From a virus (taxonomy: Duplodnaviria > Caudoviricetes): a DNA stretch of 37,793 nucleotides. The translations under genes were made by a program, and so were the position numbers. The stretch is from positions 1-37,793 of the IMG/VR virus record IMGVR_UViG_3300005589_000017, one strand, 5' to 3'. Each line of letters starts with the position of its first letter. Position 1 is the first letter of the stretch. Positions 1 to 37,793 of the stretch are shown here, piece after piece. The notes under the pieces were generated by a model. It did not search any database, was not told the DNA's origin, and saw nothing but the letters and a program-made list of their open reading frames with translations.

Positions 1-30
1 CTAGATTTTATATGCATTTCTTGTAATGAC
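1..30. repeat. Terminal direct repeat / circular assembly overlap (copy 1)
   Basis: ctagattttatatgcatttcttgtaatgac is identical to 37764-37793, and an ORF reads through the junction. Confidence 0.95.
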
Positions 31-296
31 ATTTTTTTACTAACTATATCATTCATGTTCTTTTCTGAACAAAACTTATCAAATAACTCTCTTTTTTCTC
101 TTATAAGATCAATATCTACTTTAATAACTGGTTTCTTAATAGCTACTTTTTTATAGATTTCATATTTTAATTTATTATAAGCACTAATGCATTGTTTACA
201 TTTACTATCAAATCCATCTTTATGATTTTTGTTTTTATAAAATTTTGTCAATGACTTTTCTTCTTTGCATTTTCTGCATCTTTTTAATTTATCCAT
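1..296 (-). CDS. 5' part of a zinc-ribbon + HNH endonuclease (about 173 aa), continuing at 37763..37538
   Basis: Manual translation from ATG 296: MDKLKRCRKCKEEKSLTKFYKNKNHKDGFDSKCKQC...EMHIKS, open and in frame with ORF 37538..37780; RBS AGGAG upstream. Confidence 0.85.
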   Translation of the reverse strand, partial: MDKLKRCRKCKEEKSLTKFYKNKNHKDGFDSKCKQCISAYNKLKYEIYKKVAIKKPVIKVDIDLIREKRELFDKFCSEKNMNDIVSKKMSLQEMHIKS

Positions 297-300
297 ATTA

Positions 301-386
301 TCTAGACTCCTATAATAGGCGACGCCCCACTTCGAGTCTAGGCAAAGCAGGGCATCATAATTTATATATTTATTTATTCTAGACTC
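301..386 (-). promoter_or_regulatory. Structured 5' leader of the HNH gene with an anti-RBS loop
   Basis: 13-bp hairpin (321-356) whose loop CUAGACUC is complementary to GAGUCUAG at both 378-386 and 301-309 (the latter overlaps the RBS). Confidence 0.65.
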
Positions 387-393
387 TATTTAT

Positions 394-422
394 ACTATAA
401 CACATTTAATTAGCGTTGTCAA
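394..422 (-). promoter_or_regulatory. sigma70-type leftward promoter
   Basis: TTGACA-17 bp-TATAGT. Confidence 0.7.
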
Positions 423-488
423 TAACACCATAAAACCCTAGCAAAACCACCAATATATAAATTAATTTAAAAAAATATTAAAAAGTAC

Positions 489-517
489 TTGCAATTGCAC
501 AAACACAGTGTTATATT
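489..517 (+). promoter_or_regulatory. Early rightward promoter with TGCAATTGCA palindrome
   Basis: TTGCAA-17-TATATT; near-identical architecture at 31640-31668 and 33971-33999. Confidence 0.75.
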
Positions 518-551
518 AAGAATATGAACAAAACAAAAGGGAGTTAATAAA

Positions 552-836
552 ATGAAATATATAAACCAACTAGAAAATCAAAACAAACAACTTAAAATAC
601 TTGTTGGAGTGCTATACTTTGCATGTGGATTCATGTTTTGCTTTCAGATGATGTTAGCGTTTAATACATCAGATGCTAGAGCAGAATTAAAAAGCGCTGG
701 AGATGCACATAAAATAGAGCTTAAAAATAAAGATAAAAAGATTAAAGAGCTAAAGGCTACAATAGAATCTTTAGAGAAAGAAAACGAAATACTAAGCGAT
801 ATGAGACCTGTTCACGGTGTTGTATCAGAATATTAA
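552..836 (+). CDS. Hypothetical membrane-anchored coiled-coil protein
   Basis: RBS GGGAG; one hydrophobic segment followed by a heptad-rich tail. Confidence 0.65.
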   Translation: MKYINQLENQNKQLKILVGVLYFACGFMFCFQMMLAFNTSDARAELKSAGDAHKIELKNKDKKIKELKATIESLEKENEILSDMRPVHGVVSEY

Positions 837-849
837 AGGAGAGTAGGAG

Positions 850-1239
850 ATGGATAGATTTAAATTTAGAGTTTGGCTAATTAAGAAAAATAAATATTTA
901 AAAACTGGTTTCGTTATTACAAATAATGGAAATGTATTGGTAAAAGATATTATTTTTGATGGAGGATTTTCTTATAAAAAGTTAAATAAAAAAGATTATA
1001 TTCTTGAACAATGCACAGGGCTTAAAGATAAGAACGGTGTATTAATTTATGAAGGTGATATTTTATTTTATAATATAGATAAGTATAAAGTATTATATTT
1101 TAAAGGACGCTTAACACCTGTCAAAATAACTTTATCTATAATCCGTGACGTAGGTTTTGTTTGGGATGAAGTAATAAATGAGCACTTTGAAATAATCGGC
1201 AACATACATAAAGATAAACACTTATTAAAAGGAGAATAG
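850..1239 (+). CDS. YopX family protein
   Basis: KFRVW N-terminus, EQCTGLKDKNGVLIYEGDIL, EIIGNIH. Confidence 0.9.
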   Translation: MDRFKFRVWLIKKNKYLKTGFVITNNGNVLVKDIIFDGGFSYKKLNKKDYILEQCTGLKDKNGVLIYEGDILFYNIDKYKVLYFKGRLTPVKITLSIIRDVGFVWDEVINEHFEIIGNIHKDKHLLKGE

Positions 1240-1241
1240 AT

Positions 1242-1460
1242 ATGAATAACAAAAGAATGACAAAATCTTTAAGAGCTCAAGCATATAAGCAAGTTAGAGA
1301 TATTTTTCATTATTTAAATGATGAAAAATCTAAACAAACTAAAGAGCCGAAAATGTTTAATTAATATGAGCAAGGTAGAGAAGATATTATAAATTATTTT
1401 ATGATCAACTTCGAGTTTATGATAAAAGATTCACAAGATGTGGAATTAAAAGGAGAATAA
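1242..1460 (+). pseudogene. Small ORF interrupted by one in-frame TAA (1362-1364)
   Basis: RBS + ATG at 1242; after the TAA the frame stays open to ...ELKGE* and fills the gap to the next gene. Confidence 0.55.
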
Positions 1461-1461
1461 A

Positions 1462-1896
1462 TTGGAAACTAAAATTTGTGGAAGATGTAAAGTAGAAAAA
1501 GATATATCTTTATTTCCTATACGCAGAGCTTCTGATGATGGTAGATTGCGATATTGTAAAGAGTGTCACAATGCATATCTAAAAGAATATAGGAAGACTG
1601 AGAGATTTCAAAAGTATAGAAGAGAATATTATTTAAAAAATAAGAAGTATTCTGATAATTATTCTAGTGCTTGTAGAGAAAAGTTAAAAGAATTGATAAT
1701 CAGATATATTAAGCTATACAATTGCAAATTAAATACGAATAGAGAGTTAATCAAGCATAACGAGATGGCAAGATTAATTGGTATTGATCCTTCTGTATTT
1801 TATAGATGGAGAAATGGAGAAACTAAAATAACTGATAGAGAAACTCTAAAGAAATTCAGAAGAGTTTTAGAAAAACTAGAGAAAATAGGGAGTTAA
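1462..1896 (+). CDS. Zinc-ribbon + C-terminal XRE-like HTH protein
   Basis: CGRC...CKEC; HNEMARLIGIDPSVFYRWRNGETK is HTH-like; TTG start after AAGGAG. Confidence 0.7.
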   Translation: METKICGRCKVEKDISLFPIRRASDDGRLRYCKECHNAYLKEYRKTERFQKYRREYYLKNKKYSDNYSSACREKLKELIIRYIKLYNCKLNTNRELIKHNEMARLIGIDPSVFYRWRNGETKITDRETLKKFRRVLEKLEKIGS

Positions 1897-1898
1897 TT

Positions 1899-2471
1899 AT
1901 GACAAATATAGTAGAAGATAAATGTATAAAACTTTATAAAGACTATAGAACACTAACACAGTCTATAGGTGGTATACAAAAGGGTGGATTGAATCCTCAT
2001 TTTAAGAATAAATATATTGAGCTTAACACAGCATTAGATGTTATTAATGCAGAGCTAGAAAAGCATAACTTTCTTTGTTTTGTTCAAACACCTCACAATA
2101 TAGATGGTAAAAACTTTCTACACACTGTTTTAATGCATTCTAATGGGATGTCTATAGAGAGCGATTTAGAGCTTGTAACCACAAGACAGGACCCTCAAAT
2201 GCTTGGTTCAAGCTTAACTTATGCAAGACGTTATAGTTTAATCACAATGCTTGGATTAAAGGCTGAAGATGATGACGGTAACAAGGCTAGTGGGAAAGAA
2301 AAGAAGTCTGATCTTGTAGACTTGACACCTCTTAAAGCTAGGATGAATGCAAAAGGAGATAAGTTCACAATTAAGCAGTATTTAGATGGGTTTAAAAAAG
2401 AAGGTATAAATCTTACAAAAGATGATGAGAGAATACTTACAACTCATTATAATACTAATATGAAAGGGTAA
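1899..2471 (+). CDS. erf: ERF family ssDNA-annealing recombinase
   Basis: NPHFKNKY, PQMLGSSLTYARRYSL, EDDDG motifs. Confidence 0.9.
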   Translation: MTNIVEDKCIKLYKDYRTLTQSIGGIQKGGLNPHFKNKYIELNTALDVINAELEKHNFLCFVQTPHNIDGKNFLHTVLMHSNGMSIESDLELVTTRQDPQMLGSSLTYARRYSLITMLGLKAEDDDGNKASGKEKKSDLVDLTPLKARMNAKGDKFTIKQYLDGFKKEGINLTKDDERILTTHYNTNMKG

Positions 2472-2475
2472 AGTA

Positions 2476-2532
2476 ATGACTTATGAAGAATACTGGTATT
2501 ATTTAGAAGAAGAATATTTAAATCAACAATAA
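2476..2532 (+). CDS. 18-aa acidic/aromatic micropeptide MTYEEYWYYLEEEYLNQQ
   Basis: RBS AAGGGT; fills the gap between ERF and the next gene. Confidence 0.45.
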   Translation: MTYEEYWYYLEEEYLNQQ

Positions 2533-2548
2533 AACAAAGGGTAAACAA

Positions 2549-2965
2549 ATGTTAGAAACACAAGTAGTATTAAAAATCTTATTAGATAATTACGAAAAAG
2601 GTAATAGGTGGTTATCTAACCTAGATATACAAGCAGGGTATCATATTGTAGAAAACCATACAAATAACGTATACTATGCTAATCTAAGCCGTAGGATATC
2701 AGATATAAGTATTACATTAACTGATGGTAATCCATTCCATATATTAAAAGACAATAACCATGCAGGGACTAGATATACAGCGTATAAGCTACCTAATCTT
2801 TCAGAAGAGGATGTAAGTATTTTAAAAGGTTATATCGTAAGTACCAAGCCTAACACTCCACTACATAGAAGAAGAGAAGTAGAGATTGTTAAAAGGCAAG
2901 AAGATCAGACTGTATGGACAAGAGCTATAAACGCTTATAATAAAGCAATAGATTATTTAAAATAG
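2549..2965 (+). CDS. Hypothetical protein, possibly winged-helix DNA-binding
   Basis: ORF with RBS; LSRRISDI resembles a wHTH recognition helix (weak). Confidence 0.6.
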   Translation: MLETQVVLKILLDNYEKGNRWLSNLDIQAGYHIVENHTNNVYYANLSRRISDISITLTDGNPFHILKDNNHAGTRYTAYKLPNLSEEDVSILKGYIVSTKPNTPLHRRREVEIVKRQEDQTVWTRAINAYNKAIDYLK

Positions 2966-2976
2966 GAGAACGGATT

Positions 2977-3336
2977 ATGGCAGATTTTCATGGCATGTGC
3001 AAAGCTTTAGAAGGCAAATTAAATGACATAGCAAGAGAGATAAAAGAAAAAGACATAAGAACAACAGAAGAAAAGCTTGTCGAAAAAATACTTGATATAG
3101 AGTTAGAAATATATAAGAGCAAAAATCTTGTTTTTGAGCAAATAGATTTTGCAGATATTCCACGAGATATCAGGCTACGGTATCCGGACCCTATGGCTTA
3201 TATTAAAGAAGAACAAGATAGAATTATAAAAAAACAGCAAATAAATATTGACAGGTTAAAAGAAAATTTAGAGATCTATAAAAAACAATATATATTTTTA
3301 CGCGATAAAAGAAAAGAATTATTAAAAGGAGAATAG
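2977..3336 (+). CDS. Hypothetical coiled-coil protein
   Basis: RBS AGGAG; tightly packed operon. Confidence 0.7.
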   Translation: MADFHGMCKALEGKLNDIAREIKEKDIRTTEEKLVEKILDIELEIYKSKNLVFEQIDFADIPRDIRLRYPDPMAYIKEEQDRIIKKQQINIDRLKENLEIYKKQYIFLRDKRKELLKGE

Positions 3337-3339
3337 AAT

Positions 3340-3537
3340 ATGTATTTAGAATTAGTAATATTAAAAATAAGATTGTTAAGATTGATTATTAATAAAGATT
3401 GTTTTGAGTTTGTTATATCAACTTTATACACTAGTTTTTATAAAGATTTAATACTTATCAAAATGATGAGAAATAATACTAGATTTAAGCTTTTTAATAA
3501 AACAATATATTTTAAAATAAAGGAGAGTAGAAGATGA
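3340..3537 (+). CDS. Hypothetical protein
   Basis: RBS AAGGAG; ATGA overlap with the next gene. Confidence 0.55.
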   Translation: MYLELVILKIRLLRLIINKDCFEFVISTLYTSFYKDLILIKMMRNNTRFKLFNKTIYFKIKESRR

Positions 3538-3893
3538 ATAAAAAAGGACTAAAAATACATGAAGAAGTGAGCATATGTTGTGGTAAATGCGGAGAGAAAG
3601 CAGGTAGACAACCTTATTGCTGTATAGAAAACTTAGAAAATGATTATAACCAAATAAATCATTTACAAAATAAAAGAATAAAAACTCTAGAAGAACATAA
3701 CAAGATGCTACAAAAAGAAGTTATCGACCTTGCTAAGGAAGTAGGAGAGTTAAAAGGTACTGTAGAGGGTATGTGGATTCATATAAGAGAATTAGAAAAG
3801 GAAAACAAAGCTTTGTCTACTATGGGAGAGGCATTGTCTAAGTATGTTATAAAAGATAATGAAAAAGCATTAGATATATTAAAGGATAAGTAA
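3534..3893 (+). CDS. Hypothetical Cys-cluster + coiled-coil protein
   Basis: CCGKC...YCC followed by heptads; RBS AAGGAG. Confidence 0.65.
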   Translation: MNKKGLKIHEEVSICCGKCGEKAGRQPYCCIENLENDYNQINHLQNKRIKTLEEHNKMLQKEVIDLAKEVGELKGTVEGMWIHIRELEKENKALSTMGEALSKYVIKDNEKALDILKDK

Positions 3894-3895
3894 AG

Positions 3896-4144
3896 ATGAA
3901 TAAATTACAAAAATTATTTTTAAAACTAAGTGGTTACAAAATAGAAGAACAGGTAGAAGAGGATCCAGTAGAAAAATATGTAAATAACATCATGTTTAAA
4001 ATAGATCGTTTAAACATGGAAAATGCTAGATATGAGCTATTGCAAGCTTCAACTCAAGAAGGTCCATCATATTCATTTAATTATTACTCAGAGCTTAATG
4101 TTATAAAAGACATGATATTAAAGTTAATAGAATATAAACAATGA
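3896..4144 (+). CDS. Hypothetical protein
   Basis: RBS AAGGA; packed operon. Confidence 0.65.
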   Translation: MNKLQKLFLKLSGYKIEEQVEEDPVEKYVNNIMFKIDRLNMENARYELLQASTQEGPSYSFNYYSELNVIKDMILKLIEYKQ

Positions 4145-4227
4145 TACATCTAGCGATTAAATACATAATACCTATTATGCTCTTGATTGGTTTTGCATAT
4201 AATGGTATAATTAGTATATTAACTTAA
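4141..4227 (+). CDS. Possible 28-aa hydrophobic peptide
   Basis: ATGA overlap; MIHLAIKYIIPIMLLIGFAYNGIISILT; overlaps a promoter, so uncertain. Confidence 0.3.
   Translation: MIHLAIKYIIPIMLLIGFAYNGIISILT
4183..4211 (+). promoter_or_regulatory. sigma70-type promoter (extended -10)
   Basis: TTGATT-17-TATAAT with TG upstream of the -10. Confidence 0.6.
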
Positions 4228-4241
4228 GAAAGGTTAGCAAA

Positions 4242-4454
4242 ATGAGAATATTATTAACAGTAATTATGTTATTACTTACATTTTCTGCACAATCATTCGC
4301 AGATACTTACGTAAACGGTTATACTAGAAGTAACGGTGTTTATGTTGCACCGCACTATAGAAGCAACAGAGACAATTCAATAGGTAACAACTGGTCTACT
4401 AAAGGTAATGTAAATCCTTATACAGGTAGCAGAGGTTATAAAACATTTTATTAA
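4242..4454 (+). CDS. Small secreted protein (GYTRSNGxYVxPHYRS family), moron-like
   Basis: Signal peptide ending in SFA; YVNGYTRSNGVYVAPHYRS...NNWSTKGNVNPYTG motif. Confidence 0.75.
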   Translation: MRILLTVIMLLLTFSAQSFADTYVNGYTRSNGVYVAPHYRSNRDNSIGNNWSTKGNVNPYTGSRGYKTFY

Positions 4455-4467
4455 GAGGGTAGATAAT

Positions 4468-4842
4468 ATGGCAACAACTGAAAATTTAATACCACAAAAC
4501 AAGAGAACAAAGGAAGAGCAAAGGAAGATAGCTACATTAGGAGGTATTAAGTCACAAAAGGTTCAAAAAGAGAAGAAACTATTCAAAGAGTCTCTTAGAG
4601 CTATACTAGAAGAAAGCCCAGACATCTTAAAGAGTTTAAATGATGCTATGGTACAGCAAGCTACAAAAGGCAATACAAAAGCTTATGAGATTATAAGAGA
4701 TACACTAGGAGAGAAACCAGTTAACGAAAGCATAACAGATATTACATCAGGTGGAGAAACAGTTAAGATGGGTACAATTGTAATAGATAATAAACCTCAA
4801 AGCATAAAGATGGGTAGTGATAATGGGCAAGAAGATAAATAA
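4468..4842 (+). CDS. terS: Terminase small subunit (putative)
   Basis: NLIP..RTKEEQRKIA..GGIKS and KGNTKAYEIIRDTLGEKP patterns; lies upstream of TerL. Confidence 0.7.
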   Translation: MATTENLIPQNKRTKEEQRKIATLGGIKSQKVQKEKKLFKESLRAILEESPDILKSLNDAMVQQATKGNTKAYEIIRDTLGEKPVNESITDITSGGETVKMGTIVIDNKPQSIKMGSDNGQEDK

Positions 4843-5059
4843 AAAAGAATATACTTACAGGGATTGTGATATTAATATACAAGAGACTGTAGGCTATACG
4901 GATTTAACAATCAAACTTCCTGATGGAGAAGAGTATAACAAGAGGTTTTTAGACAAAAGACCTGACAAGGTAGTTAGAATGATAGATAACCAAGCTTTTG
5001 AATGGCAGATAATGGAATGGGTAAATGTTAAGCTAGCAGAACCGAAGGTAATTAATTAA
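4823..5059 (+). CDS. Hypothetical protein
   Basis: ORF between TerS and TerL; ATG at 4823 preferred. Confidence 0.6.
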   Translation: MGKKINKKEYTYRDCDINIQETVGYTDLTIKLPDGEEYNKRFLDKRPDKVVRMIDNQAFEWQIMEWVNVKLAEPKVIN

Positions 5060-5241
5060 TGAAAGATTTTATAACACTGGTAAACATATATGATGAAAAG
5101 CAGATGATTAGAATAAAAGATATTTATTTTATCGAACAGCAAGAAGAGTATACCATGATATTGTTTAAAGACCACTCCACAGAATCTAAAGAATCTTTAG
5201 AAGAAGTTATTAAATTAATTAAAGAAAAGGTAGAAAAATAA
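5059..5241 (+). CDS. Hypothetical protein
   Basis: TAATG overlap; short beta-rich protein ending KESLEEVIKLI. Confidence 0.6.
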   Translation: MKDFITLVNIYDEKQMIRIKDIYFIEQQEEYTMILFKDHSTESKESLEEVIKLIKEKVEK

Positions 5242-5312
5242 TTAATATAATAAACAGTATGTTAGTTAACATCCCCCACTGGGGAAATACAAAGGATATA
5301 AAAGGATAAATA

Positions 5313-6647
5313 ATGAGAATAGAGTTACCAGCATTATTTGATGGAACACCACCGAAGCTTATCCCAGTTATAACAGATATAAACAGATATAAGTTTGTAT
5401 TATTAACAGGTGGACGTGGTGGAGGTAAAACAGAGTTCCTAGGAAGAGCTATAGAATACTGGGGAGAGCAAAAGAATCTTAAAGTGTGTTGTGGTAGAGA
5501 AACATTAGACTCAATAGAGCAATCTGTTCACTCAACATTATCACGTCTAGTATCTAAGTACGATCTTAACTATAAAGTAACAAAATCTTACATAGAGCAT
5601 AACTCAACAGGATCTAAGATTATCTTCAAAGGATTTAAAGAGCAAGGTCGTGCCAATATTAAAGGTTTAGATGATATTGATATACTATGGGTGGATGAAG
5701 CTGAACAAATAACAGAGGAAACTCTAAGGATTGTTACACCTACCATCCGTAAAGATAATGCTATAATCATTTTCAGTATGAACCGTTTACATAGAAACGA
5801 TGCAGTTTACAAAAGATTCGCTACTGATCCTGATTGCTTACATATACATATTAACTACGATGAGAACCCTAGCTGCCCAGATGTATTAAAAGAAGAAGCT
5901 AGAAAATGTAGAGAGCGTGACGAAAGAGAATATATGCACGTTTGGGGTGGAGAGCCAAGAGAACAAACAGATGATTACCTTTTCAACGTTAAAAAGCTAG
6001 ATGCTATGCTAACTAACGTACCTTATGGTGACGTTCTTAAACATCAAAGGATAATAGGTTTTGACTACGCTTTACAAGGTAACGACTTATGTGCTGCATG
6101 TGTTATGGATAGAGTAAGCCCTTTACACTGGAAAATAATCGATATTATTACATGGAGTGATCCTGATCCTGACGTTGTACAAGGTAAGATATTAGGCATT
6201 ATAGCAGAATACAGGCCAGATTTAAGCGTTATTGATATCGGAGGTATGGGGTATATACCATTTGCCAACTTAACCAAGACAGGATTGCCTGTATATGCTT
6301 TTGATGGATCAAAGGCAGCTAGTGATAACTATACCTATCAGAATGAAAGAGCAGAAGGATATTACGAGCTTAAGAGTTGGATTGATAAGGGATACTTAAT
6401 ATTAGACCCTAAATTCAAAAAAGTTATTCCCGAAATGGAAATGATTAAGTTTAAATATAACGTTACTACTGGTCGTAGACAAATACAGGGTAAGCTTGAA
6501 ATGAAAGCAGATGGGCACCATTCGCCAGATGAAGTTGATTCAATAATGATGGCAGTAAGGGGTGCGATACATTATCTTGGCAAGACAGATCAAGCAGATG
6601 TAATGGCAAGAGGAACAATAAAAAGAGTTAGCGGTAGAAGGCGTTGA
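5313..6647 (+). CDS. terL: Terminase large subunit (PBSX/SPP1-like)
   Basis: Walker A GGRGGGKT, Walker B ILWVDEAE, RNase H-like GFDYA and SPDEVDS. Confidence 0.95.
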   Translation: MRIELPALFDGTPPKLIPVITDINRYKFVLLTGGRGGGKTEFLGRAIEYWGEQKNLKVCCGRETLDSIEQSVHSTLSRLVSKYDLNYKVTKSYIEHNSTGSKIIFKGFKEQGRANIKGLDDIDILWVDEAEQITEETLRIVTPTIRKDNAIIIFSMNRLHRNDAVYKRFATDPDCLHIHINYDENPSCPDVLKEEARKCRERDEREYMHVWGGEPREQTDDYLFNVKKLDAMLTNVPYGDVLKHQRIIGFDYALQGNDLCAACVMDRVSPLHWKIIDIITWSDPDPDVVQGKILGIIAEYRPDLSVIDIGGMGYIPFANLTKTGLPVYAFDGSKAASDNYTYQNERAEGYYELKSWIDKGYLILDPKFKKVIPEMEMIKFKYNVTTGRRQIQGKLEMKADGHHSPDEVDSIMMAVRGAIHYLGKTDQADVMARGTIKRVSGRRR

Positions 6648-6672
6648 CAACAAACACAAATAATGTTAATGT
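6644..6672 (+). promoter_or_regulatory. sigma70-type promoter for the head genes
   Basis: TTGACA-17-TAATGT. Confidence 0.55.
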
Positions 6673-6703
6673 AATAATATGTCACAAAACAGGAGGATAA
6701 GAC

Positions 6704-6946
6704 ATGGGATTTTTTAAACAAATTGGTACATCACTTTCAGCATTTGCAAAACTTGCTACACTTGATGTTAAGGGAGCAGCAAAACAAGCCAGAAAATTTT
6801 ATGGTCTTGAGGCACCTGCCATAGACTTAGGAACGGATTTAGGGGATCAAAAAGAACGCAGAACATCGTTATTTGAAACGGAAGGCGGAATTCTTGGGGA
6901 AGAAGTTGGCGAAGTTAAGAAAAGAAAAACTATCCTAGGGAACTAA
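6704..6946 (+). CDS. Small pre-portal virion protein
   Basis: RBS AGGAGG; KKRKTILG C-terminus typical of the gene before podoviral portals. Confidence 0.7.
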   Translation: MGFFKQIGTSLSAFAKLATLDVKGAAKQARKFYGLEAPAIDLGTDLGDQKERRTSLFETEGGILGEEVGEVKKRKTILGN

Positions 6947-6947
6947 T

Positions 6948-8732
6948 ATGGCTAATAACTCAAATAATTATAACGGAATAGTAAAAAGATATGAGAACGC
7001 AATAAGTGTTAGAGCGCAATATACATCTACATGGCGTGAAATATCTAAATATACTGGTATAAAACTAGACGATGACTATTTTAATACTTTACACACTGAT
7101 AAAGCTAAGATATTAGATGAATACATAGAAGACCCAACAAGTGCAATTAGCGTTAACCAATTTGCAAACTATCTAATTGGCGTTATTTGGGGAACAGGGC
7201 AAGACATATTAAAACTTAAACCTAGCAGATGGGTACTAGAAAAGGTAGCCGTTGAAGATGTGCAATCATGGTATGACTATGCAAGCGATCAGACTCTATA
7301 TCACATGAATCATGAACGATCAGGACTTGCAAGAGCATTACAATCACACGCTTATTCACAAGGTGCTTATGGTACAAGTGGAATTGGCGCATTTGTAAAC
7401 CAAGCATTTAAAAAGGGTATAGACGAAAATGCTTTGCTATTTAGAGAATATGGCGTTGACAATATTGCTATAGGAGAAGGACCAGCAGGAGCTGCTGATT
7501 ATGTATATATACGTTATAACTGGACTGCAACAAGAATAGTTAACGAGTTTTGTTTCGATAAAGGAGCTATCTCTGATTTATCATTAAGAAATATGCCTAA
7601 GAAAATACAAGACGCATGGAATACTCAAGACGAACAAAGAGAATTTCAGCTAGTATGCTGCATATTCCCAAGAGATGACTTCAACCCTAGGCTAAAAGGT
7701 AAAAAGGGTACTAGATATAAAGGTGTTTGGTTCTTAGACGATGAGAGAACTAATATCTTTCATGAGGATGATTACAAAGACAACCCTATACCAGTTGCTA
7801 GAATTAATAAAATTAGAGGTGAAATATACGGTAGAGCCGATGCAACGATTATCATATCAACTATTAGAGCATTAAACTTTATTGTATCAAACACTATCGA
7901 GATATTAGAGAAAATGTCAGATCCACCTATCGGTATGTGGGATGGAACAGCAGGGGGAGATAATGTGATTGATACTTCATCAAGAGGTATTACTCCATTT
8001 AATCCTAGTTTATCAGCAGGACAAGCTCCTACATGGCAGCTATTTGATATTGGCGACCCTTCAGGAGTTATTAATTTCTTAATTCCTTATTTAAAGGAAC
8101 ACATCACCACAGCAAGTAGAGTTGATACATTACTAGATTTTTCAAGCTCTCAACAAATGACAGCTACAGAAAGCTTACAAAGGTATGCTATACGTGGTAA
8201 GTCTTTATCTGGTTTGTTAATAACAGAGAAGAACGAGCTACTAAGCCCATTAACTAAAAGATGCGTTAATTCTTTATGGGATTTAAATGAGCTTGGTATC
8301 AGATTTGACGACCCTAGAGTAGAATCTTTAGAGCAAGGAGATAGAACAGTTATTCCTGAAGCAATAGTACAGGTAGCTAATGAAGGCAAGCCATTCTTTG
8401 AGATAGAGTTTAACAACGAATTAGAGAACTTAACTAGAACACAGAATATAGAAAGACTATTGCAGTTTATTCAAGCTGTTCAAGCTGCATCTTCAATAGA
8501 TCCTGACATGCTACAATCTACAAATATGTATGATTGGCTACAAGAAGTATTTAGCAACTTAAGCATAACTAACCCTATGATGGTTGGAAAGATTAAGTTT
8601 GAGGATATTAAGAAAGAGATTGCAGATCAACGTAAAGCGATGATGCAGGCGCAAGTAGGTCAAGCTGGCGCAACAGCAGAAAAAGACTTAAGTCAAGCAA
8701 ACAAAAACAATGCAGAGGCACAAAATGGATAG
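6948..8732 (+). CDS. Portal (head-tail connector, T7 gp8/BPP-1-like)
   Basis: 594 aa; GEIYGR and QMTATE motifs; position after the terminase. Confidence 0.9.
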   Translation: MANNSNNYNGIVKRYENAISVRAQYTSTWREISKYTGIKLDDDYFNTLHTDKAKILDEYIEDPTSAISVNQFANYLIGVIWGTGQDILKLKPSRWVLEKVAVEDVQSWYDYASDQTLYHMNHERSGLARALQSHAYSQGAYGTSGIGAFVNQAFKKGIDENALLFREYGVDNIAIGEGPAGAADYVYIRYNWTATRIVNEFCFDKGAISDLSLRNMPKKIQDAWNTQDEQREFQLVCCIFPRDDFNPRLKGKKGTRYKGVWFLDDERTNIFHEDDYKDNPIPVARINKIRGEIYGRADATIIISTIRALNFIVSNTIEILEKMSDPPIGMWDGTAGGDNVIDTSSRGITPFNPSLSAGQAPTWQLFDIGDPSGVINFLIPYLKEHITTASRVDTLLDFSSSQQMTATESLQRYAIRGKSLSGLLITEKNELLSPLTKRCVNSLWDLNELGIRFDDPRVESLEQGDRTVIPEAIVQVANEGKPFFEIEFNNELENLTRTQNIERLLQFIQAVQAASSIDPDMLQSTNMYDWLQEVFSNLSITNPMMVGKIKFEDIKKEIADQRKAMMQAQVGQAGATAEKDLSQANKNNAEAQNG

Positions 8733-9024
8733 TAACAATTATATAAACGATACTGTGGGTAGAATCCAAAAAATAAAAGAAGATAAAGCTGAGAAGCGCA
8801 AAGAGTTTGAAGAAGAGATGTCTCTTATTATAAAGGGCGTTGCATCTACTGAGAATGGAGAAGAGTTTTTCAAAAGATTAGTTAATTACGTAGGACTATT
8901 CAAGACAGTAAAGAGTTTTGGAGAGAAAGAGCTTATTGTCTCTAGATCCCAAGAGATGGTTTATTTAAACTTAATTAGACCATATTTAACAAAAGAGCAA
9001 AGAAAGGTAATAGAAAATGACTGA
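8710..9024 (+). CDS. Small head protein (Bbp19-like)
   Basis: STENGEEFFKRL pattern between portal and scaffold; true start probably ATG 8725. Confidence 0.6.
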   Translation: MQRHKMDSNNYINDTVGRIQKIKEDKAEKRKEFEEEMSLIIKGVASTENGEEFFKRLVNYVGLFKTVKSFGEKELIVSRSQEMVYLNLIRPYLTKEQRKVIEND

Positions 9025-9829
9025 TACAATTGAAACAGCACCAGTAGATAATACACCAGCAGAAACAACTGTAGACACAGGAGCGTCTGTAGATACAGGA
9101 TCTAATGTAGAAACATCTAGTGCAGAACCTCAAGCAAGTTGGAGAGATGGATTATCAGAAGATTTTAGAAGTAACGAATCATTATCAGAGTTTAATTCTG
9201 TTGACGATTTAGTTAAAAGCTTCTTAGACGGTAAAAATCAAACAGCAGAATACCCAACTAGTGAATGGGATGAAGAAAAGTTAAACGATTACTACTCTAA
9301 GATAAGACCTGAAAGTGAAGAGTCATACAAATTCAATGAAGCTTTTGATGAGGATGATGTTAAATTCTTTTCTAAAACAGCACATGACAATGGCTTAACA
9401 GAAAAACAAGCTGAAAATATGTCTAATGCAATTGCTGAGATAGGCAACAAACAAAGAGAAGAGCTTTACTCAAAAGAAGGTTACGAGAAAACAATGGGTG
9501 ATATATTCCAAGGAAACGAAGAAGAAAGGACACAAGTTCTTAATCACATAAAAGATTCTTATAGCGATGAAGATAAGGCAATTATCGAAAGCATGCCTAA
9601 TGAGTATGTTGGTATTCTATTTAAAGGCATTAAAAACGATCTTAAGGCATTTGGTGCTAATGAGGGCACAGCTTTAAATAATCCAGCTAACGGAGGTGTT
9701 ATGAGCGAAGATGCTGTTAAGCAACAAAGAGCAGGTATCAAGAAAGAAATAGAAGCTCTTTCTACAAAACCTCATACTAGAGAGCAAAAATCAGAACTAT
9801 TAAACAGACTACAATCAACATATAAATAA
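9017..9829 (+). CDS. Capsid scaffolding protein
   Basis: Acidic; W..GL.EDFR, DDLVKSF, RPES and GLTEKQA patterns. Confidence 0.8.
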   Translation: MTDTIETAPVDNTPAETTVDTGASVDTGSNVETSSAEPQASWRDGLSEDFRSNESLSEFNSVDDLVKSFLDGKNQTAEYPTSEWDEEKLNDYYSKIRPESEESYKFNEAFDEDDVKFFSKTAHDNGLTEKQAENMSNAIAEIGNKQREELYSKEGYEKTMGDIFQGNEEERTQVLNHIKDSYSDEDKAIIESMPNEYVGILFKGIKNDLKAFGANEGTALNNPANGGVMSEDAVKQQRAGIKKEIEALSTKPHTREQKSELLNRLQSTYK

Positions 9830-9841
9830 GGGTAAAAAAAT

Positions 9842-10492
9842 ATGAAAGCATTAAAAGTTACAATTTCAGGAACATATAAAGATTCATCAAATGAAGTTAA
9901 AGAATATGAAAATATAACAGGAACTATTCCTTTCTGTGATGAAGGTAAAGCACACCAAGCTTGTAAAAATAGATATGCTAAGATATGGATCTCAGCTAAA
10001 CACTCGCTACCTAAACACATTAGAGAGGTTTATTTAGATGATATTGAGGAAGTAGAATCTAATTTCTCATTTGTTAATAAAGATATTAAAGAGATGAATG
10101 CAGCAGAATTACAAGATTTAGCTGTTTATCTAGACTTAAAACTTCCAGAATATAAGAAAACCTCTTTAAGAAACTCAAGAGTGAAAGCAGTTGAGAAATA
10201 TCTTTTAAACATTAAAGGTGTACCTCAAGATAAAGTAAACCTAGTAATGTCTAATACCTTTTCAGATTTACCACCTTGTGTAATTAATGAGAAAGAAGAG
10301 AAAAAGGTTGATGACAGACAAGAGGAAGACCTTTCTTTAGAGCTAGAAAAGTATGGTGTTAAAATGGTTAACACAGAAGAACAGGAGAATTATTCTCTTG
10401 AAGATCTTAAAAATATTGCAAGAGCAAGAAATATTAAACACAATCCAAATATAGGACATGATAAGCTATACAAGAAAATCTTTGACAAATAA
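9842..10492 (+). CDS. Hypothetical head-module protein with a C-terminal HeH/LEM-like motif
   Basis: YSLEDLKNIARARNIKHNPNIGHDKLYKKI. Confidence 0.6.
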   Translation: MKALKVTISGTYKDSSNEVKEYENITGTIPFCDEGKAHQACKNRYAKIWISAKHSLPKHIREVYLDDIEEVESNFSFVNKDIKEMNAAELQDLAVYLDLKLPEYKKTSLRNSRVKAVEKYLLNIKGVPQDKVNLVMSNTFSDLPPCVINEKEEKKVDDRQEEDLSLELEKYGVKMVNTEEQENYSLEDLKNIARARNIKHNPNIGHDKLYKKIFDK

Positions 10493-10510
10493 ACATTTAT
10501 ATAGTAAAAT
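10482..10510 (+). promoter_or_regulatory. sigma70-type promoter for the capsid gene
   Basis: TTGACA-17-TAAAAT. Confidence 0.65.
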
Positions 10511-10590
10511 TATATATTAAGGACAAGTAAAGCCTTGTAAAAGTAAATTTGCTATTGGTTTATAATGCAAAATAAATGGAGGATTGAAGT

Positions 10591-11517
10591 ATGACTTCAG
10601 TAACTACATCTCCTAGCATTACACAGGCTCAATTGCAAATGTTTAGAGATAACTTTTACGAGTTAACTCAACAAACAAAATCAAGGCTTGTAGGTGCAGG
10701 AGTAGCAATGTTTATGTCTTCAGATGGTAAGACACATAACTTTGCAAGAATGGGAAGACTAGAACTAGATAAAGTAGATGGTCGTAACCCAGACAAACAA
10801 TATGAAGACTATTCAGTAGATAATAGACAATTTAGTAAAGACAGATACACAAAAACTGTAACTATCGATGCTAAAGATGACATTAACGAATTAATCTCTG
10901 ACCCTACTTCGAATATTTTAAGACAATTAAATAATGCGAAGGAAAGAGTTATTGATAGAGTTATTGCAAAAAATGCTATTGGCTCAGTAAAAGTTGGTAG
11001 CCCAGATCAAACACCTACAGAACTAACAGCCGCTAATGACGGTGTGTTAGAAGTAGATGCATCAGCTGGTGTAACATATGAAAAAATTCAAGAAATAACA
11101 CAAAACTTTATTAACAATGATTTTGACTATGATGATTTTAAAGGATCATGTGTAGTTGTTTCAGGTAAAGAAAATACAGATTTAATGGGTGAGATTGAGT
11201 TTATTAATAATGACTATATCTCTTCAAGACCTGTTGAAGAAGGAATCATGAAAGAAACAGGAACTTACAAAGTTGTAATGTTTGCTGGTTCAGATTCTAA
11301 CATCACAGTTAACAACCCAGTTATCCCTGAAGGTACTACAACACGTTCATGTATGGTATTAGCTCCTGAAGCTGTTGCTGTTGCAATGGAATTAGCAGAT
11401 CTATCAGTTGAAAAAAGTGCTAAAAAAGTTAATTCTTATGACATCACTATTGACTACTGGATTGGCGCAATGCGTACTGAAGGTGTTAAAGTTCAAACAC
11501 TGAAAACTACAATTTAG
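10591..11517 (+). CDS. Major capsid protein
   Basis: 308 aa; LTQQTKSRL, ISDPTS and GAMRTEGVKV patterns; strong RBS GGAGG. Confidence 0.9.
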   Translation: MTSVTTSPSITQAQLQMFRDNFYELTQQTKSRLVGAGVAMFMSSDGKTHNFARMGRLELDKVDGRNPDKQYEDYSVDNRQFSKDRYTKTVTIDAKDDINELISDPTSNILRQLNNAKERVIDRVIAKNAIGSVKVGSPDQTPTELTAANDGVLEVDASAGVTYEKIQEITQNFINNDFDYDDFKGSCVVVSGKENTDLMGEIEFINNDYISSRPVEEGIMKETGTYKVVMFAGSDSNITVNNPVIPEGTTTRSCMVLAPEAVAVAMELADLSVEKSAKKVNSYDITIDYWIGAMRTEGVKVQTLKTTI

Positions 11518-11529
11518 GAGTATAATATT

Positions 11530-12030
11530 ATGGCTATAATTTTTTCAGATGGGTACACAGATAAAGAAAACAATGTGTTTTACAGAACAGGTAAAAACCT
11601 TAGAACAGTAAACTCTAAATTGACAGTTGCTAGCGCGACTTCAACAATCGGAGATATTTACGTTCTTTCACCTAGTTTAACACTAAATTCTAAAATCCAT
11701 AGAATCATGACACCAGCAGGCGTAACAGCTATTACTGGTTTCTCAGATAACGATCTAGGTTTTTATTACTTGAAGAATGACGTTCTAACAGCAATCGATG
11801 CAGATGTTCTTGTTGATGCTTTAGACCTATCTTCTAACGTTGCAAATATTGACTTATTGTCAAACAATGCAGCGCTTGATAAATCTCTAACTATCGGAGA
11901 ATTGATCAGTAAAGGTTCAGATGCAGGATATGCAGACGGAATTTTCCTATGTATGACTGTAAACTCAGCAGCTACTGCTGATGGAGTTGTTGACTTAGAT
12001 ATTAAAATCGAAGAATCAACAGCAAATTAA
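11530..12030 (+). CDS. Capsid decoration/cement protein (putative)
   Basis: Beta-rich, directly after the MCP and before a terminator. Confidence 0.6.
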   Translation: MAIIFSDGYTDKENNVFYRTGKNLRTVNSKLTVASATSTIGDIYVLSPSLTLNSKIHRIMTPAGVTAITGFSDNDLGFYYLKNDVLTAIDADVLVDALDLSSNVANIDLLSNNAALDKSLTIGELISKGSDAGYADGIFLCMTVNSAATADGVVDLDIKIEESTAN

Positions 12031-12036
12031 ATATAC

Positions 12037-12066
12037 TAGGCGGGTTTAACCGCTCGCCTATTCATT
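12037..12066 (+). terminator. Hairpin / weak intrinsic terminator after the capsid genes
   Basis: taggcggg-tttaaccg-ctcgccta with a weak U tract. Confidence 0.55.
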
Positions 12067-12081
12067 AAAAGAGGTGATAAT

Positions 12082-12696
12082 ATGGCAAATAGTGCAGTAG
12101 ATATATGCAACATGGCTTTAAGTTATTTAGGTAATTATGGTACTGTTACTGACATAGAAAAGCCCGAAGATTCAAAAGAAATAGTATTCTCTATATGGTA
12201 TGAAACTGTAAGAAAAAAACTTTTAAGAAACAGCATGCCAAACTTTGCGTTAAAAAGAAAGAGAGTAGCTTTAACAACAGAAATTCCAGCTTTTGGTTAT
12301 ACTTATGCTTATGAATACCCAAAAGACACACTAAAGCTTTTAGGCATAGATGATTTAGATTTAAAGAAAAATAACTATTCTGTAGAAGGTGATTATATTT
12401 ATACTAATGATTTTTACGGAGAAGGCTTACCAATAAGATATGTGGCAGATATAAAAGATGTAACCAAATTCGCAGATGATTGGGCTATATTATTAAGTAT
12501 GCATCTTGCTAGTGCTGTTGCATATCCAATAACACAAGACACAGAAAAGAAAGCCTATATAGACAAATTAATTCAGTTAGAAAATGCTACTGTAGGATCT
12601 GTTAACTCACAAGAGAATAGACCTATAAGGCTGTCTTATAGCAGGTTCCAAATGGCAAGGCGTACAGATTATCCAAACGTAAACAATAAAAAGTAA
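12082..12696 (+). CDS. Tail tubular protein A / head-tail adaptor
   Basis: SAVDICNMALSYLG, NFALKR, YAYEYPKD. Confidence 0.85.
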   Translation: MANSAVDICNMALSYLGNYGTVTDIEKPEDSKEIVFSIWYETVRKKLLRNSMPNFALKRKRVALTTEIPAFGYTYAYEYPKDTLKLLGIDDLDLKKNNYSVEGDYIYTNDFYGEGLPIRYVADIKDVTKFADDWAILLSMHLASAVAYPITQDTEKKAYIDKLIQLENATVGSVNSQENRPIRLSYSRFQMARRTDYPNVNNKK

Positions 12697-12702
12697 TAAG
12701 AC

Positions 12703-14703
12703 ATGGCAAGAATAACATCAATTTTTAATAACTTTGCTAGCGGTAAAATAGACCATGATGTAGACGGTAGATTCGATCTTCCATTGTATAAAAATGGCGC
12801 AGATGTTTTTACTAACTTTATAAGTAACTTTAAAGGCAATGCTATATATAGAAGTGGTTTCAAATTAGTTGAAGAATTTGAAGATTGTGTATTCGTAGAG
12901 TTTAAATTCTCAAAAGAACAATCCTATCTTTGCTTATTCTATGAAAATAAAGTGAAATTCTTAACTTATGATGCACAAGGGAATTTAGGGTTTGTATTAG
13001 ACGGTTCTAGCAATGTTTATGAGTTAGCTAGCCCTTACACATTAGAACAAGCAAGAACGATTCAGTGGGCCCAAAACGCAGACGTAATGAAGATAGTGCA
13101 TACAGATGTAGTGCCACAAGATTTTAAAAGATTAACTGCTAATACATTTTCATTTACACCATCAACAACAACAGGTATAGACTGGGGCACAACGTTTGGT
13201 TATCCTACTAGTGTATTATTTAAAGATGGTAGACTATATTTTTCAAGAATAACTACTGTATGGGGATCAGAAGCAGGGGATTATGAAGAATTTACAGTAC
13301 CTACAAGTATAGTTGCAGACTCTCCATTCACAGTAACTATTGCTGATGTAGTAGAGCCTATATCATGGCTAAAAGGTAGCGATAATGCTATTATTTTAGG
13401 TAATTCAGAGAACATAATTGCATTAGGAGGCGGTGGCGTAGATACTCCATTAACAGCAAGTAATGTGTTTGCTCGAATAACAGGTGTCGAAGGATCTGAT
13501 ACGACTATTCCAATTAGTAAAGATAACCTATTATTTTATATAGGGTCAAATAGTAGAAATGTATTTTACTTTGCTTATGAGTTATTAAGCGAATCATACA
13601 AAGCAAATGATGGTAACTTCATTAGCTATGATATAACAAGACAAGGTGTGAAGAAGTTAAAATTCAAAAAAGATAGAGACGATTTAATATACACAGTAAC
13701 TAACGATGGTAAGCTGTTATCTCTTAACTTTAAACAACAAGAAAACATTAATGGCTGGAGTCTACAGGAAACAGACGGTTTAATTCAGGATATAGCTACG
13801 ATTTCGGATCAAGATGGCAATACACAGTTATTTACATTAGTAAAAAGAAATGGTAGCTATTATATAGAAATATTATCTCCATTAATAGAATTTTCTAAAA
13901 GAGAAGACTTTTTTACTGATGACGAAAAAACAGACTTTGAAGCTTACAATAGGAAATTAGGAGAAGAATTAAAAGAATGTATATTCTTAGATAATTCACA
14001 ATGTGTTAACAATTTAAAAGAAATAAATATAACCTATTCAAATGATCAGATAGTTGCGGATTCAGCAGTATTTTCAGCAGGAGATGTAGATAAGTTTATA
14101 GTTTACAAAACTAAAACTGGCTATGAAAAAGGTAGGTTTAAAATAACTAACTATGTAAATGATACTACAGTAGATGTTGAGGTTATAATAGCACCTTCAC
14201 AGAATACTTATGATTTATGGTATTTAACATTTACCTCACTAACTGCCCTTGATAGATTCAATGGAACAGAAGTTAGCGTTGTTGCTGACGGTTCTTATAT
14301 AGGAGAATTTCCTGTAACAAGTGGTAATTTAGAAATAGACAGGGCTGCAACTAGCTTATGTATTGGTTTAAGATATACTGGAACTATAAAAACATTTAGT
14401 TTAGGTGTAGTGGGAGAAGGTGTGAGTACACAACAAACACAAAAGAGCATATTTGAGGTTGGTGTCAGAGCAATAGAAACAGCAGGTGGATTAGTTGGAT
14501 CTACTCCTTATAGATTAGAACCTATCCAGGATTTAAAACAAGGAGATATAAATTATCTACCAACTACTTTAATTGATAACACAAAAATGGTACAATACGT
14601 AGACAACAGTCAAAGAGACAAATATTTATATATAGTTCAAGATAAACCATTACCAATGAGACTTACTTGTCTTATAGTAAACTGCAAGCATGGGATGAAT
14701 TAA
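12703..14703 (+). CDS. Tail tubular protein B / nozzle
   Basis: NNFASGKI N-terminus, QNADVM, GLRY, QDKPLPMRL C-terminus. Confidence 0.85.
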   Translation: MARITSIFNNFASGKIDHDVDGRFDLPLYKNGADVFTNFISNFKGNAIYRSGFKLVEEFEDCVFVEFKFSKEQSYLCLFYENKVKFLTYDAQGNLGFVLDGSSNVYELASPYTLEQARTIQWAQNADVMKIVHTDVVPQDFKRLTANTFSFTPSTTTGIDWGTTFGYPTSVLFKDGRLYFSRITTVWGSEAGDYEEFTVPTSIVADSPFTVTIADVVEPISWLKGSDNAIILGNSENIIALGGGGVDTPLTASNVFARITGVEGSDTTIPISKDNLLFYIGSNSRNVFYFAYELLSESYKANDGNFISYDITRQGVKKLKFKKDRDDLIYTVTNDGKLLSLNFKQQENINGWSLQETDGLIQDIATISDQDGNTQLFTLVKRNGSYYIEILSPLIEFSKREDFFTDDEKTDFEAYNRKLGEELKECIFLDNSQCVNNLKEINITYSNDQIVADSAVFSAGDVDKFIVYKTKTGYEKGRFKITNYVNDTTVDVEVIIAPSQNTYDLWYLTFTSLTALDRFNGTEVSVVADGSYIGEFPVTSGNLEIDRAATSLCIGLRYTGTIKTFSLGVVGEGVSTQQTQKSIFEVGVRAIETAGGLVGSTPYRLEPIQDLKQGDINYLPTTLIDNTKMVQYVDNSQRDKYLYIVQDKPLPMRLTCLIVNCKHGMN

Positions 14704-15120
14704 ATGGCATTATTAACAGCATTAATGATAGGAAGTACAGCTTTAAAAATAGGAACAGGCTATTTAAACGCGAAGAATCAAACTAAAGCTTTAGCAGAAC
14801 AAAAAGCTATACAAGCAAAAGAATTAAAAAAGAGCATCCTTGCTAGGACAGGTGCACAGAGAGCATCGTATTTAGCTTCTGGGCTTACTCTTGAAGGAAC
14901 GCCTATGGAGGTCATAAAAGATACCTACGATGCAGGATATGAAGATTTAAAGCAACTACAATCTAATTACAAAAGGACTAGTAGAAATATTATGGGTAGT
15001 TTTTATTCTAATGCTATGGGAGATATAGCATCAACTGGAATGGGCATGTCAGATTTTGGCGGAGGGCTTGCCAATACTGCTGGAACTACAGAGACAACAT
15101 CATTTAGGAGTGTATTTTAA
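14704..15120 (+). CDS. Internal virion (ejection) protein, small
   Basis: GAQRASYLASGLTLEGTP motif; Gly/Ala-rich ends. Confidence 0.75.
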   Translation: MALLTALMIGSTALKIGTGYLNAKNQTKALAEQKAIQAKELKKSILARTGAQRASYLASGLTLEGTPMEVIKDTYDAGYEDLKQLQSNYKRTSRNIMGSFYSNAMGDIASTGMGMSDFGGGLANTAGTTETTSFRSVF

Positions 15121-16784
15121 TGGCTAGAGAAACAATTGCGACAAGACAGATTACAAATGTAGTACCAAAAGGCGACTCTATCTTATCAGGTGCTGCAAGT
15201 ACATTAAACAGTTTTGTAAAAGAGGCATATAAAACATCTGAAAATTCTAAAATAGTAAACAATTATTCTAAGGCACAATTAGAGATAAACGATTTAACTA
15301 AGAAATACAGGGTACAGAACGCTAGTGATCCTCAATCAAACAAAGAAAATTACGAGTATGATGTTAAAAGTATATTGGATAAATATGGGAGTGATATAGG
15401 CTCAGGATTTAAAACAAAGTGGGCCGCTCAATCAAATAACTTGATTAATAAAACAAGAGTTAGTAACCAAGCATGGGAATTTGAGCAAAACGCATCAAAC
15501 TCCTTAATGAACTTTGAGGATTCTAAACAAAACAATTACGATATTGCTTTTCAGAATGGTGTAGCATTTGGTGGTGGAGATGGAGAAATAGAGTCAGTAT
15601 TAGACTTTTCTAAATCAAGAGAAGATTTAAAAGGTTTGCTTGCTGAATCTTTTGATGAGTCAAGCATAGAAACAGAACTAAAAGATTATGATACTAACTA
15701 TACTACTAATTTTATAACTGGTATAGCGCAAACCGATCCAAATAGAGCTGAAGAGTTACTAAAAGATAAAAAAGTATATGAGAATTTAGATGCTGCATCA
15801 TTCAAAAAAGTAGATAAAGAAATAAAGAGACAGCAAGGAATTTATCAGCAGAGACTAGTTGATAATTATAAAAATGGAGTAGATGTTCAATTTAGAGATA
15901 ACCCTTTTAAATTTGAAGAAGAGTCAAAAAAATTTAATGATAACCCTGTTGAAATGCAAAAGGCTTTAGGGGTTGATAGAAAAACATATGATAAGATGAA
16001 ATCATACAATAACACTCTTAAAAAGACTTATGATGACTTAAACCAGAAAACAAATCCAAATACAGGCAGCCTATATTCAGAAGAAGAAATTGCAAGAGTT
16101 TCCAATTTAACCAGCGCGGCTACGACTAGTTATGATTTACTTAACTTAGGCACAGTTACTAAAAAAGGAGAGTCTAAAACAGCTATTAAGAATCCTGAAT
16201 ATAACAATTTTGGATCTGTTCTTGATGTTAGATCACAAATGCAAAACTCCGTAAACGAAGGTGGTAAGATAGATTCATTTAATAACAAGATGAGTAAAAC
16301 TTCTGCTGCATTGGTAGAAATGATGAGAGAAAAGCAAGATACAGGCTTTAGTGTTTTTGGAGTTCCTATTTCTAAAGCTAATACTGAAGAAAAACTATCA
16401 AGTTTAGTTATGCAAGATATGGAAGGTGCAGACTCTTTAAAGGCAGATGTATTTGAAAATGTTTATAATAGGATGATAGATGAGGGTATACCTTACAATA
16501 GTACAAACGGTAATAACCTTGATAGAATAGAAACCATGTACAAGGAAGAAAAATACCGCACTCTTAAAAATGTACATCCTAAGGCTTTTGAGAGCCCAGC
16601 AGAATATATTTTAGGTAGAGGTAGAATGCAGACATTTAGCGACAAGCCAGATTTAACAGTTGGAGCTGTTATTGATAACTTTGGTGGATACGAAAAAGCA
16701 AAGGTTGGTGTTAAGAGCTTTGACATATTAAGAGATAAACAAGGTAATATTATAGATGCAAGGGAATCATTAGATGACAGATAA
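15120..16784 (+). CDS. Internal virion (ejection) protein, medium
   Basis: Helical 554-aa protein in the ejection-protein position. Confidence 0.65.
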   Translation: MARETIATRQITNVVPKGDSILSGAASTLNSFVKEAYKTSENSKIVNNYSKAQLEINDLTKKYRVQNASDPQSNKENYEYDVKSILDKYGSDIGSGFKTKWAAQSNNLINKTRVSNQAWEFEQNASNSLMNFEDSKQNNYDIAFQNGVAFGGGDGEIESVLDFSKSREDLKGLLAESFDESSIETELKDYDTNYTTNFITGIAQTDPNRAEELLKDKKVYENLDAASFKKVDKEIKRQQGIYQQRLVDNYKNGVDVQFRDNPFKFEEESKKFNDNPVEMQKALGVDRKTYDKMKSYNNTLKKTYDDLNQKTNPNTGSLYSEEEIARVSNLTSAATTSYDLLNLGTVTKKGESKTAIKNPEYNNFGSVLDVRSQMQNSVNEGGKIDSFNNKMSKTSAALVEMMREKQDTGFSVFGVPISKANTEEKLSSLVMQDMEGADSLKADVFENVYNRMIDEGIPYNSTNGNNLDRIETMYKEEKYRTLKNVHPKAFESPAEYILGRGRMQTFSDKPDLTVGAVIDNFGGYEKAKVGVKSFDILRDKQGNIIDARESLDDR

Positions 16785-19700
16785 CGTTAATACATTAGGT
16801 TCTAACATTTCATATTCAACAGATGATTTGAATAGAGCTTCAAACGAAGGATTGCTAGAGAAAGCTAACAGAACTAATACAAGTGTATTCGACACTCTTA
16901 AATCTATGAATATTAATACTGCATTAAAAGACCCAGTTGCAGCAGAATTTATGAATGAGGTTGCTAACTTCGGTAAAAATAGAGCTGAATATGCTTTTAT
17001 GCAGCCAATTAAAGCACCGTCATACGCAATGGGTGGAATACCTAGAGCTATGGCTAGATCAGGTGTAAACTTGGTAGGGCAAGCTGGTATAGGTCTAAGA
17101 AGATTGTACGACGAGAATGTAACAGAAGTTTCTCAAAAAATGCAAGAAGTTGATAGACGATCATTAGAACTAAGAGAAAAAGGCGAAGAGGTAACAGTAG
17201 GTAAATTGCTTGAAGGTGTAGATGATAAGATAGATTATTCAGAAGTAATCAATACTAACAAGCAATTAAGATACGGGCTAGATAACTTTATTAAGCAAAT
17301 GGACTTAGAAAGAACAGGCGAGGAAGGCTTTATATCTGATCTATCAGAGGGGGCTGTTAGTATGGCAGGTGCGTTAGGACTTACTTACCTTACAAAAAAC
17401 CCACATTCTGCAGGTGTTATGTTTGGTCTTATAGGTAAAGAAAGCGTACAGCAAGAATTAGACGACATGGGATTAGACTATGAGAAGGCTCGTAACTTTG
17501 GTGTTGCTGGAGGATTAGTAGAAGGTGGTCTTGAGTTTATAGGAATTGATTTATTATTCAGAGGAATGAAAGGTAATACTGCATTAAGAAGAATGACAAG
17601 CGGCTTTATTACAGAAAGTATTCAAGAAGCATCTCAAGAAGCAGGTCAAGATATTGTGCTTGGTATGGCAGGCAAAGAGATAGATGTAACAGAAACTATC
17701 GAGAATGCAATGTATTCAGGTTTAATTGGTGGTATATTAGGTGGTGGAGTTAGTGGCGTATCAGCTGTTGACTTTAACGACTCAGTTAATAATCTAGGCA
17801 AATCAGGATTAAATAAAGATGTAGCAAAAAGCGTTATTGATAAAGTTAGTAACAAAGTTGTTAATTCTCAAGAAGCAGTAAATGAAGTTACTAGTATGGT
17901 AAAAAGAGAAAACTCTAACATGACTTATCAAAACTCTAATATGGTAGACGGAGTTAGTTATTTTCAAGAAGAGTTTAACAAAGTTGCTCAAGATAAAGAT
18001 ATGGTGCAGAACCTATTTAACGTTCAGGAAGAAGCACAAAATAGATTTACAGAAGCAGGAGTTGAAGAGGAAATATCTAAACTAGCATCAGTAATGGCAC
18101 AATCTGATTTTGTAATGCTTAATAATATGCAAGGAATAACCAAAGATGAATATTTAAATAATTATTTGCCTAAAGTTATAAGATCAGAGGAAGATGCTGC
18201 TGATTTAAGGCAAGGTGTATTTTTTCAAGATAAAGTTTATACAGAGCAAGGAAAGGCTGATATAACAACGCCAGAATTCAAGAATTGGTTTGGTGATAGT
18301 AAAATAAAAGATAAACTTGGAAAGCCTAAAATTGTCTATCATGGAACAGCAGAAGAGTTTGAATCTTTTAGCACAGAAAAGAGTGCAGGAGGAGAAATAT
18401 ACTTTACAGAAAGCAGAGAAGATATAGAAAAAGGCGAAGTTGGTGCTGCTGGAAGAGGTAGAATACTGGATGTTTATTTGTCATTGAAAAATCCAGCTGA
18501 CTGGGACCTGTATGATAAATATGGTAAAGAAGAGCTTATTAGTAGAGGTTATGATGGTGTTATATTAGAAGAGCAGGGCGAGCCTACAGTTTATATAGCA
18601 TATTACCCAGAACAGATAAAATCTGTAAACAATATTGGTAAATTTTCAAAAGAGACAGCTGATATTTTTAGACAAGAAGATATTACTGGAGTTAGAGGCT
18701 ATTATAATGTTTCTACAAATACAATTAATTTATTAAAAAGTGCAAACAGAACCACACCACTTCATGAGTTCGGGCATGCATTCATGACACATACAGAGCA
18801 ACTGAACAGTACTTTTAAAGAAGATTCAGGCGTAGACTTTCCAGTTTATCAAGAAATGGTTAAAATGGTTGGAGAGCCTGTAAATGGTAAGTTTTCGGTT
18901 AAACAACAAGAAATGTTTACTAGAAACTTTGAGCAATTTATTTATAATGGTAAAGTTAAAAATGACAATATACGAGAATTATTCAAAACTGTAGCTAATT
19001 GGTTCAAGAGTATTTACAGCAGTACTAAAGGTTTAGGCGTGGAGCTATCAGAAAGATCTAATAATTTCTTTGATGATATTCTTTCAAGCCCGTATATTTC
19101 AGAAGATAGATTCTATCAAACCAGCTTAGAGACTATTCAAGACTTAAGAACAAAGATAGAAGAAGGCGAAAAGATTACAAAAAAAGATATCGAAAGCCTA
19201 AGGGAAGTTGAGAGCAGACTAGAGAAATTTGAAAAAACTACAGCACTTGAAGAAGTAGTTAAGGAAATAAAAGAATTTAGAAAAGAAGCAGAACTTCCAA
19301 AGGGAATAGCTGAAGAATTATCTATTGCAGAAATGGAATTAAATACCATACAAAAAGAGACTGCTAAGAGCAATCTTAAAGCATTAACTGTATCTAGCGA
19401 TAACATAGACACATTTATAGAAGAGAATGTTCTTAGAGCTTTTAAATCAGACATGAGCGACGCAAAGAAAGCTAGCTATGAGAAAAAACTAAGAGATACT
19501 CAAGATTCTCTACAATTACATAGTATTGTAAAGGATATGAACTCAGATATTTATATTGCAAGTGCGAATATTACTAAAGATAAGTATAACAAAGATATAC
19601 AAAACAATCTAAAATTATCTAAGCCAGTGACAAAAGGTCCACGTGCTGTAGGTAAATATGATTATGAGACTAACAAAGTATTTGAGCAGTTAAGAGAATA

Positions 19701-21828
19701 CAATAGATTAACTCAACAAGATGCTACTGAAAAGCTTACATTGTTGCCACAAGTTAATCAGCAAGATTTTGTTCCGAGTGAATTAGATTCTATAATGGAA
19801 AGATTCTTACTTTATAAATCACAAGGTAAAAGAGGTAGTGTTGAGCTTTATCGTCAAGTTTCTGAAGATATGAACAGATTAACAAAAATTGGTAAAGATT
19901 CAAAAGAAGATCAAGAATTTGTTGATAATATTAATAGACTTAGCAATGTTAATGAGGCTATTGATGGAATAGAAAACACAACAGGAGACTCTGAAAAGTT
20001 AGCAACACAAGCTGCTAACTATCTTCTATCATCTACAGGTAACTTAGAAAGCTATCTAAGAGCAGGCTTTGCTGATAGATTTATGGAAAAATGGAGCTTA
20101 CTGTTAAACCAGAAAAAAGAATTTGTTGCAGTTTCTAACTCTGTTGATAATGTTTTATCTCAAAGTGCAGATATATATGGGATTAAAAAGACTAGAGATA
20201 ATAACGAAACTCTTAAGAAGATACAAGACTTAGCAGTAGAAACAGATTTAAGACTTGTTAAAATTGGAGCAAAAGGCAAAGGCAAGAAACTTTCTAAACT
20301 AGATATTATGGATATTTACAACTCTATCAAAAATGATAACATTATGCAAGATTATTACAGAGTGTATGGAGCTCAACAAATTGATAGTATTGTAAATAAT
20401 TTAACTGATACGGATAGAGCCTTTGCAGATAATCTTATGGATACTTTAGGTAATTACTATTCTAAAGTTAATAATATATTTGTTAAGCTATTTAATAAAG
20501 ATATGCCGAATGTTAAGAATTATTGGACTTCTTCAGCAGAGAATCAATCAATAGAAGATGTATTCACGACATTTATTCCTGAAAGCACAACACCAGGATT
20601 CACCAAACAAAGAGGAAGAACTAGAGAGCCATTCCCAGTTAATGCTTTTAGTAAAGTGGTTAAGTATATTAATAGTGCTGAATATTTAGATAATGTGGCT
20701 ATTCAGTATAGAGATCTGATGAGAGTTGTAAAAGATACTAATGTTAAGGATAGTTTGGTAGATAAAAGAGGCGAAAAATATTATAACGATCTATTAAAAA
20801 CTATTAGAAACTCTTCATTGACACAATTACGTAAAGATATGGATGCAACAGAAACTGCTATTAATACATTATTAGGTAACTGGATTACTGCCAAAATTGG
20901 TTTTAACCCAGATGTATTTTTAAAACAACTTATTTCTACAGTAAACTACGCAGAGCAAATGCCAAGTACTGAATTTGTTGGCGGTTTATCTAAAGGTTTG
21001 GCAAATCCTAAAGAGACGTTTGACTTTATGTGGAAGAATAGCCCATACTTACAGGCTAGATTTAACGGTGGTTATAGTGAAGCCTTGCAATTAGCTTTAA
21101 ATGGCGCAAATCAAATGCCAAAGGCAAGAACAAAACTAGGCGAATTAAAAAGCTTCTTAACATTAACTACAAGATTAGGAGATGTTGGGGCTATTGTTTA
21201 CGGGGGATTTCCTCTTGTTCAATATAATATTAACCAAGGTATGAGTAAAGAAAAGGCTTTTGAGGAGTTTGAAAAAGCTACATTAAGATCACAACAATCA
21301 CCATTCTCAAGCTCTTTAAGCAGTTGGCAAAATGCTAAAGACCCAGTTAGAAGAATGCTATTTTCTTTTGCTAATACACCATCACAATATTCAAGAAAGA
21401 TATATGAGAATGTAATGGCTTATCAAAATGGAGATATAACAAAAGCACAGCTATCTAAGGTTATAATGATATATGCGGTTATAAACGGTTCTATATATGC
21501 TTTAGAGGGTGCTATGATGAAATCACTACTAACAGGTGGAGATGAGCCTATTGATGAGGATGACATGAAACAGGTAGTTGTTCAAATAGCCTTAACACCA
21601 CTTGGAGGTATACCTATTATAAAAGACGCCTTGGGCGGAATAGCAAGAGCTTCTGTAGGACTTCCTGTAAGTAGAGGTTACCAAGTACCAATGATAAGTG
21701 ATATGATGAGTATTGCACAGAAAATGTCATCAGGCGATTATTTAGATGTAATTAAAACAGGTGGAGAGCTTACAACAGGGCTACCAATTAAAAAATACGA
21801 AAAATATTATAAAACTTTGACAGAATAA
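16774..21828 (+). CDS. Large ejection / polyvalent protein with ART-PolyVal-like and HExxH metallopeptidase-like domains
   Basis: FKNWFGDSK..GKPKIVYHGT, IYFTES, GYDGVI, PEQIKS; TTPLHEFGH; Gly-rich hydrophobic N and C segments. Confidence 0.8.
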   Translation: MTDNVNTLGSNISYSTDDLNRASNEGLLEKANRTNTSVFDTLKSMNINTALKDPVAAEFMNEVANFGKNRAEYAFMQPIKAPSYAMGGIPRAMARSGVNLVGQAGIGLRRLYDENVTEVSQKMQEVDRRSLELREKGEEVTVGKLLEGVDDKIDYSEVINTNKQLRYGLDNFIKQMDLERTGEEGFISDLSEGAVSMAGALGLTYLTKNPHSAGVMFGLIGKESVQQELDDMGLDYEKARNFGVAGGLVEGGLEFIGIDLLFRGMKGNTALRRMTSGFITESIQEASQEAGQDIVLGMAGKEIDVTETIENAMYSGLIGGILGGGVSGVSAVDFNDSVNNLGKSGLNKDVAKSVIDKVSNKVVNSQEAVNEVTSMVKRENSNMTYQNSNMVDGVSYFQEEFNKVAQDKDMVQNLFNVQEEAQNRFTEAGVEEEISKLASVMAQSDFVMLNNMQGITKDEYLNNYLPKVIRSEEDAADLRQGVFFQDKVYTEQGKADITTPEFKNWFGDSKIKDKLGKPKIVYHGTAEEFESFSTEKSAGGEIYFTESREDIEKGEVGAAGRGRILDVYLSLKNPADWDLYDKYGKEELISRGYDGVILEEQGEPTVYIAYYPEQIKSVNNIGKFSKETADIFRQEDITGVRGYYNVSTNTINLLKSANRTTPLHEFGHAFMTHTEQLNSTFKEDSGVDFPVYQEMVKMVGEPVNGKFSVKQQEMFTRNFEQFIYNGKVKNDNIRELFKTVANWFKSIYSSTKGLGVELSERSNNFFDDILSSPYISEDRFYQTSLETIQDLRTKIEEGEKITKKDIESLREVESRLEKFEKTTALEEVVKEIKEFRKEAELPKGIAEELSIAEMELNTIQKETAKSNLKALTVSSDNIDTFIEENVLRAFKSDMSDAKKASYEKKLRDTQDSLQLHSIVKDMNSDIYIASANITKDKYNKDIQNNLKLSKPVTKGPRAVGKYDYETNKVFEQLREYNRLTQQDATEKLTLLPQVNQQDFVPSELDSIMERFLLYKSQGKRGSVELYRQVSEDMNRLTKIGKDSKEDQEFVDNINRLSNVNEAIDGIENTTGDSEKLATQAANYLLSSTGNLESYLRAGFADRFMEKWSLLLNQKKEFVAVSNSVDNVLSQSADIYGIKKTRDNNETLKKIQDLAVETDLRLVKIGAKGKGKKLSKLDIMDIYNSIKNDNIMQDYYRVYGAQQIDSIVNNLTDTDRAFADNLMDTLGNYYSKVNNIFVKLFNKDMPNVKNYWTSSAENQSIEDVFTTFIPESTTPGFTKQRGRTREPFPVNAFSKVVKYINSAEYLDNVAIQYRDLMRVVKDTNVKDSLVDKRGEKYYNDLLKTIRNSSLTQLRKDMDATETAINTLLGNWITAKIGFNPDVFLKQLISTVNYAEQMPSTEFVGGLSKGLANPKETFDFMWKNSPYLQARFNGGYSEALQLALNGANQMPKARTKLGELKSFLTLTTRLGDVGAIVYGGFPLVQYNINQGMSKEKAFEEFEKATLRSQQSPFSSSLSSWQNAKDPVRRMLFSFANTPSQYSRKIYENVMAYQNGDITKAQLSKVIMIYAVINGSIYALEGAMMKSLLTGGDEPIDEDDMKQVVVQIALTPLGGIPIIKDALGGIARASVGLPVSRGYQVPMISDMMSIAQKMSSGDYLDVIKTGGELTTGLPIKKYEKYYKTLTE

Positions 21829-21845
21829 GAAATTTAATTTATAGT
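21817..21845 (+). promoter_or_regulatory. sigma70-type promoter for the fibre gene
   Basis: TTGACA-17-TATAGT. Confidence 0.6.
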
Positions 21846-21865
21846 ATAATAAGGAGATACAAAAT

Positions 21866-23422
21866 ATGGCAGTAACAACAGACAATTATCAACCAGAGAA
21901 ATATTTAGGTAACGGAATTACAACAGAGTTTAGTTTCGATTGGAAATTATTTGACGAGAATTATTCAGTAGTTTTACTAGAAGATGTAACTACTGGTGTG
22001 CAAACAGAGCAAGTATTAGGAAGCGACTATACTGTTACGTTTGATGATACTGGTGGTATTGTAACATTCTTTACAGCCCCTACAAATCAAAATTATGTCA
22101 TTATAGCAAGAGATGTTGCAAAGACACAAGAATCACGTTATACAACATCAGATGGATTCCAAGGTAATAAACACGAAGATTCTTTTGATAAAGTAACTAT
22201 TATTACTCAGGACTTACAAGAAAATTCAGATAGGCATTTAACATATCCACTAGGAACTAACACGTCAATTATAGATAACACAATACCAGTTCCATCTGTT
22301 GCTAATGCAGGAAAAGCATTAGTTAGTAATGAGAATGGCGATGGTTATGAATTCAGTGAAACAAACGTAAATGATATAGACGAAGCGGTGGATGAAGCAG
22401 CAGCAAGCGCAGCAGCAGCGGCTGTGTCAGCATCGAATGCAGCAACAAGCGCCAGTAATTCCGCTACAAGTGCTAGTGAATCAGCAGTAAGCGCAGATGA
22501 GAGTGAATCAAGTGCAGCAGATGCAGCAGCAAGTGCAGCAAGTATCATTACAGGTGCAGAATTAGGCTCTGTTATACCTTTTTACGTTGAAACGTTACCA
22601 CAGGGTTATTTAGAATGTAATGGAGCTGTTATTAATAGAATTACGTACCCAGAGCTTGTAGCTTATTTAACAGGTGATGAAGTAACACCAACTGCAACAC
22701 TTCCAGATTTAAGAGGTGAGTTTATACGTGGTTGGGACAATGGGCGTGGTATTGATACTGGCAGATTGTTATCAAGTAGCCAACTAGATTCATTAAAAGA
22801 ACACGAGCACTTTACAGTAAATAGTGTTGGTAGTACTGCTGGTCTTTCTGCATCTAATTATCTTTCTCAAAACTCTAATAACGCATTAGCTAACAACGAC
22901 TATAATTTACGAGGGACTTCAGGCGAAGCAAATATTGGTCTGACAAGTTCTACAGGTGATACAGAAACAAGACCTAGAAACGTAGCTTTTAAATTTGGTA
23001 TGAAAGCATTTTCTACTACAGATAATTCAGGAAGCATAGACTTAGAAGGCTTAGAGCAAGATGTTATAAATAATACAGCTGCAATTGCATCAAATACCAC
23101 AGATATTGCTTTAAACACAGAAAAAGGAGAAGAAACTGTTTTGTTTGTTGGTAATGCAGGTGTTAGTACAATTACTTTAAACGATGATATAAACAATTAT
23201 AAATCTTTAGAAATCACAGCAACAGATTCCACTGGTGCAATAAATATAAACATAATTACAGTTGGAACATTTAAGACTACAACTTCATCTAGAGCATTAA
23301 GGTTTACAGCTTCAAGCTCTACAACAAATAGAATTCTTCTGTGTTACTACGCTACAGACACAAGTATAACAATAAATAACGCTACTAGTATGACGGTTAC
23401 AGAAGTGAAAGGTATTAAATAA
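21866..23422 (+). CDS. Tail fibre (T7 gp17-like N-terminus, Ala/Ser coiled region, tail collar domain)
   Basis: YLGNGITTEFSF...DYTV; AASAAAAAVSAS; PQGYLECNG...LPDLRGEFIRGWDNGRG; ETRPRNVA. Confidence 0.9.
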   Translation: MAVTTDNYQPEKYLGNGITTEFSFDWKLFDENYSVVLLEDVTTGVQTEQVLGSDYTVTFDDTGGIVTFFTAPTNQNYVIIARDVAKTQESRYTTSDGFQGNKHEDSFDKVTIITQDLQENSDRHLTYPLGTNTSIIDNTIPVPSVANAGKALVSNENGDGYEFSETNVNDIDEAVDEAAASAAAAAVSASNAATSASNSATSASESAVSADESESSAADAAASAASIITGAELGSVIPFYVETLPQGYLECNGAVINRITYPELVAYLTGDEVTPTATLPDLRGEFIRGWDNGRGIDTGRLLSSSQLDSLKEHEHFTVNSVGSTAGLSASNYLSQNSNNALANNDYNLRGTSGEANIGLTSSTGDTETRPRNVAFKFGMKAFSTTDNSGSIDLEGLEQDVINNTAAIASNTTDIALNTEKGEETVLFVGNAGVSTITLNDDINNYKSLEITATDSTGAININIITVGTFKTTTSSRALRFTASSSTTNRILLCYYATDTSITINNATSMTVTEVKGIK

Positions 23423-23423
23423 T

Positions 23424-23723
23424 ATGAAATTTACAATAAATAAAGACGGGTCTTATTCACATTACGGTACAGACGGTACTATTAATTTCGATGACACGTT
23501 CAATGAAACTAACGAACCTGTTAATCATAAATATATTGATTGCAAATGGATTCTTGACGAAGAGAAACAAAAAGAAACAGATAATAATTTAATCTACAAG
23601 CAATTAGATGAATTAGCAGAAAAAATGCTTTATAACGAAAGGTATTACGGCACTGATAGTTATGAAGCTACACGACTAGAATTAGCAGACAAAAGAAAAG
23701 AGTTGTTAATAAAACTAAAATAA
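23424..23723 (+). CDS. Putative tail fibre assembly protein
   Basis: Directly after the fibre gene; KWILDEEK and helical C-terminus. Confidence 0.55.
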   Translation: MKFTINKDGSYSHYGTDGTINFDDTFNETNEPVNHKYIDCKWILDEEKQKETDNNLIYKQLDELAEKMLYNERYYGTDSYEATRLELADKRKELLIKLK

Positions 23724-23740
23724 GAATAGTAAATAAATAA

Positions 23741-23765
23741 TTGGGTAGATAACTTGGGTAGATAA
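23741..23765. repeat. Tandem 12-bp direct repeat TTGGGTAGATAA
   Basis: Copies at 23741-23752 and 23754-23765. Confidence 0.85.
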
Positions 23766-23783
23766 AATATAGGAGAATATATT

Positions 23784-24047
23784 ATGACTACATTAACCAA
23801 ATTTGATACCACATCAGAATGGCAAGAGCTTACTGGAGTTACTGGTACAGCTGGAACATTTACATTACAAAATACTGGTGGAGTATCTTTCAGTATATAC
23901 GAAGGTGCTACACCTGTAGACGCAGATGCTTTAATAGTGAGCAGAAAAGGTATTGATAATGAAAGTTCTGTTTACGTAGAACCTAACAGTAATAAGATTT
24001 GGGTTAAAAGTTCGCTACCAACCCGTATATCTATTACAGAAGCGTAA
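23784..24047 (+). CDS. Small beta-rich virion protein (putative)
   Basis: RBS AGGAG; TLQNTG and KIWVKS patterns. Confidence 0.6.
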   Translation: MTTLTKFDTTSEWQELTGVTGTAGTFTLQNTGGVSFSIYEGATPVDADALIVSRKGIDNESSVYVEPNSNKIWVKSSLPTRISITEA

Positions 24048-24059
24048 GGGGATACGATT

Positions 24060-25754
24060 ATGACAATAAGATTCGTAAGCACGCTAAACTTAAATAGTAG
24101 CGGTGGAGGTGGAACTACAGACAACACAACAGACGAAAGAATCCCATATAAGAAAGCATCTACAACATCTTTTGAGGACTCACCTTTTAGATTTGATGTT
24201 GCTAACAATAAAATTGTATCAGATGTAACAATAGAAGTACCACCTGGTACTGTACAAGTTGGCGAAGGTCTGGAGATTTCTGCAGCTGGTGTTATACCTA
24301 TATTTAGGTCTGGACTTACAGGCATACAATATTTTGGAGTTTTTTATGAGGTAGATGATACAGGATCACAAAAACCTTTTACAATTGATTTTGACGCAGA
24401 AGAGACTGTTGTTCCGCAGCCTGATTTTTCAACGTCTATACCTCTTACAGGTACGTTCAATAATACAGTGTCAGCTAATGAGATAATTAACGAGTTTGCA
24501 ATTAAAACAGATCCTGGAGCTACGCTAACTGGTGCGAGAATACAGTTTGTTTCTCAAACAACAGGCAACCCTATATTCTATTATCCAAGCAAAAAAGATT
24601 GGGAAGATGGGATTGGTGCTGACTTAGTTGCTGATGGTTCAGGTATCGTTAGACTAGACATTAGAGACACACCTTTAGGGCTGTTAGTAGGTGAAACAAT
24701 TATAAATAATTATGCTATTGATTCTGGAGTATTGTATGGTAATTCTTCTAATATACCTTATCAAGAAATAGTTAGACAGGTTGGGACGTTTAAAGAACTA
24801 GTTGATGAGAGCGACTCTGTAACTAAACTATCAGATGTTTCAGATGCAGGTTCAGGTGCTATCATAACAGATGCAGAAAGAACTAAGCTTGGAAGTTTAA
24901 CAGGTGGGCGTTATCTTGGTGTATTTGCTGATTTAACAGCTTTACAGACTGCTCATCCGACAGCAGTCGCAGGAGATACCGCAACGGTAACATCTCCTAA
25001 TGGTAATTTATTTTATTGGAATGTATCAGCTTGGGCTGATTCAGGCACTGGTTATTTCGGTAATATGTTAAAAGCTGAATATGACCCAACAAATATTGAG
25101 GGCGATGCTTTCAGCATGGGCAATATGTCAGAAACAACAACTGCTAAAGTATTTTCTGATGTTGAAAGAACAAAGCTTGCAGGAATTGAAGATAATGCAG
25201 AAGTTAATAATATTTCTGATATTGATGCAACTGCCTTAACAGGTGGTGGCAATACAGCACTTCATTATCATGATTCAGATAGAGATAGAGCTAACCACAC
25301 AGGAACTCAATTACATACTACTATTAGCGATTATGACACTGAACTTGCAGGTACAGCAAATACAGCATCATATACTCCTACAACAGATTATCACCCAGCT
25401 ACTAAAAAGTATGTTGATGATAATGCTGGTGGATCAATAAATACTATGACTATAACACCTACTGCTAATATAGAGAATTTAGACGTTTCTAGTTTGTCTC
25501 CGCTAGGTGTTTTGTTTGTAGATAATGATGCTAATAGAGAACTAAGAAGTTTGGCTGGTGGAACACATGGAGATATCATCCATCTTGTACATATTTCAGA
25601 TGATGATCTGAAGATTAAAGATCCAGATAGTTATACAGGTCAACAAATAGAAACACCTGGTAGTGCAGATAGAGTTCTCATTGACTTTGGTGGCTGTACA
25701 TTAGTTTATAATAGTTCAAAAGATTTATGGTTTGCTACTGGATTATATTATTAA
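24060..25754 (+). CDS. Second fibre/spike-like virion protein
   Basis: Repeated ERTKL; DRANHTGTQ and HPATKKYVD fibre motifs. Confidence 0.7.
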   Translation: MTIRFVSTLNLNSSGGGGTTDNTTDERIPYKKASTTSFEDSPFRFDVANNKIVSDVTIEVPPGTVQVGEGLEISAAGVIPIFRSGLTGIQYFGVFYEVDDTGSQKPFTIDFDAEETVVPQPDFSTSIPLTGTFNNTVSANEIINEFAIKTDPGATLTGARIQFVSQTTGNPIFYYPSKKDWEDGIGADLVADGSGIVRLDIRDTPLGLLVGETIINNYAIDSGVLYGNSSNIPYQEIVRQVGTFKELVDESDSVTKLSDVSDAGSGAIITDAERTKLGSLTGGRYLGVFADLTALQTAHPTAVAGDTATVTSPNGNLFYWNVSAWADSGTGYFGNMLKAEYDPTNIEGDAFSMGNMSETTTAKVFSDVERTKLAGIEDNAEVNNISDIDATALTGGGNTALHYHDSDRDRANHTGTQLHTTISDYDTELAGTANTASYTPTTDYHPATKKYVDDNAGGSINTMTITPTANIENLDVSSLSPLGVLFVDNDANRELRSLAGGTHGDIIHLVHISDDDLKIKDPDSYTGQQIETPGSADRVLIDFGGCTLVYNSSKDLWFATGLYY

Positions 25755-25760
25755 TATATA

Positions 25761-25797
25761 TAAGGCGGTTGAAAAACCGCCTTTATTTTGCTATAAT
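25761..25797 (+). terminator. Intrinsic terminator overlapped by a promoter
   Basis: aaggcggtt-gaaa-aaccgcctt + T tract; TTGAAA(25769)-17-TATAAT(25792). Confidence 0.75.
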
Positions 25798-25825
25798 GTT
25801 TATTATTAATTAAAAGGAGATTATT

Positions 25826-25960
25826 ATGCCAAAAGGAAAAGGATATAAGACAAAGTCTAAAACGACTAAAACCAAAAAGGTTGCAGGTCGTAGACCAAAG
25901 GCAGCAAGAAATACAAATGCTAATAAGAAGAAGAAGGCAATGTCTTCACGTATGGCATGA
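25826..25960 (+). CDS. 44-aa highly basic peptide (not in the ORF track)
   Basis: RBS AAAGGAG; MPKGKGYKTKSKTTKTKKVAGRRPKAARNTNANKKKKAMSSRMA; ATGA overlap with the next gene. Confidence 0.8.
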   Translation: MPKGKGYKTKSKTTKTKKVAGRRPKAARNTNANKKKKAMSSRMA

Positions 25961-26274
25961 TTATAAGAGATATATTATTATTCATATGGGCTACTATTCT
26001 ATTTGCTAATCCAATCATGGTTAGCTATATGGATTATGCTACTCTATGTCAGTTAGAAATAGCTTACGTATTATTTATGATATTATTAACTAATAAAATA
26101 TACGGAAATAAAATAAGCACCTCATTAACAGGGGTGTTTTTTGCTTATTATATATGGATATTTGCAACGGATCCGTTTTTAAAAGACTTCCCTTTATGGG
26201 TAAGTAACTTAGAAACAATGGTTTTTTGCATAGCAGCATTTTATAGAAGTTCAGATTTGACAAAGAGACGATAG
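25957..26274 (+). CDS. Multi-pass membrane protein
   Basis: 3-4 hydrophobic segments. Confidence 0.65.
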   Translation: MIIRDILLFIWATILFANPIMVSYMDYATLCQLEIAYVLFMILLTNKIYGNKISTSLTGVFFAYYIWIFATDPFLKDFPLWVSNLETMVFCIAAFYRSSDLTKRR

Positions 26275-26285
26275 CGTGTTAAAAT
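26257..26285 (+). promoter_or_regulatory. sigma70-type promoter for the lysis cassette
   Basis: TTGACA-17-TAAAAT with TG extension. Confidence 0.65.
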
Positions 26286-26320
26286 ATTTATAGTTTAGAT
26301 TATAAATTAGGGTAGAATAA

Positions 26321-26533
26321 ATGAATAATAATTATATAGAGGCATCGTTAATTGGAGCGTTCGTAACATTGTATGATGATATAACTATATGGCTTTCTGA
26401 CTACAGACATTATTATATAGTACTTATGATTATATTAATAATAAATGCATCATTAGACATGAGGAAAAAGTTTTCAGAAAGAAAGATTAGGAAAATAAAA
26501 GAAAATGATAGAGGAATTAAACGAAGTTCTTAA
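26321..26533 (+). CDS. Holin/antiholin-like membrane protein
   Basis: Hydrophobic segment and basic tail, upstream of the endolysin. Confidence 0.55.
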   Translation: MNNNYIEASLIGAFVTLYDDITIWLSDYRHYYIVLMIILIINASLDMRKKFSERKIRKIKENDRGIKRSS

Positions 26534-26744
26534 TACAGATACAACTGTTACAGTTGGTGTTGGTGTTGGTGGTGCTACTTATTCAGATTTAGTACAAGGT
26601 GCTAGTGCTGAAATTATCGCTATTTTAACTATAACATTTTTATCTCTTAAAATACTTTTCCTAATAATAATAAAGATTTTAGAAATAGTTAAAAATTTAA
26701 AAGAAAACAAAAAGCTTAATAGGCGTAGGAATGATAAAAAATGA
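26505..26744 (+). CDS. Holin-like membrane protein
   Basis: Long TM segment, basic C-terminus, overlaps the endolysin start. Confidence 0.6.
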   Translation: MIEELNEVLNTDTTVTVGVGVGGATYSDLVQGASAEIIAILTITFLSLKILFLIIIKILEIVKNLKENKKLNRRRNDKK

Positions 26745-27121
26745 GAGATATTAACCTACATATAGTACACTGTTCAGACACTCCAGATAATATGGATCTT
26801 GGTGTAAAAATAATTAGACAATGGCATTTAAAAAGAAAATGGAAAGATATTGGATATCATTTTGTTATACGTAGAGATGGTTCAATAGAACTTGGTAGAC
26901 CTATCTCAACAATGGGCGCACATGCTAAAGGATATAACAAAAACAGTATAGGAACTTGTCTTGTTGGCCGCAATGAATTTACAGAAGAACAATTTAAATC
27001 TCTTAAATTCCTTGATAATCATTTTAAAATGGCTTATAATGTAGAAACAATAGGACACAATGAAGTTAATGAGTACAAGACTTGTCCTAATTTTAATGTA
27101 AAAGAAATATTGAAAGGGTAG
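26741..27121 (+). CDS. N-acetylmuramoyl-L-alanine amidase endolysin (T7 lysozyme-like)
   Basis: VHCSDT, IGYHFVIRRDG, GAHAKGYN, GHNE, KTCP. Confidence 0.95.
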   Translation: MRDINLHIVHCSDTPDNMDLGVKIIRQWHLKRKWKDIGYHFVIRRDGSIELGRPISTMGAHAKGYNKNSIGTCLVGRNEFTEEQFKSLKFLDNHFKMAYNVETIGHNEVNEYKTCPNFNVKEILKG

Positions 27122-27125
27122 TATT

Positions 27126-27353
27126 ATGGATAAATTAAAAAATATGTTGAAGGTTGTAACCCAACCAACAGGTATTAAAATACTTTTAGCAGTATTAGCA
27201 GCTCTTGGAATTAATCCAGATATTGCAACAGCAATTAGTGCATTAGTGCCATTAGCAGATAGCTTTGTTCAATCAGCAGGAGCATTAGTTGCAGGTGGTT
27301 TAGTTATTAAAGAATTAGCGAAAGACGAAACAAAAAAATCTAAGAAGAAATAA
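27126..27353 (+). CDS. Holin-like two-TM protein
   Basis: Two hydrophobic segments, KKSKKK tail, directly after the amidase. Confidence 0.65.
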   Translation: MDKLKNMLKVVTQPTGIKILLAVLAALGINPDIATAISALVPLADSFVQSAGALVAGGLVIKELAKDETKKSKKK

Positions 27354-27360
27354 TTATATC

Positions 27361-27410
27361 AGTCGGTGCGAACTACCCACGTATCGGCTGTCTATATCAC
27401 GGATGGGTAG
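27361..27410 (+). ncRNA. Predicted H-type pseudoknot
   Basis: 10-bp stem (27361-70/27380-89, three G-U pairs); loop CUACCCA pairs with UGGGUAG (27404-10). Confidence 0.55.
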
Positions 27411-27412
27411 AG

Positions 27413-27440
27413 GAGGCTTATTAATTTAGGCCTCTTTTTT
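27413..27440 (+). terminator. Intrinsic terminator at the convergence of the two arms
   Basis: gaggctta-ttaatt-taggcctc + T6. Confidence 0.8.
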
Positions 27441-27567
27441 ATTCATTATCATTTAATATAAAATATATTAAGCATGAAGCTTGGCAAATAAGGATTATAT
27501 ATAAAACAACTGCAGAAATAATAAGAAACAATTCAGACGCTGTGTAATTCTCTAATATATTTACCAT
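27439..27567 (-). CDS. 42-aa single-TM peptide
   Basis: Manual translation MVNILENYTASELFLIISAVVLYIILICQASCLIYFILNDNE. Confidence 0.5.
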   Translation of the reverse strand: MVNILENYTASELFLIISAVVLYIILICQASCLIYFILNDNE

Positions 27568-27747
27568 TTATTCATCACCAGCAATAGTCTTCTTAATACT
27601 TAAATATATACCAATAGCACCCATAGCAACGATAATTACGTACTTTCTAAGTCTCCACAGTACCATTGCCCCAATTACTATACAAACAAACACAAAAGCT
27701 TGCATATAGACTGGCAATCCATTTATTAATTCAAATAAGTTAATCAT
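27568..27747 (-). CDS. Two-TM small membrane protein
   Basis: RBS AGGAGG before ATG 27747. Confidence 0.7.
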   Translation of the reverse strand: MINLFELINGLPVYMQAFVFVCIVIGAMVLWRLRKYVIIVAMGAIGIYLSIKKTIAGDE

Positions 27748-27871
27748 AATATCCTCCTTTTCTTTTTTCTGACCATTCAGTATATAAACCACATAAGCTT
27801 ATTACACATAAGCATGGAAATGTAATCGGTAATAATAATATAAATATAGTTTTTCTTAATGTATAAGTCAT
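27740..27871 (-). CDS. 43-aa hydrophobic Cys-rich peptide
   Basis: ATGA overlap with the MazG stop; RBS GGAGG; MTYTLRKTIFILLLPITFPCLCVISLCG... Confidence 0.5.
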   Translation of the reverse strand: MTYTLRKTIFILLLPITFPCLCVISLCGLYTEWSEKRKGGYYD

Positions 27872-28203
27872 TTTACATCCTCCGAACATTTACCTATTTT
27901 AATGTCTTCTTCTTTAATATAATTACCATGCTTAGATATTTTGCCTTTGCGAGATTTATTCTTTTCTAAAGCTCTTCTCATGCACTCCTCTAAGTCGGTA
28001 CCCATAAGCTTAGCTATTATAGCACAAACTATTGTAACATCTCCAAGTTCTATTTTAGCATCTTCTCTTCTGTTATCAAATAAACATCTGCAAAATTCTC
28101 CCCACTCTTCACTTACTTTGAGAGTTTGTCTAAATTCTGTGCTGTGTTCTATTATTCCTACTTCTTCAGCCCATTGTATTACTTCGTTAAGTGTTTGTTT
28201 CAT
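27868..28203 (-). CDS. MazG-like nucleotide pyrophosphohydrolase
   Basis: QTLKVSEEWGE...ELGDV...KNKSRKG. Confidence 0.85.
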   Translation of the reverse strand: MKQTLNEVIQWAEEVGIIEHSTEFRQTLKVSEEWGEFCRCLFDNRREDAKIELGDVTIVCAIIAKLMGTDLEECMRRALEKNKSRKGKISKHGNYIKEEDIKIGKCSEDVK

Positions 28204-28220
28204 TGTTTATCCTTTCTTAG

Positions 28221-28529
28221 TTAAAATAACTTATTATCAATATCAATACTATATTCTGGACAGTGTTTTTTTAATAAGCTGTGCATTTTAAAAGATTTAT
28301 TTTTATTTGTTTTACTGTAGTTAACAAAGAAACAAAGTCTAATTACAAATAGGTCTATTGTTATTTGAAACCAGACACCATAGCACCAATTTATATTAAC
28401 CCCCAAACACACAGACCAATAATTTATATATTTATATACATCACCCATTGTTACTTCAAATAGACCTAAATTTATACTATTCTCTTCTGTCTCTACATAT
28501 ATTCCACAGATATTTAAACTTTTTTTCAT
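28221..28529 (-). CDS. Hypothetical protein
   Basis: ORF in a packed operon. Confidence 0.5.
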   Translation of the reverse strand: MKKSLNICGIYVETEENSINLGLFEVTMGDVYKYINYWSVCLGVNINWCYGVWFQITIDLFVIRLCFFVNYSKTNKNKSFKMHSLLKKHCPEYSIDIDNKLF

Positions 28530-28581
28530 CTTCTATACTTTCTTAATTAATGGCAGTTTTAAGGATCTGCCAACCTATTCG

Positions 28582-28779
28582 CTAAAGGTGTCTGTTGAGG
28601 TAATTATCAATTACGTGACTATGACCTCGTTCAATATTCTCACGTACAAGGCTAAGGTTTGCAATCTGCTTAGTAGTACGCAGGTTAGTCTTTCCATGGT
28701 TTACAAGGATATTGTCAACTGAAAGCTTGTGACAAATTTCCTCATTAATCAGAAGTAATGCAAGTTTTCTCTTATCCAT
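28582..28779 (-). CDS. Hypothetical protein (higher-GC cassette)
   Basis: RBS GGAGG; overlaps the upstream ORF. Confidence 0.65.
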   Translation of the reverse strand: MDKRKLALLLINEEICHKLSVDNILVNHGKTNLRTTKQIANLSLVRENIERGHSHVIDNYLNRHL

Positions 28780-29008
28780 CTTGTACCTCCATATGAGCCT
28801 TGAGATAATCTCTCAGCTCTTCATTGGTTGCAAGGTCTACAGAAAGCTTTGCTTCGACTAATTCGTTTACCTCTATTTCGAGTTGACGAACTGCACTAGC
28901 TTTAGCTTTTGCTATACCTCGTAAGTCTGCTGCTTGTATACTTCCAAGCAAGTCGGTTTTGTATCTGATCTCGTTTTCCAGTAAAGTAATAACTAGACCT
29001 TTAAGCAT
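28772..29008 (-). CDS. Hypothetical coiled-coil protein (higher-GC cassette)
   Basis: RBS AGGTG. Confidence 0.65.
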   Translation of the reverse strand: MLKGLVITLLENEIRYKTDLLGSIQAADLRGIAKAKASAVRQLEIEVNELVEAKLSVDLATNEELRDYLKAHMEVQDG

Positions 29009-29163
29009 TTTGCACCTATGTGATTTTGGTATAAAACTGCTATTTTAGATTATGTCTCCGAAATCTTTTTCGGTGACGTTTGAAAAGGTAAGTTGTTGAC
29101 CATTTTCCTAACGTCAGGAATATGGTATAAAAAGTTAGTGAGCTAGGCTCGGTTGTTAAGTCT

Positions 29164-29228
29164 TGTGGCTGGTCGTCTTCGAAGAATCATTTAACTCAAA
29201 TTCAATGCGTTTGAGCACCACGTTGTTA
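29164..29228 (-). ncRNA. Three-way-junction motif, copy A
   Basis: UAACAACGUGGUG-hairpin-UUAAAUGA-hairpin-CAGCCACA, shared with copy B. Confidence 0.6.
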
Positions 29229-29426
29229 TCTCCCTATGCTTATCATAGCACCGTCTTTTGTAGTGCAGTAGTATTGCATTACTCCTCCAGTAAGCCCATT
29301 TCTAAAATTACCAATCTTAGAATCTTTAGGGCACTCTTTTAATGCTTTATTATAATATTCACTAGAATCGCTTGAGCACGATACAATAAAAGCAGATATT
29401 AATATTATCAATATTCTATTCATCAC
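29226..29426 (-). CDS. Small lipoprotein
   Basis: Signal MMNRILIILISAFIVS-C lipobox; two further Cys. Confidence 0.75.
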   Translation of the reverse strand: MMNRILIILISAFIVSCSSDSSEYYNKALKECPKDSKIGNFRNGLTGGVMQYYCTTKDGAMISIGR

Positions 29427-29458
29427 TTATTCCTTTATTTATCTTTCTATTATTAAAG

Positions 29459-29518
29459 TGTGGCTGCTAGGTTCACCTCATTTAAAATCATTGCTCCGTA
29501 TAATTCACCACGTTGTTA
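29459..29518 (-). ncRNA. Three-way-junction motif, copy B
   Basis: Same three conserved blocks as copy A, with different but still paired hairpins. Confidence 0.6.
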
Positions 29519-29698
29519 TTTATTTGTATTAATATCTTCTTTTATAGCAAGAATTAAAGTCTTTAAATCAGATGTATCAATTGCTTCATTCATATTATTG
29601 TATAAAAAAGTCCCTTCTTCATCATACATTTTACTTAGTAACTCACCAGCAGAATATATGATATTATCTATTTCTTCTAATAATTCTTCTTTACTCAT
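29516..29698 (-). CDS. Small acidic hypothetical protein
   Basis: RBS AAGGGT; D/E-rich. Confidence 0.65.
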   Translation of the reverse strand: MSKEELLEEIDNIIYSAGELLSKMYDEEGTFLYNNMNEAIDTSDLKTLILAIKEDINTNK

Positions 29699-29702
29699 AA
29701 TA

Positions 29703-29951
29703 CTACCCTTCCTTTGCTTGTTTTATATATTCTCGCACTTCATTCTCTAATCTCTCTAAGTCAACATGTATTTTCTCAATCCATTTATTCTGCTTATTAA
29801 AAAATCCAATCATATATTCAGATACAAATCCTATATCTTTATTATCTGTTTTATGTATATATTTATCTATCTCATGTAATTCGAAATCATCACCTATTAC
29901 AGTAATCATATTACTAAGAAATATATTAATATCGTATTTATTCTCCGTCAT
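29703..29951 (-). CDS. Hypothetical protein
   Basis: Packed operon with RBS. Confidence 0.65.
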   Translation of the reverse strand: MTENKYDINIFLSNMITVIGDDFELHEIDKYIHKTDNKDIGFVSEYMIGFFNKQNKWIEKIHVDLERLENEVREYIKQAKEG

Positions 29952-30162
29952 GATTCCCTATCTCCTTGTTTTTATGTAGTTTTATAGCATTAGTAAATTT
30001 TGCTTTTTCTCCAGTTTCTACAATAATACATTCTGCTATATAAGTAGTTCCTATTCTTGGTAATTTCCTCTTAACAAGCTTAATAAATTTAAAGGTGTTA
30101 TCACTTGACGATATTTTAAAAACGTCGTCTTTTTTTAAATCAAATATATCACTCATCATCAA
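29938..30162 (-). CDS. Hypothetical protein
   Basis: RBS AGGAGGT. Confidence 0.65.
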   Translation of the reverse strand: MMMSDIFDLKKDDVFKISSSDNTFKFIKLVKRKLPRIGTTYIAECIIVETGEKAKFTNAIKLHKNKEIGNHDGE

Positions 30163-30577
30163 TACCTCCTATATCATCATACTCTTCAATTTTAGCCATA
30201 TTCTCTTTTCTAACAGCTTCTTGCATCTTCTTAGTATTCTCACTAATCTGATCATCTATAACCACCTCAGCACGTTCTCGTTGCTCTTCTATACTATCTT
30301 GTAGATCGTATTTAGGTTTAAGCAAGTCTTGTGCTTCTTTTAGTGTTGGTTTAGCCATTTCTACCCCTTTCAATTCTTCTCTAGTTTTATGTACATTATC
30401 TTTAGTTAAGCAATAAGAATCAGATATGCCCGTTAATGCTGAATACATCCTTATTGCCTCAGTAAGCCCATGTGCTACAGTAAAATTATAGTCATGACCT
30501 CCGTTGCTTTTTTCTATTCTTGCATCGCGTTCTTTAACTATGCAATCGTACCATGCTTTAGTAAATTCTTTAGTCAT
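30149..30577 (-). CDS. Hypothetical protein (possible internal start at 30358)
   Basis: ORF with an internal AAGGGGTAGAAATG in frame. Confidence 0.6.
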   Translation of the reverse strand: MTKEFTKAWYDCIVKERDARIEKSNGGHDYNFTVAHGLTEAIRMYSALTGISDSYCLTKDNVHKTREELKGVEMAKPTLKEAQDLLKPKYDLQDSIEEQRERAEVVIDDQISENTKKMQEAVRKENMAKIEEYDDIGGIDDE

Positions 30578-31142
30578 CTTTAATATCCAATTCTTTTAAT
30601 AGTTTGTATGTTTTTGCTGTTTTGATTAGTTGTTGTATATATTCAGGTTTTACTCTGTAAATATCTTGTAATAATTCTATATAGTCATCATTATTTTTAT
30701 GAATACTTGCAATATTAAATGATCCGCCAGTTAAAAACTCAAGTCTTATAACTTTAGTTTTTATTCTGTCTTCACTATAAAACAGTCCAATATTATTTAA
30801 CTCGCTTTTTAACCACCCATCAGCATCACCGTCAAAGTCTTTTAGTGTTTGGAGTAGTTCGTAGAATTGCACGTAAATCTTAAATGCTGTTAATTCTTTC
30901 TCATTTAATTTACCTGATATTTTAGTAAACAAGCATATGCCATGTTTATCAGTTATTTGGATGCTAACATAACTTCCAGATAACCACATATGATGATGTG
31001 TAATAATGAAAACACCTTCGCCTATGCTTACCTCTTCCGCCAGTCTTAACTCTAACACCCCATCTTCTTTTAAGATGTCATATTTATGATTTCTTTCCTC
31101 ACACCACTTACCCCAAAGCTTTTCTATTTGTTTATCGTTCAT
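30570..31142 (-). CDS. Hypothetical protein
   Basis: 190-aa ORF overlapping both neighbours. Confidence 0.7.
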   Translation of the reverse strand: MNDKQIEKLWGKWCEERNHKYDILKEDGVLELRLAEEVSIGEGVFIITHHHMWLSGSYVSIQITDKHGICLFTKISGKLNEKELTAFKIYVQFYELLQTLKDFDGDADGWLKSELNNIGLFYSEDRIKTKVIRLEFLTGGSFNIASIHKNNDDYIELLQDIYRVKPEYIQQLIKTAKTYKLLKELDIKDD

Positions 31143-31317
31143 TTTTCCATCTTTCTTTAATTAATTTGTTTTTTTTAATTACAGCCTGTCTATTCTTTTT
31201 ATAATGACACTTTTTACAGTATGGCATTAATAAATCTTTACAGCTTTTATTTATATAGAACTCATCTATAGACTTATTATCTTTGCATATTATACATTGT
31301 TTCTTAAAATCTGTCAT
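31132..31317 (-). CDS. Stand-alone zinc-ribbon protein
   Basis: MTDFKKQCIICKDNKSIDEFY...YCKKC; ATG 31317 preferred. Confidence 0.6.
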   Translation of the reverse strand: MTDFKKQCIICKDNKSIDEFYINKSCKDLLMPYCKKCHYKKNRQAVIKKNKLIKERWKNER

Positions 31318-31606
31318 AAGACTGTTTACAATCGTATTCAGGCATGTCTTCATCTGATACAACCTCTTCATCTTCTTTAATCTCATCATCGCTAATAAAG
31401 ATCTCTTTGCATTTACCGCAAACTGGGTCACCATTATATTTGGTAATTGCCTCTTTTCCGCATCCTACACAAGTAGTAAGCTTGTCTAATGCTGAAATAT
31501 TTGTTATAATATCATCATAGAATGAAACACAATGCTCTACTGCTTCTATTGTTTTACATTGTTTGATAATATTGAACGCTTGTTCGTAGTAATATAATTT
31601 TGCCAT
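31304..31606 (-). CDS. Zinc-finger protein with an acidic tail; first gene of an early unit
   Basis: RBS GGGAG before ATG 31606; CVGC...CGKC. Confidence 0.7.
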   Translation of the reverse strand: MAKLYYYEQAFNIIKQCKTIEAVEHCVSFYDDIITNISALDKLTTCVGCGKEAITKYNGDPVCGKCKEIFISDDEIKEDEEVVSDEDMPEYDCKQSYDRF

Positions 31607-31639
31607 GTTGTTAACTCCCTTTGTTATTCTCATATTAAT

Positions 31640-31668
31640 AATATAACACCTTGTATATGCAATTGCAA
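31640..31668 (-). promoter_or_regulatory. Early promoter with TGCAATTGCA palindrome
   Basis: TTGCAA-17-TATATT. Confidence 0.75.
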
Positions 31669-31719
31669 GAGAAAAAGTAAAAAAAGTTAAATTAATTTAA
31701 AAAAGGTATAAAAATCAGT

Positions 31720-32109
31720 ATGAAAGAGCACGATATACAGAAAAGAATCGTATCTTGTTTAAGGAGGTTAGGGTGTATAACTATATGTACAGATATGTAT
31801 TTACCACTTATGTTTTTTGGAAAGAATCAAAAGGCTAGGTTAAGTTATATAAGCTATGCCAAGGGGCAGGGGGCTGATTCTGGAGTTAGTGACTTAGTTG
31901 CTATAACTAAGAAAGAAGCAATATTTATAGAAGTTAAAAAATGGGGTATTGGTAAAACTGGTAAAGTAATCGGTAGAACAAAACAATCCCCAGAGCAAAT
32001 AAACTTTCAAAAGACGGTAGAGGAAAGAGGGTTTAAGTACTTTCTTATTAACGACCCAGAAGTAGAGACAGAACTTTATAATTATATAAATAAAATAGCC
32101 ACTGAATAA
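31720..32109 (+). CDS. VRR-NUC family nuclease
   Basis: KEHDIQ, GVSDLV, FIEVK, QSPEQINF. Confidence 0.9.
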   Translation: MKEHDIQKRIVSCLRRLGCITICTDMYLPLMFFGKNQKARLSYISYAKGQGADSGVSDLVAITKKEAIFIEVKKWGIGKTGKVIGRTKQSPEQINFQKTVEERGFKYFLINDPEVETELYNYINKIATE

Positions 32110-32220
32110 ACAATGGCTACGAACATAGGGGGGTTAACAAATGTTGAAAAAGTGGATAACCTAAAAAGGATTTTTAAAATCTCCGTCTTTCAAAATGTTA
32201 AGTTATCGAACTGATAACAA
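32092..32220 (-). ncRNA. Putative stand-alone sRNA (about 125 nt) with anti-RBS tracts
   Basis: Promoter TTGACT-16-TATAAT (32252-32225), 5' hairpin, terminator GUAGCCAUUG/CAGUGGCUAU+U; no gene-sized ORF. Confidence 0.6.
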
Positions 32221-32237
32221 TTACATTATAACATCTT

Positions 32238-32561
32238 TTATTTATTAGTCAAGATGAATTCTTCGTAAAGCTTATTTGCATAGCTCTCAACATCTCCACC
32301 CCAAACATAATTATACCTAGCGTAGAATGATTTTTCACCTCTATGTGCCTGTTCATGACAGCTTAATTCATTGTTGCTTTTTCTTACATTACATAAAGGA
32401 ATCGTAAAATTATCCCCAGTCTTTAATCCCATACCACCGCCCATACGCAGATGATGTCCTACAACACCTATCTTAGTACCGCATACGCAACATCTTTTAT
32501 CTTGATAAGAGTTAAGATATTGACGGTCTCTAATACGGTTTATTTTTGGATTACCTACCAT
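32238..32561 (-). CDS. DUF968/HNH-like zinc-binding nuclease
   Basis: CCVCG, HHLR, D..TIPLC, CHEQAH. Confidence 0.75.
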   Translation of the reverse strand: MVGNPKINRIRDRQYLNSYQDKRCCVCGTKIGVVGHHLRMGGGMGLKTGDNFTIPLCNVRKSNNELSCHEQAHRGEKSFYARYNYVWGGDVESYANKLYEEFILTNK

Positions 32562-33061
32562 AACTCACTAAACCTTTCAAGCATTTTGTCAAATCTTTTA
32601 GAGCTGTACCCACTCTCTACCATATCATTAATTAAAGAATCGATAGCAAGCCTTGCTTTATCTTTTTCAACATAAGACCAGCTTAACTCTTTAATTTTTT
32701 TATTCTTAACCAATTGTACTAATTTAGGTTTTATAGATACATTAGGCATTTCTTTATAAACACTTAATAAAAACTCTCTAAGCTCAGTATCTATCTTTTG
32801 TTCTTCCTCTTTGATAAGACCAGCAATCTTTTTATAGTGGTATCTCATATCAAAATAATCATTAAAGCTAGATAGACCAGATTCCCAATACATAGATAAT
32901 AACATATGGAACGTTTTATTTTGCTCATCTGTCTTATGCTCTTCTGGAGTTCCTAAACGCATTTCAATAGTATCTGATTTAATCTCTTTAAGTTTATCTT
33001 CTATATCTGTACTTGCAAATTTGTTTTGAAACCATGTATTGGCTGATGTTTTTCTAATCAT
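32555..33061 (-). CDS. NinB/Orf-like recombination protein
   Basis: KTDEQNKTFHMLL motif; neighbours are SSB-like and DUF968-like genes. Confidence 0.55.
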   Translation of the reverse strand: MIRKTSANTWFQNKFASTDIEDKLKEIKSDTIEMRLGTPEEHKTDEQNKTFHMLLSMYWESGLSSFNDYFDMRYHYKKIAGLIKEEEQKIDTELREFLLSVYKEMPNVSIKPKLVQLVKNKKIKELSWSYVEKDKARLAIDSLINDMVESGYSSKRFDKMLERFSELW

Positions 33062-33276
33062 AACACACTCCTTAATCTATCTATTATTTCTCTACTTACT
33101 ATCTCGTCTTTATGGAATCCCTGAGATATATATCTTATGTATTGTGCACTAACACCGCTTCTTCTAGATATTATATCTGTAGATAGCTCACGTACCTTAA
33201 GAAGTATATCTTCTAATTCAGATGCTTTCATTGTTCGTCCTTCCATCAAATCTAACAATGGTAAATATTCTTCCAT
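33058..33276 (-). CDS. Small HTH (Cro-like) protein
   Basis: STDIISRRSGVSAQYIRYISQG; RBS GGAGGG before ATG 33276. Confidence 0.55.
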   Translation of the reverse strand: MEEYLPLLDLMEGRTMKASELEDILLKVRELSTDIISRRSGVSAQYIRYISQGFHKDEIVSREIIDRLRSVL

Positions 33277-33295
33277 TTGTCTACCCTCCATGCTG

Positions 33296-33322
33296 AGGCT
33301 GTTTAGCCCCAGCCTTTGGGCT
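33296..33322 (-). ncRNA. Predicted compact H-type pseudoknot
   Basis: AGCCC-aa-AGGCUG-GGGCU-aaa-CAGCCU. Confidence 0.4.
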
Positions 33323-33332
33323 TAGGTTTTAT

Positions 33333-33557
33333 TTAAAAGGGAATATCTGAGCTATCCTCTTCTTTTTCTTTTGGCTCTACAACATTAAGCCAAATCTTAC
33401 CATCCTTTGCGAATGCTGGTAGATTAATAGTATCATCAAGACAGATTGCCTCTTTACCATTTTGTTTAGTAATTAGAACACCAGCGTTAAACCATTGAGT
33501 TTTAACCTCTCCGTTTTTTGTTGTGTATTCTTTTGCTATTGATAGTTTTTTAGTCAT
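33333..33557 (-). CDS. Small ssDNA-binding protein (putative)
   Basis: EYTTKNGEVKTQWFNAG beta pattern; acidic tail ending DIPF. Confidence 0.7.
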   Translation of the reverse strand: MTKKLSIAKEYTTKNGEVKTQWFNAGVLITKQNGKEAICLDDTINLPAFAKDGKIWLNVVEPKEKEEDSSDIPF

Positions 33558-33570
33558 TTTGTTAACTCCT

Positions 33571-33774
33571 TTATTTAAATTCTATAAATCTATACATTTC
33601 ATCAGCCACTCTAGCTGACGATTTTCTATATTTAATTGCTCTTTGCTCATTATATGGATTTACAATACACATAATAGTTCTGATTATATATACACATGCA
33701 AATATTAAAACCAAAATAAAAATAGCGATAAGTTTAAATGGTAATTTTAATATGTTTAATAATAATGATCTCAT
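33571..33774 (-). CDS. Single-TM protein
   Basis: RBS AAGGA before ATG 33774. Confidence 0.6.
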   Translation of the reverse strand: MRSLLLNILKLPFKLIAIFILVLIFACVYIIRTIMCIVNPYNEQRAIKYRKSSARVADEMYRFIEFK

Positions 33775-33775
33775 T

Positions 33776-33940
33776 TTAATTTTCCTTTTTAATTCTCCAT
33801 ACTTGGAAAGCAATAAATACTAATGTCCCAAGTATAGTGTTTTGATAAAAGTTTATATCATTATGATATGTTAGTGATATCCATCCTAATACAGTCGATA
33901 CGTACCAGATAACCTCAAATATAAATATTAAATGTTTCAT
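33776..33940 (-). CDS. 54-aa two-TM protein (not in the ORF track)
   Basis: RBS AAGGAG; MKHLIFIFEVIWYVSTVLGW... Confidence 0.65.
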   Translation of the reverse strand: MKHLIFIFEVIWYVSTVLGWISLTYHNDINFYQNTILGTLVFIAFQVWRIKKEN

Positions 33941-33970
33941 TTTTGTTAACTCCTTTATTTAATTTATTAC

Positions 33971-33999
33971 AGTATAATACAGTTTATATGCAATTGCAA
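33971..33999 (-). promoter_or_regulatory. Early promoter with TGCAATTGCA palindrome
   Basis: TTGCAA-17-TATACT. Confidence 0.75.
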
Positions 34000-34021
34000 G
34001 TAAAATATATTATTTATTGTA

Positions 34022-34237
34022 TTAAAATATAAATCTTTCTTTTTTATGTTCAAATTCTTGTACAATAACATTACCTTTTTTTGTTTCCTTAACATAATAA
34101 TCTACATCTGTTGTTTCAAAATGTATAAAAGTCCAGAACATAGAACGCTTTCTTGATTCTTCAGATTTTTTTAACCATTCCTGAGCAGCTCTTACAGCTA
34201 ATATATTATTTTTACAATCTCTTAGTTTTATCTCCAT
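34022..34237 (-). CDS. Hypothetical protein
   Basis: RBS AAGGA. Confidence 0.6.
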   Translation of the reverse strand: MEIKLRDCKNNILAVRAAQEWLKKSEESRKRSMFWTFIHFETTDVDYYVKETKKGNVIVQEFEHKKERFIF

Positions 34238-34365
34238 CTCTCTATCCTTTCTTTAATTTCTTTTAATCTGTCTATCTCTTCAAACAAATCACTATTACCA
34301 ACACGCAAAGCTTTTGCTTCGAGTTTTAGTATAATATCGTTTAGTTCTATTATTAGATCGTCCAT
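34228..34365 (-). CDS. 45-aa helical protein (not in the ORF track)
   Basis: RBS GGAG; MDDLIIELNDIILKLEAK...ERWR. Confidence 0.55.
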   Translation of the reverse strand: MDDLIIELNDIILKLEAKALRVGNSDLFEEIDRLKEIKERIERWR

Positions 34366-34369
34366 TTAT

Positions 34370-35971
34370 TTACTCCGTTTCTGCTATTGCTCCAATTATA
34401 ATAGGACTACAACCATGTAACATATTAAAATTAGATTTTACATTTTCGTTTATGTTATTTATTTCTTCTGCTTTACCTCTTCTTATTTTAGTTATAACTT
34501 TGTTTTGTGCTTTATTAAAACATTCTGTACTGTACCAGTTGTCTCCAAACTTTTCGTTTAGTTTTTCTTCTACAGTTTCTAAATGCTTTTTATTAAAACC
34601 TCTTTGAATAACTAAATCACCAGTTTCTATAAATTGGAATCTTCTACCATCAAATATCATATCGATATTTTTAAGTTTTCCACCTCTATTTTTAGCCACT
34701 ATAAGCTCAGTCAATCCCTTGCTTTCTAATAGTGCACTCATAGCATACTTATACTCATTACTGTCTTTATACATCATTAGATCATTTGATAATGTGTATT
34801 CTTCTCTGTAAAGAAACAGAACCATATCAGAATCCTGCTCAATAGTTCCACTATCTCTTAAATCAGACAATACAGGACGCTTATTTATTCTACCTGAAAA
34901 TGTTCTATTAAGCTGTGCTAATGATAAAACTGGAATATTAAGCTCTTTAGCTATATTCTTTAATCCCATAGATATTTCACTCATCTGCATTTGCTTATTA
35001 TTACCATTAGCTTTTACTAGGTGCATATGGTCTATAATTAGAAGGTCTATATCTTGTTTTCTCTTTAGACTTATAGCTCTACTTCTTATTTGATTAATAT
35101 GCAATCCTGACTGCTCATCTATAATTATTGGAAGCGAGTCAATATATTTTTCAGCTTCTTGTACAATCTGCATTTGCTCTCTGGTTTTATATAAGCCCTT
35201 TTCAATCAGTTCTAAGCTTATCCCAGTATGAGAGGATATGAGACGGGATTTAATCTCTTCACGGGTCATTTCAAGGCTATTTATGGCTATCTTCTTGCCT
35301 TGCTTTGCTAAGTTATATGCTATATTGAAAGAAAAGCATGATTTACCACATCCTGTAGATGCTCCTAAAACGTATAGTTTAGATCCTTGTAATCCAGAAG
35401 TTAAAAGATCAAATTGTTCAAATCCAGTTTTAAGTCCTGTAATCGGATCATGTGTGTTGTAAGCTACCATAGACTTATCAAAAATAGATTCTGATTTACT
35501 GATATGTGCAAACCCACCTAGAGATGAAGAATCCTCACATGCTTCTGATATGCCATTCAGCAAACTTTCTTTTAGTTCTTTGGTTTTTCCTTTGCCAAGC
35601 AGTGATATATTATCTTGAAGAATAATTTGTAATCTTCTTTCGTCATATTTTTCTTTTACTATATGGCAGTATGTTTTGAAGTTAATCAAGTTACTAGGTA
35701 TTTCTAGAAGTTGTTTAGCAAAAGCAAGACCTCCAAGTTCTTTAAACCATTCATCACTACCAAGTTTGTTTGTTATGCTTGATGGATTAGCTGATAACCC
35801 GTCTAGGATTAGGTTTTTAATACATTCGTATATTTTGCCATGCTGAGATAAATAAAACACATCTTCTGTCAAAACAGTCATAGCATAATCGATATTGTTA
35901 TTGTTTTTGATTAGACAACCAAGCAAAGCATGTTCTGAGTTTATATCGTAAAGTTCTATAGATTGTTCCAT
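34370..35971 (-). CDS. dnaB: Replicative DNA helicase, DnaB family
   Basis: Walker A GASTGCGKS, SLEM, IIDHMHL, LAQLNR, DLRDSGTIEQDSD, AKNRGG. Confidence 0.95.
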   Translation of the reverse strand: MEQSIELYDINSEHALLGCLIKNNNNIDYAMTVLTEDVFYLSQHGKIYECIKNLILDGLSANPSSITNKLGSDEWFKELGGLAFAKQLLEIPSNLINFKTYCHIVKEKYDERRLQIILQDNISLLGKGKTKELKESLLNGISEACEDSSSLGGFAHISKSESIFDKSMVAYNTHDPITGLKTGFEQFDLLTSGLQGSKLYVLGASTGCGKSCFSFNIAYNLAKQGKKIAINSLEMTREEIKSRLISSHTGISLELIEKGLYKTREQMQIVQEAEKYIDSLPIIIDEQSGLHINQIRSRAISLKRKQDIDLLIIDHMHLVKANGNNKQMQMSEISMGLKNIAKELNIPVLSLAQLNRTFSGRINKRPVLSDLRDSGTIEQDSDMVLFLYREEYTLSNDLMMYKDSNEYKYAMSALLESKGLTELIVAKNRGGKLKNIDMIFDGRRFQFIETGDLVIQRGFNKKHLETVEEKLNEKFGDNWYSTECFNKAQNKVITKIRRGKAEEINNINENVKSNFNMLHGCSPIIIGAIAETE

Positions 35972-36588
35972 GCTTCTTGCTCCTCTTGTGTCATTGTTGG
36001 TTTAGATTGTTGTATTGAGTTCTTAGGTGGATATAATCCTGTGTAACCCTGCCCTATTGAATACTCAACAACTTCTTCTGGATTGTTAAACTGTTTTAGT
36101 TTTTTGTATTGAAATTCCCATTGCTCTGGAAGCTTCAAATTTTTTCTATAATTTAACCATTTCGATATGTATGGTATTAATTTTTCATCACATCCTTGAA
36201 TAAAAGAATCCTTTGTGTTAGTATTATTCTTATGTACTTTAGTACTATTATTATCTGACAACTTTTCTTGTGTAGGGGTACACAACTTTTCTTGTGTAGG
36301 GTAGTTAAGTAAATTTATGTACCTATTATCAATTTCTTTACTATTATCTTTATACGTAACAACCCTTTCAATATAACCTTTATCATCAAGCTGTTTAAGC
36401 CAGTTTTGAACTGATGTTTTACTAACATTGTATAACTCAGCAAAATAATTAGTAGATGCATTACATTGCCCATTCATATTAGTTAATGATGTTATTTCAG
36501 CATACAAAAGCTTTGCATTAGCAGAAAGATCCTTGTCGTACCGTACTGTAGCAGGAATTATTGAATAGTAACTTGGTTTATTTTTCAT
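35956..36588 (-). CDS. Phage replication initiator (N-terminal winged HTH, lambda O-like)
   Basis: YYSIIPATVRYDKDLSANAKLLYAEI, ASTNYFAELY; C-terminal SIGQGYTGL; internal iterons; lies next to DnaB. Confidence 0.9.
   Translation of the reverse strand: MKNKPSYYSIIPATVRYDKDLSANAKLLYAEITSLTNMNGQCNASTNYFAELYNVSKTSVQNWLKQLDDKGYIERVVTYKDNSKEIDNRYINLLNYPTQEKLCTPTQEKLSDNNSTKVHKNNTNTKDSFIQGCDEKLIPYISKWLNYRKNLKLPEQWEFQYKKLKQFNNPEEVVEYSIGQGYTGLYPPKNSIQQSKPTMTQEEQEAWNNL
36258..36301. repeat. Iteron pair, probable replication origin
   Basis: acaacttttcttgtgtaggg at 36258-36277 and 36282-36301 inside the initiator gene. Confidence 0.75.
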
Positions 36589-36756
36589 TGAAAAACCCTC
36601 TTGTTTTAAGAGAGCATAGCTACGCTAGAACGTAGTAGACCACGCTTCTCTTTATTTATTATACTTTACCGTCCCCAATTTTAAGTTATAACGGTGGGTA
36701 GAGGTTTTACTCTCCACCCTATAATAACTAAGGAGTTGGGGTCCTGTTTTTATCTA
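36589..36756 (-). promoter_or_regulatory. Long structured leader of the initiator gene (cassette 4 + switchable RBS hairpin)
   Basis: Promoter TTGCAA-17-TATAAT (36791-36763); long hairpin 36675-36742; alternative stems 36595-36652. Confidence 0.6.
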
Positions 36757-36794
36757 TCTTCTATTATAAACAACATATTTACACATTGCAAGTA

Positions 36795-36903
36795 AAAAAA
36801 TAAAAAAAAGACACCCTCTGCAGAAAGTGTCTTTGACCAAAACTGCATAATCTGTTTCACTTATACAGCTAGATACGTCTGTCTACTACATGGTAGATGA
36901 CTT
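36795..36903 (-). ncRNA. Putative sRNA cassette 3
   Basis: Promoter TTGCAG-17-TATTAT (36938-36910); two hairpins and terminator AAAGACACUUUCU/AGAGGGUGUCUUU+U. Confidence 0.65.
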
Positions 36904-36918
36904 AAATATATAATAACA

Positions 36919-37039
36919 CAAAAAATATCCCACTGCAACAACGCAATGGGAGGAAACCACGACAATACTTAATTGCCGTTAAATACACCCAAACCTATGA
37001 GTGCTAGTCAAGATTAACGCCTTATTGGCTAATAATCAT
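36919..37039 (-). ncRNA. Putative sRNA cassette 2
   Basis: Promoter TTTACT-17-TATATT (37074-37046); three hairpins and terminator UCCCAUUGCG-UUGU-UGCAGUGGGA. Confidence 0.65.
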
Positions 37040-37062
37040 AAATATAATATATCACACTAAAA

Positions 37063-37150
37063 CAAAAAAGTAAACCCCTACAACAACGCAGGGGCTAGTT
37101 AATTAAACGTGTTTAATATAGATTTGCTCTATGTCGCTAAACAAATCTAC
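37063..37150 (-). ncRNA. Putative sRNA cassette 1
   Basis: Promoter TTGCAA-17-TAGTAT (37183-37155); two hairpins and terminator AGCCCCUGCG-UUGU-UGUAGGGGUU. Confidence 0.65.
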
Positions 37151-37169
37151 AAATATACTACATGGTTAT

Positions 37170-37355
37170 TTAATTAATTGCAAGAAAATTTTTAACTTGA
37201 GTTTGTAGCATTGATTCCTTTCTTTTTAATTTTAATAATTCATCCTTTAATACTTCACGAGATATCTTGCACTTAAGACCTTTGATTCTATCTTCTAATT
37301 CCCAGATCTTTATAGTGATGTACGCCTGTTCAGCTCTCTTTTCTTGTATATTCAT
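37170..37355 (-). CDS. Hypothetical coiled-coil protein
   Basis: RBS AAGGGG. Confidence 0.6.
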   Translation of the reverse strand: MNIQEKRAEQAYITIKIWELEDRIKGLKCKISREVLKDELLKLKRKESMLQTQVKNFLAIN

Positions 37356-37365
37356 GTTAATCCCC

Positions 37366-37455
37366 TTATATTGCTAATTCAATTAATCTTAAAACCATAC
37401 TAAATAAAGGCATTAGTAACCAACCTAAAAATATTGTTAATCCTAGTTTGCTCAT
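37366..37455 (-). CDS. 29-aa hydrophobic peptide
   Basis: RBS AAGGA; MSKLGLTIFLGWLLMPLFSMVLRLIELAI. Confidence 0.5.
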   Translation of the reverse strand: MSKLGLTIFLGWLLMPLFSMVLRLIELAI

Positions 37456-37537
37456 TTTATCATCCTTTCATTTAATTAATCTTGCTTCCTATTATCTTAT
37501 ATATCCGAACAAAAGTAAAAACTGACTATAATACACT

Positions 37538-37793
37538 TTATAATCCTGAATATAATTTTATTTTATTGAATCTTTCTAAATTCTTACCTTTTAATTTGTT
37601 GTTATGTATGTTTTTGTGGCATTCCAGGCAGCAGTATATTACAACCAAAGGCTTGCTATAATCCTCATGATGGGCAAAAATCTTTTTATTTGGTTTTCTG
37701 CATATGCTACATTTATCTGGTTTTATCAATATTCCTGAATTTAAATAATTATAAAATGTATTTCTAGATTTTATATGCATTTCTTGTAATGAC
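37538..37793 (-). CDS. 3' part of the junction-spanning HNH endonuclease
   Basis: KPDKCSIC...AHHEDYSKPL...CLECHKNIH HNH signature. Confidence 0.85.
   Translation of the reverse strand, partial: SLQEMHIKSRNTFYNYLNSGILIKPDKCSICRKPNKKIFAHHEDYSKPLVVIYCCLECHKNIHNNKLKGKNLERFNKIKLYSGL
37764..37793. repeat. Terminal direct repeat / circular assembly overlap (copy 2)
   Basis: Identical to 1-30. Confidence 0.95.

Follow-up and report, generated by a model that had tools for sequence, protein, structure and literature searches.

Antisense control of a replication initiator is established in plasmids, where it is exerted by counter-transcribed RNAs (PMC5703833), and in satellite phage P4, where the processed CI RNA takes this role (PMC4825925). 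In pSK41, pT181 and pIP501 the antisense RNA (RNAI, or RNAIII in pIP501) defeats a pre-emptor in the leader of rep, repC or repR, and the stem-loop thereby induced at the rep start hides the RBS in pSK41 and terminates transcription in pT181 and pIP501 (PMC5703833). The P4 CI RNA comes from the same strand as its target and silences the phage's own replication genes by trans pairing with their leader region; IsrK of Gifsy-1 is a short terminated RNA that remodels a neighbouring leader by strand displacement (both in PMC4825925). In P1 and P7, the c4 RNA pairs close to the RBS of a downstream gene and so prevents its translation (PMC12197685); its Rfam entry is RF01695 (PMC2864571).

The locus described here lies in front of rep in the window, by which we mean the whole 37,793-nucleotide stretch of DNA that was analysed, and consists of three tandem predicted small RNAs (units 1 to 3, the last being sRNA 3) followed by the rep leader. 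Like the leaders of pSK41, pT181 and pIP501 (as outlined in PMC5703833), that of the window is predicted to have pre-emptor/stem-loop logic before rep, and the pT181-type feature, a stem-loop over the RBS just before rep with an upstream pre-empting pairing, is present in silico. The plasmid RNAs are counter-transcribed and fully complementary, whereas unit 3 lies upstream on the same strand and would offer 18 interrupted pairs; it also closes a tandem array of three units carried by a tailed phage, whereas pT181, pIP501 and pSK41 are plasmids. As a candidate same-strand RNA that would act on a downstream leader in the manner of P1 c4 and P4 CI, unit 3 fits in its geometry and predicted pairing. 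P4 CI, as presented in PMC4825925, is processed from a transcript and has two sites, upstream and downstream. For unit 3, by contrast, a separate promoter and terminator are predicted; a same-sense 11-nt copy lies upstream near 37165, and the one complementary site is found downstream. The c4 RNA controls an antirepressor via loop sequences, whereas the target in the window is rep-DnaB, displacement would occur 30-60 nt before the RBS and Rfam gives no match. IsrK activates translation and belongs to its own target, whereas sRNA 3 would repress a leader from a separate promoter. An earlier note on this DNA drew analogies with P1 C4 and P4 CI and with pT181 and pIP501; the predicted logic works like that of pT181/pSK41 and of P4 CI, but the element belongs to neither family, because its RNA is not counter-transcribed, has one target site and has no Rfam match. 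We found no description of the element in searches of the full text of open papers, although supplements of structured-RNA catalogues (e.g. PMC10690425) could contain it, and the available portions of PMC12197685 (a 2025 review of phage sRNAs), PMC2864571 and PMC7430163 do not describe it.

The phage genome and its replication genes

The 37,793-base virus record is a complete phage with direct terminal repeats and a G+C content of 32%. It is contained in two marine-sediment DNA runs, which may be its source and which show no variant letters; no RNA run was found to contain it. Terminase, capsid and tail genes are present, and the capsid is 27-30% alike to those of Pelagibacter phages HTVC010P and HTVC035P and of one uncultured phage; with the terminal repeats and these genes, and with no plasmid match to the region studied here, the record is that of a virus rather than of a plasmid replicon. 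The replication initiator gene rep (35956..36588, - strand, ATG at 36588) encodes 210 aa with an N-terminal HTH_36 domain (PF13730, E 5.8e-16), matches the replication initiation families phrog_19658/270 and is the first gene of a rep-DnaB operon. Its end is overlapped by the gene for a DnaB-like replicative helicase (34370..35971, - strand; phrog_19, E 1.7e-91), and a repeat scan lists two 13-nt repeats within rep (36262-36274 and 36286-36298) that may serve as iterons.

Searches of the phage genome with Phage_integrase and HTH_3, both of which were detected in 14/14 control genomes, gave no matches, and with no integrase found, the role in immunity that had been suggested for the switch lacks support. 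The related claim that the phage has no evident repressor agrees with the absence of HTH_3, but it needs two qualifications. ORF 1462-1896 has a Cro/C1-type HTH_26 match just above the cut-off (23 bits versus 22), and a 10-bp palindrome lies over the -35 of three other promoter-like sites (489-499 on the + strand, 31658-31668 and 33989-33999 on the - strand). The palindrome has 9 matches at one mismatch versus 1.24 expected (both strands counted) and is likely a protein operator, although it does not fully cover any of the promoter-like sites P1-P4 in front of rep. Candidate binders are ORF 1462-1896 and ORF 2549-2965 (a winged-helix lead only, atlas 0.85), a homologue of which (35%) stands directly upstream of the units in L104, the DNA of the closest relative.

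Several other structured elements were noticed in the window. An endonuclease-like ORF of 183 aa runs from 296 across the genome junction to 37538, and its leader (294-384, - strand; z -4.6) carries two copies of an 8-nt segment, one at the 5' end and the other over the RBS, while a hairpin loop lying between the copies presents the complementary sequence; pairing of this leader with any of the three units was considered and rejected, the net energies being positive throughout. Two strong hairpins follow the last late gene at the place where the two arms of the genome converge (27355-27445, + strand), probably an RNA element plus terminator. Two small early genes have RBS regions that lie within the copies of a direct repeat of 25 nt (96%; 33557-33581 and 33941-33965).

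Predicted small-RNA units and competing folds of the rep leader

The 580 nt between ORF 37355-37170 and rep carry four promoter-like and four terminator-like sites on the - strand, and in 33000-37793 as a whole there are 7 terminator-like sites versus 1.3 expected. The predicted small RNAs are unit 1 (~85 nt, 37064..37151; terminator 37096-37073, fold z -4.35), unit 2 (~120 nt, 36920..37039; terminator 36951-36928, z -4.79) and unit 3 (~104 nt, 36800..36903; terminator 36834-36807, z -3.25), all on the - strand, and each folds better than all 200 of its shuffles. The promoter-like sites that precede them on the same strand are P1 for unit 1 (37183-37155, overlapping the stop of ORF 37355-37170), P2 for unit 2 (37074-37046) and P3 (36910..36938), an extended -10 site that overlaps the unit 2 terminator and was found by a hand-made pattern, being absent from the generic scan; P4 (36763..36791, 10/12 consensus) would serve the rep leader. 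As the hand-made patterns were drawn up after the sites had been seen, their shuffle figure of 0/2000 is inflated, and the generic promoter scan lists two of P1-P4 with an overall count (23 versus 26.5 expected) that shows no excess. Rfam gave no match in the window at the gathering score; the four sub-threshold matches, in L001 and L104, are at chance level (E 1.7-2.6) and none is c4.

An 11-nt stretch of the unit 3 seed region (36894-36884) occurs again at 37166-37156 (- strand), around the -10 of P1. A 10-nt core is common to the unit 1 and unit 2 terminators (at 37090 and 36945, - strand), and together these repeats suggest that the units arose by local duplication. A likeness of the unit 3 5' hairpin to a CRISPR repeat was also considered and rejected; no array was seen.

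The predicted untranslated rep leader is ~168 nt long (36589..36756, - strand, its start being placed from P4) and has fold z values against shuffles of -2.9 in its 3' part and -2.1 in its 5' part. All the motifs for which an alternative pairing had been proposed are in place on the - strand: CUCUCUU at 36614-36608, AAGAGGG at 36602-36596 and the U5 run at 36595-36591, with the GAGG of the RBS at 36600-36597, 8 nt ahead of the rep ATG. Both folds proposed for CUCUCUU were recovered in ViennaRNA at near-equal energy. In the 'on' (pre-emptor or antiterminator) stem (36608..36652, - strand), the strands 36652-36641 and 36619-36608 are paired and enclose an inner hairpin, and the 5' strand carries a 4-nt bulge; in the 'off' hairpin (36595..36615, - strand) the RBS is hidden. 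The account of the latter as a terminator-like hairpin followed by UUUUU holds as to the hidden RBS, and the terminator scan lists 36615-36595, but the terminator is a weak one, with 3 G-C pairs, 5 U and -7.8 kcal/mol compared with -13 to -15 for the three upstream terminators. Since the hairpin is this weak and contains GAGG, RBS occlusion would be its main output and is likelier than termination.

Folding by transcript length suggests an order of events. A GGACC segment in the 5' region of the leader (36740..36744, - strand) pairs with GGUCU (36641-36637) transiently at lengths of 122-137 nt, and again in the 'off' fold. The 'on' stem is predicted with a probability of 0.997-1.0 at 151-157 nt, ahead of the complete RBS hairpin, and this early stem (P 1.0) is predicted at 37, 25, 15 and 5 C. 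At 37 C the hairpin has a probability of 0.50 when the transcript is 163 nt long, which drops to 0.15 by 167 nt. Our data suggest that the rep leader is a predicted two-state RNA, which is well supported in silico, and that its default co-transcriptional fold would be 'on', which is supported in silico and rests on a kinetic argument, because the two folds compete once the hairpin is complete.

A 21-codon frame runs from GTG 36717 to a stop at 36652, where the 'on' stem begins. A ribosome terminating there would block the stem, as in ribosome-mediated attenuation, and in L104 a 22-codon frame runs through the terminator hairpin of the leader (2530-2629, - strand). The GTG of the window frame has no upstream Shine-Dalgarno-like sequence and sits inside a stem. 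The L104 frame is not related to it, and frames of such a size abound here (17 of at least 20 aa overlap 36560-37500); we consider attenuation by a ribosome highly improbable.

In the model, taking away the 5' domain favours the 'on' state. Blocking 36756-36672 turns the model on (hairpin 0.005-0.009), and a transcript that lacks this domain is predicted to remain 'on', with a hairpin probability of no more than 0.08. The first of these results makes cis-antisense control less likely, in which a + strand counter-transcript, from a promoter at 36196-36224 in rep or at 36636-36665 in the leader, would act as in pT181/pMV158 and turn the leader off rather than on. Promoter-like sites are present on the + strand, and the L104 leader hairpin, which is flanked by A residues on its 5' side and U residues on its 3' side, could terminate transcription on both strands, including an antisense RNA begun inside rep; against this, the generic promoter count is not above chance (23 versus 26.5) and no + strand terminator was found in 36000-37000. 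Control by a cis-encoded RNA is therefore given little credence here.

The same leader could also be set by its own folding, through the GGACC:GGUCU pairing, temperature or the rate of transcription; a protein might also set it, or a second transcription start downstream of 36663-36658, which is a perfect -10 hexamer. The unit 3 match would then be a chance event or a relic of local duplication. The hairpin probability of the free full leader at equilibrium rises from 0.15 at 37 C to 0.60 at 25 C and 0.89 at 15 C, and this leaning towards 'off' at 15-25 C means that an RNA trigger may be unnecessary. The persistence of the 'on' state without the 5' domain points the same way, as do the copy of the 11-nt seed region in P1, which suggests local duplication, and the leaders of L104 and a more distant locus, L042, which have internal pairing between a 5' loop and the terminator and no match in trans. 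What argues against a purely intrinsic switch is that the raw unit 3 match is rare (1/309 shuffles) and falls on precisely that strand which must be taken away for the switch to flip; the internal -10 of the second start has no usable -35 and is absent from the promoter scans. On balance we think an intrinsic switch somewhat unlikely, though it is the chief alternative.

Predicted pairing between sRNA 3 and the leader

The pairing reported in the earlier note joined GUCUACUACGU (36640-36630, - strand) to AUGUAGUAGAC (36891-36881, - strand), and both 11-mers are where they were said to be. The match is real but longer than described, with 18 pairs over 21/20 nt, between the unit 3 pairing segment 36891-36871 and leader positions 36649-36630 (both - strand). 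The helix is made of 11 + 4 + 3 pairs and also supplies partners for the 4-nt bulge of the 'on' stem, so that the 20-nt target (36630..36649, - strand) takes in the 11-mer, the bulge and most of the 5' strand of that stem. The seed lies, as claimed, in the first hairpin of unit 3; it is partly paired inside this weak hairpin and costs ~5.3 kcal/mol to open.

On raw energy the match stands out. The hybrid of unit 3 with the leader has about -22.5 to -23 kcal/mol, which was equalled in 1/309 shuffles of the unit 3 body, compared with 117/366 for unit 1 and 186/206 for unit 2, and the 11-bp helix arose in 3/150 unit 3 shuffles. When nt 9-36 of sRNA 3 were used as the query, a segment picked after the match had been seen, the leader site was the best of 104 genome sites under -15 kcal/mol (raw energy); with nt 1-30 it was 3rd on raw energy among 12,573 windows scanned, and it was again 3rd genome-wide after correction for accessibility. 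Besides the target itself, 36881-36891 is the sole genome site within 1 mismatch of the 11-mer, and at 2 mismatches the 8 matches found, versus 6.3 expected, are no excess. For units 1 and 2 no leader target was found, all net binding energies being positive; a 10-bp pairing of the unit 1 terminator arm with the leader loop was rejected, being found in 25/150 shuffles and net positive.

The co-folding that had been proposed as a check gave the expected outcome, the probability of the RBS-hiding hairpin rising from 0.15 in the free leader to 0.99 with sRNA 3 bound, and with the target blocked the unpaired probability of the Shine-Dalgarno sequence at 37 C is 0.02, compared with 0.56 in the free leader. 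Net binding is weaker than the raw energies, with a net energy of sRNA 3 with the nascent leader of -7.7 and a dimer ensemble binding of -9.35 kcal/mol for the nascent and -5.64 kcal/mol for the full leader; such predicted energies would imply a micromolar or weaker affinity without a chaperone. With accessibility counted, 30/588 shuffles equal sRNA 3 on the nascent leader, which is borderline, and on the full leader sRNA 3 is no better than shuffles (319/501 equal or better). In the dimer test 107/634 shuffles bind as well and 37/634 both bind as well and flip the switch; with three units tested, chance overall would account for such a match at a level of no better than a few percent. A statistic on whole-length duplexes also flags unit 1 (3/150) and L104 unit A (0/150) and, being thus unspecific, was given no weight. 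The claim that sRNA 3 flips the leader to off is partly supported: the model does flip to the RBS-hiding hairpin, while the accessibility-corrected statistics are borderline.

The lack of any advantage over shuffles in net binding to the finished leader, and the lack of a leader target for units 1 and 2, would suit a locus with no regulated switch at all, where the long stem frees the RBS or stabilises the mRNA and the three small RNAs act on the host or on other phage targets. That the two folds are near-equal in energy and have CUCUCUU in common, and that a terminator-type leader stands before rep again in L104 and L042, argues otherwise, and such an arrangement seems to us quite unlikely.

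The reading that we prefer is that sRNA 3 acts in trans and switches the two-state rep leader off, a tentative model-based proposal that falls a little short of being probable. In the leader alone, the long stem would form before the RBS hairpin is finished, and rep and DnaB would be on by default. The sRNA 3 made from unit 3, on the same strand and just upstream, would act in trans on the leader, binding best while this is nascent and entering at the 4-nt bulge. It would take away the 5' strand of the 'on' stem and CUCUCUU would pair with the RBS; the main output would presumably be blocked translation, as in pSK41, although the weak U run may also allow a degree of termination. As sRNA 3 accumulates with time and genome number, it may exert negative feedback on the replication proteins, and it may possibly block a second phage of the same type.

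Relatives of the locus and possible implications for phage replication

The closest rep is that of P0002 (54% over 89% of length), whose DNA is L104. By blastn L104 and the window region have only 14-18-nt matches and are unalignable. The layout is as in the window: tandem promoter-hairpin-terminator units, then a promoter, a terminator-hairpin leader and rep, with promoter-like sites at 3261, 3190, 3048, 2868 and 2664. As in the window, the upstream ORF terminates within the first of these sites, and the second shares sequence with the previous terminator arm. The L104 hairpin units have fold z values of -3.0 and -4.8; the leader is 111 nt long (z -4.3), and a long terminator hairpin closes it in front of rep. 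The loop of the 5' hairpin in this leader could form 7 bp with the interior of the terminator hairpin, a longer counterpart of the window's pairing around a GGACC/GGUC core as there, and would be predicted to prevent termination, the opposite outcome to that in the window. Pairing of the L104 units with the leader is not significant (unit C 14/69 and unit A 75/932 shuffles; unit B net positive). A pairing of the unit B loop with unit C looked neat by eye but was rejected, 42/75 shuffles being equal; unit C itself (2674-3013, - strand) has its hairpin twice with a variable loop and may be two units.

In the distant rep locus L042 (2560-3000) a single structured unit and a promoter precede the leader, in which there is a match between the 5' loop and the loop of the terminator; no sense-strand helix of at least 10 bp was found between the upstream unit and this leader. 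The recurrence of the layout in relatives supports a function of the units and the leader; the putative trans seed, on sequence comparison, is known in the window genome only.

Wider searches yielded no alignable relative in which co-variation of seed and target could be followed. The rep search of viral_contigs gave 4 distant loci only and the DnaB search 5 loci at 25-28%; the exact 17-mer of the target had no match, and the 80 kept of 193 hits in the rep alignment search match in the N-terminal domain only. A pattern for the rep C-terminal peptide found 9 metagenome stretches; one of them, L108, has the same sequence as the window, and L104 is the sole true relative; in the viral set its single stretch was rejected as not a rep. 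DnaB alignment in viral_contigs, and alignment of P0127 and of the capsid in genome_contigs, yielded no relative, and the DNA of the region gave 5 chance-level matches against phages and none against plasmids. A terminator-plus-promoter pattern was discarded after it returned 44 loci, none related to the window, and as unrelated loci match it in this number, the terminator arm common to the window and L104 is of a general kind and does not indicate homology.

The phage G001 has structural genes in common with the window (capsid 77%) and a different replication module; it carries a ~500-nt non-coding region with several hairpins at a divergent promoter (L020, 8280-8780). The DnaB of P0127 is 80% identical to that of the window and lies on a 312-kb contig, possibly in an integrated relative. 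Among further proteins, P0128 is 44% alike and P0246 belongs to its cluster. In an unrelated phage group (L112, L113, L119, L122, L129, L140-L143 and L146) a conserved non-coding unit lies just 5' of the matched terminator arm, and its terminator loop presents an anti-Shine-Dalgarno-like sequence ahead of a ~291-aa gene. Of 84 rep loci, 21 have more than 120 nt free of ORFs upstream, and none has the GGAC..GTC motif pattern; 5 of the 21 were followed further. In the distant HTH_36 rep loci L025 and L027, the 170 nt before rep have repeat-complement-repeat designs that end at the RBS, and L034, L067 and L089, also distant HTH_36 rep loci, have leaders with long stems.

More broadly, it is conceivable, although we think it unlikely, that these marine phages place replication under a tandem array of independently transcribed small RNAs before rep, the last of which shuts the leader by strand displacement in trans. 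Such phages would thereby obtain feedback on copy number, or exclude superinfecting phages, with neither an integrase nor a CI repressor, and seed and target would be rewired between relatives to form an RNA specificity code. If sRNA 3 does act on the rep leader in this way, a separately transcribed and only partly complementary RNA from a three-unit array in an integrase-less tailed phage would be a new wiring of antisense rep control, in a module of ~600 nt in all, and would suggest how such phages limit replication or exclude their kin without a classical repressor.
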